From NCBI GenBank assembly GCA_947482825.1, contig CANKMT010000011.1, positions 5,050 to 69,049 on the forward strand: a DNA stretch of 64,000 bases, given 5' to 3'. This DNA comes from Betaproteobacteria bacterium. Lineage in GTDB: Bacteria; Pseudomonadota; Gammaproteobacteria; Burkholderiales; SG8-39. Below the pieces are notes generated by a model. It was not told the DNA's origin. It saw nothing but the letters and a program-made list of their open reading frames with translations, and ran no database searches. The position numbers and the translations under genes were made by a program. How positions within the stretch are numbered: position 1 is the first letter of the stretch; each line of letters begins with the position of its first letter. This document shows, in pieces, positions 1 to 64,000 of the stretch.

Positions 1-598
1 ACGTGGCCGCCGAGCATCGATGGAATCGATTCCGCGCCGCTCAGATACGGGACGTGGGCGAAGCGCGTGCCCGCCTTGGTGTTCAGGGTAGCCACCGTCA
101 GGTGCCCCATCGAACCGTTGCCGGGCGAGCCGACGCGGATCTTGCCGGGGTTGGCGCGGATGAAGTCGAGCGCCTCCTTCATCGTCGTCCATGGTGTCTT
201 GGCGTGCACCGAAAACATGATAGGCAGATTGGCTGCCTTGATGATCGGCTCGTAGTCGTCGGGCGTGTTGTAGGGCAGATCCTGGCGATGCGGCTGCACC
301 GTGAGCGTCGCCACGGCGGAGAGCGCGATCGTGTACCCGTCCGGCTGCGCCTGGATTGCGTCCGCGGTTCCGATCGTGCCCTGCCCCCCAGCCGGTTGGT
401 CACGATCACCGGCTGCCCGAGGTGCGCTTTCATCGCATCCGCCAGCAGGCGCGCGATGATGTCGGCGCCGCCTCCGGGCGCGTACGGAACCACCATGGTC
501 ACCGGGCGGGACGGGTAGGGTTGGGCAACGGCCGGTGCGGCGACCCCGATAACGAGCGCGCACAGGGCGACTAGTTTGAGCAGGCTGCTGGTTCGCAT
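1..598 (-). pseudogene. Bug/TctC-family periplasmic binding protein; C-terminus lies beyond the window edge; apparent frameshift in C6 run 384-389
   Basis: ORF 179..598 gives a signal peptide plus [29 protein letters not shown]...GQPVIVTNR, then degenerates to Arg/Ser junk. Changing frame at the homopolymer restores family-typical [24 protein letters not shown]...PGNGSMGHL...HVPYLSGAESIPSMLGGH, open to nt 1. Confidence 0.7.
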
Positions 599-1791
599 AC
601 TGGAGTTTCCTTTTTGTCTTGCTTGCTGAAGCGATGGACGGCGGTCGTGTTCTTCCTGATGAACTCCCAGTCGTAGACGACGCCGAGGCCCGGCCCCGCC
701 GGCACCGGCACGTAGCCGCCCGGCTCGACGGCGCCCAGGCCGTCGGAGTAGCCGCAGGCGCAGACCGGGGGCGAAATAAAATTTCCGACTTTGGGCCCGA
801 CCAGGCCCAACTCGTAATAGTTGGTGTTGCGGATGGCCGACATGCAGGCGCGCTGGGCCGGGCCGCAGCCGTGCAGTTCCACATCGAGCCCGAACGCCTC
901 GGCGAGGTGTGCGATTTTCATCGCGCCGGTAATGCCGAGGTCGAACTCCGGGTCTGCCCTGACGAAGTCCGTGGCTTCGGCGACGATCCAGTCCGCCTTG
1001 GGTTCGAGGCCGCGCACGTGCTCGGTGATCAACAGCGGCGTCCTGATCATCTGTCGCAGCTTCCGGTGCACTGCCTGCGACGTGCCGCAGTCCCGCAACG
1101 GATCCTCGTACCAGAAGAACGCCATGTCGTCGCAGGCCCTGCCCACGCGCAGCGCATCAGCGAAGGTGCGCAAGTCACCGCCCGGGTCGACCATCAGATC
1201 CAGCTTCCCGCCGAATGCCCGGCCGAGCGCGCGCACCGTCGCGACGGTCTCCTTCGCATCGCCGTCGGACCAGCCGCGGAACTTGAATCCGCGAAAGCCG
1301 AGGGCGGCGCATTGCTCGGCAAACGCAAGCACGCGCTCCGGATCCGACAGCCCGCCGTTGCGATCGCCGTGCATCGCGCTCGCGTAGACCGGCAGCCGCG
1401 TTCGATAGCCGCCGAGCAGCGTCGACACCGGGGTGTTCAGGCGCTTGCCGAGCAGATCCCACAGGCAGATGTCGATCGGCCCCACGCCGACGTGGGCGAC
1501 CGCCTGCAGCGCGCGCTTGAAATCGTCGTAGATCAGTTCGCGATGATTGGCGTCGCGCCCGGGGAGATTGGGCGCGAGGCGCAGAACCTGCGCCAGGTTG
1601 ATCTTCTTTCCGGCCATCTGCGCCGCGTACTCGCCGCGCGCGCCGTCCTCCGTGTCGATGGCAATGATCCAGTTGGTCATTGCCGTGGTCGCACCCGGCG
1701 CGTACACGCGGGCAAACCCTTCCGCATCGACGCCCAGGTCTGCGACCGGATAGGAAAACTCGGTCACTTCGACGCGTACGATTTTGGGCAT
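571..1791 (-). CDS. Enolase-superfamily enzyme (mandelate racemase/muconate lactonizing enzyme family, likely acid-sugar dehydratase)
   Basis: 406-aa ORF with MR/MLE-like N-terminal capping domain and barrel motifs ([23 protein letters not shown]). Its start lies 2 nt after the upstream aldolase stop. Confidence 0.8.
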
Positions 1792-1792
1792 G

Positions 1793-2560
1793 TCAGGCGA
1801 GCCCCTCGCGCAGGGTTTTCACGCCGGCGCTCGCCGCGCTCGCGAGCAGCCTCGCGTCATTGGAAACCGTGATGAACCGGTACCCCATCTGCGCCATTTT
1901 CACCGCGTACGCGCCGCTGCCGGTATGGATGCCGGGGGTCTTGCCGTGACGCTGCGCCGCGGCCACCACTTTTTCGAATGCGTCGATCAGGCGCGGGTCG
2001 GTCGGCTCGAACGACGGTTTCATGCCGAATGCGAGCGCCAGGTCCGCGGGGCCGACATAGACCGCGTCCAGCCCGGGCGTGGACATGATCGCGTCCAGGT
2101 TCTGCATCGCCTCGGTGGTCTCGATCATGCCGATGGTGAGAACCTCCGCGTCCGCGTGATCGGCGTAGTCGGCGCCTGCATAGAGCATGACCCGGTTCGG
2201 TCCGTAGCTGCGCTCGCCGGTCGGCGGGTAGCGGCAGTAGCTCACGAACTTCTCCGCGTCCTCGCGTGTGTTGATCAGGGGGCAGACCACGCCATAGGCG
2301 CCGGCGTCCAGACACTTCATCACGATCGACGGTTCCAGCCAGGGAATGCGCACCAGCGGAACGACACTGGTGGTGGAGATGGCCTCAAAGCACTGGAATG
2401 CGGTCTGAAAATCCTGCATGCCATGCTGTATATCGACAATCAGCGAGTCATAGCCTTGGTGCGCCATCACCTCGGCCGAAAAACTGCTGGGGATCGACAG
2501 CCAGCCGTTGACGACGACCTTACCGTTCTGTCAAATGGACTTGAGCAGGTTCTTTCTCAT
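1793..2560 (-). pseudogene. HpcH/HpaI-family 2-keto-3-deoxy-acid aldolase, interrupted by an in-frame TGA at codon 10 (2531-2533)
   Basis: ATG 2560 with GGGAGA RBS 8 nt upstream reads MRKNLLKSI-TGA-QNGKVVVNGWLSIPSSFSAEVMAHQGYDSLIVDIQHG... in one frame. The called ORF 1793..2470 lacks the first 30 residues of the family fold. Confidence 0.65.
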
Positions 2561-2631
2561 CTGCTGGTCTCCCGTGTTCGCAAAGGTTAGTCCTGCGGCC
2601 TCGATTCGGACAGTTCATTTTCAGACTTCAA

Positions 2632-2650
2632 GTATTCCGGAATGGCATAC
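2632..2650. promoter_or_regulatory. Candidate LysR-type operator (GTAT-N11-ATAC, a T-N11-A motif) in the divergent aldolase/LysR intergenic region
   Basis: Dyad GTATtccggaatggcATAC read directly from the sequence, containing the ATTCCGGAAT palindrome, 37 nt upstream of the MKIRQL start. Confidence 0.3.
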
Positions 2651-2686
2651 GATCCGCTGGCGCCGCCAAGGCCTACCCACCCGACG

Positions 2687-3646
2687 ATGAAGATCCGCCA
2701 ACTACAAGCACTGCGCGCGCTCGTCCTCGCGGGAACGACGAGAGAGGCGGCCGAACTGCTGCACGTCACGCAGCCGGCGGTCAGCAAGCTGATTCACCAG
2801 GTCGAACAAGAGTTCAACGTCCGGATCTTCGACCGGCGGCACGGGCGGCTGGTGATGACTCCCGAGGGCAGGTCGATCTACACGGACGTCGAGGGCATCC
2901 TGTCCCAGATCGATGATCTTGTCGCGAAGACCGAGGACGTCAGTGCGCTCAGCGGCAACGCGATCCGCGTCGGCGCAATGCCGGCGCTCGGTTTCGGACT
3001 CCTCCCGTCCGCGTTAGGGCTGTTCGCCGCGGAGTATCCGCAAGTCAGATGCGTGGTCGAGGTCGAGACGAGAGGGCGAATCGAAGAACTCGTCGGCACG
3101 GAACACTACGAACTGGGCTTTGTCACGCTTCCCGTCCAGCACGAGCGTTTGATGCTGACCCCGCTTGCCTCGGTTGCCGCCGTGTGCAGCCTGCCACTTG
3201 AGCACGCACTCGCGCGCAAACCCTCGATTCGCGCGGAGGACCTGGCCGACGAGCCGTTTGTGTCCGTCGATCCGAGCATCCTGTTGCGGCATCGGGTGGA
3301 CGCAGTGTTCGGCCAACGGCGCGTAAAACGCCGCCTGCAGGTGCAGGTCAGCACGACCGCTCTAGCCTGCAGCATGGTCGCCGCAAGCGCAGGCGTTTCC
3401 ATCGTTCATCCGCTGGTCGCCCTTGCGTTCAAGTCGCTGCTCGCGGTCCGCAAGTTCGAACCGGCGATCACATTCGACTATGCAATCCTGAGCCGGCCGG
3501 GCACCCCTTCCCGCGTGACCGCTGCGTTCCAAGGGGCAGCAGTGGCGGAGATGGCCAAACTGACCCGGTCGCTGGATCGCGGCCTCCGCAAAAGCAGGAA
3601 AAGCGATAAGCGAATCAATCCGCCCTCTCTTCGCGCACCGGGGTGA
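2687..3646 (+). CDS. LysR-family transcriptional regulator
   Basis: MKIRQLQALRALVLAGTTREAAELLHVTQPAVSKLIHQVEQEF is a LysR wHTH, followed by a substrate-binding domain. Divergent from the catabolic operon. The ORF opens at 2642, but the family-typical start is ATG 2687. Confidence 0.9.
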   Translation: MKIRQLQALRALVLAGTTREAAELLHVTQPAVSKLIHQVEQEFNVRIFDRRHGRLVMTPEGRSIYTDVEGILSQIDDLVAKTEDVSALSGNAIRVGAMPALGFGLLPSALGLFAAEYPQVRCVVEVETRGRIEELVGTEHYELGFVTLPVQHERLMLTPLASVAAVCSLPLEHALARKPSIRAEDLADEPFVSVDPSILLRHRVDAVFGQRRVKRRLQVQVSTTALACSMVAASAGVSIVHPLVALAFKSLLAVRKFEPAITFDYAILSRPGTPSRVTAAFQGAAVAEMAKLTRSLDRGLRKSRKSDKRINPPSLRAPG

Positions 3647-3922
3647 TGACATCGGTTGTGGCGCGTGTCTCATGTCCGCCCACGACATGCCGGAGCATGT
3701 TGGGCCTGCGACCAGCCAATTGCAACTTTCGTCAGGTCGAAATTGAGAGAATCTTGGGCCGCACGCATGATTCGCGCGGCGCGAGGCACAGGCGCGGTCG
3801 CGCCCGTAACCGCTTCGGCGGTGTCCACCCACCACGAACAATGTACCGGCATCAGAACAAAATTGCCACACGAGCCAATATCCATGCGGTCTCGGAAAAT
3901 AACTTCATGCAATTCCAACCGA

Positions 3923-4172
3923 CGCAAGGCCGGATTGGCGAGGTGGGGTCACGTTACAAGTGATACCAGTGCAGCACCCTGTGCTCGATCGCGAGGAACC
4001 CGCGGTTCAGTACGTAGCCCAAGGCTGCCAGAACGAAGATCGCCGCATACATGTCGTTCGAGCGCATCGCGTATTGCATGGTCATGATGAAGTAGGCGAT
4101 GCCCGACGATCCGGCGATCATCTCGGCGACCACGGTGACGATCAGGGAAAGCGCCAGGCTCACACGCATGCC
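3923..4172. repeat. Diverged 250-bp copy (roughly 88-90% identity by eye) of the permease 3' end plus 31-bp downstream flank; partner at 5165..5414
   Basis: Aligned by eye to 5165..5414 with no gaps and scattered substitutions. Similarity stops at ...gcatgcc in both copies. Confidence 0.85.
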
Positions 4173-4181
4173 GCCGACCAT
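3954..4181 (-). pseudogene. 3' remnant of an ABC transporter permease gene (last ~72 codons only)
   Basis: MRVSLALSLIVTVVAEMIAGSSGIAYFIMTMQYAMRSNDMYAAIFVLAALGYVLNRGFLAIEHRVLHWYHL parallels the C-terminus of the intact permease 5196..5966. There is no N-terminal part. Confidence 0.85.
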
Positions 4182-4263
4182 GCCGGAACCGAATTCACGT
4201 AGGGTCGGCCGGCGCGCGCAGCCTGCAAGATGCCGCAGATCTTGCGCAAGATTTACGGATTAT

Positions 4264-4755
4264 TCAGCGCAACGTCGCCTTCAGAGTCGCCACCGTTGTC
4301 ATCAAGGTCATCGGGTCGAGCGGTGAGGAGTCAAGACCGAGCTTGAGGTAGAAGGCCTTCGCTTCGTCGGAGATCGCGTGCACGAGCAAACCGCGGATGC
4401 CGATGGCGTCGGCCGCGTGAACGACTCTGTTTGCGGCGTCCTGAAACAAGGCGCGCCCCAGCCCACGGCCTTGATGCCCTGTCGCTACAGCCAGCCGCGC
4501 GAGCACGACCACCGGGATCGGGTCGGGCATGTTGCGGCGAAAACGCCCGGGTGCCGCGTCGGGCGACACTGCACTGGCCGCCAACGCGTAATACCCGACG
4601 GTTTCGCCATCATCGCAGAGGACGAATGTTCGCGAAGCGCCGCTGGCCTGGTTGCGCAACGCACGCCGCCGCAGCCAGTCATCGAGCGACGATACGCCGC
4701 TGTCGAAGCGGCCCAGCGAATGTCCGGCGTCCAGCGGTTCCGGGGCCTGCAGCAT
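4264..4755 (-). CDS. GNAT-family acetyltransferase toxin (TacT/AtaT/KacT-like type II toxin)
   Basis: 163 aa with GNAT core (VLARLAVATGHQGRGLGRALF) and the N-terminal FDSGVSSLDDWL motif typical of DUF1778-partnered GNAT toxins. Located 10 nt downstream of the antitoxin gene. Confidence 0.85.
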   Translation of the reverse strand: MLQAPEPLDAGHSLGRFDSGVSSLDDWLRRRALRNQASGASRTFVLCDDGETVGYYALAASAVSPDAAPGRFRRNMPDPIPVVVLARLAVATGHQGRGLGRALFQDAANRVVHAADAIGIRGLLVHAISDEAKAFYLKLGLDSSPLDPMTLMTTVATLKATLR

Positions 4756-4765
4756 CGGTTTGCGA

Positions 4766-5065
4766 TCAGGCTTTCGACCACGGGGGCGCCGTCCGCATCG
4801 TGCGTCGCAGGCGCTCGTTGGGCTGCGGCCGTGCGTCGAGCATGGTCAGAAACTTCGCGTAGACGGCCGGCTTGACGACAAACAGGGTGCGCTCGAGCAG
4901 TTCTTCCTCGGCGGCGCGGCGCGCGGCCCCGAGAATGAAGTCCGTGCGCGTCTTGCCGCTCGATTTCGCGGCGCGATCGATCAGGCCGCGCTCGGCGGCG
5001 GGGATGCGCAGGTTCAGCGTTTCGCGCGGGATTCGCTTGGCGGGTGTCGCAGCAGCGGCTTTCAT
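4766..5065 (-). CDS. DUF1778/TacA-like RHH antitoxin
   Basis: 99 aa; LNLRIPAAERGLIDRAAKSSGKTRTDFILGAARRAAEEEL matches the DUF1778 ribbon-helix-helix pattern. Sits upstream of the GNAT toxin. Confidence 0.85.
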   Translation of the reverse strand: MKAAAATPAKRIPRETLNLRIPAAERGLIDRAAKSSGKTRTDFILGAARRAAEEELLERTLFVVKPAVYAKFLTMLDARPQPNERLRRTMRTAPPWSKA

Positions 5066-5103
5066 GACCTTCTCCGGGAGAACGGGTCGGTATTCTATAG
5101 TTG

Positions 5104-5124
5104 CGTAATGCCAATGTCATTACG
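5104..5124. promoter_or_regulatory. Candidate TA operator: inverted repeat CGTAATG-N7-CATTACG upstream of the antitoxin
   Basis: Perfect 7-bp arms read in the sequence, 39-59 nt upstream of the antitoxin ATG (5065), next to an AT-rich TATAGAAT -10-like element on the minus strand. Confidence 0.35.
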
Positions 5125-5164
5125 ACAAGAAGAAGGCCGCGCCCGGGCGATACAATCCGCCCCC

Positions 5165-5414
5165 CGCAAGGCCGGGCCGGCGAATTGGCGCCGCCTTACA
5201 AGTGGTACCAGTGCAACACCCGCTGCTCGATCGCGAGGAACCCGCGGTTCAACGCGTAGCCCAGCGCGGCGAGTACAAAGATTGCGGCATACATGTCGCT
5301 CGAGCGCATCGCGTACTGCATGGTCATGATGTAGTAGCCGATGCCCGACGATCCGGCGATCATCTCGGCGACCACGGTGACGATCAGAGAAAGCGCCAGG
5401 CTCACGCGCATGCC
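5165..5414. repeat. Partner copy of repeat 3923..4172 (3' end of the intact permease gene plus downstream flank)
   Basis: See 3923..4172. Confidence 0.85.
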
Positions 5415-5966
5415 CGCAAGGATGTAGGGCATGCTCGCGGGCAGCACCACGCGCAGGGCCGTGCGCAGCCTGCCCACGCGCAGGGTGCGGGCAACGTCGA
5501 TGGCCACGTGGTCCACCGCGCGCACGCCGGAGATCGTGTTGACGAGCACCGGGAAGAAGGCCGAGAACGCGACGATGAAGATCTTCATTGCGTCGTCCAC
5601 CCCGAGCAGCAGGATCAGGGGCGGGACGATTGCCGGGGCCGGAATCGGCCGCAGCAGCTCCACCATCGGCTCCAGTGCGGCGTGCACCACGCGCACGCTG
5701 GCCATGAGCAACCCGACAACGAGCGCGGCGACAACGCCGAGCGCGTAGCCCGAAAGCATGCGATAGAGGCTCGAGCCGAACACCTCGAAAAGTTCGCCCG
5801 AAGCGAATCCGGCAACAAGCGCCTGCGCGATCTGCGTGACCGGCGGCCAGTTCGGGCTCGACACCCAGTTGTACGCCGAGTATTGCCAGAGCGCGAGAAG
5901 CAACCCGACCAGCAGGACGCCGCTCGCCCGCGAGTCGCTGAGACGCTTTAGTACGTCAGCCGCCAT
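5196..5966 (-). CDS. ABC transporter permease (NitT/TauT nitrate/sulfonate/taurine-type)
   Basis: Six-TM BPD-type permease with the EAA-like region. Chosen start is ATG 5966 (MAADVLKRLS...), overlapping the amidohydrolase stop by 11 nt. The longer ORF to 6080 is Arg-rich and looks non-coding. Confidence 0.85.
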   Translation of the reverse strand: MAADVLKRLSDSRASGVLLVGLLLALWQYSAYNWVSSPNWPPVTQIAQALVAGFASGELFEVFGSSLYRMLSGYALGVVAALVVGLLMASVRVVHAALEPMVELLRPIPAPAIVPPLILLLGVDDAMKIFIVAFSAFFPVLVNTISGVRAVDHVAIDVARTLRVGRLRTALRVVLPASMPYILAGMRVSLALSLIVTVVAEMIAGSSGIGYYIMTMQYAMRSSDMYAAIFVLAALGYALNRGFLAIEQRVLHWYHL

Positions 5967-7581
5967 GCACCAGTTCTCCGTTAACCGCAGTGGCCAGGAC
6001 GCTCGCCTCACGCAACGCCTCCGGGTCGCACGCCACCGGATCGACCGAGAGCGCCGTCCAGTCGCCAAGCAGACCCGCACGCAATACCCCGCGCTCTTGC
6101 TCGCTGAAGCTGACGTAGGCAGCGTCGCGCGTGTACATCGTGAGGGCTTCCTCGCCGCTCACCGCCTGCGCGCGCCCCAAGGGTTCGTCCGAGCCGGCAA
6201 TATGCCGCGTACGCGCCTGCCAGAGGCCTAAAAGAGGCGGGAAAGGCGTGATCGGCGAATCGGACCCGCCGCCGACCGTCACCCCGCCGTCGAGCCAGCC
6301 GCGCACCGGGGTCGCGTTCGCCATCAGCACGGCCCCAAAGCGCTTCATCAGCACCGGGCCGAACGAATACTGCATCGAGGGCTGGGTGGCGACCACGACC
6401 CCGAGCTTGGCGGCACGCGCGATGTTCTCCTTGCTCGGCCAGAGATAAGCATGGATCAGGCAGAAGCGCAGGTCCCGAATCGGGTGCTCGCAGTCGATCT
6501 CGGCGAACACTTCGAGCGCAATGTCGATCGCCCGGCCGCCGACGACATGCACGCCCATCGACCAGCCCCGCTGTGCGCATAGGCGTGCAATGCGCCGGAA
6601 CGATTCGGTCGGCGTGACCTGGATCCCGCAGTTGCATTTTTCGTCGGGAAACGGCTCGCGCATCAGCGCCGTGCCGAAGGTCGCCGCGCCGTCGAAAAAG
6701 ACCTTCACGCCGCCCAGCTTGAGGCGCGCATCGCCGAACCCGGTGCGGCCCGGGCTTGAAGCGATGCCAGCGAGCACTTCCTCGAGCGGGCGGCTCGAAT
6801 CGGCGAGCGGCATGACCACCGACCGCATGCTGAGTTCGCCCGCCGACCAAAGTGATTGGTAGACGCCGATGACCTCGGTGGTTAGGCCCGGGTCCATGAT
6901 GCCGGTGAGGCCGGCGGCGTGGTAGAGCTTCTGCACTTCGCGAAGCGATTGCCGCTGGTCGGCTTCGGAGGACGCCGGCACGTGGCGGCCGACGAGCTCG
7001 AATGCCGGCGGCTCGAGCAGGACACCGTTCGGCTCCCCGGCGGCGTCGTGCTCGATTCTTCCGCCTTCGGGTTCCGGCGTGTCGCGGGTGATTCCGGCAC
7101 GCGCGAGCGCCAGGCTGTTCACCGCGGCCGAGTGGCCGCCGCGAGGCAGGTACACCGGCCGGTCCGCGCACGCGCTATCGAGCTCCTCGCGCGTCGGGTG
7201 GCGGCCTTCCGCCAGATTGGCCACGTGCCATCCCGCCCCACACACTATCCATTCCGCCTTGGGGTTACGCGCGGCATATGCGCGAACCTCTACAACTATT
7301 TCGGCGATGCTCTTGCACCGGGTGAGGTCGACAAGGCGCTGCGCCATCCCGGTCCAGAACATGTGGTTATGCGTGTCGATGAGGCCGGGCACGACCGCGC
7401 CGCGATCGAACCCGATCTCGCGCGCGGCGGGGCCTGCGGCCGAGCGCGCCTCGGCAAGGCTGCCGACCGCCACGATGCGCCCGGCGCGGATCGCCATCGC
7501 CTCGGCGCGCGGGCGTTGCGGGTCCATCGTGACGATGTCCCCGCGCACCACCTGGTCCCCGCCGGAAACCTCTACCGTCAC
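5956..7581 (-). CDS. Metal-dependent amidohydrolase (Amidohydro_3/YtcJ-like)
   Basis: IVTMDPQRPRAEAMAIRAGRIVAVG...PGLIDTHNHMFWTG N-terminus and C-terminal GGSDSP motif. GTG 7581 overlaps the upstream stop (GTGA). The long ORF extension to 7776 is implausible. Confidence 0.8.
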   Translation of the reverse strand: MTVEVSGGDQVVRGDIVTMDPQRPRAEAMAIRAGRIVAVGSLAEARSAAGPAAREIGFDRGAVVPGLIDTHNHMFWTGMAQRLVDLTRCKSIAEIVVEVRAYAARNPKAEWIVCGAGWHVANLAEGRHPTREELDSACADRPVYLPRGGHSAAVNSLALARAGITRDTPEPEGGRIEHDAAGEPNGVLLEPPAFELVGRHVPASSEADQRQSLREVQKLYHAAGLTGIMDPGLTTEVIGVYQSLWSAGELSMRSVVMPLADSSRPLEEVLAGIASSPGRTGFGDARLKLGGVKVFFDGAATFGTALMREPFPDEKCNCGIQVTPTESFRRIARLCAQRGWSMGVHVVGGRAIDIALEVFAEIDCEHPIRDLRFCLIHAYLWPSKENIARAAKLGVVVATQPSMQYSFGPVLMKRFGAVLMANATPVRGWLDGGVTVGGGSDSPITPFPPLLGLWQARTRHIAGSDEPLGRAQAVSGEEALTMYTRDAAYVSFSEQERGVLRAGLLGDWTALSVDPVACDPEALREASVLATAVNGELVHGG

Positions 7582-8555
7582 TTCGGGACCTGCGTCGCCG
7601 TCGTGTAGAACATCGCCTTCGCATCGAACGGGCCTTCGATCATCTTGTGCTTGCGCATCAGCTCGACCACCTTGTCGACGCCGGCCGGATCGACGGTCTT
7701 CTCGAACAGGGGCAGGTTGAGATCCTTCAACAGCTCGGGCTTCATCCGCGTGTAGCCCGAGATGATCTTGAGCCACTCCTCCGAGCCCTTGTTCTGGTTG
7801 ATCCAGTCCACGCCCTTGTTGTAGCCGCGCACGAAGCGCTCGGCGACGCCGGGGTTTGCCTTCATGTAGCTGCTCGTCATCGCGTACATGCCCACCGGGA
7901 CGCGCTTGTGCACGACGTTGTACGGCCAGCCGACCACTTGCGCGGCGCCGGAACTCACGCCCCCTGAGAGAAAAGGCTCGACCACGAAGGCCGCATCGAC
8001 GCGGTCGCCGCGCAGAGCGTCGGTCATTTGCGGGAATGGCACCTCCAGGTAGGTGACCTTGTCGGGGTCGCCGCCGGTGGCCTGTATCCAGGCGCGCGCG
8101 TAGAGCCAGATGATGTTGTTGCGGGTGTTCACCGCGACGCGCTTGCCCTCGAAGTCCTTGCCGGTCTTGAAGGTGCTGCCGGGCTTGGCCACCATGGCCG
8201 CGAGGTCGGGCGTGGTGTCGCCGGTGCCGCTGCCGGCGGCGATGACTTCGAAGCCCAGGCCCTGCTTCGCGCCGAGAACGATCGAGATGATGTTGCTGAA
8301 GGTGATCTGCACCGCCCCGGCCGCCAGCGCGGGCAGGCCGGCGGCGCCGCCGGCGGTCGGAGTCGTGTCGACCTCCAGGCCCTGCTCGGCGAAAAATCCT
8401 TTGGCAATCGCCGCCTGCATCGGCGCGGTGTCGATGATCGGGATGGTGCTGACGCGCAGCTTTAGGGTCTGGGCGTGCGCCGCGGGCACGGCAAGCACGA
8501 GCGTCGCAGCCCCGAGAACGGCGAAGCGAAGGACCTTGCGGATCGAGAACATCAT
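7578..8555 (-). CDS. ABC transporter substrate-binding protein (NMT1/THI5-like, NitT/TauT family)
   Basis: Signal peptide MMFSIRKVLRFAVLGAATLVLAVPAAHA, then an SsuA/TauA-like fold. The preceding 269 codons of ORF 7578..9362 are an Arg/Pro-rich out-of-frame read of the permease gene. Confidence 0.85.
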   Translation of the reverse strand: MMFSIRKVLRFAVLGAATLVLAVPAAHAQTLKLRVSTIPIIDTAPMQAAIAKGFFAEQGLEVDTTPTAGGAAGLPALAAGAVQITFSNIISIVLGAKQGLGFEVIAAGSGTGDTTPDLAAMVAKPGSTFKTGKDFEGKRVAVNTRNNIIWLYARAWIQATGGDPDKVTYLEVPFPQMTDALRGDRVDAAFVVEPFLSGGVSSGAAQVVGWPYNVVHKRVPVGMYAMTSSYMKANPGVAERFVRGYNKGVDWINQNKGSEEWLKIISGYTRMKPELLKDLNLPLFEKTVDPAGVDKVVELMRKHKMIEGPFDAKAMFYTTATQVPK

Positions 8556-8605
8556 GGTGGATCTCTCCAGTCGGTTGAGATGCGGGTTGAAATGCGGGTT
8601 GATTT

Positions 8606-9385
8606 TCAATCGGGCCGGGCGAGCGCCCAGTGGATGACGCGTTTCTCGAGGACCACGAACACCGCGTTCAGCGCGTAGCCGAGCACCGCGAGGATCACGA
8701 TCCACGCGTACATGTCGCGCACGCGGAAACTGCGCTGCATGTCGATGATGAGGTAGCCCAGGCCGCCGGTGCCTGCGAGCATCTCGGCGATGACCACGAG
8801 GATCAGGCCCAGGCCGAGGGCAACGCGCATGCCGGCGAGGATCAACGGCATGGCGGCTGGAAGCACGATCTTGAGCAGCAGCGCGAGCCGTCCGCAGCGA
8901 AACGTTCGGCCGGTGTTCACGAGGACCGGGTCCACGCCGCGCACGCCTTGCACGGCGTTGATGAGCACGGGGAAGAAAACACCCAGGCCCACGACCGTGA
9001 GCTTCATCGGGTCGCCCAGACCCAGGAAGAGGATGAGCGGCGGGAGCAGCGCCGGCTTGGGCAGCGGCCGCAGCACCTCCACCAGCGGCTCGAGCAGGTT
9101 GTACAAGGGACGGAAACGGCCCATCAGGAGCCCGACCACGACGGCGGCCGCGCTGGCCGCGAAATAGGCGGCGAAGAGCAGGTACAGAGTCGCGCCGAGG
9201 GGCGCGAACAACTCGCCGCTCGCGACGATTGCGCCCACCCGCTGGGCCACGGCGGAGGGCGGAGGGATAAGCGCCGCGTTGACCAGCCCGCCGCGCACGG
9301 CAAGCTCGACCGCGGCAAGCGCGAACAGGATCACGCCCGCGCCGAGGGCGCGCTCGGGCCAACGTTTGGCGGCGGCATCAGCCAT
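8606..9385 (-). CDS. ABC transporter permease (NitT/TauT type)
   Basis: 259-aa multi-TM protein paralogous to 5196..5966. 8-nt overlap with the upstream ATPase gene. Confidence 0.9.
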   Translation of the reverse strand: MADAAAKRWPERALGAGVILFALAAVELAVRGGLVNAALIPPPSAVAQRVGAIVASGELFAPLGATLYLLFAAYFAASAAAVVVGLLMGRFRPLYNLLEPLVEVLRPLPKPALLPPLILFLGLGDPMKLTVVGLGVFFPVLINAVQGVRGVDPVLVNTGRTFRCGRLALLLKIVLPAAMPLILAGMRVALGLGLILVVIAEMLAGTGGLGYLIIDMQRSFRVRDMYAWIVILAVLGYALNAVFVVLEKRVIHWALARPD

Positions 9386-10202
9386 GCGGCCTCTTGAGCA
9401 GCATGGCGAGCAACTCGTGGCGCAGTGCGAGGAAGCGCGGATCCTCGCGCGTGTCGATGTTGTCGCGCGGGCGGGGCAGTTCGGTAGCGATGCTGCGCAC
9501 CACCCTGGCAGGTCGTGCCGAGAGCACTACTACACGATCGGCAAGGAACACGGCCTCGTCGACGTCGTGGGTCACGAGCACCGCCGTGAAGCGTTGTTTC
9601 TCGCGCAGTTCCTGCACCAGCGCGTGCAGCTCCATGCGCGTGAGGGCGTCGACCGAGCTGAACGGCTCGTCCATGAGGAGCACGCGCGGTTCGGCAGCAA
9701 GCGCACGTGCGATCGCGACGCGCTGCTGCATTCCTCCGGAGAGCTGCCAGGGGTAGCGCTCGGCGGAATCGGCGAGTCCCACCATCTCGAGGAAACTGCG
9801 GCTGTGCGCGCGCGCCGCCGCGCTAGTCATGCCTTTGCGGTGCTCGACCGCGAAGGCGACGTTGTCCACCACGGTGCGCCAGGGAAACAGCGATTTGGCG
9901 TACTGCTGGAAGAGATACACCATGCTGGGCGGCGGCGCACTGATGGCCGTGCCGTCCAGCCGGACCACCCCGCCGCTCGGGGCGATCAGCGCTGCGGCGA
10001 TCTGAAGCAGCGTGGACTTGCCGCAGCCCGAAGGACCGACCACCGCGAGGAACTCCCCTTCTTCAACGTCGAGGGTGACGTCGTCGATCGCGCGCGTCTC
10101 GGCCGCGCCGCCGACACCGAAGGACTTGCTGACGTTTTCGAGCCGGAGGTGGGTCGCCAATGCGTTTCTTCCTTGCGCTGAATAATGCGCGATGATTCGC
10201 AC
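9378..10202 (-). CDS. ABC transporter ATP-binding protein (NitT/TauT type)
   Basis: Walker [10 protein letters not shown], signature LSGGMQQR, Walker B LLMDEPF. Confidence 0.92.
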   Translation of the reverse strand: MRIIAHYSAQGRNALATHLRLENVSKSFGVGGAAETRAIDDVTLDVEEGEFLAVVGPSGCGKSTLLQIAAALIAPSGGVVRLDGTAISAPPPSMVYLFQQYAKSLFPWRTVVDNVAFAVEHRKGMTSAAARAHSRSFLEMVGLADSAERYPWQLSGGMQQRVAIARALAAEPRVLLMDEPFSSVDALTRMELHALVQELREKQRFTAVLVTHDVDEAVFLADRVVVLSARPARVVRSIATELPRPRDNIDTREDPRFLALRHELLAMLLKRPHG

Positions 10203-10229
10203 CTACTTTAATCTAAAACGAAAGACTAC

Positions 10230-11120
10230 ATGAGCACCTGGACCGTCGGCCCTGTCAGCGTGACCCGCATCGAAGAGCAACTCGGCTTCGGCAGCTTCCC
10301 GCCGGAAGAGTATTTCTCTGGCTTCGAAAGGGAGGTTCTCGAGCGCCACCTCGGGTGGCTGGTGCCCGACCACTACGTCCCCGCGGAAAATGCGCTGATC
10401 ACCAGCGTGCATTCATGGCTGATCCGCACGCCGAAGCACACGATCCTGCTCGACTGCTGCGCCGGCAACCACAAGGACCGTCCGTGGTGGCCGAGGTTCC
10501 ACCAGCTGGAAACGCCTTTCCTCGAGCGGCTGCGCGCTGCCGGGACGCGGCCCGAGGACATCGACATCGTGCTCTGCACCCACCTTCACGCCGACCACAT
10601 CGGCTGGAACACGGTGCTGAAGGATGGACGCTGGGTACCGACTTTTCCCAATGCAAAGTACCTGTTCTCGCGCATCGAGAACGACTTCTGGGATCCGCGC
10701 ATCAATATCGCGCTCTCGGAGGATCCGGCCCGCAAAGTCGCCTATCGCGACAGCGTGCTGCCGGTGGTCGAGGCCGGGCAGGCCCAGCTTGTCGAGGGCA
10801 GCCACGCGATCGACGACCTGCTGCTCGTCGAGCCGGCGCCGGGCCATACATCGGGTCACGTGCTGCTCAAGTTGCGCGCAGGCGGCGGGGGCGTGTTCTG
10901 CGGCGACGTGCTCCACCATCCTCTGCAGATTTACGCACCGCATTGGAACAGCCAATTCTGCATGCAACCCGACGAGGCGCGGACCACGCGGCGCCGGGTG
11001 CTTGAGCACTGCGCAGAGAGCGGCGCCCTCCTCTTCCCCACGCACTTCGGCGCGCCTCACGTTGCAGCCATCGCTGCTGCTGGCGGCGCCTTTTCGGCCC
11101 GATTCGTCTTGGGCGCGTAG
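10230..11120 (+). CDS. MBL-fold metallo-hydrolase
   Basis: HxHxDH motif (CTHLHADHIGWN) plus downstream His/Asp ligand positions. 296 aa. Confidence 0.8.
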   Translation: MSTWTVGPVSVTRIEEQLGFGSFPPEEYFSGFEREVLERHLGWLVPDHYVPAENALITSVHSWLIRTPKHTILLDCCAGNHKDRPWWPRFHQLETPFLERLRAAGTRPEDIDIVLCTHLHADHIGWNTVLKDGRWVPTFPNAKYLFSRIENDFWDPRINIALSEDPARKVAYRDSVLPVVEAGQAQLVEGSHAIDDLLLVEPAPGHTSGHVLLKLRAGGGGVFCGDVLHHPLQIYAPHWNSQFCMQPDEARTTRRRVLEHCAESGALLFPTHFGAPHVAAIAAAGGAFSARFVLGA

Positions 11121-11146
11121 CGGCCCCGGGCTGCCGTTTCGCGCGC

Positions 11147-12364
11147 TCAGCCCGGATTCGTTGCGCGGAATTTGTCGTAGATCACGCCTTTTGCGTACAA
11201 CGCGGCGATCTGTTCGTCCTTCATTCCGAGGCCTTTCAGCGTCGCGTCGGTTTGCTGACCGAGCCACGGCGCGGGCTCGGGTGTCCGCGTGAACGGCGCG
11301 CTCGCCTTGACGGGCGAGCCCATGTTCTTCATGCGGCCGATCTTCGGGTGATCGAGTTCCGTGACCATTTCTCGCGCGAGGATGTGCGGATCGGCCACCG
11401 ACTGTTCGTAGGTGTAGACCGGGCCGCCGGGGACGCCCGCGGCATCGAGCTTGGCAACCCAATGCGCCGTGGGCGCGGTCATCAACACCGACTCGATCGC
11501 ATCCTGCAGCGCATCGACATTCGCAAGGCGCGCCTCGGCGGGATTGAAGCGCGGATCCGAGATCAGTTCGGGCTTGTCGAGCACCTGTGTGCAAAGGGCC
11601 TTCCAGAGCTTGTCGTTATTCCCGCCCACGGTGACATAACCGTCCTGCGTCTTGAACGCCTGGTAAGGCGCATTCCTGCGGTGGCGCGTGCCGTTCGCCT
11701 GCGGAATTTCCCCTGCCCCGAAGTAAGCCCCGAACTCCCAGAACGTCCACGCGAACCCCGCTTCGAGCAGTGAAGTGTCGAGGAAGATCCCCTCCCCGGT
11801 CTTCAGCTTCTTGATGTAGGACCCGAGGATCGCGTAAAGCATGGTGCTGCCGGCGGCGATGTCGTTCATCGCGATGCCGACCTTGGCCGGGCGGCCGCCG
11901 GGATCGCCGGTCATGCGCATGATGCCGCTCATGCCCTGCGCGATGATGTCGAAGCCGCCGCGCCCGCCGTAAGGGCCGGTCTGGCCGAATCCGGAAATCG
12001 ATGCGTAAATGATTCCCGGGTTGATCTTGCGGATCGACTCGTAGTCGATGCCGAGCTTCTTCATGACGCCCGGCCGGTAGTTCTCGACCAGGATGTCGGC
12101 CTCGGCCGCCATGCGCATGAAGATGTCCATGCCTTCGGGCGTCTTGATGTCGAGCGCGATGCTCTTCTTGTTGCGGTTGAGCACCGCGAAGCAGTAGCTC
12201 TCGCCGTTCACCATCGGTGCGAGGCGCCGCGCCCCGTCGCCCTCGGGAAACGATTCGACCTTGGTCACGTCGGCCCCCATGTCGGCGAGCATCAGGGTGC
12301 AGTAAGGTCCGGCCATCAGCAGCGTGAAATCCAGGACCTTCACTCCTTCGAGCGGAAGCGACAC
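11147..12364 (-). CDS. Family III CoA-transferase (CaiB/BaiF family)
   Basis: N-terminal LEGVKVLDFTLLMAGPYCTLMLADMGADVTKVE and overall 405-aa architecture typical of CaiB/BaiF. Confidence 0.88.
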   Translation of the reverse strand: MSLPLEGVKVLDFTLLMAGPYCTLMLADMGADVTKVESFPEGDGARRLAPMVNGESYCFAVLNRNKKSIALDIKTPEGMDIFMRMAAEADILVENYRPGVMKKLGIDYESIRKINPGIIYASISGFGQTGPYGGRGGFDIIAQGMSGIMRMTGDPGGRPAKVGIAMNDIAAGSTMLYAILGSYIKKLKTGEGIFLDTSLLEAGFAWTFWEFGAYFGAGEIPQANGTRHRRNAPYQAFKTQDGYVTVGGNNDKLWKALCTQVLDKPELISDPRFNPAEARLANVDALQDAIESVLMTAPTAHWVAKLDAAGVPGGPVYTYEQSVADPHILAREMVTELDHPKIGRMKNMGSPVKASAPFTRTPEPAPWLGQQTDATLKGLGMKDEQIAALYAKGVIYDKFRATNPG

Positions 12365-12483
12365 GATCTTTCTCCTTGCAGGGGGCGAAGCGCGAACGAT
12401 TTTATCCCTCCCTCCGGACGCAGGGCGCCTGTTTCGAACCAGCGATGGACTGCCCGGAAAAAAGGGCAGACCATCGCCGCACC

Positions 12484-13572
12484 ATGAGCCAGACCGCAGC
12501 CGCTTTGCCGCACATCGTCGAAGCCGAAGACCTCGAAGCCGCCGTCGAGCTTTGCTACACCGAAGGCTGGACCGACGGACTGCCGGTGATCCCGGCGACC
12601 GAACGGCCGGTGCGGCGCATCATCGATTACCTCGGGATGAAGCCGGAGCAGGTCATCGGCGTCATTCCCCCGCGCCGCGGCATTGCCACGGTCGAGAAGA
12701 TCGCGATCAACTGCGTCATGGCGGGCTGCCTGCCGGAGTACGTGCCGATCGTGCTCGCAGCCGTTCAAGCAATGCTGGAACCGGAATTCAACCTCGAGGG
12801 CGTGCAGACGACCACGAATCCCTGCGCGCCCCTGGTAATGGTGAGCGGGCCGGCGGTGCGCAAGCTGGGGTTCAACACCAAGGACTGCGCCTTGGGCCAC
12901 GGTTCGCGCGCCAACGCGGCCATCGGTCGCGCGGTGCGCCTGATCCTGTGGAACATCGGCGGCGGCTTTCCCGGCTCACCGTGCCGCACTACGCACGGCC
13001 ATCCCGGTTACTACAGCTACTGCATTGCAGAAGACCCCGAAACGAATCCGTGGGAACCGCTACACGTAACGCGCGGTTTCAAGCCAGAGGACACGGTAGT
13101 CACGGTCACCGCGGTCGATGGCCCGCATTCGGTGGCCACCGGCGCGCTCGTGAATACGCCCGGGCAGGTGCTCACGAACATCGCCGATTCGATAGCGCGG
13201 CTCGGGAGCAACAACCAGTACGGCGGGCAACTGGTCGTCGTCCTCGGACCGATGGCCGCAAAGAACCTCGCCGACGGCGGCTACGACAAGGCCGGCGTGG
13301 TCGACGAACTGGTGAAACGCTCGACGCGCACCGTGGCGGAAATCCTGCGCAACAAGAACAGCGACCACATGCCCGCCGAAGAAATGGCGGAACTGCGCTC
13401 GAAGAAGGGCGACGAGCTCTTCCACTACATCCGGTCCGCCGAGAATGTCGTGCTGCTGACCACCGGCAGCTGGGGCGCAGTCGGCGGTTACGCGGCGGTC
13501 TGCCCGGGTTGGGGGCACTTCGGCGGGTTCACTCAAACCAAATGCGTGCAGTTCCCTAGAAATGGAGCCTGA
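12484..13572 (+). CDS. Conserved protein of unknown function, translationally linked to the UGSC selenoprotein gene
   Basis: Strong coding signal. Start ATG 12484 chosen (MSQTAAALPHIVEAEDLEAAVELCYTEGWTDGLPVIP...). Stop is 2 nt before the 13575 ATG. I recognise no family for it. Confidence 0.7.
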   Translation: MSQTAAALPHIVEAEDLEAAVELCYTEGWTDGLPVIPATERPVRRIIDYLGMKPEQVIGVIPPRRGIATVEKIAINCVMAGCLPEYVPIVLAAVQAMLEPEFNLEGVQTTTNPCAPLVMVSGPAVRKLGFNTKDCALGHGSRANAAIGRAVRLILWNIGGGFPGSPCRTTHGHPGYYSYCIAEDPETNPWEPLHVTRGFKPEDTVVTVTAVDGPHSVATGALVNTPGQVLTNIADSIARLGSNNQYGGQLVVVLGPMAAKNLADGGYDKAGVVDELVKRSTRTVAEILRNKNSDHMPAEEMAELRSKKGDELFHYIRSAENVVLLTTGSWGAVGGYAAVCPGWGHFGGFTQTKCVQFPRNGA

Positions 13573-13574
13573 GA

Positions 13575-14111
13575 ATGGTGATCGCCGTATACAACCCGGT
13601 CGGTGAAGTCGCGCAGAGCGAATCGGTGCGAGCCACAACGATGACTGGACTGAATGGGAGGTCGGTGGGTTTCGTCTTCAATCATCACCCGGCCGTGACC
13701 GGGCTGTGGGCCGAGCTCGAAAAAGGCGTCGAGCTCGACTTCCGCCCCGTGGGCGTGCAGCGCATCGCGAAGGCGAACATTTCGATGCCGCAGCCGGCGG
13801 CGCAACTGGCGAAGCTAGCGGCGGAGGTCGACTACGCACTGGGGGGCGTCGGCGCCTGAGGGTCCTGCACTGCCGCCGCCGTGCGCGATGGCTGTTCGCT
13901 GGTCAAGCTGGGCAAACCGGTCGTGGTGGTGGTGCAGGCCACTTTCGAGAATGCTGCGCGCGTGCATGCCAAGGGTCTCGGATGCCCGGACCTTGCGATC
14001 TGCGCGTATCCGCATCCTTCGCCGGGCGCGCCCGCCGGGCCGGAGGTCATGGCCGCGCTGGCGCTGCAAATACGCAATCGGGTCGTCGAGCTGATATCCG
14101 CCGGCCATTAG
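13575..14111 (+). CDS. UGSC-motif selenoprotein candidate (Sec encoded by in-frame TGA 13857-13859); 178 aa when read through
   Basis: ORFs 13575..13859 and 13881..14111 share one frame, with only the TGA between them. The junction reads GVGA-U-GSC-TAAAVRDGC. SelD and SelU are in the same window. Confidence 0.7.
13867..13884 (+). other. Candidate SECIS-like stem-loop just downstream of the UGA
   Basis: GCAC (13867-13870) pairs with GUGC (13881-13884) around a 10-nt loop, extendable by a U-G pair. By-eye only, not energy-evaluated; alternative pairings exist. Confidence 0.25.
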
Positions 14112-14357
14112 GCTGGGTGCGCCGGAAAGGCCATATGGGACGTGAATGTACCGGTATCGATTCACGAACTGGCCGGAGAGCCAATATCCATGCGCAACCT
14201 TGGCCCGGATTCTTGAAGATTCTGAATATTTGGAGATCCGGAATGAGACTCGCACGCAATGCCTGACCCCCTTCGTCAGACCCCTGTTACACAATACCTG
14301 TTGTGCGTTTGCCGCCCCGGCGGTTCAATCGGACATCGAACGCCCGGAGGGCATCAA

Positions 14358-14780
14358 ATGAAACTCGTGAAAGCAGCAGTGTTGGCGGCGGCCATCGCAA
14401 CCGCCGCTGCGCCGGGGCTTGTGGAGGCGCGCGGAGGCCGGGGCGGCGGTTGGGGCTTTGGATGGGGGCTCGGGTTGGGACTGGTGCTGAGCGCACCGCT
14501 GTATGCCTCCGCGTACTACGGCCCGCGGTACTACTCGCCCTACATTTATGCGCCGCCCTACTACGCGCCGCCTGTCGTCTACACGTATCCGTCCCCGTCG
14601 TACGCGGCTCCGCAATACGTCGAGCCACAGTATTCGCAGCAGCCCGCCCCAGTCCAGCAGGCACAGCAGGCGCAAGCCAACCTGTGGTACTTCTGCCCGG
14701 CGTCGAACGGCTACTACCCGTACGTGCGAGAGTGCCCCTCGGGCTGGCAGCCAGTCTCCCCCCGCCCGCCCGGCTACTAA
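14358..14780 (+). CDS. Small secreted Gly/Pro/Tyr-rich protein with a C-terminal WYFC...YYPYV..CP.GW motif
   Basis: GGAGG RBS at 14346-14350, signal peptide MKLVKAAVLAAAIATAAAPGLVEA, low-complexity YYxP repeats, and a conserved-looking two-Cys C-terminal module. Confidence 0.7.
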   Translation: MKLVKAAVLAAAIATAAAPGLVEARGGRGGGWGFGWGLGLGLVLSAPLYASAYYGPRYYSPYIYAPPYYAPPVVYTYPSPSYAAPQYVEPQYSQQPAPVQQAQQAQANLWYFCPASNGYYPYVRECPSGWQPVSPRPPGY

Positions 14781-14784
14781 ACCA

Positions 14785-14838
14785 AAATTGGTGTCAGAGT
14801 CGACTTTCCGCTGCGGAAAATCGACTCTGACACCATTT
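14785..14838. repeat. Palindromic REP/MITE-like element, family member a (26-bp arms, 3-nt loop); likely bidirectional terminator
   Basis: aaattGGTGTCAGAGTCGACTTTCCG ctg CGGAAAATCGACTCTGACACCattt lies between convergent genes. Its right arm overlaps the stop codon of 14837..15793. Confidence 0.8.
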
Positions 14839-15793
14839 ATGCGGCTCGGCGGTGCTCGTAGTAAGGGCGCTCGCGTTCATCCAGTCGCGCGTTGAGGGCC
14901 TTGCGGTCGGTGCCGGGGTTCAGCCAGGCGTCCACCGCGCGCGCTTCAAGGGGAATGATGCAGCGGTCATGCCCCGTCGCCGCGACCTCGGGCGGCGGCT
15001 CGTCGGTGATCGCGGCGAACGAATAGAGGTCTGGCTTGCCTGGTGATTGCCAGCGGTCCCACAGGCAGGCGACCAGCATCGGGGCCGACGAGCGCGGGTT
15101 GAAGTGCAGGATCACGTTCTGCGGCTTCTCGCCCTCGCGCAGGGGCCGCTTCTCGAAATCGTGCAGCGCCACGTTCTCGTAGAAGCTCTTCGCCACCAGA
15201 ACTGCGTGGTGGCGGCCGAAGACGTTTTTCCAGAAGCCTTCGAGGTTGTCGCGGCGCGCGTTGTAGAGGCCGTCGTAGCGGCGGTCGTGCGCCTCGGGCT
15301 TGCCGTCCGGGCGGCAGTGGTAGCGCATCGGGCGGATTACACGGCGCCCCTCCTGCAAGATCGCCACCGGCGCGTACCAGAACGGGAAGATGCGCGAATC
15401 GTCCTCGGTGGTTTCGGCGCGGCCGAGATCGGCGAGCTTGCCCATGGACCACTTTATTTTCTTGGTGGCGATGCGTTGGTCTTCGAGCGCTTTCTTCGTC
15501 TGCTTCACGGCGAGTGCACGCTCGGCGTCGGCGAGGCGCTTGCGCAGCGCGAAGAGTGAGGATTCGAGGCCACTGCGGACTTTCGAACGATGCCGGTCGA
15601 TCAGGTCTTTGATCCGCTCTTCGGCCGTGGATTGAGGCTTATCGAAATTGGCCTCGAGAGCGCGGGCGACCTTGATCGAGTCGTCCTGCAGCCGGCTTGC
15701 AAAAAGTTGCTCAATGGCCGAGAAATCGACCTCGGGCGCCACCATGCGCGCGAGCTTCTTGAGGTCCTGCTCGACCATCGCGGAATAGCACAT
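14837..15793 (-). CDS. SOS-response-associated peptidase (SRAP/YedK, DUF159)-like protein with a large N-terminal insertion
   Basis: Starts MC (Cys2). The C-terminal 190 aa match SRAP blocks (LYNARRDNL..., FYENV, SFAAITDEPPPEVAATGHDRCIIPL). About 120 aa of coiled-coil-like sequence lie between Cys2 and the core. Confidence 0.6.
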   Translation of the reverse strand: MCYSAMVEQDLKKLARMVAPEVDFSAIEQLFASRLQDDSIKVARALEANFDKPQSTAEERIKDLIDRHRSKVRSGLESSLFALRKRLADAERALAVKQTKKALEDQRIATKKIKWSMGKLADLGRAETTEDDSRIFPFWYAPVAILQEGRRVIRPMRYHCRPDGKPEAHDRRYDGLYNARRDNLEGFWKNVFGRHHAVLVAKSFYENVALHDFEKRPLREGEKPQNVILHFNPRSSAPMLVACLWDRWQSPGKPDLYSFAAITDEPPPEVAATGHDRCIIPLEARAVDAWLNPGTDRKALNARLDERERPYYEHRRAA

Positions 15794-15822
15794 CCGCAGA
15801 TTCTACCTGCGAAGAAAAAGAG

Positions 15823-15947
15823 AAAAAGGGGCCAGGCTCGATTTTCCGCAAGCGACGTCGCCCGCCGGCGCTCGACAAGGAAAATCGAGCCTGCCCCCTT
15901 TGTCTTCCGCCGGCGCTCGACAACGAAAATTCGAGCCTGGCCCCTTT
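15823..15947. repeat. Palindromic element, family member c: one left arm plus two tandem right arms (45-nt period)
   Basis: Left arm aaaaaGGGGCCAGGCTCGATTTTCCG. Right arms GGAAAATCGAGCCTGCCCCCttt (15879-15901) and CGAAAATTCGAGCCTGGCCCCtttt (15924-15947). Direct repeat ccgccggcgctcgacaa... occurs twice. Confidence 0.8.
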
Positions 15948-15958
15948 TCTTTCTTTTT

Positions 15959-16780
15959 CTAGCCGAAACGGCCGGTGATGTAATCCTCGGTCTGTTTCTT
16001 CTTGGGCTTGATGAAGATCTCGTCGGTGACGCCGAACTCGATCAGCTCGCCCAAGTACATGTAGGCGGTGTAGTCGGAAACGCGGGCCGCCTGCTGCATG
16101 TTGTGCGTGACGATCAGGATGGTGACCTTGTGCTTCAGGTCGTGAATGAGTTCCTCGATCGCCCCGGTCGCGATCGGGTCCAGCGCCGAAGTCGGTTCGT
16201 CGAACAGCAGGATCTCGGGATTCGTCGCTAGGGCCCGCGCAATGCACAGGCGCTGCTGCTGCCCGCCGGAAAGGTTGAACGCAGGTTTGTCCAGGCGGTC
16301 CTTGGCCTCGTCCCACAGGGCCGCGCTGCGCAAGGCTTCCTGGACCTTCTCGTTGAGCACGCGAGTCTTGGTCTCGCCGCGCACGCGCAGGCCGTACGCG
16401 ACGTTTTCGTAGATGCTTTTCGGGAACGGGTTCGGCTTCTGGAACACCATGCTGATGCGCATGCGCACTTCGATCGGATCGACGCTCGGATCCAGAACGT
16501 TCACGTTGTCCGGGTGCAGGACGATCTCGCCTTGGTAGCGGTTGCCGGGATAAAGGTCGTGCATCCGGTTGAAGCAACGCAGAAAAGTCGACTTGCCGCA
16601 TCCCGAGGGGCCGATCAGCGCGGTGACCTGCTTCTCGTGCACCGGCATGTTCAGGTCCTTGAGCGCGTGGAACTCGCCGTAGTAGAAGTTGAGCTTGCGC
16701 GCATCGGCCTTGACGACCGGCGCAGGCGCGGCTTCCCGGCCATTGTGCTCGGCGACGTGGTTTTTCATGACGGCTACCAT
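15959..16780 (-). CDS. pstB: Phosphate ABC transporter ATP-binding protein PstB
   Basis: Walker [18 protein letters not shown], PstB-specific C-terminus [10 protein letters not shown]. Start is ATG 16780 (overlaps the pstA stop) or ATG 16768. Confidence 0.93.
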
Positions 16781-17700
16781 TTGAGGTTTTTCCTGAGCCT
16801 GTAACGAATGTAGATTGCGAGGCCGTTCATGGCGAGAGTCATCAGCACCAGCACGAATCCCGCCGCAGCCGCATTCACCTGGAAAGCCGCTTCGGGGCGC
16901 GAAGTCCAGTTGAACATCTGGATCGGCATGACCGTGAAGGGGGACGTCAGCCATTCGAAGGAGACATAGGGCGGCTCGGCGCTAAACGGCGCCGGCGGCA
17001 GGAACGCAATGAACGTGAGCGCGCCGATCGTGATGATCGGCGCCGTTTCGCCGATCGCGCGCGACATCCCGATGATCACGCCGGTCAGGATCCCGGCCAT
17101 CGAGTACGGAATGATGTGGTCCTTGCTCACCTGCCACTTGGTGGCCCCAAGCGCGTAGGCGCCTTCGCGGATGCCGATCGGGATCGACCTGATCGACTCC
17201 CTCGTCGCCACGATCACCACCGGCAGGATCAGCAGGGCCAGCGTCAGCCCGGCCGACAGGATCGACTGCCCGAACCCGAACTGGTAGACGAACAGACCCA
17301 GCGCGAGCAACCCGTACACGATCGACGGCACGCCGGCCAGATTGGTGATGTTGATCTCGATGATGTCGGTGACGATGTTCTTGGGCGCGTATTCCTCCAG
17401 GTAAATCCCCGCCCCTACGCCGAGCGGAACGGCGACCACCGCAGTGACCAGCATCACGAGCATCGAACCGACCCAAGCCGACAGGATGCCCGCCTGGCCC
17501 GGCCGGCGAGAGGGAAAATTCGAGAAGAAATCGAGCGACAGTCGCGGTACGCCCTCGAGCGCCATGTTGAGGAACAAGGCTACGAAAGTGAGCACGCCGA
17601 TAATCAACGAGAGCACGCCGACAATGGCGAACACGAGATCCCAGCGCTTGTGCTCGGCGATGCGCTCGCGGATCTGCTCGATAGTCTGGGCGTAGGCCAT
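16774..17700 (-). CDS. pstA: Phosphate ABC transporter permease PstA
   Basis: 308-aa multi-TM permease in pstC-pstA-pstB order. 1-nt overlap with pstC. Confidence 0.92.
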
Positions 17701-18668
17701 CAGTAGGCTTCCCTGAATTTTTTGCGCAGCATGTGGCCGAGGATGTTGAACACCAGAGTCAGAAGCATCAACGTCAGGCCGGCCGCGAATATGGTTTGAT
17801 AACCGATCGACCCGTGCGGCAGGTCACCGAGCGCGACCTGTACGATATAGGCAGTAATGGTCGCCGCGGGTTCGAGCGGGTTGAAGGTTAAGTTCGGCTG
17901 CATGCCGGCGGCTACCGCAAGGATCATGGTTTCGCCCACCGCGCGGGAAATGCCCAGGATGTAGGCCGAGGCGATCCCCGAGAACGCTGCCGGGACGACG
18001 ACCTTGATGGCCGTCTGGAAACGCGTTGCGCCCATTGCGTACGACCCCTCGCGCAGGTGCATTGGGACCGCGCGCATGGCGTCTTCGGCGATCGAGCTCA
18101 CATACGGGATGATCATGATGCCCATGACGATTCCGGCGGCCAGAAGGCTGAATCCGGGCAGACCGGGAATCAGCGTCTGAAGGATCGGTGACACGAACAG
18201 CAGCGCGAAGTACCCGTAAACGATGGTCGGGATCCCGCCGAGCAGTTCCAGGAACGGCTTGGCAACCTCACGGACCACGAACGGCGCGAATTCGGACAGG
18301 TAAATCGCAATGATGGTGCCGAGGGGAATCGCGATCGCAAGGGCGACCAGCGAACTGGTCAGGGTCCCGGACAGCAGCACCATGATTCCGAAATGCGCGT
18401 CGTCGAACAGCGGCGTCCATTGGGTGTCGGTGAGGAAATCGACGATCGACACGTGCTGAAAAAAGACGACCGATTCCTTGATCAACACGTACATGATGCC
18501 TACGGTCGTCAGCACCGAGACGAGAGCCGCGAGGAACAGGACGCTCTCGATTACCCGCTCTTTGATGTGTCGAGTGAGCCGGCGCTCCAGCCGCTTGCTA
18601 TTGGCTCCGCCGGGAAGTAGGGAAGGCACGCTGGATGCGACTGCGGACATGGGATTCCGGGATTTCAA
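17700..18668 (-). CDS. pstC: Phosphate ABC transporter permease PstC
   Basis: 322-aa multi-TM permease following pstS. Confidence 0.92.
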   Translation of the reverse strand: MKSRNPMSAVASSVPSLLPGGANSKRLERRLTRHIKERVIESVLFLAALVSVLTTVGIMYVLIKESVVFFQHVSIVDFLTDTQWTPLFDDAHFGIMVLLSGTLTSSLVALAIAIPLGTIIAIYLSEFAPFVVREVAKPFLELLGGIPTIVYGYFALLFVSPILQTLIPGLPGFSLLAAGIVMGIMIIPYVSSIAEDAMRAVPMHLREGSYAMGATRFQTAIKVVVPAAFSGIASAYILGISRAVGETMILAVAAGMQPNLTFNPLEPAATITAYIVQVALGDLPHGSIGYQTIFAAGLTLMLLTLVFNILGHMLRKKFREAY

Positions 18669-18725
18669 TTATGGACCAAAATCCCGCCGGCGCTCGCGCC
18701 GGCGGGAATCGAGCGACTTGGGCGT

Positions 18726-19730
18726 CTAGTTCACCAACTTGCGGCTGAACAGCTCGTCCATCTTCACGCCGACGTCGGCGTGCCCGCCGAAGACGGTGCC
18801 CTTCTGCGCGGCCTTGAGCCGGTCGAGGCCCATCTTGTAGTACTTGCTGGGCAGCGGAACGTATTTGACTTCCTTGGAGAGCTTCTCGCCGTGGGCGAGG
18901 TAGTACTCGGCGAATTCCCTGACTTCGGGTTTTGCCATCGCCTTCGTGCTGATGTAGATGAAGATCGGGCGCGCGAGCGGCTGGTACGTGCCATCGAGCA
19001 CCGTTTCGGGCGAAGGCGCCACGGCCGGCTTGCCGGCCTTCTCGATGATCGCCACCGACTTGAGCTTGTCCTTGTTCTCGACGTAGTAGGAGAAGCCGAA
19101 GTAGCCGATCGCGTTCACGTCGCGCGACACACCCTGCACGAGGACGTTGTCGTCTTCCGACGCGGTGAAATCGCCGCGCGAGGATTTCGCCTTGCCGACG
19201 ATGGCCTCGGTGAAGTAGTCGAACGTGCCGGAGTCCGATCCGGCGCCGAAGAGCTTCAGCGGGGCGTTCGGGAAGGCGGGGTTGATCTGGTTCCAGTTGG
19301 TGATCTTGCCCTGCGCTGCCGGCTCCCACATCTTCTTGAGATCGGCCACGGTCATAGTCATGGCGAACGTGTTCTTCGGGTTGATGACCACGGTCAGCGC
19401 ATCGAACGCCACCGGCAACTCGACGAATTCCACGCCGTTCTTCTTGCACTCCTCGATCTCGCCTTTCAGGATCGGGCGCGAGGCGTTCGAGATGTCGATT
19501 TCACCACGGCAGAACTTCTTGAACCCGCCACCGGTGCCAGAGATCCCGACCGTGACCTTGATGGCGTTCTTCTTGGCCTTCTGGAAATCCTCGGCCACGG
19601 CCTCGGTCACCGGAAACACCGTGCTCGAGCCGTCGATCTTGACGAGTGCGCTCTGCGCGAACGCCGCACCCGAGGCGAGGAACGCGCTGGCGATGGCCAA
19701 CGCACCCGCAGAAAACTTCAATGAAATCAT
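18726..19730 (-). CDS. pstS: Phosphate ABC transporter substrate-binding protein PstS
   Basis: Signal peptide, then IDGSSTVFPVTEAVAEDF...ISGTGGGFKKF, which is PstS-family. Confidence 0.9.
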   Translation of the reverse strand: MISLKFSAGALAIASAFLASGAAFAQSALVKIDGSSTVFPVTEAVAEDFQKAKKNAIKVTVGISGTGGGFKKFCRGEIDISNASRPILKGEIEECKKNGVEFVELPVAFDALTVVINPKNTFAMTMTVADLKKMWEPAAQGKITNWNQINPAFPNAPLKLFGAGSDSGTFDYFTEAIVGKAKSSRGDFTASEDDNVLVQGVSRDVNAIGYFGFSYYVENKDKLKSVAIIEKAGKPAVAPSPETVLDGTYQPLARPIFIYISTKAMAKPEVREFAEYYLAHGEKLSKEVKYVPLPSKYYKMGLDRLKAAQKGTVFGGHADVGVKMDELFSRKLVN

Positions 19731-19790
19731 TGTCTTGCTCCTTGTATGGACAGGCGTCTTGTTTCAACCCGCAGAGTCTAAGGAACGATT

Positions 19791-19808
19791 GTTACCGGGT
19801 CATGACAC
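19791..19808 (-). promoter_or_regulatory. Candidate Pho box upstream of pstS
   Basis: Minus strand GTGTCATgaccCGGTAAC: two 7-mers with 11-bp periodicity, about 60 nt upstream of the pstS ATG. Same pattern as the site at 22608-22625. Confidence 0.4.
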
Positions 19809-19846
19809 CGCGCGATCTCGTGCCTCGCGCCGGGTCCTGCGGTGGC

Positions 19847-21085
19847 CTACGCCGTGTGCTCGACCCTGACGACGCGCCGCGCGGGAAAGTGCGCCGTGAA
19901 CCGGCTGCCCTTGCCCGGCTCGCTTTCGATCTCCAGGCGCGCGTCGTGGCGCGCAAGCGCGTGTTTCACGATCGCAAGGCCAAGCCCGGTGCCGCCGGTC
20001 TCGCGCGAGCGGCTGCGATCGACCCGGTAAAATCGTTCGGTGAGGCGCGGGATCTGGTCGGCGGCAATGCCGATGCCGGAATCCTCAACCGTGAACGTCG
20101 CTCCGTCGCCGGTGGCTTTCCACACCAGCCGCACTTCCCCGCCGGAGGGCGTGTAGTTGACGGCATTGCCTGCAAGATTGCCGAAGGCGCTCGTGAGTTC
20201 GGATTCGGCGCCCGCAAGGTCGAAATCCCCTTCGAGCTGAAGCGAGATCCGGTGCCGCCCGGCCGAGATTGCTTCGGCCTGCGCGCGGGTGTGCGCGAGC
20301 AACGGCGCGATGCGCACGCGCTCGTCGCGTTCCGGCGCCGGCGCAGACTCGAGCGCCGAAAGCTCGAGCAGGTCCTCGATGATGCGCTGCATGCGCGAGG
20401 CCTGCCCGGCCATGAGGCCGAGGTACTTGTGCGTGCGCTCGCGATCCAGATCGAGTTCCTGGACGGTTTCGAGGAACCCCGAGAGTACGGTGAGCGGCGT
20501 GCGCAACTCGTGCGAGACGTTGGCTACGAAGTCGCGCCGCATCGTCTCGACCTTTTCCTCCTGCGTCACGTCGCGGCAGAGCAGGAGCTTGCGGTGCTGG
20601 CCATACGGGATCAGCTTCAATGAGAGCGCAAGCGATGGGTTGCGCCCCGGACGCAGGCCGACCGCCTCCGAGAAAACCCCTGCCTCGACGTAGCGCACGA
20701 ACTCCGGATCACGCACCAGGTTGACGATCGGCCCCCCCGCATCCACGCGGCGGTCGATGCCCAGGTAGCTTTCCGCCCGGTCGTTGCACCATTCGACTCG
20801 GTTGCTGCCGTCGAGGATCACGACCCCGTCGGGAAGCGCCCGCCCGGCCTGCGCCGAGCGCACGACCAAGTGCACAAGCCGCCGCTTTTCGCGAGTGTGT
20901 TCCCGCTCGTGCCGATAGAGCAGCGCGAACACCGAGTCCCACGAGCCGCCGGCTTCGGGTACGGGGCTTCGCTGCGGGCGTGCGAGCCATCGGCGAAGCT
21001 TGCCCACGTTGTTGATGTGGTAGCCGAGCCACACCGCGGCCAATACAGCCAGCCCGGCCAGCAACGCGGCAACGGCGGGATTCAA
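19847..21085 (-). CDS. phoR: Phosphate regulon sensor histidine kinase PhoR
   Basis: N-terminal TM, PAS-like region, H-box FVANVSHELRTPL, HATPase N/G boxes. Downstream of phoB. Confidence 0.9.
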   Translation of the reverse strand: MNPAVAALLAGLAVLAAVWLGYHINNVGKLRRWLARPQRSPVPEAGGSWDSVFALLYRHEREHTREKRRLVHLVVRSAQAGRALPDGVVILDGSNRVEWCNDRAESYLGIDRRVDAGGPIVNLVRDPEFVRYVEAGVFSEAVGLRPGRNPSLALSLKLIPYGQHRKLLLCRDVTQEEKVETMRRDFVANVSHELRTPLTVLSGFLETVQELDLDRERTHKYLGLMAGQASRMQRIIEDLLELSALESAPAPERDERVRIAPLLAHTRAQAEAISAGRHRISLQLEGDFDLAGAESELTSAFGNLAGNAVNYTPSGGEVRLVWKATGDGATFTVEDSGIGIAADQIPRLTERFYRVDRSRSRETGGTGLGLAIVKHALARHDARLEIESEPGKGSRFTAHFPARRVVRVEHTA

Positions 21086-21088
21086 TTC

Positions 21089-21775
21089 CTACTCCGGGCG
21101 CAGACCGTACCCGCTGCCGCGCACGGTCTCGATCAGCCGGTCGTGACCGCTTCGCTCCAGGGCGCTGCGAAGGCGACGGATATGCACGTCGACCGTGCGT
21201 TCTTCGATGTGCACGTGATCGCCCCAGACCTGGTCGAGCAGCTGCGCCCGCGAATAGATGCGGTCCGGATGCGTCATGAGGAAGTGAAGGAGGCGGAATT
21301 CAGTCGGGCCGAGTGCCAGGGCCTTGCCGCTTGCGACTACCCTATGCGCACCCGGGTCAAGATGCAGCCCGCCCACAGCCACCGGCTCGTCCGTGCGCTG
21401 CGGGGCGCGCCGCCGGAGCACCGCCTTGATGCGCGCCATCAATTCCTTGGTGGAAAAAGGCTTGGTCAGGTAGTCGTCCGCGCCAGCCTCGAGGGCCGCC
21501 AGCTTGTCCGGCTCCTGCGCGCGCGCGGTAAGCAGGATGATCGGCAACTCGCGAGTGCGTTTTTCGGCCCTCAGGCGCTTGAGGAAGGCGATGCCGGATT
21601 CGCCGGGCAGCATCCAGTCGAGCAGGATCACGTCGGGAAGCGCGCCGCGCAGATGGGCCTCCGCCTCGCTCACGTTGCCGGCGCGCAACGCCGTGTGCCC
21701 GGCATGCTCGAGGTTGACGACAATCAGTTCGACGATCGCCGGCTCGTCCTCGACCACCAGGATGCGGCTCCCCAT
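21089..21775 (-). CDS. phoB: Phosphate regulon response regulator PhoB
   Basis: MGSRILVVEDEPAIVELI receiver domain plus OmpR-type winged helix (RTVDVHIRRLR). Start ATG 21775 lies 4 nt after the phoU stop. Confidence 0.92.
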   Translation of the reverse strand: MGSRILVVEDEPAIVELIVVNLEHAGHTALRAGNVSEAEAHLRGALPDVILLDWMLPGESGIAFLKRLRAEKRTRELPIILLTARAQEPDKLAALEAGADDYLTKPFSTKELMARIKAVLRRRAPQRTDEPVAVGGLHLDPGAHRVVASGKALALGPTEFRLLHFLMTHPDRIYSRAQLLDQVWGDHVHIEERTVDVHIRRLRSALERSGHDRLIETVRGSGYGLRPE

Positions 21776-21779
21776 AGGG

Positions 21780-22505
21780 TCAGCCGGCCTCTTCCGGGTG
21801 CGCTTCGTCGCGCTTGCGCCCCATTCCGAGCCCGGAATGACGCACATCGGTGCCGTCGACTACGTAGATCACGTACTCGGCCATGTTCTTGGCGTGGTCG
21901 CCGATGCGCTCGATGGCCTTGGCGACCCAGATGATCTCAAGCGCGGTCGAGATCGTGCGCGGATCTTCCATCATGTAGGTGATCAACTGGCGCAGGATCG
22001 CGCGGAATTCCTCGTCGATCGCGGCATCCGCGTGCACCGCCTTGGTCGCCGCGGAAGCATCCAGGCGGGCGAACGCATCGAGCGACTGCCGCAGCATGCT
22101 GAGCGCGGTATCGGCCGCGTGCACGATCCGCGGCACGCGTTCGGACGGAATGCGCCCGCTGGCATGGATGGATTTGGCCATGCGCGCGATCTTCTCGGCC
22201 TCGTCGCCGGCGCGCTCGAGATCGGTCACGGTCTTGCTGATCGCCAGGATCATGCGCAGGTCGCCGGCCGCCGGCTGGCGGCGCGCAATCACGTGCGCGC
22301 ATTCCTGGTCGACACTGATTTCGTAGGCGTCGACTTCCTGCTCGCCGCGGATCACGCGCTCGGCAAGCACCGCATCACCAGTGGCAAAGGCGTCCAGCGC
22401 AGAGCGGATCTGCGATTCGACCAGTCCGCCCATGGCGAGCACGAGCGAGCGCAGGCCGTCGAGGTCGATGTCGTACTGTTTGGACAGGTGTTCGTTGGTC
22501 GGCAT
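21780..22505 (-). CDS. phoU: Phosphate signalling accessory protein PhoU
   Basis: 241 aa with the two PhoU repeats (E/DxxxD motifs: ERAGDEAEKIA, ERIGDHAKNMA). Confidence 0.92.
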   Translation of the reverse strand: MPTNEHLSKQYDIDLDGLRSLVLAMGGLVESQIRSALDAFATGDAVLAERVIRGEQEVDAYEISVDQECAHVIARRQPAAGDLRMILAISKTVTDLERAGDEAEKIARMAKSIHASGRIPSERVPRIVHAADTALSMLRQSLDAFARLDASAATKAVHADAAIDEEFRAILRQLITYMMEDPRTISTALEIIWVAKAIERIGDHAKNMAEYVIYVVDGTDVRHSGLGMGRKRDEAHPEEAG

Positions 22506-22607
22506 TGGGTTTCCTTGGCCGAGGCGGCCGATAGGTGTAGTTTACGATTCTTTGCGCACAGCCGCGCAAAGTCGCAGCCGGCAGCCGAAACAGTCTGACG
22601 GACCAAT

Positions 22608-22625
22608 GTTACACAGCGGTGACAC
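22608..22625 (-). promoter_or_regulatory. Candidate Pho box upstream of phoU-phoB-phoR
   Basis: Minus strand GTGTCACcgctGTGTAAC: direct 7-mers at 11-bp spacing, close to the CTGTCAT-N4-CTGTCAT consensus, about 100 nt upstream of the phoU ATG. Confidence 0.45.
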
Positions 22626-22662
22626 TTCGGAGGCGCCCCGGCGCAACGGCTTTCGCGCAGGC

Positions 22663-23619
22663 TCAGTCGGCCTTGAGGCCCAGCTTGCGGATGATGCCGC
22701 CCCAGCGGGCGATGTCGCCGTTGAACACTTCGGCGAAACGCTCGGGCGTCATCGGCTCCGGGTCGAGGCCGAGCGACGCGAACTGTTCCTTGAGCGCGGG
22801 CGCGGCGATCACTTTATTGACCGCAAGGTTCAGCCGCTCCACGATCGGTCGCGGCGTGCCGGCCGGCAGCAAGAAGCCATACCATGGCGCAAATTCGTAC
22901 CCGGGCACGCCCCCTTCCGCGATCGTCGGCAGGTCGGGCATCGCGGGGGTGCGCCTGACGCCGGACGTGGCAAGGGCTTTTAGTTTGCCGCCCTTGATGT
23001 ATCCGATCGCCGCCGGCAGCGTGACGACCATGCACTGGATCTGGCCGGCGACGAGGTCGTTCAGCGCAGGGCCGGCGCCTTTGTATGGGATATGCGCGAG
23101 CCTGATCTGCGCGAGACTCTCCAGCAGTTCGACCGACAGATGGGCGGCGCTGCCGACCCCACCGGAGCCATAGGTGACCACACCGGGATTGCCGCGCGCG
23201 TACGCGAGGAATTCCTGCACGGTCTTCGGCGCGAACGCGTTGGTGGTGACCAGCACGTTCGGCGTCGGGCCGATCATGGCCAGCGGCAGGAGTTCCTTGG
23301 CGGTGTCATAGGACAACTTTGTGTACAGCGTCGCGTTGAAAGCCACCCCCTGGTGCGCAGCGAGGATCAGATAACCGTCGGGCGGCGCCTTGGCCACGAC
23401 TGCGGTCGCGATCGTGCCGCCGGCCCCGCCGCGGTTCTCGACCACGAACTGCTGGCCCAGTTCCTCGGACAGTTTCGCTGCCACGAGCCGTGCGACGATG
23501 TCGGAGGTCCCGCCCGGCGAAAAAGGCACCAGCACCTTGACCGGCTTCGCGGGATACAACTGCGCAATCGCACCGGTGCAGAACATCGCAGCGACTGCCA
23601 AGGCGAGGATGCGCCTCAT
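22663..23619 (-). CDS. Bug/TctC-family periplasmic binding protein
   Basis: MRRILALAVAAMFCTGAIAQLYPAKPVKVLVPFSPGGTSDIVARL...ENRGGAGG. Start ATG 23619 lies 2 nt after the upstream stop. Confidence 0.9.
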   Translation of the reverse strand: MRRILALAVAAMFCTGAIAQLYPAKPVKVLVPFSPGGTSDIVARLVAAKLSEELGQQFVVENRGGAGGTIATAVVAKAPPDGYLILAAHQGVAFNATLYTKLSYDTAKELLPLAMIGPTPNVLVTTNAFAPKTVQEFLAYARGNPGVVTYGSGGVGSAAHLSVELLESLAQIRLAHIPYKGAGPALNDLVAGQIQCMVVTLPAAIGYIKGGKLKALATSGVRRTPAMPDLPTIAEGGVPGYEFAPWYGFLLPAGTPRPIVERLNLAVNKVIAAPALKEQFASLGLDPEPMTPERFAEVFNGDIARWGGIIRKLGLKAD

Positions 23620-23621
23620 GG

Positions 23622-24737
23622 TCAGCCGAACCGGTATCGCTGAAGTTTGGCTTCGTCCAGTTCGACCCCCAGTCCGGGCGCAGTTGCATCGAGCGAGAGC
23701 CGGCCCGAGGAAAGATCGAGCTTCTCGGTGGTGATGTCGTCCGTGGTCTTGAGCGGCCCGACGCATTCGAGGCCGTCCATGATGTTCATCGAGGTCGAGG
23801 CGAACTGGATTTCGGCCATGGTGTTCACCCCAAGGCCGAAGCCGTGGCCGATCACGACGCGAATGCCCGCGGCCTCCGCGGTCGCCGCCATGCGCTGCGT
23901 GCGCAGGAAACCGCCGTTCTTCATGACCTTGAGCTTGACGATGTCGGCTGCGCCGGCGCGGATGACGTCGATGAGCGTGCGGTGGTCGACGATCGCCTCA
24001 TCGGCCATGATCGGAATGCCGCCCGCCTCGCGGCGTACCCGCGCAAGGCCGGCGATGTCCTCCGCGGCCACCGGCTGTTCCATCAGTTGCAGCCCGAAAG
24101 GCGCCATCAGGTGCGCGAGCTTGATCGAGGTCTCGACATCGTAGCCGGCGTTCGCATCGATGCGCAGCGCCATGTCCTTGCCGACCGCCTCGCGCACTGC
24201 CTTGACGCGGTCGCGGTCGGCCTCGATGTTGCCGCCGACCTTGATCTTGGCGGAGCGAAAGCCGCGGTCGAACCAGAGCTTCGCTTCGGCTGCGGCCTCC
24301 TGCGGCGACAGGATGCCGATCCACGCATTGAACAGGAACCGGTCGCGCACCGCACCGCCGAGATAGGTGCTGACCGGAATGCCGCATACACGTGAGGCGA
24401 GGTCAACGCAGGCCATCTCGATGGCCGCTTTGGCGTCGAAAAACCCTTCCATGCACGCATCGAGCTTCGCGAGGATCTCGTGAACGTTGAGTGCGTCCAT
24501 TCCGGTGACGGCGCCGGCCAGTGTATTGCGCAGCGCACCCAGGGAATCCTCGATGCTCTCGATCGAATAGCCGGGCGAGGGATCGATATTGCCGAGGCCC
24601 ACTGCGCCGCTGGCGGAAGTGATCCGCACCACGGCGCTCTTCTGCACCGTCTTGGTGGCATAGGCATTCTTGAAACCGCCGCCAACGAGCGGCACGGCGA
24701 CCCCGAACACCTCGACGCGGGAAATTTTTTCGGTCAT
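23622..24737 (-). CDS. Enolase-superfamily enzyme (MR/MLE family; epimerase/cycloisomerase-like)
   Basis: 371 aa; KIKVG, RIDANAGY, MEQP, IMADE and KLKVMK motifs are typical of MLE/dipeptide-epimerase-type members. Confidence 0.85.
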   Translation of the reverse strand: MTEKISRVEVFGVAVPLVGGGFKNAYATKTVQKSAVVRITSASGAVGLGNIDPSPGYSIESIEDSLGALRNTLAGAVTGMDALNVHEILAKLDACMEGFFDAKAAIEMACVDLASRVCGIPVSTYLGGAVRDRFLFNAWIGILSPQEAAAEAKLWFDRGFRSAKIKVGGNIEADRDRVKAVREAVGKDMALRIDANAGYDVETSIKLAHLMAPFGLQLMEQPVAAEDIAGLARVRREAGGIPIMADEAIVDHRTLIDVIRAGAADIVKLKVMKNGGFLRTQRMAATAEAAGIRVVIGHGFGLGVNTMAEIQFASTSMNIMDGLECVGPLKTTDDITTEKLDLSSGRLSLDATAPGLGVELDEAKLQRYRFG

Positions 24738-24747
24738 GTTTTTCCGC

Positions 24748-25608
24748 TCAGGCGGGGGTTGCAGTGGCCCAGTCGCCCTTGATCTGGGTGCGATGCATCA
24801 GGCGTCGCGCGTTCGGGTCGAAGGCCTCGCGCCGGTGCAGCGTGCAGCGGTTGTCCCACATCATGAGATCGCCCACCCTCCACTCCTGCCGGAACGTGAA
24901 CTCCGGTTGTGTCGCGTGCGCCCAGAGATGGTCGAGCAGCGCCTCGCTCTCGTCGAGCGAATAGCCTGAAACGTAGCTGTTCCTGCGGCGCCCGAGGAAG
25001 AGGCACTTGCGCCCGGTCTCCGGATGCATCTTGACAAGCGCGTGGCGCGCGCCGGGCGCTTCGCGTGGATCGGTCACCTCCTTATAGCCTTTGCGCTTGA
25101 TACCGGCGCTGTTGTAGGTGGCATCGTGCACGGCCGTGCGGCCTTCGATCGCCGCCTTGAGCTGCGTTGGCAGGGATTCATAGGCCATGTACATGTTGGC
25201 CCAGAACGTGTCGCCGCCCTTCGGCGGGATTTCAATCGAGAACAAGAGTCCCGCCTTGGGCGGGTTGTCGATATAGGTCATGTCCGCGTGCCAGATCGCC
25301 TCGCCGTCGCCGAGATTGCCTATGGGCGCGCCGCCTTCCTTGATGTTGGAGATCACATTCATCTCCGGGTGCTGCGGCAGGAAAGGCTTGCCGTAGGGAT
25401 TCGGTCCGGGCGGGTCGAGTTCGCCGAAGCGTTTGCTGAATTCGAGCAATTGCGGGTCGGTGACCGATTGGCCGCGGACGCGCAGGACGAGGTGTTCCAG
25501 CCACGCGGCGCGGATTGCCGCAATCGTCGCGTCGTCGACAGGTGCTGCGACGTCGATCCCGCCGATCTCGGCGCCAAGCGCGGGGGCGAGTTTACTGACC
25601 GTGATCAT
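24748..25608 (-). CDS. TauD/TfdA-family Fe(II)/2-oxoglutarate dioxygenase
   Basis: 286 aa; WHADMTY (HxD facial triad), C-terminal LHRREAFDP...RRLMHRTQI pattern. Confidence 0.88.
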   Translation of the reverse strand: MITVSKLAPALGAEIGGIDVAAPVDDATIAAIRAAWLEHLVLRVRGQSVTDPQLLEFSKRFGELDPPGPNPYGKPFLPQHPEMNVISNIKEGGAPIGNLGDGEAIWHADMTYIDNPPKAGLLFSIEIPPKGGDTFWANMYMAYESLPTQLKAAIEGRTAVHDATYNSAGIKRKGYKEVTDPREAPGARHALVKMHPETGRKCLFLGRRRNSYVSGYSLDESEALLDHLWAHATQPEFTFRQEWRVGDLMMWDNRCTLHRREAFDPNARRLMHRTQIKGDWATATPA

Positions 25609-25751
25609 CTTTCGAGAGCCTGGTTGTGCGGAAAACGATCATAGCACCGGGGTCCGACGCAGCCTGCCGCGGAGGGCGCGTGGATGCCACAACCCGCACA
25701 GTTTCACACTGGGCATTGCCGCAGCCTTGGCAATGCCCCTAACCTGCCCGC

Positions 25752-26537
25752 ATGGAAAGCGCACCCTCAGGCACGTCGAGCCTCGCCGGCAGGATTGCCG
25801 TCGTGTCCGGCGCATCGTCGCCGGGCGGCATCGGCCGCGCGATTGCGCTTCGCTTCGCATCGGAGGGCGCCGCGGTCCTGCTGGTCGCCGAAGGGACCCA
25901 GGAGCAATTGGCCGAGGTCAAGGCCTTGTGCGCCGCGCAGCCGAAAGCCGGCCGGATCGAATCGGCGCAGATCGACCTCGGCACCGATGACGGTCCCGGC
26001 GAGATGATCGCGACCGCCGAACGCCTTTTCGGGCGCGTGGACGTGCTGGTAAACAACGCCGCGGTCCGCGCCACAATGCCCTTCGGAACTTACACGCGGG
26101 ATCAGTTCGACCGCGTGGTCGCAGTGAACCTCGCGGCGCCATTTTTCGCCAGCCAGGCCGTGATCCCCCTGATGCGTCGCCAGGGCGGCGGCCGGATCAT
26201 CCACATCGCGAGCCAGCTCGGCCACGTGACTTACGACGGCCGCGCGTTGTATGGATTGACCAAGGCTGCGCTGATCCACCTCACCAAGTCGATGGCCCAC
26301 GAACTCGCGAAAGACGGGATCCTGGTCAACGCGATCAGCCCGGGACCGATCTCGACGCCCGCGGTCGCCGACCGCCCGGCCGCTGAACTCGAGGCGCGTT
26401 TCGGCCCTTACCTCCCCGGCGGGCGGCTGGGCCGGCCCGAGGAGATTGCCGAAACCGCGCTTTTCCTCGCCACAACGGCGCCGGCGTTCCTGCAGGGCCA
26501 CAGCGTCCTCGTGGATGGCGGATACACCAATCATTGA
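25752..26537 (+). CDS. SDR-family oxidoreductase
   Basis: Gly-rich VSGASSPGGIGRA, NNAA, catalytic YxxxK (YGLTKAA). Confidence 0.9.
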   Translation: MESAPSGTSSLAGRIAVVSGASSPGGIGRAIALRFASEGAAVLLVAEGTQEQLAEVKALCAAQPKAGRIESAQIDLGTDDGPGEMIATAERLFGRVDVLVNNAAVRATMPFGTYTRDQFDRVVAVNLAAPFFASQAVIPLMRRQGGGRIIHIASQLGHVTYDGRALYGLTKAALIHLTKSMAHELAKDGILVNAISPGPISTPAVADRPAAELEARFGPYLPGGRLGRPEEIAETALFLATTAPAFLQGHSVLVDGGYTNH

Positions 26538-26561
26538 TGCCCCTCGAATGAGGAAGAACCC

Positions 26562-27533
26562 ATGAATCTCGCACCCTTGCTCTTGTCAATCGCCGCAGCC
26601 TTCGCTTGCCTCGGCGCCTCCCTCGCACAAGCGCAGGCCTATCCGTCCAAGCCGGTCCGGTGGGTGGCGCCCTTCGCGCCCGGCGGAACCAGCGACATCG
26701 TGGCGCGCGCAGTGGCGCAAAAGCTCAGCGTCTCGCTGGGCCAGCAGGTCGTGATCGAGAATCGGCCCGGCGCCGGCGGGAACATCGCCGCCGACAGCGT
26801 CGCGCGCGCGCCCGCCGACGGCTACACGCTGCTCACTGGATTTCCGGGCCTGGCGATCAACCCTGCCTTGTACGCGAAGCTCGCCTACGACCCGCTGAAA
26901 GACCTCGCGCCGGTCACCCTGATGACCGCCGCGCCGCTCGCGCTGGTCGTGTCGCCCACGCTTTCCGCGGCGGCGGTAAAGGACGTGCTGTCGATGGCCC
27001 TGGCCCAGCCGGGCGCCCTCAATTTCTGTTCGGCCGGCAATGGCACCTCCTCGCACCTCGCCGGCGAGCTGTTCAAGAGCCTGGCGAAGATCGATATCGT
27101 GCATGTGCCCTACAAAGGTTCGGTCGAGTGCATGCCCGACCTCATCGGCGGCCGGATCACGCTGATGATCAACCCGCTGCCGGAAATGATTCCCCTGATC
27201 AAGTCGGGCAAGCTGCGCGCCATCGCGGTCAGCAGCCTGAAGCGCGCGCCAAGCATGCCCGACCTGCCGACGGTGCATGACACCGGCGTGCCGGGCTATG
27301 AGGTCAGCACATGGAACGGCGTGATGGTCCCGGCCGGCACGCCGCCGGCCATCATCAGCCGGTTGAACACCGAGATCGTCGCGGTGTTGCGCAGCGCCGA
27401 ACTGCGGCGCCAGTTCGAGGACCAGGCGCTCACGGTGATGGCCAACACGCCGGAGGAGTTCGGCGCCTTCCTGCGCGCCGAGACTGCAAAGTGGGCGGGC
27501 GTCGTGCGGGCCTCGGGCGCGCGCATCCAGTAG
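26562..27533 (+). CDS. Bug/TctC-family periplasmic binding protein
   Basis: Signal peptide plus AQAYPSKPVRWVAPFAPGGTSDIVARAVAQKL...ENRPGAGG. Confidence 0.92.
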   Translation: MNLAPLLLSIAAAFACLGASLAQAQAYPSKPVRWVAPFAPGGTSDIVARAVAQKLSVSLGQQVVIENRPGAGGNIAADSVARAPADGYTLLTGFPGLAINPALYAKLAYDPLKDLAPVTLMTAAPLALVVSPTLSAAAVKDVLSMALAQPGALNFCSAGNGTSSHLAGELFKSLAKIDIVHVPYKGSVECMPDLIGGRITLMINPLPEMIPLIKSGKLRAIAVSSLKRAPSMPDLPTVHDTGVPGYEVSTWNGVMVPAGTPPAIISRLNTEIVAVLRSAELRRQFEDQALTVMANTPEEFGAFLRAETAKWAGVVRASGARIQ

Positions 27534-27554
27534 CGCGCAGGGAGAAGACTTTCT

Positions 27555-28385
27555 ATGAAACACCTCACACGGGAGCAGGTCGGACAGTTCCATAGCGAGG
27601 GCTACATCTCGCCGCTCACCGCGATGCCCGAAGCCGAGGCGCGGGCTTTCCGCGACCGGCTCGAAGCCTCGGAGCGCGAGTCCGGCCCGCTCAGGATCGG
27701 CAAGTACGGCTCGAAGTCGCACCTGCTGTTCACTTGGGTGGACGAGATCACGCGCAACCGGCGGCTTCTCGATGCGGTCGAGGACCTGATCGGCGAAGAC
27801 ATCCTGATCTACACGCTCACGCTTTGGATCAAGGGTGCGAAGGATGGCGCATTCGTCGACTGGCACCAGGACGCGTCGTATTTCGGGTTGGAACCCAAGG
27901 AGCAGGTCACGGCTTGGGTTGCGCTTTCGGAGAGCTCGGAGCAAAGCGGCTGCGTGCGGGTGATCCCGCGCAGCCACCTGGGCGGTGTATACCGCCACAG
28001 CATCCGCGAGGGCACTTCGAACCACATGCTGCCCCGACGGCAGGCCGTGGACACCGAAGTCGACGAGGCGAGCGCCGTGCGCATGCCCTTGAAGCCCGGC
28101 CAGTTCTCGCTGCACCACACGCTCGCGATCCATGGCTCGGAGCCCAACCTGTCCGACGACCGGCGCATCGGCGTCGGCATCAGCTATATCCCGACGCGCG
28201 TGCGGTTCACCGGCAAAGCCAGGCTCACCGGCATGCTGGTGCGCGGCACGGATCGCTACGGGCACTTCGACCACGAGCGGGCGCCCGTTGCGAACTGCGC
28301 GCCTGACCAGGTGGCCTATCACGCGCAGGTGATGAAGAACTACTTCGACTCGAAGAAGGACCTGCGCCTGGCCGACGCGGAGTGA
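27555..28385 (+). CDS. Phytanoyl-CoA dioxygenase (PhyH)-family Fe(II)/2OG oxygenase
   Basis: FHSEGYISP..., WHQDASY (HxD) and distal H in SLHHTLAIHGS. 276 aa. Confidence 0.85.
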   Translation: MKHLTREQVGQFHSEGYISPLTAMPEAEARAFRDRLEASERESGPLRIGKYGSKSHLLFTWVDEITRNRRLLDAVEDLIGEDILIYTLTLWIKGAKDGAFVDWHQDASYFGLEPKEQVTAWVALSESSEQSGCVRVIPRSHLGGVYRHSIREGTSNHMLPRRQAVDTEVDEASAVRMPLKPGQFSLHHTLAIHGSEPNLSDDRRIGVGISYIPTRVRFTGKARLTGMLVRGTDRYGHFDHERAPVANCAPDQVAYHAQVMKNYFDSKKDLRLADAE

Positions 28386-28403
28386 CGTTTCGCGAACCGT
28401 CGT

Positions 28404-29597
28404 CTACGCGGCCTGCGCCGCAAGGCCGCTCTGGCGCTTCAGCGCCGCCCGGCTCGGGAAGAAGATCGAGGCCACCAGCGTCAACGCCGCGAGCACCGCA
28501 AGCAGCATGAACACGGTGCGAAAGCCGCTGGTCTTGTGGAAGTGCGAGATCATGGGCACCGCCATCGAGGCCACCCCGAAGGTGACGAGATAGCGCACCG
28601 CGAATACCCGAGAGCGGTATTCGTCGGGCGTATAGCGTCCCACGATCGCATCGTTTAGCGGGATCTGCCCGAACACCGAAAGCATCATCAGCACCGACAC
28701 GATCAACAGCGGCCACCCGTCGAGCTGGCTCGCCACGAACAGCAGCACGACCTGGGCGAGCGTTATCGGCAGGAGCAAGGTGCGCAAGTCGTGCTTGTCG
28801 ATCATCGGCCCGACCACGATCTGTGAGAACGCGGCAATGGTGTAGACCATGCTCACGAGCAGCCCGATCCCGAGGCTGGTGTTGGTGAGCGCCGTCAACC
28901 GCTCGTCGAACACCTTGGGCATCGAGATCGTGGTCGCGTTGAAGATCAGCCCGCCGCACGAAGTGGCCACCAGCAGCACGAGGATGATCCGGTACATGGT
29001 GCGCGTATCGACGTGGAGCGCCGCCTTCTTGCCGGTCTTCACGATCGCGCCCGGATCGGCGACCCAGGCGAGCCAGCCGATGCCGGCGGCGACGCAGAGC
29101 GCGCCGGGCACGAAGAACGCCGTGCGCCAGCCGTAGAAATCCATCAGGAAACCGGACACGACGGCGGCAAAGGCCAGGCCGAGGTTGCCGTCCAGGCCGT
29201 TCCAGCCCAGTACGCGGCCCATCACCTTGGGGTCGGCCACGATCATGGCGGTAGCCACCGGGTGGTAGATGGCGGCGAACATGCCGAGCACCGTCAGGCC
29301 CGCTGCGATCTGCCAGGTCTCGGTTGCAAAGCCGGTAAGGACCAGCGCGCCGCCGAGACCGAAGAAGAACACCGTCATCATGTTGTAGCGGCTCCAGCGG
29401 TCGCCGAGCCAACCCGCGGGCAACCCGAGCACGCCGAAGGCGATGAAACCGCCAAGGGACAGCGGCAAAAGCTCCGCATACGGCCGGTTCAGGTCGCGCG
29501 AGAGGGCCAGCACCACCGTCGGGAAGATCAGCATGACGAGGTGATCGAGGGCATGGCCGAGGTTGATGAACGGCAAAAGCGCGGGATTTTTCTTCAT
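28404..29597 (-). CDS. MFS transporter
   Basis: 12-TM-like hydrophobic profile. Preferred start ATG 29597 (MKKNPALLPF...) with GGAG RBS. The ORF is open to TTG 29672. Confidence 0.85.
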   Translation of the reverse strand: MKKNPALLPFINLGHALDHLVMLIFPTVVLALSRDLNRPYAELLPLSLGGFIAFGVLGLPAGWLGDRWSRYNMMTVFFFGLGGALVLTGFATETWQIAAGLTVLGMFAAIYHPVATAMIVADPKVMGRVLGWNGLDGNLGLAFAAVVSGFLMDFYGWRTAFFVPGALCVAAGIGWLAWVADPGAIVKTGKKAALHVDTRTMYRIILVLLVATSCGGLIFNATTISMPKVFDERLTALTNTSLGIGLLVSMVYTIAAFSQIVVGPMIDKHDLRTLLLPITLAQVVLLFVASQLDGWPLLIVSVLMMLSVFGQIPLNDAIVGRYTPDEYRSRVFAVRYLVTFGVASMAVPMISHFHKTSGFRTVFMLLAVLAALTLVASIFFPSRAALKRQSGLAAQAA

Positions 29598-29684
29598 TTT
29601 GTCTCCGGGAACTGCGTCTCCAGGCAACAGATTACGCGTGGGCATTGCGTCCGTCACGCGACTATCGGACAATTTCTATTGCGT

Positions 29685-30515
29685 ATGAGACAGACCCACA
29701 GATCCACCTCCCGGCCTCAGGCACCGCTGCGTCGCAGTACGCGCGGCGACGACTACCAGAGCGTACCCCGACCCGTGGCGGCCATGGCGCGCGACCTGCC
29801 CTCGGACTACGAAATCGCGTGGCACAGCCACCCGCGTTTCCAGCTTGTCTACGGCGCGCAGGGTGTCATGACGGTCGATACACGCGGCACCAGTCCGGGG
29901 GAGACCTGGGTCGTGCCGCCGCAGAGGGCCGTGTGGCTTCCGCCGGGCATCGAGCACCGCATCATCACCTCGAGCGAGGTCAAGTTCAGGACGCTGTATG
30001 TCGCCTCTGAAGCGGCGAAAGCCATGCCGCAGCGTTGCGTGGCGTTCGCGATCACACCCTTGCTTCGCGAACTCATCCTGCGCGCGACCGAACTGCCAGT
30101 GGAGTACGACGAAAAGGGCGCCGCCGGCCGCGTGATGCAGCTGATCCTCGACGAACTGGCTTCGCTCGCGGGCTTGCCGTATAACCTGCCGATGCCCGCA
30201 TCGAACATGCTTTCGCGCATCTGCCGCGCCATCATCGAAAGCCCCAACGACCGAATCACCATCGAGGAACTCGGCTCGCGCCACGGCACGACCACGCGCA
30301 CGCTCGCGCGGCGGTTTCGGCGCGAGACCGGCATGAGTTTCTCTGAATGGCGGCGGCGCGCCCGGCTGCTTCGGGCGCTGGCCTGGATCGCCGAAGGTCG
30401 ACCGATCCTCGCCGTGGCACTGGACCTCGGCTACGACAGCCCTAGTGCGTTCTCTGCGATGTTCAAACGCGAATTCGGCCTGCCGCCTTCGCACTACCGC
30501 GCGAGCGCGGCATGA
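29685..30515 (+). CDS. AraC-family transcriptional regulator (cupin N-domain plus HTH)
   Basis: WHSHPRFQLVYGAQGVMTV cupin part; C-terminal IEELGSRHGTTTRTLARRFRRETGMSFSEWRRRARLL...GYDSPSAFSAMFKREFG. Alternative start ATG 29784. The first half of ORF 29013.. is antisense to the MFS gene. Confidence 0.88.
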   Translation: MRQTHRSTSRPQAPLRRSTRGDDYQSVPRPVAAMARDLPSDYEIAWHSHPRFQLVYGAQGVMTVDTRGTSPGETWVVPPQRAVWLPPGIEHRIITSSEVKFRTLYVASEAAKAMPQRCVAFAITPLLRELILRATELPVEYDEKGAAGRVMQLILDELASLAGLPYNLPMPASNMLSRICRAIIESPNDRITIEELGSRHGTTTRTLARRFRRETGMSFSEWRRRARLLRALAWIAEGRPILAVALDLGYDSPSAFSAMFKREFGLPPSHYRASAA

Positions 30516-31117
30516 GCGCGCAGAAGATTTCCGGCGTGATCCTCGCGGGCGGACAGGGCCGGCGCATGGGCGGCGTCGACAAAGGCCTGCAGTTGCTCGG
30601 CGGCAAGGCCATGATCGAGCACGTAATCGCACGCCTCGCGCCGCAGGTCGACGAGATCGTGATCAACGCCAACCAGAACCTCGACCGCTACGGGCAGCTG
30701 GGCCACACCGTCGCGCCGGATGTCACCGGGGGATTTGCCGGGCCGCTGGCCGGCTTGCAGGCCGGATTGCAGGCGGCGAAATTCCCTTTGGTGGTGACCG
30801 CGCCCTGCGACTCGCCTTTCCTCCCTGCCGACCTCGTTTCCCGCCTTGCCGGTGCACTCGGCGACAATCAGCTCGCCGTGGCGAAAACCGGCGACCAGCC
30901 GCATCCTGTGTTCGCTCTCGTGCGCCGCGACGTGCTGGAGCACCTTACCGCCTACCTTTCCGGCGGCGGGCGCAAGATCGACGCGTGGTATGCCTCACTG
31001 CGGGTGGTCGAGGTACCCTTCGACGACGAAGCAGAAGCTTTCAGCAACATCAATACGCGCGAGGAACTTCTCGCCGGGGAAAATGGGGCCAGGGTCGATT
31101 TTCCGCCCAGGCCATGA
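30512..31117 (+). CDS. mobA: Molybdenum cofactor guanylyltransferase MobA
   Basis: ILAGGQGRRMGGVDKGL N-terminus; PCDSPFLP. ATGA overlap with the araC-family stop. The last ~12 codons lie inside a repeat element. Confidence 0.9.
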   Translation: MSAQKISGVILAGGQGRRMGGVDKGLQLLGGKAMIEHVIARLAPQVDEIVINANQNLDRYGQLGHTVAPDVTGGFAGPLAGLQAGLQAAKFPLVVTAPCDSPFLPADLVSRLAGALGDNQLAVAKTGDQPHPVFALVRRDVLEHLTAYLSGGGRKIDAWYASLRVVEVPFDDEAEAFSNINTREELLAGENGARVDFPPRP

Positions 31118-31208
31118 TTCATTGACCACCTAAAAAGAAAATCGACCCTGGCCCCAATTTCCCCATTGACCACCTACAAGGAAAATCGACCCTGGCCCCA
31201 ATTTCCCC
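31076..31208. repeat. Palindromic element, family member d: 29-bp left arm plus two tandem 44-nt units each carrying a right arm
   Basis: Left arm ggggaaaatGGGGCCAGGGTCGATTTTCC (31076-31104). Right arms GAAAATCGACCCTGGCCCCaatttcccc at 31137-31164 and 31181-31208. Tandem units at 31121-31164 and 31165-31208. Confidence 0.85.
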
Positions 31209-31233
31209 AATTTCCCAATCAATCGAAACGATC

Positions 31234-32487
31234 GTGAGCTGTCTGGACGGCTACGACCCGGACGCATTGCGCGTGGACAAGGCCTGCGCGGCGATCCGCG
31301 CGTGCCTCACTCCGATCACCGGCATCGAGCGCGTCGCTACACGCTCGGCGCTCGGCCGCGTGCTGGCCGAAGAAATCATCCCGACGATCGACGTTCCGAC
31401 ACACGACAACTCGGCGATGGACGGCTATGCATTGCGCTCGCGCGACCTCGTAAAAGGCGCCGACACCTGGCTGCATGAGATCGGCACCGCGCTGGCGGGC
31501 CGCAAGTTCGAAGGCGAGTTGAAGGCGCGCGCCTGCGTGCGAGTGATGACCGGAGCGGTCATGCCCGAAGGCGCCGACATGGTCGTGGTGCAAGAAGTCG
31601 TCAAGAGGGACGAGGACGCGATCATCATCCCGGCCGGCCAGGTCAAGGGCCAGAACGTGCGCCTGGCAGGCGAGGACCTCAAGAAAGGCGTGCCGGTGCT
31701 CAAGCCCGGGCACGCGATCGGGCCGGCAGAGCTTGGGCTGATCGCGTCGCTTGGAATTGCGGAAGTCATGGTGAAGCGGCGCCTGCGCGTGGCCTTCTTT
31801 TCCACCGGCGACGAACTCGCTTCGGTCGGCACGCCGCTGCCCGAGGGCCATGTCTACGACTCGAACCGCTACACGCTCTACGGAATGCTGCAGCGGCTCG
31901 GGGTGGAGATCCTCGACATGGGTGTGGTCCGCGACGACCCGGCTCAGCTCGAATCCGCCCTGCGCACGGCGGCGATGAATGCGGACGTGGTCGTCACTTC
32001 CGGCGGCGTGTCGGTGGGCGAGGCAGATTTCATCAAGGCCATGATGGCCAAGTTGGGCGAAGTGCTGTTCTGGAAGATCGCGATGCGCCCGGGCCGGCCG
32101 ATGGCTTTCGGCCGGATCGAGTCCGACGGGCACTCGGCTTTCCTCTTCGGCCTCCCCGGCAATCCGGTGGCGGTGATGGTCACTTTCCACCAGTTCGTGC
32201 GGGACGCCCTGCTTCACCTCGCGGGGCGGACCGGCGACTGCGCGATCCCGCTCTTGCGCGTGCCCTGCGTCGCGGACTTGCGCAAAGTGCCCGGGCGCAC
32301 AGAGTACCAACGCGGAATCCTGTCCAATGAGGAAGGCGTGTGGCGCGTGCGCCTCACGGGCCAACAGGGTTCGGGCGTGCTGCGCTCGATGTCCGAGGCC
32401 AATTGCTTCATCGTGCTCGAGCACGACCGCGAAAACATAAAAGCCGGCGACCTGGTCGACGTGCAACTTTTCGAAGGTCTGATATGA
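31234..32487 (+). CDS. moeA: Molybdopterin molybdenumtransferase MoeA
   Basis: 417 aa (GTG start); MoeA N-, MoCF-binding (STGDEL, TSGGVSVGEADF) and C-terminal domains. Confidence 0.92.
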   Translation: MSCLDGYDPDALRVDKACAAIRACLTPITGIERVATRSALGRVLAEEIIPTIDVPTHDNSAMDGYALRSRDLVKGADTWLHEIGTALAGRKFEGELKARACVRVMTGAVMPEGADMVVVQEVVKRDEDAIIIPAGQVKGQNVRLAGEDLKKGVPVLKPGHAIGPAELGLIASLGIAEVMVKRRLRVAFFSTGDELASVGTPLPEGHVYDSNRYTLYGMLQRLGVEILDMGVVRDDPAQLESALRTAAMNADVVVTSGGVSVGEADFIKAMMAKLGEVLFWKIAMRPGRPMAFGRIESDGHSAFLFGLPGNPVAVMVTFHQFVRDALLHLAGRTGDCAIPLLRVPCVADLRKVPGRTEYQRGILSNEEGVWRVRLTGQQGSGVLRSMSEANCFIVLEHDRENIKAGDLVDVQLFEGLI

Positions 32488-33557
32488 ATCCTCTCCTCGA
32501 ACTGAACAGTTTCGGCCAGTCGGTCTGGCTGGACTATATCCGCCGCGACTTCATCACCAGCGGCGGCCTGCAAAAGCTCATGATCGAGGACGGCCTCGCG
32601 GGCATGACCTCCAATCCGGCGATCTTCGAGAAGGCGATCGGCGGGGGCAACGAGTACTCGGCTGCGATCGGCACGCTGAAGGCCAAAGGGCTCGGCGCGA
32701 CGGAACTGTACGAGGCCCTCGCGGTCGAGGACATCCAGACGGCGGCCGACCAGTTCAAGCCGGTGTACGAGGCGAGCAAGGGGCATGACGGCTATGTGAG
32801 CCTCGAGGTTTCGCCCTACCTCGCGCGCGACACCGCCGCGACGGTGGCCGAGGGGCGGCGGTTGTGGAAAGAGGTTGCGCGGCCCAACCTCATGGTAAAG
32901 GTGCCGGGCACGGCCGAAGGGCTGCCCGCGATCGAGTTGTTGATCAGCCAGGACATCAACGTCAACGTCACGCTGCTTTTCTCGCGCGCGGTGTACGAGC
33001 AGGTTGCCGAGCGCTACATCGCGGGGCTCGAGCGCCGCGCGGCCGAAGGCGGCGACCTCGGGCGCGTGGCCAGCGTGGCGAGCTTTTTCGTCTCGCGCAT
33101 CGACAGCGCGGTCGACCCGCTGGTGCCGGAAGCGCTGCGCGGCAAGACGGCGATCGCCAACGCCATCCTTGCGTACGCGAGCTACAAGCGAATCTTCTCG
33201 GGCATCCGCTGGGAGAACCTTGCCGAAAAGGGCGCGCGCCCGCAGCGACTGCTGTGGGCCAGCACCAGCACCAAGAACCCCGCCTACCGGGACGTGATGT
33301 ACGTCGAGGAGTTGATCGGAACCAATACGGTGAACACCCTGCCGCCGGCCACGCTCGAGGCCTTCCGCGACCACGGCAAGCCGCGCGCGAGCCTAGAAGA
33401 AGACGTCGATGCCGCGCGCGCGACGCTCGATGCGGTGGCGACACACGTGTCGCTCGACGAGATCACCGCCAAGCTGACAGTAGACGGCGTTAAGCTTTTC
33501 GCGGATGCCTTCGACAAGCTGCTCGCCGCGGTGGAGGCGGCGAGAAAGGCTGCATGA
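32484..33557 (+). CDS. tal: Transaldolase (long, Tal-Pgi-type clade)
   Basis: MNPLLELNSFGQSVWLDYIRRDF...GMTSNPAIFEKAI...LMVKVPGT...NVTLLFS. ATGA overlap with the moeA stop. Confidence 0.9.
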   Translation: MNPLLELNSFGQSVWLDYIRRDFITSGGLQKLMIEDGLAGMTSNPAIFEKAIGGGNEYSAAIGTLKAKGLGATELYEALAVEDIQTAADQFKPVYEASKGHDGYVSLEVSPYLARDTAATVAEGRRLWKEVARPNLMVKVPGTAEGLPAIELLISQDINVNVTLLFSRAVYEQVAERYIAGLERRAAEGGDLGRVASVASFFVSRIDSAVDPLVPEALRGKTAIANAILAYASYKRIFSGIRWENLAEKGARPQRLLWASTSTKNPAYRDVMYVEELIGTNTVNTLPPATLEAFRDHGKPRASLEEDVDAARATLDAVATHVSLDEITAKLTVDGVKLFADAFDKLLAAVEAARKAA

Positions 33558-33569
33558 CCGGCGCTGGGC

Positions 33570-35012
33570 TCAGGTGTAAGCCGGCGGCGCGGCGAAAGCG
33601 TAGTACTCGCGCTCGAGCAGCTGCGCGAAGCGGATCGTCGTGAGGTCGCCGTACTGCGGGCCGACGATCTGCACCGAGAGCGGCAAACCTTCCGGCGAGA
33701 GCCCGATCGGGGCGGCGGTGCCCGGCAGGTAGCACATTCCCGAGATCCCGGCCCACCACATCTGTGTCGTCAGCGGCTGCGGCTTGCTGTTGACGATAAT
33801 CATCCGCTCCCAGCGCTCGCCCGGCATCGAGTGCGGGTAGGCGGCCGTGGCCGCATTGGGGCAAAGCACGACATCCCAGTCCTTGAAAAACTCCGCCCAC
33901 GCAAGGCGCATCTGGTGCCGGCGGTTGGAGGCAAGCAGCCAGTCCTTGTGCGCCTGGGTGTTGGCGCGGACCATCTGCGCGTAGTAGCCCATGTCTTTCG
34001 GGCCGAGCTTCGCCTTCGCCGCCTGCATCTGCGCGAACTGCGCCGGCGTCTGGCGGCCGGAGGTCGCGCCGCGCAGCAACTGGATGAAGACGCGGTGGGC
34101 CTCGCCGAAATCGAAGTCCGGCATCGCTCGCTCTGAAACCTTTGCGCCCTTGCTCGCGACGAATTGCGCAAGCCTGCGGATCGAGTTCTGCACGCTCACA
34201 TCGGCTTCGGCCGTCGGGTGCGTTGCGACTACGGCCACGCGCCATCCCTTTAGCGACTTCTTCTCGCACTTGGGCAGCTGGACTCTCGTGCCCGCGCCGT
34301 CGATTGCGTCGGGTCCGGCGATCAGCGACAAGCCCAGTTCCAGATCCATCGCGCTGCGCCCCATGGGGCCGATCACGGTAATGTCGGTGGGATGCACGTA
34401 GCCGGGAAGCGTGTGGCCGGCCGTCGAGCAGAGGTTCCATGTGGGCTTGTGGCCGTAAACGCCGCAAAAGTGCGCCGGGTTGCGGATCGATCCCCCGATG
34501 TCGCTGCCGGCTTCCATGCCGGTGAGGCCGGCCGCCAGTGCCGCCGCCGCACCGCCAGAAGATCCGCCGGGCGTGCGATCGAGGTTCCAGGGATTGAAGG
34601 TGCGGCCGTAGACCGGGTTCACGGTCTCCCAGTCGGCCAGCAGCGTGGGCACGTTGGACTTGCCAAACACATTGCCGCCAGCGGCGAAGAAACGGTCCAC
34701 GGCAAGCGCGTTGGACGCAGCGCGGTCTTTCGCGTATTCGGCAAGCCCCCACGTGGTCGGATGGCCCTTGAGGTCGAACGATTCCTTTACCGTCATCGGC
34801 AGGCCGGCCAGCACCCCTTTCTTGCCACCTTTGCGATCCAGCGCCTTCGCGCGCTTGCGCGAGGCATCCATGTCGAGCACCGGCAGCGCATTGAGCTTGC
34901 CGTCGTGCTTCTTGATGCGTGCGGCGTAAAGATCGAGCAATTCGAGCGCGCCTATCTTCTTCGCCTTGAGAGCGCGGATGAGGCGCGTGGCCGACCAGAA
35001 TGCGATGTCCAT
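33570..35012 (-). CDS. Amidase (amidase-signature family)
   Basis: AS signature GGSSGGAAAALAAGLTGMEAGSDIGGSIRNPA. Start ATG 35012 lies 1 nt after the rmuC stop. Confidence 0.88.
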   Translation of the reverse strand: MDIAFWSATRLIRALKAKKIGALELLDLYAARIKKHDGKLNALPVLDMDASRKRAKALDRKGGKKGVLAGLPMTVKESFDLKGHPTTWGLAEYAKDRAASNALAVDRFFAAGGNVFGKSNVPTLLADWETVNPVYGRTFNPWNLDRTPGGSSGGAAAALAAGLTGMEAGSDIGGSIRNPAHFCGVYGHKPTWNLCSTAGHTLPGYVHPTDITVIGPMGRSAMDLELGLSLIAGPDAIDGAGTRVQLPKCEKKSLKGWRVAVVATHPTAEADVSVQNSIRRLAQFVASKGAKVSERAMPDFDFGEAHRVFIQLLRGATSGRQTPAQFAQMQAAKAKLGPKDMGYYAQMVRANTQAHKDWLLASNRRHQMRLAWAEFFKDWDVVLCPNAATAAYPHSMPGERWERMIIVNSKPQPLTTQMWWAGISGMCYLPGTAAPIGLSPEGLPLSVQIVGPQYGDLTTIRFAQLLEREYYAFAAPPAYT

Positions 35013-35013
35013 T

Positions 35014-36480
35014 TCAGTTTTCCCCGGGTTCGTCAGTGCTGTCGTTGGCCGATTCCACGCCGGCGCCAAGCAACCTCTGCGCCTGCGCTTCGGGCACGCC
35101 TTCCACGTCCTTCAATTTCCTTGAAATCTGGCGAGTTCGCACTTCCGCCGTGTCGATGGTGTCGGCTGCTTTCTGGATCTGCTCGCGGGTCTTGGCGAGA
35201 ACATCGCCGAACTTGCCGAACTCGGTCTTCACCGCACCGAGGACCTGCCAGACCTCCGAGGAGCGTTTCTCGATCGCGAGCGTGCGGAAACCCATCTGCA
35301 AACTGTTCAGCAGCGCAGTGAGCGTGGTCGGTCCCGCAATCGTCACGCGATAGTCGCGCTGCAGGAGATCCGAGAGCCCTGGGCGCCGGAGGGCCTCGGC
35401 ATAGAGGCCTTCGGTCGGCAGGAACAGCAGCGCGAAGTCGGTGGTGTGCGGCGCCTCGATGTACTTGTCGCGGATCGACTTGGCTTCGAGCTTGAGGCGG
35501 GTTTCGATGGCTTTCGACGCAGTGTCCATGCCTGCGATATCGCCCGCGTCCTGCGCTGCAAGCAGGCGGTCGTAGTCTTCGACCGGGAACTTGGAATCGA
35601 TCGGCAGCCAGACCTGGCCTTCGCCCTGCCGGCCCGGAAGGCGGATCGCGATCTCGACTCTCTCTCCCGAGCCGGGCCGCGTTTCAATGTTCTTGCCGTA
35701 CTGCTCCTTGGTCAGGATCTGGTCGAGCAGATTCTCCAGCTGGACTTCGCCCCAGGTGCCGCGCGTCTTCACGTTGGTCAGCACGCGCTTGAGGTCGCCC
35801 ACGCCCGCCGCCAGAGACTGCATCTCGCCGAGGCCCGCGTGCACCTTGTTGAGCTGGTCGCTCACGGTCTTGAAGGCTTCGCCGAGCCGCTGCTCCAGCG
35901 TGGCGTGCAGCTTTTCGTCCACTGTGGCCCGCATCTTCTCGAGCTTCTCGGCGTTGTCCTTCTGGATCGATTCGAGCCGCGACTCGATCAGCACGCGCAT
36001 TTCTACCAGGCGTTTGTCGCTCGCCTCCTGGATCGTGCCCAGTTGCTGGTTGAGCGATTCGGAGAAGCGTTTCAGCGTGCCGGCGCTCTCCTCGCGGCCC
36101 ATGCGCGCGTCTTCCTTGGCTTCGCCGAGCTTCTTGTCCACCGTCTCGCGCAGGTCGGCGAGGCGCTTTTCGTTGGTCGCGGTGAGTTGGGTGAGTTCGC
36201 GCGAGAACGTGTCGATCTGGTTGTTCTGCACGGTGGCGATCGAGGTCATCTGCGTGCCCACTTGCTGCGAGAGGCGCGTGACGCTCTCGGAGAGCTCGCC
36301 GCGCAGTTCGCGCGAGGCGGATTGGGACTCGGCCCGGTTGCGCTCGAACTCCTCGCGCAGAAGCTTTTCCTGCGCCTTCTCGCGCCCGTCGTCGGCGCTG
36401 ACGGCCCGCAGAACCAGTGCGCCGACCGCCAGCGCGGCAAGCGCCGCGGCCAACGCCAACCAGGGCAGGACTTCGTTCAT
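35014..36480 (-). CDS. rmuC: DNA recombination protein RmuC
   Basis: N-terminal TM, long coiled coil, C-terminal RmuC nuclease-like domain (DFALLFLPTEGLYAEAL). Confidence 0.88.
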   Translation of the reverse strand: MNEVLPWLALAAALAALAVGALVLRAVSADDGREKAQEKLLREEFERNRAESQSASRELRGELSESVTRLSQQVGTQMTSIATVQNNQIDTFSRELTQLTATNEKRLADLRETVDKKLGEAKEDARMGREESAGTLKRFSESLNQQLGTIQEASDKRLVEMRVLIESRLESIQKDNAEKLEKMRATVDEKLHATLEQRLGEAFKTVSDQLNKVHAGLGEMQSLAAGVGDLKRVLTNVKTRGTWGEVQLENLLDQILTKEQYGKNIETRPGSGERVEIAIRLPGRQGEGQVWLPIDSKFPVEDYDRLLAAQDAGDIAGMDTASKAIETRLKLEAKSIRDKYIEAPHTTDFALLFLPTEGLYAEALRRPGLSDLLQRDYRVTIAGPTTLTALLNSLQMGFRTLAIEKRSSEVWQVLGAVKTEFGKFGDVLAKTREQIQKAADTIDTAEVRTRQISRKLKDVEGVPEAQAQRLLGAGVESANDSTDEPGEN

Positions 36481-36635
36481 CCGCTATTGTAGCGCCCACC
36501 CGCCGGGCGGCGAGCAGCGCTTTGAAGTATACCGGTTCTAATATCTAAACTGTCCTAAGAGCCGCTCTGCTGTTAGCTCTACGAAAATAAATGTTCGTAA
36601 ATAAACCCTTCCATCTACGCAAGCGAAGTCGAAGT

Positions 36636-36714
36636 AAATGGTGTCAGAGTCCTATTTCCGCGAAGACCGAGCAACGCTCTCGGACTGCATGGAAATGGGA
36701 CTCTGACACCATTT
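36636..36714. repeat. Palindromic element, family member b (24-bp arms, 31-nt interior)
   Basis: aaatGGTGTCAGAGTCCTATTTCC ... GGAAATGGGACTCTGACACCattt. Its termini are near-identical to element a. Confidence 0.8.
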
Positions 36715-36748
36715 ATTTTCTCCGCCGAGCTGCTCGTAGGGGGGTGGC

Positions 36749-37444
36749 TCAGGCTGGCGCTCCGAACAGCATGCCGACCCCCGCTGTGATCGCCATTGCC
36801 AGCGCGCCCCAGAAAGTGACGCGCAGCGCCGCAGTCGCCACAGGCGCGCCGCCTACTTTCGCCGCGGTGCCGCCGAGGACCGCGAGGAACACCAACGAAG
36901 TTGCCGACACCACACCGATGAGCATGCCGCCGGGCGCCACGCAGGCCGCAAGCAACGGCATCGCAGCGCCCGCGGCGAAGCTTGCGGCCGAAGTCCAGGC
37001 CGCCTGGAGGGGACGCGCGCTGAGGACTTCGGACAGGCCAAGCTCGTCGCGCGCATGGGCCCCCAATGCATCGTGCACCATGAGTTGCTCGGCCACCTGC
37101 CTGGCAAGCGCGGGTTCGAGCCCGCGCTGCTCGTAGATCGCCGTGAGTTCCTTGTGCTCGCCTTCGCTGTCGGTCTCGAGTTCGCGCTTTTCGAGCGTAA
37201 GCGCCGCCTGCTCGGAATCAGCCTGCGAGCGCACCGACACATACTCCCCCGCCGCCATCGACATGGCGCCAGCGACCAGTCCGGCCACGCCCGCCACCAT
37301 GATGTCGCCGTGCGAAGCGTTCGCGGCCGCCACGCCGAGCACGAGGCTCGCAGTGGACACGATGCCGTCGTTGGCACCCAGCACCGCGGCGCGCAGCCAG
37401 CCGATGCTGCCGGTGCGATGCCTTTCCCGGTGGCGCGCGTACAT
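36749..37444 (-). CDS. VIT1/CCC1-family iron/manganese transporter
   Basis: LRAAVLGANDGIVSTASLVLGVAAA and MAAGEYVSVRSQ motifs, with C-terminal TM helices. Confidence 0.88.
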   Translation of the reverse strand: MYARHRERHRTGSIGWLRAAVLGANDGIVSTASLVLGVAAANASHGDIMVAGVAGLVAGAMSMAAGEYVSVRSQADSEQAALTLEKRELETDSEGEHKELTAIYEQRGLEPALARQVAEQLMVHDALGAHARDELGLSEVLSARPLQAAWTSAASFAAGAAMPLLAACVAPGGMLIGVVSATSLVFLAVLGGTAAKVGGAPVATAALRVTFWGALAMAITAGVGMLFGAPA

Positions 37445-37447
37445 CGG

Positions 37448-39958
37448 CTAGCCCTCCCGCAAAGTGAGCGCCGGCGACGCGCTCAGCACCTTGCGGGCCG
37501 AGAGCCACGCATTGAGCGACAGCAGCGCGATGCCCGTCAGCGGCCCGTAGATCCACAGCCCGAAGTTCATCGGAAGGTCCAGCTGGAACACGCGTTGCGC
37601 GAGCAGCGTACTGATCGCAGCCGCAGCGCAAGTGGCGAGCACGCCGGCCACGGCCCCCATGACGAGGAACTCCGCGCGCTGGCTGCCCGAGACCTGCGCG
37701 GCCGAGGCGCCGAACGCACGCATGATCGCCGCCTCGCGACGGCGTTCGTCCTCAGTAGCCACCAGCGCCGAATAGAGCACCAGCAACCCCGCCCCGAGCG
37801 CGAACAGGAACACGAACTGCACCGCGAGGATCACCTGGTCGATGATGCCCTGCGCCTGCCGGAGCGCGGCGCTGACATCCACGACCGTGACGTTCGGGAA
37901 CCGGGCCACCATGCGGTCGAGCAGCGGCTCTGTGCCGGGCTCGAGGCGAAAGGCGGTGATGTAGCTGGTCGGCGCCTTCTCCAGCACCCAGGGCGGAGTG
38001 ACGACGAAGAAATTCACCTTCATCGAATCCCACCGCAACTTGCGCAGCGACGTGATGCGCGCAGTGAAGGGTTCACCGCCCGCGCTGTAGGTCAGCACGT
38101 CCCACATTTTGAGGCCGAGCGTCTTCGCGATGCCTTCTTCGACCGAGGCCTCGGCTTCCTTGCGGCTCTTCGGGTCGAACCAGCGTCCGGCGGAAACCTC
38201 GTTGTGGGTGGGCAGAGCTTCCATGAACGAGAGGTTGAACTCGCGCTCCACCAGGCGCTTGGCCCGTTCGTCCGGGTGGTCCTTTTCGCTCACCGCCTTG
38301 CCGTTGACCGCGGTGAGCCTGCCGCGAACCATCGGGTAGACCTCCGGCAGGGACGCGTTCTCCGCGCGAAAGAAATCCTTGAGCGGCTCGAGCTGCTCGG
38401 GCTGGATGCCGATCACGAAGCGGTTCGACGCGTCTGGCGGCGAAGCCTGCCGCCAAGCGTTGATGAGGTCCGAGCGCGTGATCGTGAGGAGCAGGATGGC
38501 CGACAGCCCGAGCGCGAGGCTCGCCACCTGCAGCGCGTTCGAGCGCGAATGGCGGCGCAGGTTCGCGAGACCGTAGCGCACGGCCGCATTGCGCGCCCCG
38601 AAAAACCGCATCGATGCCGAGGAACTGGCCGCCCGGAGCAGGCCCCAGGCCAGGCCGATGAAGAGCACCACTGCGGCGCTGAATCCGCCGACGACCGTCA
38701 TCCCGAGCTTGAGGTCGCCCGCCTGCCAGAGTAGCAACGCCACCAGCGTGCCGAACCCAAGCACATAGGCGACCACTGCGCTGCCCTTGGTCGCGCCCGA
38801 CTCCCGGCGGATCACACGGACCGCAGGCACGTCCTTTAGCTGCAACAGAGGCGGGAGCGCGAACCCCAGCAACAGCGTGAGTCCTACAAGAGCCCCCTGC
38901 ACAGCGGGAACCACGGTGGGCTGCGGCAGTTCGGCCTGGATGATGCTCGCCAACCAGTGGGCGATGAGTTCCTGTGCGGCGAAACCCGCTGCGCAACCCA
39001 CCGCGCAGGCGGCGACCCCCAGCACGAGGAACTCGGCGCCGTAGAGCGAAAGGATCTTGCCCTGGGTGGCGCCCATGCAGCGCATGACCGCGCAGCCGTC
39101 GAGGTGCCGCTCCACGAAGCGGCGCGTGGCGAGCGCTATGGCGACCCCTGCAAGGATGGCGGCCAGCAGCGCAGTCAGCCCGAGGAAACTCTGCGCCCGG
39201 TCGAGCGACGCGCGGATCTCGGGCCTCGCGTTTTCGAGGTTTTCGATGCGCTGGCCGCGTTCCAGGCGCGGGCGCGCCCAGGCCTCGTAGGCATCGACTT
39301 CCTTGCGCTCGCCGGCCGCGAGCAGCTGGTAGGTGACGCGGCTCCCCGTCTGGATCAGGCCGGTGGCCGCCACGTCGGCGGCGTTCATCATCAGTCGTGG
39401 CGCGATGTTGAAGAAGTTCGCGCCTCGATCGGGTTCGAGCGTAAGCACCGCGGCCACCGTGAGTTCCGCATTGCCCAGGCGCACCTTGTCCCCGGGATTC
39501 ACCGCCAGCGCGGACGTCAGGCGCTCGTCGAGCCACGCCGTGCCAGGCTGCGGCCCGCCCGCGACAGCGGCATCGGGCGCATTCAGGCGCGGCGCGACGC
39601 GCAGCTTGCCGCGCAAGGGGTAGGCGCCGCTCACGGCCTTGACGCCGGCGAGCAGGCTTTTCGCGCCGTCCCCGCTTCCGGACTGCGCCATGCTGATGAA
39701 ATTCGTGCTCTGCGCCACCGCCAGGCCACGGCGCGCGATCTCCGCGGACATCGCCTCCTTCCACGGCTGGTCGCCCAGCAGCAGCAGGTCGCCGCCGAGC
39801 AGCTGGTGCGCCTCGCGGCCGAGGCCCTGGCGCACGCGATCGGCGAAGAACGAGACGCTGGTTACGCTTCCCACGGCGATCACCAGCGCGAGCGCGAGCA
39901 CGCGAAGTTCGCCTGCGCGCCAGTCGCGCGCGAGCATTCGCATGGCCAGACCCGTCAT
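37448..39958 (-). CDS. FtsX-like ABC transporter permease (YbbP-like, duplicated FtsX domains)
   Basis: 836 aa, 10-TM-type architecture. 4-nt overlap with the upstream ATPase gene. Conserved tesA/ybbA/ybbP synteny. Confidence 0.85.
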   Translation of the reverse strand: MTGLAMRMLARDWRAGELRVLALALVIAVGSVTSVSFFADRVRQGLGREAHQLLGGDLLLLGDQPWKEAMSAEIARRGLAVAQSTNFISMAQSGSGDGAKSLLAGVKAVSGAYPLRGKLRVAPRLNAPDAAVAGGPQPGTAWLDERLTSALAVNPGDKVRLGNAELTVAAVLTLEPDRGANFFNIAPRLMMNAADVAATGLIQTGSRVTYQLLAAGERKEVDAYEAWARPRLERGQRIENLENARPEIRASLDRAQSFLGLTALLAAILAGVAIALATRRFVERHLDGCAVMRCMGATQGKILSLYGAEFLVLGVAACAVGCAAGFAAQELIAHWLASIIQAELPQPTVVPAVQGALVGLTLLLGFALPPLLQLKDVPAVRVIRRESGATKGSAVVAYVLGFGTLVALLLWQAGDLKLGMTVVGGFSAAVVLFIGLAWGLLRAASSSASMRFFGARNAAVRYGLANLRRHSRSNALQVASLALGLSAILLLTITRSDLINAWRQASPPDASNRFVIGIQPEQLEPLKDFFRAENASLPEVYPMVRGRLTAVNGKAVSEKDHPDERAKRLVEREFNLSFMEALPTHNEVSAGRWFDPKSRKEAEASVEEGIAKTLGLKMWDVLTYSAGGEPFTARITSLRKLRWDSMKVNFFVVTPPWVLEKAPTSYITAFRLEPGTEPLLDRMVARFPNVTVVDVSAALRQAQGIIDQVILAVQFVFLFALGAGLLVLYSALVATEDERRREAAIMRAFGASAAQVSGSQRAEFLVMGAVAGVLATCAAAAISTLLAQRVFQLDLPMNFGLWIYGPLTGIALLSLNAWLSARKVLSASPALTLREG

Positions 39959-40659
39959 GGGACGATCTTGCCGCCCGCGAGGCGCACAATGCGACCGCAG
40001 CGCTGAGCGAGCTGCTCGTCGTGCGTGACCATTACCAGCGTCGTGCCGGCCTGCGCGTTGAGCTCGAACATGAGCTTGATCACCGCCTCGCCCGCCGCGG
40101 CATCGAGACTGCCGGTGGGCTCGTCGGCCATCAGCAGCTTGGGCTGCACGACGAAGGCGCGCGCGAGGGCCACGCGCTGCTGCTCGCCGCCGGAAAGGTG
40201 CTTGGGATAATGCCCGAGGCGCTCGCCCAGCCCTACCCGCTCGAGCATTGCGGCAGCCGCCGCGCGCGCATCGGGCCGCCCGGCAAGCTCGAGCGGCAGC
40301 ATCACGTTCTCCAATGCGCTGAGCGCCGGCAGCAGCTGGAAGGACTGGAACACGAACCCGACCGCGCGGCCGCGCAACTGCGCGCGCGCGTCCTCGTCGA
40401 GCGCGAAGACGTCTTCGTTGTCGAGCTGAACCGAACCCACGGTCGGCGTGTCCAAGCCTGCGAGGATTGCTAGCAGGGTGGATTTCCCCGAGCCCGAGGC
40501 GCCGACGATTGCGACCGCCTCGCCGGATGTGACCGAAAGGTCGATTTCTTGCAGAATGACGAGGTCGTTGATGCCGCTTTTGACCGTCTTCCCGATACCC
40601 TGAGCCGAAAGGAGCGCTGCCTGCGCCGTCATGTCACTCACGTTTGCACGACTGTTCAT
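39955..40659 (-). CDS. ABC transporter ATP-binding protein (YbbA/LolD-like)
   Basis: Walker A GASGSGKST, LSGGEQQR, LLMADEPTG. Confidence 0.9.
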   Translation of the reverse strand: MNSRANVSDMTAQAALLSAQGIGKTVKSGINDLVILQEIDLSVTSGEAVAIVGASGSGKSTLLAILAGLDTPTVGSVQLDNEDVFALDEDARAQLRGRAVGFVFQSFQLLPALSALENVMLPLELAGRPDARAAAAAMLERVGLGERLGHYPKHLSGGEQQRVALARAFVVQPKLLMADEPTGSLDAAAGEAVIKLMFELNAQAGTTLVMVTHDEQLAQRCGRIVRLAGGKIVP

Positions 40660-41278
40660 GGCGATCTTTGCGGTCCTGGTGGTTGCACTCGCGCCGGGTG
40701 TCTCGGCCGTTGCCGCTACTGCGGCGCGATCTGGAACGATCCTCGTCTATGGCGACAGCCTCTCGGCGGCGTACGGCATTTCCCAGGACCAGGGGTGGGT
40801 GAGGTTGCTAGAGGCTCGCCTGAAGAGCGAGAAGCGCAATTATAGCGTCGCGAACGCGAGCATCAGCGGCGAAACCACGAGCGGCGGTCTGTCGCGCATG
40901 AAGCAAGTGCTGGAAAGGCACAAGCCGGCGATCACGGTGATCGAGCTCGGCGCCAACGACGGCCTGCGCGGGCTTTCAGTGGGCGAGATGCGCAAGAACC
41001 TGGAGGCCATGATCGCGCAGGCGCGCGCGGCAGGCTCGCGGGTGGTCCTCGTGGGCCTCAAGCTGCCGCCCAACTATGGTGCGGACTACAACCGGGCGTT
41101 TGAAGCAGCGTTCACCGACCTCGCCAAGGTACACAAGACGGGCCTGGTGCCCTTCCTCTTCGAGGGCTTTGCCGAAAAGCGCGAGTACTACCTGCCCGAC
41201 AACATCCACCCCACGGCAGCGGCCCAGCCTATCCTGCTCGAGAATGTCTGGAAGGCGCTGAAGCCGATGCTGAAGTAG
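40631..41278 (+). CDS. tesA: SGNH arylesterase / acyl-CoA thioesterase I (TesA-like)
   Basis: Signal peptide, GDSLSAAYG block I, GANDGLRG block, DNIHP block V. Divergent from the ybbA-like gene. Alternative start ATG 40658. Confidence 0.8.
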   Translation: MSLTFARLFMAIFAVLVVALAPGVSAVAATAARSGTILVYGDSLSAAYGISQDQGWVRLLEARLKSEKRNYSVANASISGETTSGGLSRMKQVLERHKPAITVIELGANDGLRGLSVGEMRKNLEAMIAQARAAGSRVVLVGLKLPPNYGADYNRAFEAAFTDLAKVHKTGLVPFLFEGFAEKREYYLPDNIHPTAAAQPILLENVWKALKPMLK

Positions 41279-41360
41279 AACGAACGGAAAAGAGCAGCGA
41301 CTGGCGCCGCGACGCACCGTGCTGGAGCGAGGGTAAAATCGGCCCGCACCCGCCAATCCA

Positions 41361-42437
41361 GTGAAACCCGCACCCAAACCCCTCGTCGCGATATCGGCCG
41401 AAGCGCTCGCCGCCTTCGACGCGATCATCGACGTGCGCTCGCCCGCCGAATACGCAGAGGACCATGTGCCGGGCGCAATCTCGGCGCCAGTGCTCGACAA
41501 CGAGGAGCGTGCCCGGGTCGGCACGTTGTACAAGCAGGTCTCGCCTTTCGACGCGAAGAAGCTCGGCGCGGCGCTGGTGTCGAAGAATATCGCGCGCCAT
41601 ATCGAAACCGTTTTCGCCCCGATGCCGCGGCAATGGAAGCCGCTCGTTTATTGCTGGCGCGGAGGCAAGCGCTCGGGCGCGATGGCCCACGTGCTGCGCG
41701 AGATTGGCTGGGACGCGTGGAGCATCGAAGGCGGCTACAAGGCCTACCGCCGGTTCCTGATCGACGCGCTGGCCACCCTGCCCGGCCACTACACCTACCG
41801 CGTGATCCACGGCACGACCGGCAGCGGCAAGAGCCGCCTGCTTCGCGCCCTCAACGCCGCGGGCGCGCAGGTGCTCGACCTCGAAGACCTCGCGGCGCAC
41901 CGCGGCTCGGTCCTAGGCAATTTTCCCGACCGGTCGCAGCCGGCGCAGAAGATGTTCGAGACGCTGGTGTGGGACACGCTGCGCCGATTCGATGCGGGAA
42001 AGCCGGTGTTCGTCGAGGGCGAGTCGAAAAAGATCGGCCAGCTCCAGGTGCCCGAGGCGCTCATGTTCGCGATGCGCGCAAGCGAGTGCGTGGTGCTCGA
42101 AGCGAGCCGCGAGACTCGCATCGCGTTGTTGTCCGACGAGTACCAGCACTTCTTTGCCGCGCCTGCGGGCCTCTACGCTCAGCTCGATTGCCTGCATGGG
42201 CTGTACGGCACGAAAGTGATCGACGACTGGAAATCGCTGGCGGGGCGAGGCCAATGGGACGAGTTGGTAGGCGCCCTGCTCGACGAACACTACGACCCGG
42301 CCTATCGCCGCTCTGCGCTGCGCAATTTTTCTCGGATGCCAAAAGCCGGAACGCTCAGGCTCGATTCACCCTCGGACGAAGCCTTTGCTTCGCTGGCGCG
42401 CAGCTTGCTCGACGCGAGGCAACTCGAAGCAGCCTGA
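41361..42437 (+). CDS. selU: tRNA 2-selenouridine synthase SelU (MnmH/YbbB)
   Basis: Rhodanese domain with active-site YCWRGGKRSG, then P-loop GTTGSGKS. 358 aa, GTG start. Confidence 0.88.
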   Translation: MKPAPKPLVAISAEALAAFDAIIDVRSPAEYAEDHVPGAISAPVLDNEERARVGTLYKQVSPFDAKKLGAALVSKNIARHIETVFAPMPRQWKPLVYCWRGGKRSGAMAHVLREIGWDAWSIEGGYKAYRRFLIDALATLPGHYTYRVIHGTTGSGKSRLLRALNAAGAQVLDLEDLAAHRGSVLGNFPDRSQPAQKMFETLVWDTLRRFDAGKPVFVEGESKKIGQLQVPEALMFAMRASECVVLEASRETRIALLSDEYQHFFAAPAGLYAQLDCLHGLYGTKVIDDWKSLAGRGQWDELVGALLDEHYDPAYRRSALRNFSRMPKAGTLRLDSPSDEAFASLARSLLDARQLEAA

Positions 42438-42471
42438 AGGGAATGGCGCACACGAAGAAGGACTTGAAACA

Positions 42472-43200
42472 ATGACCGACAAGAAAGCAGTGCTGGTGGT
42501 GGGCGCAGGGGATGCAACCGGTGGCGCCATTGCGCGCCGTTTCGCGCGCGAGGGCTACATCGCCTGCGTGACACGCCGCACCGCGGACAAGCTCGCACCG
42601 CTGGTGGCGCAGATCGAGGCCGCCGGTGGCAAGGCCGTGCCTTTCGGCTCGGACGCACGCAAGGAAGAAGAGGTCATCAAGCTCGTCGCCCAGATCGAAA
42701 AGGAGATCGCGCCGATCGAAGTGGCCGTGTTCAACGTCGGCGGCAACGTGCGCTTCGGCATCACCGAGACCACGACACGCGTCTACACCAAGGTCTGGGA
42801 AATGGCAGCGCTGGCCGGCTTCCTGATGGGCCGCGAGGTCGCCAAGGTCATGTTGCCGCGCGAGCGCGGCTCGATCTTCTTCACCGGCGCGACGGCCAGC
42901 CTGCGCGGGCGCGACGGGTTTGCCGCGTTCGCGGGCGCCAAGCATGCGTTGCGGGCCCTCGCCCAGAGCATGGCGCGCGAGCTCGGACCCAAGGGCATCC
43001 ACGTGGCCCACCTCGTGATCGACGGCGCGATCGACACGGCCTTCATCCGCGAGACGTTCCCCGAACGTTACAAGCTGAAGGAACGCGAAGGCATCCTCGA
43101 CCCGGACTCGATCGCAGAAGCGTATTGGCAGCTTCACGTGCAGAAAAGGAACGCCTGGACGCACGAGCTGGACCTGCGGCCCTGGCTGGAGGCGTGGTGA
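42472..43200 (+). CDS. SDR-family oxidoreductase
   Basis: VVGAGDATGGAIARRF Rossmann motif, NVGG, catalytic region GAKHALRAL. 242 aa. Confidence 0.8.
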   Translation: MTDKKAVLVVGAGDATGGAIARRFAREGYIACVTRRTADKLAPLVAQIEAAGGKAVPFGSDARKEEEVIKLVAQIEKEIAPIEVAVFNVGGNVRFGITETTTRVYTKVWEMAALAGFLMGREVAKVMLPRERGSIFFTGATASLRGRDGFAAFAGAKHALRALAQSMARELGPKGIHVAHLVIDGAIDTAFIRETFPERYKLKEREGILDPDSIAEAYWQLHVQKRNAWTHELDLRPWLEAW

Positions 43201-44180
43201 TGGCAAACGCAAAGACGGTTGAGTTCTGGTTCGATTTCGGCAGCCCGGCGAGCTACCTCGCGTGGTTCCAGCTGCCCAAGGTCGCCGCATCGCGCGGCGC
43301 CTCGATCGACTGGCGGCCGATGCTGCTCGGCGGCGTATTCCAGGCCACCAGCAACCGCAGCCCGGTCGAGATCCCCGCCAAGGGCCGCTGGATGCTTGGC
43401 GACCTGCCGCGCTGGGCCGCGCGCTACGGCGCGCCCTACAAACGCAATCCCCACTTCCCGATCAACACGCTTACCCTCATGCGCGGCGCGGTCGGCCTGC
43501 AACTGAGGAACGACCCGCGCTTCCTGAAATACGTCGGGACGATCTTTCGGGCGATGTGGGAAGAGGAACGCAACATGGGCGACCCGGCCGTCGTGGGGGC
43601 GACGCTCGCCGGCGCCGGGTTCGATCCCGCCGAATTCATGGCGCTGGTCGGTGACCCCGCGGTCAAGGATCGGCTGAAGGCCGTCACGCAGGAAGCCGTC
43701 GAGCGCGGGGTTTTCGGCGCACCGGCAATGTTCATCGACGGGCAGATGCATTTCGGGCAGGACCGGATCGAATTCGTGGCCGACCGGATGGCGGCGAATG
43801 CGGACGAGGCCACTGCGGCCTGCATGGACACGCTCGACCGCTTCATGGCGGGGCTCAATGCCTACGATGCGGCGGCGATGGACGCAGCGATGCATTTCCC
43901 GCACGTTCGGATTGCGGGCGGCACCGTCAAGGTCTACGAGAAGCCGGGGTCGAACCCGATGGACCTCTTCGACAAGCTCAGGAAGGAAGACAACTGGGCG
44001 CGCAGCGAATGGAACGAGCGCAAGGTCGTCCAGAGAAGCGAGTCCAAGGTCCACATGGCGCTCACCTACACGCGCTATCGCGCCGAAGGCAGCGTGCTCG
44101 GGGTGTACGAATCGCTCTGCGTGCTCACGCTGAAAGCTGGCCGCTGGGGCATCCAGGCGCGTTCCAGCTTCGGGCCGTGA
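43200..44180 (+). CDS. 2-hydroxychromene-2-carboxylate isomerase-like DsbA-fold protein fused to an NTF2/SnoaL-like C-terminal domain
   Basis: VEFWFDFGSPASYLAW...VFGAPAMFIDGQMHFGQDRIEF is the HCCA-isomerase family. An extra ~125-aa C-terminal domain follows. TGATG overlap with the SDR stop. Confidence 0.7.
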   Translation: MANAKTVEFWFDFGSPASYLAWFQLPKVAASRGASIDWRPMLLGGVFQATSNRSPVEIPAKGRWMLGDLPRWAARYGAPYKRNPHFPINTLTLMRGAVGLQLRNDPRFLKYVGTIFRAMWEEERNMGDPAVVGATLAGAGFDPAEFMALVGDPAVKDRLKAVTQEAVERGVFGAPAMFIDGQMHFGQDRIEFVADRMAANADEATAACMDTLDRFMAGLNAYDAAAMDAAMHFPHVRIAGGTVKVYEKPGSNPMDLFDKLRKEDNWARSEWNERKVVQRSESKVHMALTYTRYRAEGSVLGVYESLCVLTLKAGRWGIQARSSFGP

Positions 44181-44269
44181 ACGCATGGCCCTGAAAATCT
44201 TTATCTTTACTTTTCGTAGACCTAATATTTAAGTGGATCTCAGGTCAGTTGTTTTTCCTGATCTGGAAA

Positions 44270-46549
44270 TTATTCATTGAGGACGATCGGTTCCAGCGCA
44301 TCGCCCTGGGCCAGGACACGCCCGATGATTGCGGCCCGGCCGTAGCCCAGTGCTCGCAATTCGGCGATGCATTCGCCAGCCCGCGACGCGGGAATCCCGG
44401 CCAGAAGACCGCCGGCCGTCTGGGGGTCGAACACCAGCGCATAGCGCGGATGGTTGACCATCGCCTCCTGGTTCCTGAGCGCGCGTCGCAGGCGCACGTT
44501 GGCGGGCTGGAGCGAGCTCAGGATGCCCGCCTTCACGGTTTCCTCGGCGCCTTCGAGCACGGGCAGCGCGGAAAGATCGATCTCGGCATCCACGCCCGAG
44601 GCGCGCGTCATCTCCACGAGGTGCCCCAACAAACCGAAGCCGGTGAGGTCGGTGCAGGCCGAAGCGCCGTGGTCGATCAGGCAACGCGCGCCCAAACGGT
44701 TCGAGTGGCACATCGAATGGAGCGCCGCGTCGATCCAGCGGCCGCGCGCCTTCAGCTTCGCGTGCGCGGCGAAGAGCGTGCCGGTGCCGATCGGCTTGGT
44801 GAGGATCAATGCGTCGCCCGGTTGCAGGCCGCCTTTCTTCATGACGGCCGCGAGCCCCTCGTCGATGAGGCCATTGACCGCGAAGCCCAGCGCGAGCTCG
44901 GCGCCCTCGCCCGTGTGCCCGCCGACGAGCGCGCAACCGGCCTCGTTAAGCACTTCGATCGCGCCGGTCATCATCTGGGTCAGAACATCTTCGACCTTGG
45001 ATTCAAGCCCCGGCGGCACGGTCACCACAGCCGTAGCCGACTGGGCCTCGGCCCCCATCGCGAAGATGTCGCCCAACGCGTGGTTGGCCGCGACCTTGCC
45101 GAACACGTAGGGGTCGTCGACGAAAGCGCGAAAGAAATCGACGCTGTGCACCAGCGCCTTGCCTGGCGGAACACGCATGACCGCAGCGTCGTCCGGCGAC
45201 TTCAGCCCGATCAGGACGTCGTCGCGTTCAATCGGGTTCAGCCCACCGAGCGCCCGGGTAAGCACGCTCGCGCCGACCTTGGCGCCGCAGCCGCCACAGC
45301 GCATCGCAATTGCCGAGATCGCCTGCGCGGCCTCTTCGCCCTCCAGCTTTACAGTGGTCGCCGCGAAAGGGCGCGGGGCCGATTCGTCCATGGCCGGCAG
45401 GTCGGTGAATTTCTCCATGAAACGCCGGTCGACCCAGTCCTTCCAGGCCCAGACCCAGTCGCCTTCGGCGTGCAGCGCGCCTCGTGACGCGATTGCATGT
45501 TTGTCGCCGGTGCTGATGAGGGCCAGCCAGCCCTTCTGCGGGCGGTAGGGCTCCAGCGGCCGGCTCTCCACTGCGCGTCGCAGGTTTTCCGCAAGCGGGG
45601 GGCCCTGGCGGACCGCGAACACGCCGGCCTTCTCACGCGGGTGATCTACCATGTTCGCGATGTCGCCGGCGGCAAAGACATCCGGGTCGGTCTCGGTCTG
45701 CAACGTGTCGGTGACCCGAATGAAGCCCGCATCGTCCAAAGCGAGGCCGGTCCCGCTCAGCCAGTCCGCGCCGGAGGCGCGCGTGACCCAGACGATTTCG
45801 TCGGCATCTACAGATTCGCCGCGCGGCATGTGCAGGCGCCCGGCCTCGACGACCTGGACGGGCGAATTGAGGTGGATCTCCACGCCGCGCTCTTTCAGGA
45901 CGCGCAGGAATTTCGCGCGCACTGCGGCATTGTGGGTGGGCAGGATCTCGTTGCCTGCATCGATCAAATGGAATTTCGGCGCCTCGGACTCGCGTCCGAG
46001 CAAGCGCAGCTCGTTGTGAAGGCGGAACTGCATTGCAAGCGTGAGTTCGACGCCGCCCGCACCGGCGCCTACCACACCTATCGACCGCGCGCCCCGGGAC
46101 CCGAGAACACGGTCGAGCAATGCGAGCCAGCGATCGTTGAAAGCATGGATCGGCTTGACCGGCACCGCATGCTCCGCCGCGCCCGGCACGTTGCCGAGCA
46201 TTGGCGCTGAACCGATGTTGATCGAAAGCTTGTCGTAGGCGACCGGCGGACGGTGGCGGCAGAGCACCTTGCGCGCGGCGCGGTCGATGCCGATCGCTTC
46301 GTCGCTGTAGAACCGGGCGCCGGCGAATCCCGCGAGGCGCCGCAAGTCGATGTGGACTTCGTCGTAGGCGTAGTGGCCGGCGACATAGCCCGGCAGCATC
46401 CCGGAATACGGCGTGTGCGTATCGCGGCAGATCACGGTGAGGCGAACGCCGGGCATGGGCCGCATGCCGAATCGGCGCAGCACGCCGACATGGCTGTGCC
46501 CGCCGCCGACCAGCACGATGTCCCTCAGCACGGGTTGAGCCGTCTGCAT
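44270..46549 (-). CDS. selD: Bifunctional FAD-dependent pyridine-nucleotide-disulfide oxidoreductase / selenide, water dikinase (SelD) fusion
   Basis: N-terminal VLVGGGHSHVG and VGAGAGGVE dinucleotide folds (~370 aa). C-terminal SelD with CGGCGAKV active-site loop (Cys form) and AIR-synthase-like domains. Confidence 0.88.
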   Translation of the reverse strand: MQTAQPVLRDIVLVGGGHSHVGVLRRFGMRPMPGVRLTVICRDTHTPYSGMLPGYVAGHYAYDEVHIDLRRLAGFAGARFYSDEAIGIDRAARKVLCRHRPPVAYDKLSINIGSAPMLGNVPGAAEHAVPVKPIHAFNDRWLALLDRVLGSRGARSIGVVGAGAGGVELTLAMQFRLHNELRLLGRESEAPKFHLIDAGNEILPTHNAAVRAKFLRVLKERGVEIHLNSPVQVVEAGRLHMPRGESVDADEIVWVTRASGADWLSGTGLALDDAGFIRVTDTLQTETDPDVFAAGDIANMVDHPREKAGVFAVRQGPPLAENLRRAVESRPLEPYRPQKGWLALISTGDKHAIASRGALHAEGDWVWAWKDWVDRRFMEKFTDLPAMDESAPRPFAATTVKLEGEEAAQAISAIAMRCGGCGAKVGASVLTRALGGLNPIERDDVLIGLKSPDDAAVMRVPPGKALVHSVDFFRAFVDDPYVFGKVAANHALGDIFAMGAEAQSATAVVTVPPGLESKVEDVLTQMMTGAIEVLNEAGCALVGGHTGEGAELALGFAVNGLIDEGLAAVMKKGGLQPGDALILTKPIGTGTLFAAHAKLKARGRWIDAALHSMCHSNRLGARCLIDHGASACTDLTGFGLLGHLVEMTRASGVDAEIDLSALPVLEGAEETVKAGILSSLQPANVRLRRALRNQEAMVNHPRYALVFDPQTAGGLLAGIPASRAGECIAELRALGYGRAAIIGRVLAQGDALEPIVLNE

Positions 46550-46601
46550 CTATACCCTCGCCATTGCTGTGCCTTCCCCCGCTTCTACCGCGCGACTTCG
46601 G

Positions 46602-46796
46602 TCAGTCGGCTTCCTCGATCCACAGCATCTGGATGGCCTCGAGGATCTTCTCGCCCGACTTGTCCGGGGCGTCGTCGAAGCCCGGCAACTCGGTGACCCA
46701 ACGGTGCAGGTCGGTGAAGCGGATGTACTGCGGGTCGACGTCCGGGTGGGCATCGATCAAGGCGATGGCGATGTCTCGCGAGTCGGTCCACTTCAT
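46602..46796 (-). CDS. iscX: Fe-S cluster assembly protein IscX
   Basis: [34 protein letters not shown]... 64 aa. ATGA overlap with the fdx stop. Confidence 0.9.
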   Translation of the reverse strand: MKWTDSRDIAIALIDAHPDVDPQYIRFTDLHRWVTELPGFDDAPDKSGEKILEAIQMLWIEEAD

Positions 46797-47134
46797 GAGT
46801 GAAGCTCCCGGGCGTGGTTGATGGTGTATTTCGGGATCTCGATCGTGAGATCCGCGCCCGCCACGAGGGCCTGGCACGATAGCCGCGACTGCGCCTCCAG
46901 CCCCCAGGCCTTGTCGAGCATGTCCTCTTCCTCTTCGGTGGCTTCGGCGAGGGACTCCCCGCCCGTACGCACGACGACGTGGCAGGTCGTGCAGGCGCAG
47001 GATTTTTCGCAGGCGTGCTCGATCCCGATGCCGTTGGCGAGCAACGCGTCGCAGATCGACACGCCTTTTGTCGTCTCGATCACGGCCCCTTTCGGGCACA
47101 GGTCCGAGTGGGGGAGTACGGTGAGCTTGGTCAT
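46793..47134 (-). CDS. fdx: ISC-system [2Fe-2S] ferredoxin
   Basis: 113 aa; Cys ligands C..ACTTCHV..C; follows hscA. Confidence 0.92.
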
Positions 47135-48999
47135 AGCTTGAGGTTGGCGATCTTCTGGCCGGTGAGCGCGTTGCGAACGCTGCGGTCCATGCGGCGCGCG
47201 GCGAATTCCTCGGTCACGCGGTTGAGCGCTTCGGAGGACGACTTGATCACCCTGTGTTCCTTGCCGGTGACCGCCTTGGCGAGCGCTTCGACCCGGCAGT
47301 CGATGTCGGTACGCTCGTGGGCCGAGAGCAGCGCCGCATCCGCAGCCAGTGCCGCCCGCACGGCTTCGAGCAACCTTTCGGCCTCCACCCGCGCTTCCCG
47401 CAACGCGCGCGCCTGCATGTCGTCGCGCGCGTGCTCGAACGAGTCCTTGAGCATTCGGGAGATGTCCTCGTCGGCCAGGCCGTAGGAAGGCTTGACCACG
47501 ACAGAGGCTTCGACGCCGGTGGTAGCCTCCTTCGCGCTCACTGAAAGCAGGCCGTCGGCGTCGACCTGAAACGCAACACGGATGCGCGCGGCGCCTGCAA
47601 CCATCGGCGGGATGCCGTGCAGCTCGAAGCGGGCCAGCGACCGGCAGTCCGAAACGAGCTCGCGCTCACCCTGCACCACGTGGAAGCTCATCGCCGACTG
47701 GCCGTCCTTGAAAGTGGTGAACTCCTGTGCCCGCGCCACGGGAATCGTCGAATTGCGCGGCACTATCCTCTCGACCAGCCCGCCCATGGTCTCCATGCCA
47801 AGGGACAGCGGGATCACGTCGAGCAGCAGCCAGTCCTCGCCGGATGTCTTGTTGCCGGCGAGCACGTTGGCCTGCATTGCGGCGCCGAGGGCAACGACCT
47901 TGTCCGGATCGAGATTGTTCAGGGGATCGCGCTTGAAGAACTCGGCGGCGGCGCGCTGGATTTGCGGCATGCGCGTGGATCCGCCGACCATCACCACACC
48001 CTTGACGTCCTCCACCGCGAGGCCGGCGTCGCGCAGCGCCTTGCGCGTCGGCCCGAGCGTCTTGGCCACCAGGGTCTGCGTAATGGCCGCGAAGATCTCG
48101 GTCGTGCGTGTCGCCTCGACCACATCGCCTGAGCCCAGCCGCGCGGTGATGCGCGCTGTGCCATGCAGGGTGATCGCCTCCTTGGCCTCGCGCGCCTTGG
48201 TCAGCAACAGGCGCGTGTCCCCGGCCGAAAGCGGCGGGAGCTTGGCCTGCTCGAGGATCCAGCAGAACACGCGATGATCGAAATCGTCGCCGCCGAGCGC
48301 GGCATCGCCATTAGTGGCCAGCACTTCGAACACGCCCTTCGAAAGGCGGAGGATCGATATGTCGAACGTGCCGCCGCCGAGGTCGAACACTGCGTAGACG
48401 CCCTCGGACGAATTGTCCAGGCCATACGCGATGGCGGCCGCGGTCGGCTCGTTCAGCAGGCGCAGCACGTTGAGGCCGGCGAGCCGCGCGGCATCCTTGG
48501 TCGCCTGGCGCTGCGCATCATCGAAATAGGCCGGCACCGTGATCACCGCGCCGGTGAGTTCGCCGCCGAGCGATGCCGTGGCACGCGCGGCAAGCACCTT
48601 GAGCACCTCCGCGGAGACTTCCACCGGACTTTTCACGCCTGCGGCGGTGCGCAGTTGCACCATGCCAGGCGCATCGATGAAATCGTAAGGCGCGTTTTCT
48701 ATGTTGGCCACGTCCTTGAGCCCGCGCCCCATGAAGCGCTTGGCCGAAAGGATCGTGTTCTTGGGATCCGCGGATTGCTCGTCCTGCGCCGCGTAGCCGG
48801 TTTCGGCATGGCCGCCGGGGAAGTAACGCACCACCGAAGGCAGCAGCGCGCGGCCCTGCTCGTCGGGCAGGCAAACGGCCGCGCCGCTGCGCACCGTGGC
48901 CACGAGCGAGTTCGTCGTCCCCAGGTCGATGCCCACCGCAAGCCGGTGCTCATGCGGCGCGGTGGACTCGCCGGGCTCGGAGATTTGGAGCAACGCCAT
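47131..48999 (-). CDS. hscA: Fe-S protein assembly chaperone HscA (Hsp70 type)
   Basis: [26 protein letters not shown], Hsp70 signatures, 622 aa. Confidence 0.95.
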
Positions 49000-49063
49000 C
49001 AGCGTTCCTTAGTCGTCGCCATCAGCGTTCCTTAGTCGTCGCCATCAGCGTTCATGGATCGTC
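48995..49063. repeat. 3 x 23-bp tandem repeat spanning the hscA start codon and RBS
   Basis: Units 48995-49017 and 49018-49040 are identical (gccatcagcgttccttagtcgtc). Unit 49041-49063 differs at 4 positions. Confidence 0.9.
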
Positions 49064-49071
49064 GCCACGGC

Positions 49072-49596
49072 CTACTCGTCCAGCGCTTGGTACGCGCCGC
49101 CGACTTCCTCGCCGAAACGGGACAGGAACTGCAGTTCACGCAGCAGCCCGACTGCGCCGGGCAGGTCCTTCTCGGCATCGATCTTGGCGGCGAGCAATGT
49201 TTCGAGCCGATGGCGGTCGCGCGCCAACTGCGTGGAAAGCGCGTCGAGGGAAGCTGCGTCCTTAGCGTCCTCGAGCGACTCGCGCAGTTCGAGTTGCCGC
49301 ATGAGGAAGGCAGGCGGCATGGCGGTATTCGTTTCGAAGCCCACATCGAGACCCGCCCGCTCGAGCAGGTACTTGGCGCGCAGCACCGGGTCCTTCAGCG
49401 TGCGGTAGGCCTCGTTCACGCGCGTGGTCCACTGCATCGAGGCGCGTTTTTCCGCTGCGCCCGAATTCACGAAACGGTCCGGGTGAATGCGCGCCTGGAT
49501 TTCGCGATAGGAACGCTCGAGGGCCACTGCGTCCAGCACGTAGGCGCTGGGCAGGCCGAAGAGCGAGAAGTGATCCTGCGCGATGTTGAGCGTCAT
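49072..49596 (-). CDS. hscB: Fe-S protein assembly co-chaperone HscB
   Basis: J-domain DHFSLFGLPSAYVLD...IHPDRF plus C-terminal helical domain. Start ATG 49596 chosen by alignment logic (the ORF is open to GTG 49641). Confidence 0.9.
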   Translation of the reverse strand: MTLNIAQDHFSLFGLPSAYVLDAVALERSYREIQARIHPDRFVNSGAAEKRASMQWTTRVNEAYRTLKDPVLRAKYLLERAGLDVGFETNTAMPPAFLMRQLELRESLEDAKDAASLDALSTQLARDRHRLETLLAAKIDAEKDLPGAVGLLRELQFLSRFGEEVGGAYQALDE

Positions 49597-49603
49597 ATGA
49601 ATG

Positions 49604-49623
49604 AAAAAGGGGCTTGCGCCCCC
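49604..49623 (-). terminator. Intrinsic-terminator-like hairpin between iscA and hscB
   Basis: Minus strand GGGGC-GCAA-GCCCC followed by TTTTT, ending 8 nt before the hscB ATG. Confidence 0.45.
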
Positions 49624-49731
49624 TGTGCCACCGAGTTGCACTGACCTCCCACGCGCCTCCGCAGGCGTATGCCGCCTGTCGGCAGGTCACGCGAGGGTCG
49701 TGCAATCGTTATATTAACCCGCGGAACGCCC

Positions 49732-50055
49732 CTAGATGTTGAAACTCTCGCCGCAACCGCACTCGTCCTTCACGTTCGGGTTCCTGAACTTGAATCCCTC
49801 GTTGAGGCCTTCGCGCGTGTAGTCCAGTTCGGTGCCGTCGATGTACGGCAAGCTCTTGGGATCGACGAGCACCTTGACGCCATGGCTGTCGAATGCGACA
49901 TCGTCGGGGTTGACCGCGTCCGCGAATTCGAGCTTGTAAGCCATGCCGGAGCAGCCGGTGGTCCGCACGCCCAGGCGCAAGCCCACGCCCTTGCCCCGCT
50001 TGGACAGGTAGCCGCTGACGTGATCCGCGGCCTTCTCAGTGAGAGTGATTGCCAT
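49732..50055 (-). CDS. iscA: Fe-S cluster insertion protein IscA
   Basis: 107 aa; [11 protein letters not shown] and C-terminal CGCGESF. Confidence 0.93.
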
Positions 50056-50078
50056 GTATTCAGCCTTCCGCTTCTCGA

Positions 50079-50501
50079 TTAACCGTGTGCAACCTGCTTC
50101 TCGGGCGCGCCCGGAAGCTCGTTCGCGTGCTTCTGCTTGTAATCCGCCACCGCAGCCTTGATTGCGTCTTCGGCGAGGATCGAGCAGTGGATCTTTACCG
50201 GAGGCAGCGCGAGTTCGGCTGCGATCTGCGTGTTCTTGATGCCTATCGCCTCGTCGAGCGTCTTGCCCTTGACCCACTCGGTGACGAGCGAAGACGAAGC
50301 GATCGCCGAGCCGCAGCCGTAGGTCTTGAAGCGCGCGTCCTCGATCGTGCCGTCCTTGGCGACCTTGATCTGCAGCTTCATCACGTCGCCGCACGCGGGG
50401 GCCCCGACCATGCCGGTGCCGACCGAGTCGTCGCCCTTTTCGAACGAACCGACGTTGCGGGGATTCTCGTAGTGGTCGATTACTTTGTCGCTGTATGCCA
50501 T
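50079..50501 (-). CDS. iscU: Fe-S cluster assembly scaffold IscU
   Basis: [50 protein letters not shown]. Confidence 0.95.
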
Positions 50502-50578
50502 TTTGTTCTCCAGTGCCGGGGCCGCCGGCTTGAAACCGTATTGCTGATGCCGCCTGTGACTTTATCGCCGTTCGATGA

Positions 50579-50645
50579 TCTCCTCATTTCGAGAATCCGA
50601 GGTTTGCGCGTTCGCGCAAACCGGGGGATTCTCGAAATGAGGAGA
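50579..50645. repeat. 67-nt composite hairpin in the iscS-iscU spacer
   Basis: Outer 20-bp perfect arms tctcctcatttcgagaatcc / ggattctcgaaatgaggaga. Inner stem ggtttgcgcg / cgcgcaaacc. Confidence 0.85.
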
Positions 50646-50690
50646 CCGGGGAATTCAAATTCGGCAAGTCGCCAATCCTTGCCAGTGATC

Positions 50691-51899
50691 CTAATGCGCC
50701 GCCCACTGCACCGTATTCAGGTCAACGCCATCCTTGTACATCTCCCACAGCGGCGACAATTCGCGCAGCTTTGCCACCTTGGTCTTGAGCAGGTTCACCG
50801 CGAAATCGACTTCTTCGACGGTGGTGAACTTGCCAAGGGTGAAGCGGATCGAGGAGTGCGCGAGTTCATCCGACCGGCCAAGCGCGCGCAACACGTAGGA
50901 CGGTTCCAGCGAGGCCGACGTGCAGGCCGAGCCCGAGGACACCGCGATGTCCTTGATCGCCATGATGAGCGATTCACCCTCGACGTAATTGAAGCTTACG
51001 TTGAGGTTGCCGGGAATTCGCCGCTCCAGGTCGCCGTTGAGGACGACCGCTTCCATGTCCGACAGTCCCGCCCACAGGCGATCGCGCAGCATGCGGATGC
51101 GCTCGTTGTCGCTTGCCATCTCGGCTCGGGCTAACCGCGCAGCCTCGCCCATCCCGACGATCTGGTGCGTGGCCAGCGTGCCGGAGCGGAATCCGCGCTC
51201 GTGGCCGCCGCCATGGATCTGCGCCTCGATCCTCACGCGCGGCTTGCGCCTTATGTACAGTGCGCCGATGCCCTTGGGGCCGTACATCTTGTGCGCCGTG
51301 ATCGTGAGGAGGTCGACCTTGAGTGTGGCGAGGTCGATTTGGATCTTGCCTGCCGCCTGCACCGCGTCGCAGTGGAGAATGATGCCCTTGGCGCGGCAGA
51401 TCTCGCCCAGTTCCGCGATCGGCTGGATCACGCCGATCTCGTTGTTCACCATCATGATCGACGCGAGGATCGTGTCCGGCCGGATCGCCGCCTTGAATTT
51501 CTCAATATCGACCAAGCCGTTTTCCTCGACCTCGAGGTAGGTGCACTCGAAGCCCTGGCGCTCCAGCTCCCTCATCGTGTCGAGCGTGGCCTTGTGCTCG
51601 GTCTTCTGGGTGATGAGGTGCTTGCCCTTGGTCTTGTAGAACTGCGCGGCGCCCTTGATCGCGAGGTTGTTGCCTTCGGTGGCGCCCGAGGTCCAGACGA
51701 TTTCCCTGGGGTCGGCGTTAAGCAGCGCCGCCACATAGCCGCGGGCCTCCTCGACCGCCTCCTCGGTCTTCCAGCCATAGGCGTGCGAACGCGACGCCGG
51801 GTTGCCGAAGTGCTCGGTGAGGTAGGGAATCATCTTTGTGGCCACGCGCGGATCGACGGGCGTGGTCGCTGAATAATCGAGGTAAATCGGGAATTTCAT
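50691..51899 (-). CDS. iscS: Cysteine desulfurase IscS
   Basis: 402 aa; PLP Lys region [11 protein letters not shown], active-site loop [21 protein letters not shown]. Confidence 0.95.
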
Positions 51900-51911
51900 T
51901 GAGCGAATTCC

Positions 51912-52388
51912 TTAAGCCAGGGCTTCCGCGGCGGGCTTGGCCGACGGTCGCAGGTCCTTCAGCACGCTGGCGTCCTTGTTGCTGCGCTGGTGATCGACGA
52001 GGTCCTGGAGCGTGACCGAGCTGAGGTACTCGAACATCTTGGTGTTCAGCGTTGCCCACAAGTCGTGCGTCATGCAGCGCTTCTCGCCGTCGATGCAGTT
52101 TTCCTTGCCACCGCACTGGGTCGCGTCGAGCGGCTCGTCCACCGCAAGGATGATGGCGGCCACCGACATGTCGCGCATCGGCTGGGCGAGGTTGTACCCG
52201 CCCCCCGGCCCGCGCACGCTCGACACGAGCTTGTGACGGCGCAGTTTGCCGAAAAGCTGCTCGAGGTAGGAAAGCGAAATGTGCTGGCGCCCGCTGATAG
52301 CCGAAAGGGTGACCGGCCCGCCGTTCTGGCGCAGCGCCAAGTCCACCATAGCGGTGACCGCGAACCTGCCTTTAGTCGTGAGTCTCAT
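51912..52388 (-). CDS. iscR: Fe-S cluster assembly transcriptional regulator IscR (Rrf2 family)
   Basis: MRLTTKGRFAVTAMVDLAL..., Rrf2 wHTH, Cys cluster C..C.....C. Confidence 0.92.
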   Translation of the reverse strand: MRLTTKGRFAVTAMVDLALRQNGGPVTLSAISGRQHISLSYLEQLFGKLRRHKLVSSVRGPGGGYNLAQPMRDMSVAAIILAVDEPLDATQCGGKENCIDGEKRCMTHDLWATLNTKMFEYLSSVTLQDLVDHQRSNKDASVLKDLRPSAKPAAEALA

Positions 52389-52422
52389 AGTGTTCTTCCC
52401 GTATTTTTACCCGGCATCATCG

Positions 52423-52447
52423 ATACCCGATCGAATTACTCAAGTAT
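52423..52447. promoter_or_regulatory. IscR type-1 binding site (proximal)
   Basis: ATACCCGATCGAATTACTCAAGTAT compared with the consensus ATASYYGACTRWWWYAGTCRRSTAT. Lies 35 nt upstream of the iscR ATG. Confidence 0.6.
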
Positions 52448-52450
52448 ATC

Positions 52451-52475
52451 CTACCCGACTGAATTACTCAAGTAT
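52451..52475. promoter_or_regulatory. IscR type-1 binding site (distal)
   Basis: CTACCCGACTGAATTACTCAAGTAT: a near-identical direct copy 28 bp from the first site. Confidence 0.6.
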
Positions 52476-52487
52476 TATTTAACCCTT

Positions 52488-53201
52488 TTATTTGACGACC
52501 CGGAGGGGCTCATCGACCTTGGGGCGCTGGTCGAGTTCGCGCTCAAGGCGATCCAGTTTGGCGCGCAGGGCGTGGACGGTCTGGTCGAGTTCCTGCGAGT
52601 GTTCGACAAGGCTGCCAATGGCCTTTGCGTAAGGGTCGTCCTGGCCGCTGACCACCGCATAAGCCGCAAACTGGATCGCACCGGGCGCTTCGCCTTCGAC
52701 CACGCGACCGGGAACCCCGACCACTGTCGCTCCAGCCGGAACTTCGCGCACCACGACCGCATTGGAGCCGATCTTGGCACCATCGCCGACGAAAATCGGC
52801 CCAAGCACCTTGGCGCCGGCGCCGATGACTACGCCCTTGCCCAGCGTCGGGTGGCGCTTGCCTGCGCTCCACGACGTGCCGCCAAGCGTCACGCCGTGAT
52901 AGAGGGTGCAGTCGTCGCCGATCTCGGCGGTCTGGCCGATGACCACGCCCATGCCGTGGTCGATGAAGACCCGGCGCCCGATCGTCGCGCCGGGATGGAT
53001 TTCGATGCCCGTGAGCCAACGGCCCAAGTGCGACACGAAGCGCCCAGCCCAGAGCAGGCGCAGATCCCATAGCGCCCTTGCCGCCCGGTGGATCCAGAGC
53101 GCGTGCATGCCGGGGTAGCACGTGAGCACTTCCCAAGCGTTGCGGGCGGCAGGATCGCGGTCGAAAACGGACCGGATATCTTCTTGGATTCGGGTAAACA
53201 T
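52488..53201 (-). CDS. cysE: Serine O-acetyltransferase CysE
   Basis: DPAARN..., hexapeptide repeats [22 protein letters not shown]..., coiled C-terminal tail. Confidence 0.88.
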
Positions 53202-53236
53202 TAGCCGATGGTAGGAATGCCTACCTGTTTAGTCAA

Positions 53237-53989
53237 CTATTCGTCCGGAAGGTTCCGGCGCTTCAAAAGGGCTTTAAGCAAGCCTCTGATAATATTAACT
53301 TCTTCGCGCTCCACCCGGGCTCGGCCGAAGAGCCGTCGCACACGATCCCGGAGCCTCCCGGGGTTGGCTGGATCGAGAAATTCGCAGTCCAGCGCCGCTG
53401 CCTCGAGGTGGCCGTACAACCCTTCGAGGTCAGCGACCGTCGCCGCCGGCTCCGTGCGCGCATCAGTCATCGCACCGGAAGTCGCTGCCATGCGAAGTTC
53501 GTAAGCGACGACCTGGACCGCCTGCGCAAGGTTGATCGAGCTCCATGCCGGGTCGGTCGGAATGCGCACGTGCTGCTGGCATGCGAGCAACTCTTCATTG
53601 GTCAGACCCGAGGCCTCGTTGCCGAAAACAAAAGCGATCGGCCCGTCAAGGGCCCGTGCCGTTGCGGCCAAGGCGGCCTCCCGGACCGCCACAGTCTGCG
53701 GCCCCCACTCGCGCAGCCGGGCCGAGAGGGCATAGGCCGCTATGCAATCGCCGATCGCTTCGGGCAGCGAATCGCAGACACGGGCGCTCGCGAGCACGTC
53801 ATCGGCGCCGCTCGCGAGCGCCGTCGCCTCCGGGTCGGGGAACCTTTTCGGGTTCACCAGCGTAAGCGCCGTGATCCCCATGTTCTTCATTGCGCGCGCC
53901 GCCGATCCGATGTTGCCGGGATGGCTGGTGCGGACGAGGACTATGCGGAGTCTGTCCAACGGGCTTGCGTGCATTGAATTCCAGGGCAA
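53237..53989 (-). CDS. trmJ: tRNA (cytidine/uridine-2'-O)-methyltransferase TrmJ (SpoU/TrmH family)
   Basis: [25 protein letters not shown] and C-terminal SPOUT knot motifs ([22 protein letters not shown]-like). Confidence 0.85.
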
Positions 53990-54055
53990 TGGGAGCGGCG
54001 CGGGAGAAGGCGGAGCTTAGAATACGCCTCCGATCCCGTCTCCCAAGAAAATCCA

Positions 54056-54832
54056 ATGCACCCGATGTTGAACACCGCCATCAAGGCGGCCCGGCGCGCC
54101 GGCGCGATCATCAACCGAGCGACGCTCGACGGCGGATTCGAGGTGCACACCAAGCGCGCCAACGATTTCGTGACCGAAGTCGACAGGGCGGCCGAAGCGG
54201 CCATCATCGGCATCGTGCGCCAGGCGTATCCGGACCACGCGATCCTCACGGAGGAGTCCGGCGAGAATTCCGGCGGCGCCAAGAACGAGTACACGTGGGT
54301 CATCGACCCGCTCGACGGCACCACCAACTTCATCCACGGCTTTCCGCAGTTTTGCGTGTCGATCGGAGTTCGGTTCCGTGGCCAGATCGCGCACGCCGTG
54401 GTGTACGACCCGGTCAAGAACGAACTCTTCACCGGCTCGAAGGGACGCGGCGCCTTCCTCAACGACCGGCGCATCCGGGTGACAAAATGCGCGCAATTGC
54501 GCGACGGCCTCATCGGCACGGGGTTCCCTTTCAAGGAGATGACCCGCATCGACCCCTACATGAAGCAGATGCGCAAGATGATGGAGTCCTGCGCGGGCGT
54601 CAGGCGCGCCGGCGCCGCCGCGCTCGACCTGTCCTACGTGGCCTGCGGCCGCCTCGACGGTTTCTGGGAGATGGGCCTGTCCAGGTGGGACATGGCGGCC
54701 GGATCGCTGTTGATCAAGGAAGCCGGCGGCCTCGTCGGCGGGCTCACCGGCGAGGCCGACTGGTATGAAACCGGCGACATCGTCGCGGCAACGCCCAGGG
54801 TCTTTCCGCAATTGCTCGCGGCCATCAAGTAG
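54056..54832 (+). CDS. suhB: Inositol monophosphatase family protein SuhB
   Basis: [16 protein letters not shown]..., [22 protein letters not shown] motifs. Confidence 0.92.
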
Positions 54833-54853
54833 GCAGAAGAACCTCCCTTCGCG

Positions 54854-55540
54854 ATGCGCGCTCCCGCCCTCGTCGTTCTCGACATGGCCGGCACGACCAT
54901 CGAGGACGCCGGGCAGGTGCCTGCGGCATTCACCGGGGTGCTGCGCAGCCACGGCATCGAGATTACCGAAGAGCAGGTCAATGCCCTGCGCGGCGCATCG
55001 AAGCGCGATGCGATCAGGCACTTCGTCGCGCAGCAGGGCGGAGTCGATATCGAAGCCCGCACCGAAACGATCTTCGGCGATTTCTGCAGCCACCTTTCGC
55101 AGGTGTTTCGCGCCGGCGGAATTCGGCCGATCGCGGGCGCGGAGGCTGCTTTCGCATGGCTGCGGGACAGGAAGATCAAAGTGGCGCTCAACACCGGCTT
55201 CGACCGGACGATCACCGACCTCATCACGGAAGCTCTGGGGTGGCGCAGCGCGGTCGATGCAATCGTCTGCGGCGACGACGTGCCCAACGGACGACCGGCG
55301 CCGGACCTGATCTTCAGGGCGATGGAACGGACCGGGGTCGCACAGGCAAGCCGCGTGATGGCCGTGGGCGATACGGTCCTCGACCTGCGCGCAGGCCGCA
55401 ATGCCGGTGCCGGGTGGGCGGTCGGCGTCCTTTCGGGCGCCCACGGCCGGGCGCAGCTGGAGGCAGAACCGCATGACGCCCTGATCGCGAGCGTGGCGGA
55501 TCTTCCGGCGCTTGTCGGCGCCCGAACCGGACAGCTATAG
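54854..55540 (+). CDS. HAD-superfamily hydrolase (phosphonatase-like subfamily)
   Basis: Motif I VVLDMAGTT, motif II and C-terminal VGDTVLDLRAG. Confidence 0.75.
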   Translation: MRAPALVVLDMAGTTIEDAGQVPAAFTGVLRSHGIEITEEQVNALRGASKRDAIRHFVAQQGGVDIEARTETIFGDFCSHLSQVFRAGGIRPIAGAEAAFAWLRDRKIKVALNTGFDRTITDLITEALGWRSAVDAIVCGDDVPNGRPAPDLIFRAMERTGVAQASRVMAVGDTVLDLRAGRNAGAGWAVGVLSGAHGRAQLEAEPHDALIASVADLPALVGARTGQL

Positions 55541-55549
55541 AATCACGCC

Positions 55550-56467
55550 ATGGCCGACGAACTCGACTTTTCGAAACCCGGCGCCGCCAAGCCCGCCCCC
55601 GAGGCGGTACGCAATACGGTGCAGGGCACGGCGCAAAGCGCGGTCTACAGCCCTGCGCTGGCGCTCGAATTCTTCCGCGCCACCGGGACCGTGGAGATCA
55701 AGCCCGCGGGCAAGCCGATCTTCGTCGAGAACGAAAAGTCCACCGGCTTCTTCGCCAAGGGCGCGCGCATGTACCTGCTGCTCGACGGCGAAGTCGGCCT
55801 GATGATCAAGAACAAGTTCTTCGGCGTGGTGAAGGCCGGCGAGATCTTCGGCGAGCTGGCCGTGATCGCCGGGCTCGCGCGCAGCGCGACCGCCATGGCA
55901 AAGGCGGACTGCAAGGTCCTGTCGCTCGATGAAAAGCAGTTCCACGCCGCGCTGCAGAAGACGCCGGATTTCGCCCTCATGCTCATGAGCAGCATGGGCC
56001 AGCGGCTGCGGCAGAGCATCGCCAAGCTCGCCGCTGCGCCTTCGGCGTCGGCCTCGCCGCCGGTGGATCGCAGCAATGCGATCGACAGGAAGATGCTCGC
56101 CGAACTGGTCCGCGCACTCGGCGGCCAGCCGCCGATTCCCTACGGGCTGGGCAAGGTCATCGTGGCCGAGGGCGCCGTGGGCGCGTCGATGTACGTGGTC
56201 TTGGACGGACATGCGGCGATTTCGATCGGCGGCCGCGTCGTCGAGCGCGTCGGCCCCGGCGGGATCTTCGGCGAGATGGCGCTGGTCGATCGGACCGCGC
56301 GCGCAGCCACGGCGATGGCCGAATCCGACTGCTCGATGATCCTCATCGCCCGCAACGATTTCATTTCCCTCATCAAGGCCAAGCCGGCTTTCGGCGCCCT
56401 GCTGCTGAAGGCGCTGGCGCAGCGCATGCAGTACCTGGCGCAGCAGGTATCGCTGGCTGGCGTTTAG
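55550..56467 (+). CDS. Protein with two cyclic-nucleotide-binding (cNMP) domains and no recognisable output domain
   Basis: Two copies of the pattern G(E/G)IFGE(L/M)A(V/L)...R(S/A)ATA.A...C (FGELAVIAGLARSATAMA and FGEMALVDRTARAATAMA). Confidence 0.8.
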   Translation: MADELDFSKPGAAKPAPEAVRNTVQGTAQSAVYSPALALEFFRATGTVEIKPAGKPIFVENEKSTGFFAKGARMYLLLDGEVGLMIKNKFFGVVKAGEIFGELAVIAGLARSATAMAKADCKVLSLDEKQFHAALQKTPDFALMLMSSMGQRLRQSIAKLAAAPSASASPPVDRSNAIDRKMLAELVRALGGQPPIPYGLGKVIVAEGAVGASMYVVLDGHAAISIGGRVVERVGPGGIFGEMALVDRTARAATAMAESDCSMILIARNDFISLIKAKPAFGALLLKALAQRMQYLAQQVSLAGV

Positions 56468-56529
56468 CGCTCTTCCGAGCCGGTCCGGCGCCGGACTGAT
56501 TGCTTGCGGCTCAATGCATCAACCGCGGC

Positions 56530-56817
56530 TCAGGAAGAAACGACGATCTTGAAGCCGCCCCAGAACATGCGTTTGCCGTCGAACGGCATAGCCTTCGGGT
56601 CCATCATCGCGGCCAGGCGCTTGTCCTTCATGACCTTGGCCATGACGCTGTCGCGCTGCTTTCTCGACTTGTAGACCACCCAGGAAAAGAACACGACCTC
56701 GTCCTTCTTCAGTTTCACGCTCTGGGGGAACGAAGTCACCTTGCCCGGCTTGACGTCGTCCGCGATCGCTTCGCGATACTCCAGGGCGCCGTGGTCCCAG
56801 GGTAAATTTGCGCTCAA
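56530..56817 (-). pseudogene. DUF1428-family gene, 5'-truncated by IS insertion
   Basis: HGALEYREAIADDVKPGKVTSFPQSVKLKKDEVVFFSWVVYKSRKQRDSVMAKVMKDKRLAAMMDPKAMPFDGKRMFWGGFK is the C-terminal ~3/4 of DUF1428. The first 6 codons (TTG start) are encoded by the IS terminal repeat. Confidence 0.7.
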
Positions 56818-57536
56818 GGGCTAGGCGAGGTGGATGCTGCGTTTTGGGTCATGCGCAAGTAGTCGAAGACGAGGCGGGTACGAAAGCAGAGTTTGCGCAT
56901 CATCGCGGCGACGGATTGAGGCGGTTTTTGGAAGGATTTGAGGATACCCACTGCGAAGCGGCGAAGGCGGGTGATGTTTTCCGGGCCGAAGCCGGTACGG
57001 ATGCGGCCGCGGTCTTCGTCGTAGTTCCAGTCGATGAGGTAATGAACGATTTCGATGGCCCAGTGGCCGCGGTTGACGGTCAATAGCCGCTGCGGCGAGG
57101 CCTGCTCGGGAGTGCGACTGGTCACGCCCAGCGCAATCTCATGAGAGAGCTTGCCGGTTTTCTTGTCGATGGATTCACGCTCGATCAGAAACACTTGGCC
57201 GACGTGGGGAAAGTCGAGGTAATCATTGAGCGCGGTACTGCACCAAATGCGCCGCGTGTCGATGTGACCGTGATCGGGTGGGTCGATTTGGACGAAGTCG
57301 GCGGGACCGCGTTTGCCGAATTGCAACGCGATATCGCGTTGCAGACCCGGTTGGTTGGCCTTGGCGGTGAAGTGATAATGCGCCTGTCGTTCGACGATAT
57401 AGCTTGCCAGCGCACGCTGGGTCAGCAGCGCATCGCCCGTGACATCCTTGCCGGCGATGTCGCAGCCATCGAGCAAAGGGATCGCCATGCCGATTTCGTT
57501 GGTCTGCTTTTGTTCATCGCTGCCCTCTACTGGCAA
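56814..57536 (-). CDS. Transposase C-terminal part (DDE catalytic domain, ISAs1 family), in the -1 frame relative to the upstream part
   Basis: NEIGMAIPLLDG...VTGDALLTQRALASYIV..., HGHIDTRRIW, RGHWAIEIVHYLIDWNYDEDRGRIRTGFGPENITRLRRFAVGIL match ISAs1 C-terminal blocks. Confidence 0.75.
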   Translation of the reverse strand: MPVEGSDEQKQTNEIGMAIPLLDGCDIAGKDVTGDALLTQRALASYIVERQAHYHFTAKANQPGLQRDIALQFGKRGPADFVQIDPPDHGHIDTRRIWCSTALNDYLDFPHVGQVFLIERESIDKKTGKLSHEIALGVTSRTPEQASPQRLLTVNRGHWAIEIVHYLIDWNYDEDRGRIRTGFGPENITRLRRFAVGILKSFQKPPQSVAAMMRKLCFRTRLVFDYLRMTQNAASTSPSP

Positions 57537-58618
57537 TGTCCCGACTTTTTTTGGGAGTGACAGGTCTTCGAGTCATGTCCCACGACGCTCATGATGTGGG
57601 TTTGATGGCCTGCCTCGTCGGTGGCGTTTTTCATTGTCTTGCCATCGATCGCCAGAGCATCGTCTTTTACTCCCCAGGCATGATTCCAGGCATTGAGCGC
57701 CTGATCCAGCGCGCCTGGTTCGATGCGTATCAGGCAATCGCGAATGACGAATTCGCTCGGCACGACATAGTGCCCATTCTTGCGCCGGCAACCGAAGCGC
57801 TCGCGCGCTTTCTGACCCAAACTATCGGCCCAATCGGAGATGGCCTTGTAACCGTGCATGCCGCACAAGATAGCGCCTGCCGCGATGCCCAGCACCACGG
57901 GCAGGCGATGCAATCGCCCCTGGGGGCGGCGCGGATCGGCAATGAGCGTGAAACACAGCGGCAGAGCGCGCATTTGTTGGGCATTGAGCATGATCTTGGG
58001 GGCTCCTGTGAGTTGAAGGTGATCTCGGTCAGAGTGGGTCAATCGTGCGCGGGGATCGCGGCACAAGGGGCGAACAAAGACCCGCTTGGGAGCATCGACA
58101 TCGGCGCTATAGCCTTCGCGGGTACGTCGATACCCTTGGGTCAGCCCCAGTTCAATCCAGTTGGCTGCGCGATACACCCCGCCATGGAAGCGCCGGGGAT
58201 CGACAAAGGTCTCAAGCAGCAGCAACCGATGGCCGAAGCGTGTCTGCCAATCGGCCGCGACCCGGCGTTCAATCAGCGATAACACCCGCGAACCGACATT
58301 CGGTCGGTGCCAGTCGGGCAGGATCAAGAAACGGCTGTTGTTGGCGATCAGGTTGAGCCGACCATACTGGGAGCGGAAGTCCCAGCCAATCCACCGATCG
58401 CGAACCCCGCATTTGAGCGCCGCCGCCGAGATATTCAGTTGCGCCACCCACCGATCGCGCCAAGTCGCGACGTACCACACCGTCTCACCGATCTTGCGCA
58501 GCGCCCCCAGATAGTGGTGCTGCGCCATCTGCTCTTGATAGCGCCCTTCTTCGCTTCGCTCGACACAGCGTACTCGAAGCTCCCGGAGCGCTTTGATTGT
58601 GAATTCCGCCGATTCCAT
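57527..58618 (-). CDS. Transposase N-terminal part: DUF4338-like domain plus ISAs1-type DDE_Tnp_1_assoc region
   Basis: N-terminal HHYLG...RDRWIGW...NNSRFLILP (DUF4338-like, from memory), then LPVVLGIAAGAILCGMHGYKAISDWA...LAIDGKT, typical of ISAs1/H-repeat transposases. Confidence 0.7.
   Translation of the reverse strand: MESAEFTIKALRELRVRCVERSEEGRYQEQMAQHHYLGALRKIGETVWYVATWRDRWVAQLNISAAALKCGVRDRWIGWDFRSQYGRLNLIANNSRFLILPDWHRPNVGSRVLSLIERRVAADWQTRFGHRLLLLETFVDPRRFHGGVYRAANWIELGLTQGYRRTREGYSADVDAPKRVFVRPLCRDPRARLTHSDRDHLQLTGAPKIMLNAQQMRALPLCFTLIADPRRPQGRLHRLPVVLGIAAGAILCGMHGYKAISDWADSLGQKARERFGCRRKNGHYVVPSEFVIRDCLIRIEPGALDQALNAWNHAWGVKDDALAIDGKTMKNATDEAGHQTHIMSVVGHDSKTCHSQKKSGHCQ
57545..57551 (-). 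other. A_AAA_AAG slippery heptamer at the junction of the two transposase ORFs
   Basis: Zero-frame codons caA AAA AAG. A -1 shift reads ...CHSQKK-VGTLPVEGSDEQ..., joining the two ORFs into a ~600-aa protein. Confidence 0.5.
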
Positions 58619-58731
58619 TCGGTCGGTATACCGGGAATATTTGGGTTTGTCCAGACTACGGGGCTAACTCTCTGGTTTCGGTAACTATCGGTCCATGGGC
58701 AAATTCACCCTGCTTCAGCGTGGCTTCAGCG

Positions 58732-58760
58732 TTGTTCAGGGCGGCAAAATACGTTATAAT
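58732..58760 (+). promoter_or_regulatory. Candidate sigma70 promoter of rimP-nusA-infB-rbfA
   Basis: TTGTTC-N17-TATAAT read directly, about 120 nt upstream of rimP and 20 nt from the IS end. Confidence 0.4.
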
Positions 58761-58881
58761 TCCAATGATTTGAGCAGGCTGGTTGTGGGGTGGGATGTGC
58801 ATCAGGATATGGGCTTTTCGGCCCATTTTTTATTTGCGCGGCCCGAATGGCGATTTTCTTTGAAGCGGGCTGGTTTTGGCG

Positions 58882-59316
58882 ATGGGACCCTTGGCAAGCA
58901 GAGTGGAGCCGACCCTAGCGGGTCTGGGCTATGAGCTGGTGGACGCGCAGGCCGCAAACCATGGGCGGTTCCTGCGCATTTTCATCGACAAGGCGGGAGG
59001 CATAACGGTTGACGATTGCGCCGAAGTGAGCCGGCACCTGGCCCGCTTTTTCGTGGTCGAAGGCGTGGATTACGAAAGGCTCGAAGTGTCGTCCCCGGGT
59101 CTGGACCGGCCGCTTCGCAAGCCAGCGGATTTTGCCCGCTTTGCGGGGCAGAAGGCCGACGTGAGGATGTCACAGGCGCGCCCCGATGGCCGTAAGCGGT
59201 TCATCGGTGTGCTGCAAGGCGTTGAGGGGGCGGTTTTGTCGATGGAAGTGGATGGCGCCAGGGTTGCGCTTGAACTCGAAGGTGTGGAACGGGCGAAGCT
59301 CGTTCCGGACCTGTAA
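58882..59316 (+). CDS. rimP: Ribosome maturation factor RimP
   Basis: [14 protein letters not shown]...[21 protein letters not shown]...[15 protein letters not shown] 58882 preferred over TTG 58876. Confidence 0.9.
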
Positions 59317-59336
59317 GCAAAGGTGGGAGTGGAAAG

Positions 59337-60845
59337 ATGAGCCGGGAAATTCTGCTGCTGGTTGACGCGCTGGCGCGAGAAAAGAACGTGAATCGGGACA
59401 CGGTGTTTGCCGCGCTCGAGATGGCGATCGCTTCGGCGACCAAGAAGCGCTTCACGCAGGACGTGGATGTGAGGGTGGCGATCGACCGGGACACGGGAGG
59501 CTATGAGGCGTTCCGCCGCTGGCATGTGGTGCCGGATGACACGCCCGAATACAACACGGCCCAAATGACTTCGCTCGAAGAAGCGCTCGAAAAAAGGCCG
59601 GATGCCAAGATGGACGAGTACATCGAGGAGCCGATCGAGAACATCCCGTTCGGCCGCATCGGCGCGCAGGCTGCCAAGCAAGTGATCCTGCAGCGGATCC
59701 GCGATGCCGAGCGCGAGCAGATCCTCAATGACTTCCTGTCGCGCGGGGACGAGTTGGTCACCGGCACCGTAAAGCGCATGGAGCGCGGCAGCGCAATCGT
59801 CGAGTCCGGCCGCCTGGAGGCAATGCTTCCGCGCGAACACATGGTTCCCAAGGAAAATCTGCGTATTGGCGATCGCGTTCGTGCCTGGGTCATGAAGATC
59901 GACCGTTCTGCCCGGGGGCCTCAGCTGATCCTGTCGCGAATTGCGCCCGAATTCATCATGAAACTCTTCGAGCTCGAAGTCCCGGAGATCGAGGAAGGGC
60001 TGCTCGAAATCAAGTCGGCCGCGCGCGACCCGGGCGTGCGCGCGAAGATCGCCGTGCACACGAACGACCGCAGGATCGACCCGATCGGCACCTGCGTTGG
60101 CATGCGCGGTTCGCGCGTGCAGGCCGTGACGCAGGAATTGGCGGGCGAGCGTGTGGACATCGTGCTCTGGTCGGCCGACCCGGCGCAGTTCGTGATCGGC
60201 GCGCTCGCGCCGGCCGAAGTGAGTTCGATCGTCGTGGACGAGGAAAAGCACAGCATGGACGTGGTCGTCGACGAGGAGAACCTGGCGATCGCGATTGGCC
60301 GCAGCGGCCAGAACGTGCGCCTTGCCTCCGAACTCACGGGCTGGACCCTCAACCTGATGACGCAGGAAGAGTCCGAAAAGAAGCAGCAGGCCGAGGGCCA
60401 AGGCATCAAGGACCTCTTCATGGCGAAGATCGACGTCGATGAGGAGGTGGCCGACATCCTGATCCAGGAAGGCTTCTCCACGCTGGAGGAGATCGCCTAC
60501 GTCCCGATCAACGAGATGCTCGAGATCGACGCGTTCGACGAGGACACCGTGAACGAACTGCGCAGCCGCGCGCGCAACGCGCTGCTCGTGCAGGCGATCG
60601 CGAGCGAGGAGAAAGTCGAAGGCGTGGACCAGAACCTGCTGAAGCTCGACGGGATGGACACCGCGCTCGCGGCGAAGCTCGCCGAGGGCGGCGTGAAGAC
60701 GCGGGAGGACCTCGCGGACCTTGCCGTGGACGAGCTGTCGGAACTCACGGGCATCGAGGAAGAGCGTGCCAAGAGCCTCATCATGGCGGCCCGCGCGCAC
60801 TGGTTTGCCGATGAACCTGCCGCAGTGCAAAAGGAGGCCTCATAA
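59337..60845 (+). CDS. nusA: Transcription termination/antitermination factor NusA
   Basis: [18 protein letters not shown]..., S1, KH1/KH2 and C-terminal AR domains. 502 aa. Confidence 0.95.
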
Positions 60846-60847
60846 GC

Positions 60848-63583
60848 ATGGCCCAGAACAGCGTCGCCCAATTCGCGAGCGAGCTCAAGGTCCAGCCTGC
60901 CGTCCTGCTGGAGCAGCTCAAGGCCGCGGGCGTGGAAAAGGCGGTACCCGAAGACTCGCTCAGCGAGCAGGACAAGTCGCGCCTGCTCGAATACCTACGC
61001 CGCTCGCATGGCTCGCAGGAACCCAAGAACAAGATCACGCTGACGCGTAAGCAGACCAGCGAAATCAAGAAATCCGACGCAACGGGAAAAGCGAGGACCA
61101 TTCAGGTCGAAGTGCGCAAGCGCCGCGTATTCATCAAGCGCGACCCGAACGAGCCGCTGGAGGCGGAAGCGCCGGCGGTCGCGGCGCCGCCGGCAGAGCC
61201 CGTGGCCCCTGCTGCAGCCGTGGCGCCGCCTGCGCCAGTCGCTCCCGAAGTCCCAGTAGCGAAAGCGGCCGCTCCCGCAGTCGCACCGTTGCCGCCTGCG
61301 CCGCCTGTTGAGGCAGAGGCCAAGGCTTCCGCGCCGCCCCCCGTCCAAGCCGCCGCGCCAGCACCCGCGCCGATGCCGGTTTTCGGCCTGGACCCGAAGC
61401 AGATCGAGATTCGGAAGGAAGAAGCCAAGCGCCACAAAAAGCTTTCCGACATCCAGGAAGCCGAACTTCGCGACAAGCAGGAGCGCGAGCGCAGGGACTT
61501 GGAGCATAAGGTCGCCGAGCTTGAGGCTCAGGCTGCGCTTGAGAAGGCCAAGTCCGAGGCTGCCTTGAAACCTGCGGCCGGGCCGGGGACGGAAGGGACG
61601 CTGCACAAGCCCAAGTTGAGCGCCGCGGATGCCGCCAAGGCCGACAAGAAGCCGAAGAAGGTCAAGACGACGACCGTCCTCAAGGACGATTCGGCGCGCC
61701 GCAGGATGATCAAGACGCGTGGCGATGCGGGCGGCGGTGTGGCCGGCTGGCACGCGCGCGGCGGACGCCACAAGACAGGCCACGCCGAACCGGAAACGAC
61801 TGCATTCAGCGCGCCGGTCGAGCCAGTGGTACGCGAAGTGGCTGTGCCCGAGACGATCACGGTCGGCGAGCTTGCGCACAAGATGTCGGTGAAGGCGGCC
61901 GAGGTGATCAAGGCGCTCATGAAGCTGGGCTCGATGGTCACGATCAACCAGGTGCTCGACCAGGAAACGGCGATCATCCTCGTCCAGGAAATGGGCCACA
62001 AGGCGAAGGCGGCCAAGCTGGACGATCCCGAGGCCTATTTCGAGGAGAACGCGGATGCGGCTGTGGCAGAGCAGACGCAGCGCCCCCCGGTGGTAACCGT
62101 CATGGGTCACGTCGACCATGGCAAGACCTCGTTGCTGGACTACATCCGCCGCACCAAGGTGGCGGCCGGCGAGGCAGGCGGCATTACACAGCACATCGGT
62201 GCGTATCACGTCGAGACCGCGCGTGGTGTCGTCACATTCCTGGACACGCCGGGCCATGAAGCGTTTACCGCTATGCGCGCGCGTGGCGCGAAAGCCACGG
62301 ACATCGTGATCCTCGTGGTTGCGGCCGACGATGGCGTCATGCCGCAGACCATCGAGGCGATCAACCACGCCAAGGCGGCCGGCGTGCCCATCGTGGTCGC
62401 GCTCAACAAGATCGACAAACCTGAAGCGTCGCCTGAAAAGGTCAGGCAGGAGCTCGTGAGCCACGGCGTGATCCCGGAAGAGTACGGCGGCGAGTCGCCC
62501 TTCGTGCCGGTTTCGGCAAAGACAGGCCAGGGCATCGACGAGCTGCTGGAGCAGGTCCTCCTGCAAGCCGAAGTGCTTGAACTGAAGGCCCCGGTCAGTG
62601 CGTTGGCTCGTGGCGTCGTGATCGAGGCGCGTCTGGACAAGGGACGCGGGCCGGTGGCGACCTTGCTCGTCCAGTCGGGCACCCTCAAGCGAGGCGACGT
62701 CGTGCTTACGGGTTCGGTGTTCGGGCGCGTGCGCGCAATGCTCGACGAGGCGGGTCGCCCGGTGCAGACCGCGGGACCATCGATCCCGGTGGAGATCCAG
62801 GGGTTGTCGGACGTCCCCCAGGCGGGCGAGGAGATGGCGGTGCTCACCGACGAGCGCAAGGCGCGCGAAATCGCGTTGTTCCGCCAGGGCAAGTTCCGCG
62901 ACGTGAAACTTGCCAAGCAGCGCGCGGCCAAGCTCGACGGCATTTTCGAGAACATGGCCGATGGGGTGAAGAAGACCCTCGCGCTGGTCGTCAAGTCGGA
63001 TGTCCAGGGTTCGCAGGAAGCCCTGGTCCATGCGCTCTCGAGGCTTTCGAACGAGGAGGTGAAGGTGACCGTGGTCCACTCGGGCGTGGGTGGCATCACC
63101 GAATCGGACGTCAACCTCGCGATGGCTTCGCGGGCGGTGATCATCGGGTTCAACACCCGCGCAGACGTGACTGCCAGGAAGCTGATCGAGTCATCGGGGA
63201 TCGATGTTCGCTACTACAACATCATTTACGATGCGGTCGACGAGATCAAGGCCGCCCTGTCGGGGATGCTTTCGCCGGAGAGGAAGGAAAGCGTGCTCGG
63301 GATGGTCGAAGTGCGCCAGGTGTTCCGGATCTCCAAGGTCGGCACGGTCGCGGGCTGCTACGTGCTCGAAGGCCTCGTCCGGCGCAATGCGCAAGTGCGC
63401 GTGCTGCGGGACAACGTGGTCATCCACACCGGCGAAATCGATGCGCTCAAGCGGTTCAAGGATGACCAGCGCGAAGTAAAGGCCGGGTTCGAGTGCGGCA
63501 TCTCGCTGAAGAACTTCAACGACCTGAACGAAAAAGACCAGTTCGAAGTGTTCGAGGTGCAGGAGGTGGCGCGCACGCTTTGA
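60848..63583 (+). CDS. infB: Translation initiation factor IF-2
   Basis: [15 protein letters not shown]..., Ala/Pro-rich linker, G-domain [16 protein letters not shown] / DTPGHEAF / NKID. 911 aa. Confidence 0.95.
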
Positions 63584-63596
63584 GCGCGCCGGTTTC

Positions 63597-63977
63597 ATGG
63601 CCCGCCCCTCGGGACGTTCGCAGAAGGTCGGCGACCAGATCCAGCGCGAACTCTCGGAGATCATTCATCGGGAACTGCGCGATCCGCGGGTCGGGCTGAT
63701 CACCCTGACCGCCGTGGACGTGTCGCCGGACTGCGGCTACGCAACCGTCTATTTCACGTGCCTGGACAGGAACCACGTGCGCGCCGCGGAAGTCGGCTTG
63801 AAGCGCGCCACGGGCTTTCTGCGCACCCAGCTCGGCAAGCGCATCAAGATCTGGACCACGCCCGAGTTGAAGTTCTCTTACGATGAGTCGGTCGAGCGTG
63901 GCGATCGGCTGTCCCGGCTCATCGACAGTGCCAACAAAGACAACCCTGCCAAGCCTGCCGACGCCTCCGAAACCTGA
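63597..63977 (+). CDS. rbfA: 30S ribosome-binding factor RbfA
   Basis: RSQKVGDQIQRELSEIIHRELRDPRVGLITLTAVDVSPD...A.VYF. 126 aa. Confidence 0.92.
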   Translation: MARPSGRSQKVGDQIQRELSEIIHRELRDPRVGLITLTAVDVSPDCGYATVYFTCLDRNHVRAAEVGLKRATGFLRTQLGKRIKIWTTPELKFSYDESVERGDRLSRLIDSANKDNPAKPADASET

Positions 63978-64000
63978 CGCGAATCAAGTCCCGAAGCCGC

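Follow-up and report, generated by a model that had tools for sequence, protein, structure and literature searches.

Two reading frames joined by an in-frame UGA probably form a selenoprotein gene of a divergent UGSC clade, with a candidate SECIS hairpin and a conserved Cys-rich partner

UGSC has been a predicted selenoprotein family since 2008 (Zhang and Gladyshev, PMC2398784), and its members (Pfam PF24696, NCBIfam NF041046) are single-domain proteins of ~180 residues that alternate between Sec and Cys in a U/C-G-S-C column. In the Global Ocean Sampling data 255 Sec forms were found versus 21 Cys forms, with a higher frequency of the family in non-marine samples; some members were described as fused to a domain termed ‘Unknown_1’, and a ‘likely Trx-like fold’ was suggested (PMC2398784). 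Among about 5,200 genomes, 33 UGSC genes were present in 26 (PMC5029168), and the family is listed without a function in reviews from 2022 and 2026. In total it counts roughly 1,800 members. No 75Se labelling or mass spectrometry of any UGSC protein is reported in the UGSC literature cited here. The gene described below is a correct rediscovery, namely of a divergent-clade member of this known family. It shares the length, the single domain and the U/C-G-S-C column with its Sec/Cys alternation, and it adjoins a gene for the ‘Unknown_1’ partner that is fused to UGSC elsewhere. By contrast, its clade is characterized by the sequence ...VGVGA-U-GSC-T[AS][AG]AVRDG..., its product is 28% identical to the canonical member of Achromobacter insolitus, and structure modelling predicts a flavodoxin-like fold instead of the Trx-like one.

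The gene lies on the forward strand of a betaproteobacterial contig, within a window of 64,000 nucleotides, by which the whole stretch of DNA analysed is meant. A preliminary description had joined two ORFs (13575..13859 and 13881..14111) across an in-frame UGA into one protein of 178 residues and had proposed a selenoprotein gene missed by stop-to-stop ORF calling. Coordinates and frame were re-checked and hold: from ATG 13575 to the TAG at 14109-14111 the frame is open but for TGA 13857-13859, the joined product reads ...DYALGGVGA-U-GSC-TAAAVRDG..., and the UGA indeed falls inside a U/C-x-x-C motif (13857-13868), in which U95-G-S-C98 aligns with the CGSC of homologues. With a probability of about 0.88, the two short ORFs would be a single UGSC-family gene (13575..14111, 178 codons, PF24696 match) with one Sec codon at this UGA. 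The proposal of a missed gene is borne out by the Sec/Cys column, the conserved TGA, a covarying hairpin and a single predicted fold that extends over both halves. A ribosome-binding site, GGAG (13563..13566), can be read 8 nt before ATG 13575, and since the stop codon of the upstream gene (TGA 13570-72) falls between the two, both genes are tightly coupled. Gene callers divide the UGSC gene into products of 94 and 76 aa, as they would if two separate genes were present, one ending at the UGA and the other restarting at GTG 13881, and many database entries of 94 aa and of 75-81 aa follow this pattern. However, the GTG is an internal codon that serves as the mechanical start of the second ORF, with neither a Shine-Dalgarno sequence nor a purine-rich stretch before it, in line with the earlier remark that the downstream half has no convincing start of its own, and the GSCTAAA codons between TGA and GTG are kept in frame.

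Written with C in place of U, the joined protein scores 111.8 bits against PF24696, versus a cut-off of 25 (E 5e-32), and residues 5-174 align with positions 2-170 of the 172-position profile, spanning the TGA. The preliminary description had also pointed to an NCBI model named ‘UGSC family (seleno)protein’. This model exists (NF041046), but it is an equivalog model with a curated cut-off of 125, under which the window protein remains with 71.7 bits (E 6e-20); it is therefore a homologue from a divergent clade and not an equivalog by the NCBI threshold, and its family membership is assigned through PF24696 rather than NF041046. When 1.84 billion representative proteins were searched with a profile, 540 relatives were obtained, which fall into three groups: ~27 representatives of 94-100 aa, all of which end exactly with ...VGVGA, several representatives of 75-81 aa that start with (M/V)RDG, and ~95 full-length proteins (170-215 aa) in which C-G-S-C occupies the U-G-S-C columns, both cysteines being nearly invariant. 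The question raised earlier, whether homologues carry Sec or Cys in the UGA column, is answered by Cys (CGSC) in the ~95 full-length proteins. Such a mixture of fragments and full-length Cys forms is the usual sign of a selenoprotein family in which gene callers cut the Sec forms short. The fragment lengths merely mirror the position of the TGA, and in the Cys-form homologues one continuous chain carries the motif in its middle, which argues further against two genes. A separate case is P0003 (117 aa, from an ENA contig of 625 bp), the first half of which is nearly identical to residues 42-85 of the window UGSC protein, while its second part is PanB-like (PF02548), probably as the result of chimeric assembly or of a rearrangement at this site.

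The locus was found in three more independent metagenome assemblies with 99.9% identity, the TGA being present in all and the sole difference being G13843T (Gly90Val); there, too, gene callers split the UGSC gene into 94-aa and 76-aa products. Related DNA was fetched by search patterns without the Sec codon, in which the Sec position was masked as X. This gave 18 loci from GTDB genomes, mostly MAGs of Burkholderiales or other Betaproteobacteria but with two Dehalococcoidia, one Pyrinomonadaceae (Acidobacteria) and one labelled Streptomyces among them, and three loci from a metagenome scan, two of which are complete. At the homologous column all 20 related loci carry a TGA (18/18 from genomes and 2/2 complete ones from metagenomes), followed in each by in-frame GSC(T/C)..AVRD and then ~80 more conserved codons; with the window included, 21/21 Sec-form DNAs have TGA at the motif column. 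A pseudogene or a sequencing error, in which a Cys codon (TGC or TGT) turned into TGA in a dead gene, would require a single base change, and the best full-length homologues in the protein database, P0001 (49% identity) and P0002 (44%), do have Cys at this position. This explanation is nevertheless extremely improbable given the recurrence of the TGA in three independent assemblies and in 20 diverged relatives, the open frame beyond it with conservation at the protein level, and a covarying hairpin after it that is specific to the TGA forms. Within the window UGA terminates 15 of the 30 long high-GC3 ORFs, selU and infB included, and is therefore an ordinary stop codon in this host, without reassignment of the code. 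The retention of the TGA in all relatives and the ordinary use of UGA as a stop together make the pseudogene, error, two-gene and reassigned-code readings very unlikely. Thirteen other in-frame TGAs with high GC3 on both sides occur in the window (e.g. 26535 and 40004 on the forward strand, 32216 and 33572 on the reverse strand), and most of them look like adjacent genes that share a frame by chance.

The SECIS-like hairpin comprises 21 nt (13872..13892, forward strand) and starts 12 nt past the UGA. Positions 13872-75 pair with 13889-92 and 13877-79 with 13885-87, the two parts being separated by a 1x1 internal loop (C13876/A13888), and the apical loop is CGUGC (13880-13884), with G13881 and U13882 invariant. 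In an alignment of 45 nt from the UGA of the 21 Sec-form genes, numbered with the U of UGA as 1, RNAalifold independently gave one hairpin with the pairs 16-36, 17-35, 18-34, 19-33, 21-31, 22-30 and 23-29, the 1x1 internal loop at 20/32 and the apical loop C24 G25 U26 G27 C28. Across these genes 98% of the cells are paired and four of the seven pairs show compensatory changes, which represent perhaps four lineage events. None of 500 shuffles, a control that ignores relatedness, matches the observed pairing and covariation, and partners slid by 1-3 columns pair in at most 52%. The outermost pair is G13872-C13892 in the window and U-A in most relatives, the change being Ser-to-Ala and compensated at a synonymous Gly position. 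Furthermore, third-base entropy is 0-0.28 bits in the five codons at positions 16-30 of this numbering, compared to 0.7-1.8 bits in neighbouring codons of invariant Gly, Val, Ser and Pro residues. Ala within the hairpin is encoded by GCC in 34/34 cases, versus 31% of the Ala codons elsewhere in the same genes, and the frozen sites are therefore not explained by codon bias; such per-amino-acid codon counts were informative, whereas a log-likelihood codon-usage statistic gave no discrimination between blocks. The two closest Cys-form genes, the DNA of which was taken for comparison, encode the same peptide TAAAV by different codons and have lost hairpin pairs, their folding energies being -3.9 and -5.6 kcal/mol versus -9.3 kcal/mol for the exact structure in the window. 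Single-sequence folding is uninformative at 65% GC (z -0.84 for the hairpin alone and +1.9 for a 69-nt stretch), so the support for the hairpin is entirely comparative, and taken alone it is no better than shuffled sequence. Rfam at gathering thresholds gave no match in the 64-kb window.

A conserved stem-loop after the UGA, as anticipated in the preliminary description, therefore exists, but its position is another one: the complementary segments named there, GCAC 13867-70 and GUGC 13881-84, are present and are not the conserved stem. Extended to 9 bp (6-14/25-33 after the UGA), that stem is equalled by 154 of 500 shuffles, is broken without compensation in four relatives (L021, L024, L026 and L027) and is mutually exclusive with the 13872-13892 hairpin. 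Two other pairings were rejected as well, a register variant with the upper stem 20-23/27-30 and the loop CGU, which pairs in 89% of the cells versus 98%, and a long-range pairing of GGTCCTGCAC (13861-70) with GTGCAGGCC (13932-40), which is due to chance and is lost even in the closest relative, L008. The bSECIS consensus of Zhang and Gladyshev, as summarized in PMC13188914, asks for a 3-9 nt loop that has a G within its first two positions, followed by G or U, for 16-37 nt from UGA to loop, an upper stem of 4-16 bp and an energy of -7.5 kcal/mol or below. The window hairpin conforms to it with a 5-nt loop carrying G then U, with 20 nt from UGA to loop and in its energy, whereas its upper stem above the internal loop has only 3 bp. 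Like the bacterial SECIS of the E. coli fdhF type, it is a coding-region stem-loop just 3′ of the UGA with a small loop and an early G-U; unlike it, it is very compact (7 bp, 1x1 internal loop), and its sequence is unrelated to that of fdhF. The segment 13872-13892 thus fits the consensus as a candidate SelB-type SECIS.

Two genes of selenium metabolism had been noted in the same window and both are found, although they mark only the selenouridine trait: SelD and SelU establish selenium use, and both are expected, too, in organisms that make only selenouridine. The tRNA 2-selenouridine synthase MnmH/SelU which has no part in Sec decoding, is encoded at 41361..42437 on the forward strand (NF008752, 494.6 bits), and SelD, the selenophosphate synthetase, at 44270..46549 on the reverse strand as a fusion with an N-terminal pyridine-nucleotide-disulfide oxidoreductase domain (TIGR03169, 513 bits). 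The name of the latter model, ‘Nterm_to_SelD’, is the label of this N-terminal domain; the SelD part proper (TIGR00476 selD, 296 bits) comprises residues 416-721, in the C-terminal half of the 759-aa fusion. This protein is the Ndh-SelD fusion, which is reported to occur commonly in ocean metagenomes. Its ORF has no in-frame stop, and SelD is therefore not itself a selenoprotein. Between selU and selD (42472-44180, forward strand), gene calls on the identical contig L001 place a short-chain dehydrogenase (242 aa) and a 326-aa DSBA-family protein, which could be selenium-related accessory genes. Neither selA nor selB was found in the 64-kb window or in the fetched loci, and the window and 22 loci contained no tRNA of any kind, tRNA-Sec (selC) included; a GHVDHGKT motif at 62105, considered as SelB, belongs to IF2. 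The case for Sec is accordingly made by the UGSC gene itself rather than by selA, selB or selC.

Downstream structure is known in general to stimulate stop-codon read-through, and the UGA might be read without selenium, as Trp or Cys by a near-cognate tRNA or as Cys on tRNA-Sec, with the hairpin acting only as a stimulator. A window that holds SelD and SelU but no selA, selB or tRNA-Sec would be compatible with this. By contrast, the hairpin agrees with the SelB-type consensus in distance, loop size and G-U, the Sec forms of UGSC far exceed the Cys forms in ocean metagenomes (PMC2398784), SelD is present, and UGA is an efficient stop in half of the long ORFs of the window, so that selenium-free read-through is improbable. 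Under the preferred reading of Sec insertion, the hairpin would bind SelB-GTP-Sec-tRNASec with the UGA in the ribosomal A site, as in established bacterial Sec decoding, and Sec would be inserted in competition with RF2, SelD encoded in the window supplying the selenium for Sec-tRNA synthesis.

The fold was predicted for the Cys homologue P0001, which is 49% identical to the window protein. Its AlphaFold2 model (pLDDT 90, pTM 0.84) consists of five alternating beta-alpha units, and the Sec/Cys position falls where strand 3 (87-93) gives way to helix 3 (96-111). The codons for strands 1-3 precede the UGA and those for strands 4-5 follow it, so that the two ORFs cannot be independent domains in this model, and a single five-stranded sheet predicted across both halves adds to the evidence that makes two separate genes very improbable. 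Foldseek ranks lumazine synthases and flavodoxins as the best PDB matches of the model (E 1e-4 to 1e-3, TM 0.4-0.5), the top 50 contain no thioredoxin-fold protein, and the mixed four-stranded sheet of the thioredoxin fold (beta-alpha-beta-alpha-beta-beta-alpha) is not seen. The fold is hence predicted to be flavodoxin-like and not thioredoxin-like; the five beta-alpha units and the lack of a thioredoxin-fold match do not support the remark of 2008 (PMC2398784). With the thiol-disulfide oxidoreductase selenoproteins of the UxxC/CxxC type (Trx-, Prx- and DsbA-like) the model shares a Sec-x-x-Cys at the junction of a strand and a helix N-terminus, in the geometry of a redox pair, whereas the five strictly alternating beta-alpha units, the missing Trx-fold match and an obligatory-looking partner set it apart. 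The placement of U-x-x-C at a helix N-terminus would be compatible with a selenenylsulfide redox couple, in which Sec95 and Cys98, at the end of strand 3 and in the first turn of helix 3, would cycle between selenol/thiol and selenenylsulfide.

The partner gene, directly upstream of UGSC (12484..13572, forward strand), encodes a Cys-rich protein of 362 aa, a longer ORF beginning at TTG 12376, and UGSC is translationally coupled to it. No Pfam or NCBIfam model matches the partner even at E ≤ 1, and databases contain at least 3,947 homologues with 55-89% identity, all named hypothetical; Cys24, Cys82, Cys114, Cys167, Cys180, His139 and His173 are invariant. With UGSC fusion proteins of 541-560 aa, the N-terminus of which is a Cys-form UGSC domain, the partner shares 47% (P0043) and 33% identity over their last 350 residues, and by this similarity it is evidently the ‘Unknown_1’ fusion domain (PMC2398784). 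By tblastn it lies next to UGSC in 19 of 21 Sec loci, directly upstream in 18 and downstream in the other, and it is also directly upstream in both Cys loci. An AlphaFold2 model of the partner is confident, with a pLDDT of 85 and a pTM of 0.87. A PDB sequence search found no solved relative, and class I fumarate hydratase, the best Foldseek match (E 3e-3, TM 0.24), was too weak to be accepted as a fold relative. Residues 169-177, with the invariant T-T-H-G-H-P-G-Y, are the only internal segment of the model with pLDDT < 50, which suggests a conserved, apparently mobile loop and a candidate contact site for the UGSC subunit or a substrate. Many genomes carry two paralogous partner-UGSC pairs within a few kb (e.g. 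L029 at 6001-6570 and 8560-9087; L012, L018, L026, L028 and L030), and in the MAG MFD00392.bin.2.275 a Sec-form UGSC gene occurs on each of two contigs; the partner-UGSC module appears to have been duplicated repeatedly.

Divergent from the partner-UGSC pair, a family III CoA-transferase, which is a recurrent neighbour of the module, is encoded at 11147..12364 on the reverse strand (PF02515, E 6e-124). The closest relative, L008, from a MAG (CAZREB01) labelled ‘uncultured Bordetella sp.’, is syntenic with the window at 88-92% protein identity, and the window is therefore probably of Burkholderiales origin. The commonest neighbours across the loci are TctC/Bug carboxylate-binding proteins (31 copies in 15 loci), and others are HpcH/HpaI aldolase, MmgE/PrpD, hydantoinase A/B, acyl-CoA ligase, enoyl-CoA hydratase and MaoC dehydratase. 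In the complete genome of the cultured Achromobacter insolitus (CP026973.1, 4,966,871-4,970,936) the order is partner, UGSC (a Cys form named as such by NCBI), CoA-transferase III and TctC, with a divergent LysR regulator; the identities to the window proteins are 39% for the partner, 28% for UGSC and 36% for the CoA-transferase, and, given its presence in this species, the module predates the separation of the divergent clade from the canonical family. On the other side of UGSC, a 173-aa ORF (14259-14780, forward strand) belongs to no family and may not be a gene, since its conservation in L008 is limited to the last 32 residues; it is followed by an SRAP (SOS-response-associated peptidase) homologue (14837-15793, reverse strand) that is 88% conserved there. 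At the edge of the window (571-1791, reverse strand) lies a gene of the mandelate racemase/muconate-lactonizing-enzyme family, which on related contigs (L032) adjoins an HpcH/HpaI aldolase and a complete TctCBA transporter; by its gene content this region is another carboxylate-catabolism cluster.

A small Sec subunit acting with larger Cys-containing subunits on carboxylate substrates is found in glycine and D-proline reductases (GrdA, GrdB, PrdB), and the same subunit logic may, by analogy, apply to UGSC and its partner. These reductases differ, however, in that no sequence, profile or fold similarity to UGSC was detected; furthermore, no pyruvoyl proprotein gene lies nearby, and the UGSC hosts are aerobic-type Burkholderiales and not amino-acid-fermenting anaerobes. 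In a two-component enzyme that uses an imported carboxylic acid or its CoA ester as substrate, UGSC could be the small, redox-active subunit, a proposal in which the chemistry is held with low confidence. As a tentative suggestion, which we regard as possible rather than likely, UGSC and the partner would be subunits of a selenium-dependent enzyme of carboxylate/acyl-CoA catabolism that is fed by TctC-type transporters and family III CoA-transferases and is widespread in Burkholderiales and Chloroflexi. The assignment of an enzymatic role to the pair is guilt by association, and the TctC context is weak because TctC genes are very abundant in Burkholderiales anyway.

The findings on UGSC overturn no current knowledge. 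New here are a SECIS model for the clade that is supported by covariation, evidence of how strong and how widespread the partner linkage is, the CoA-transferase/TctC context, which extends to a culturable model organism, and a predicted fold that is not thioredoxin-like. In public assemblies, each copy of the UGSC genes of this clade that was found is divided into two hypothetical ORFs, and since the joined protein in addition scores below the NCBI naming threshold, counts of selenoproteins in soil and freshwater Burkholderiales MAGs are too low. UGSC is one of the most abundant selenoproteins predicted from aquatic metagenomes, and its function becomes experimentally approachable through the link to the partner across phyla and in fusions, the CoA-transferase/TctC context and the four-gene module with a Cys form in Achromobacter insolitus. 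If the proposed role in carboxylate/acyl-CoA catabolism were true, it would provide a function for one of the most abundant selenoprotein families of these metagenomes.
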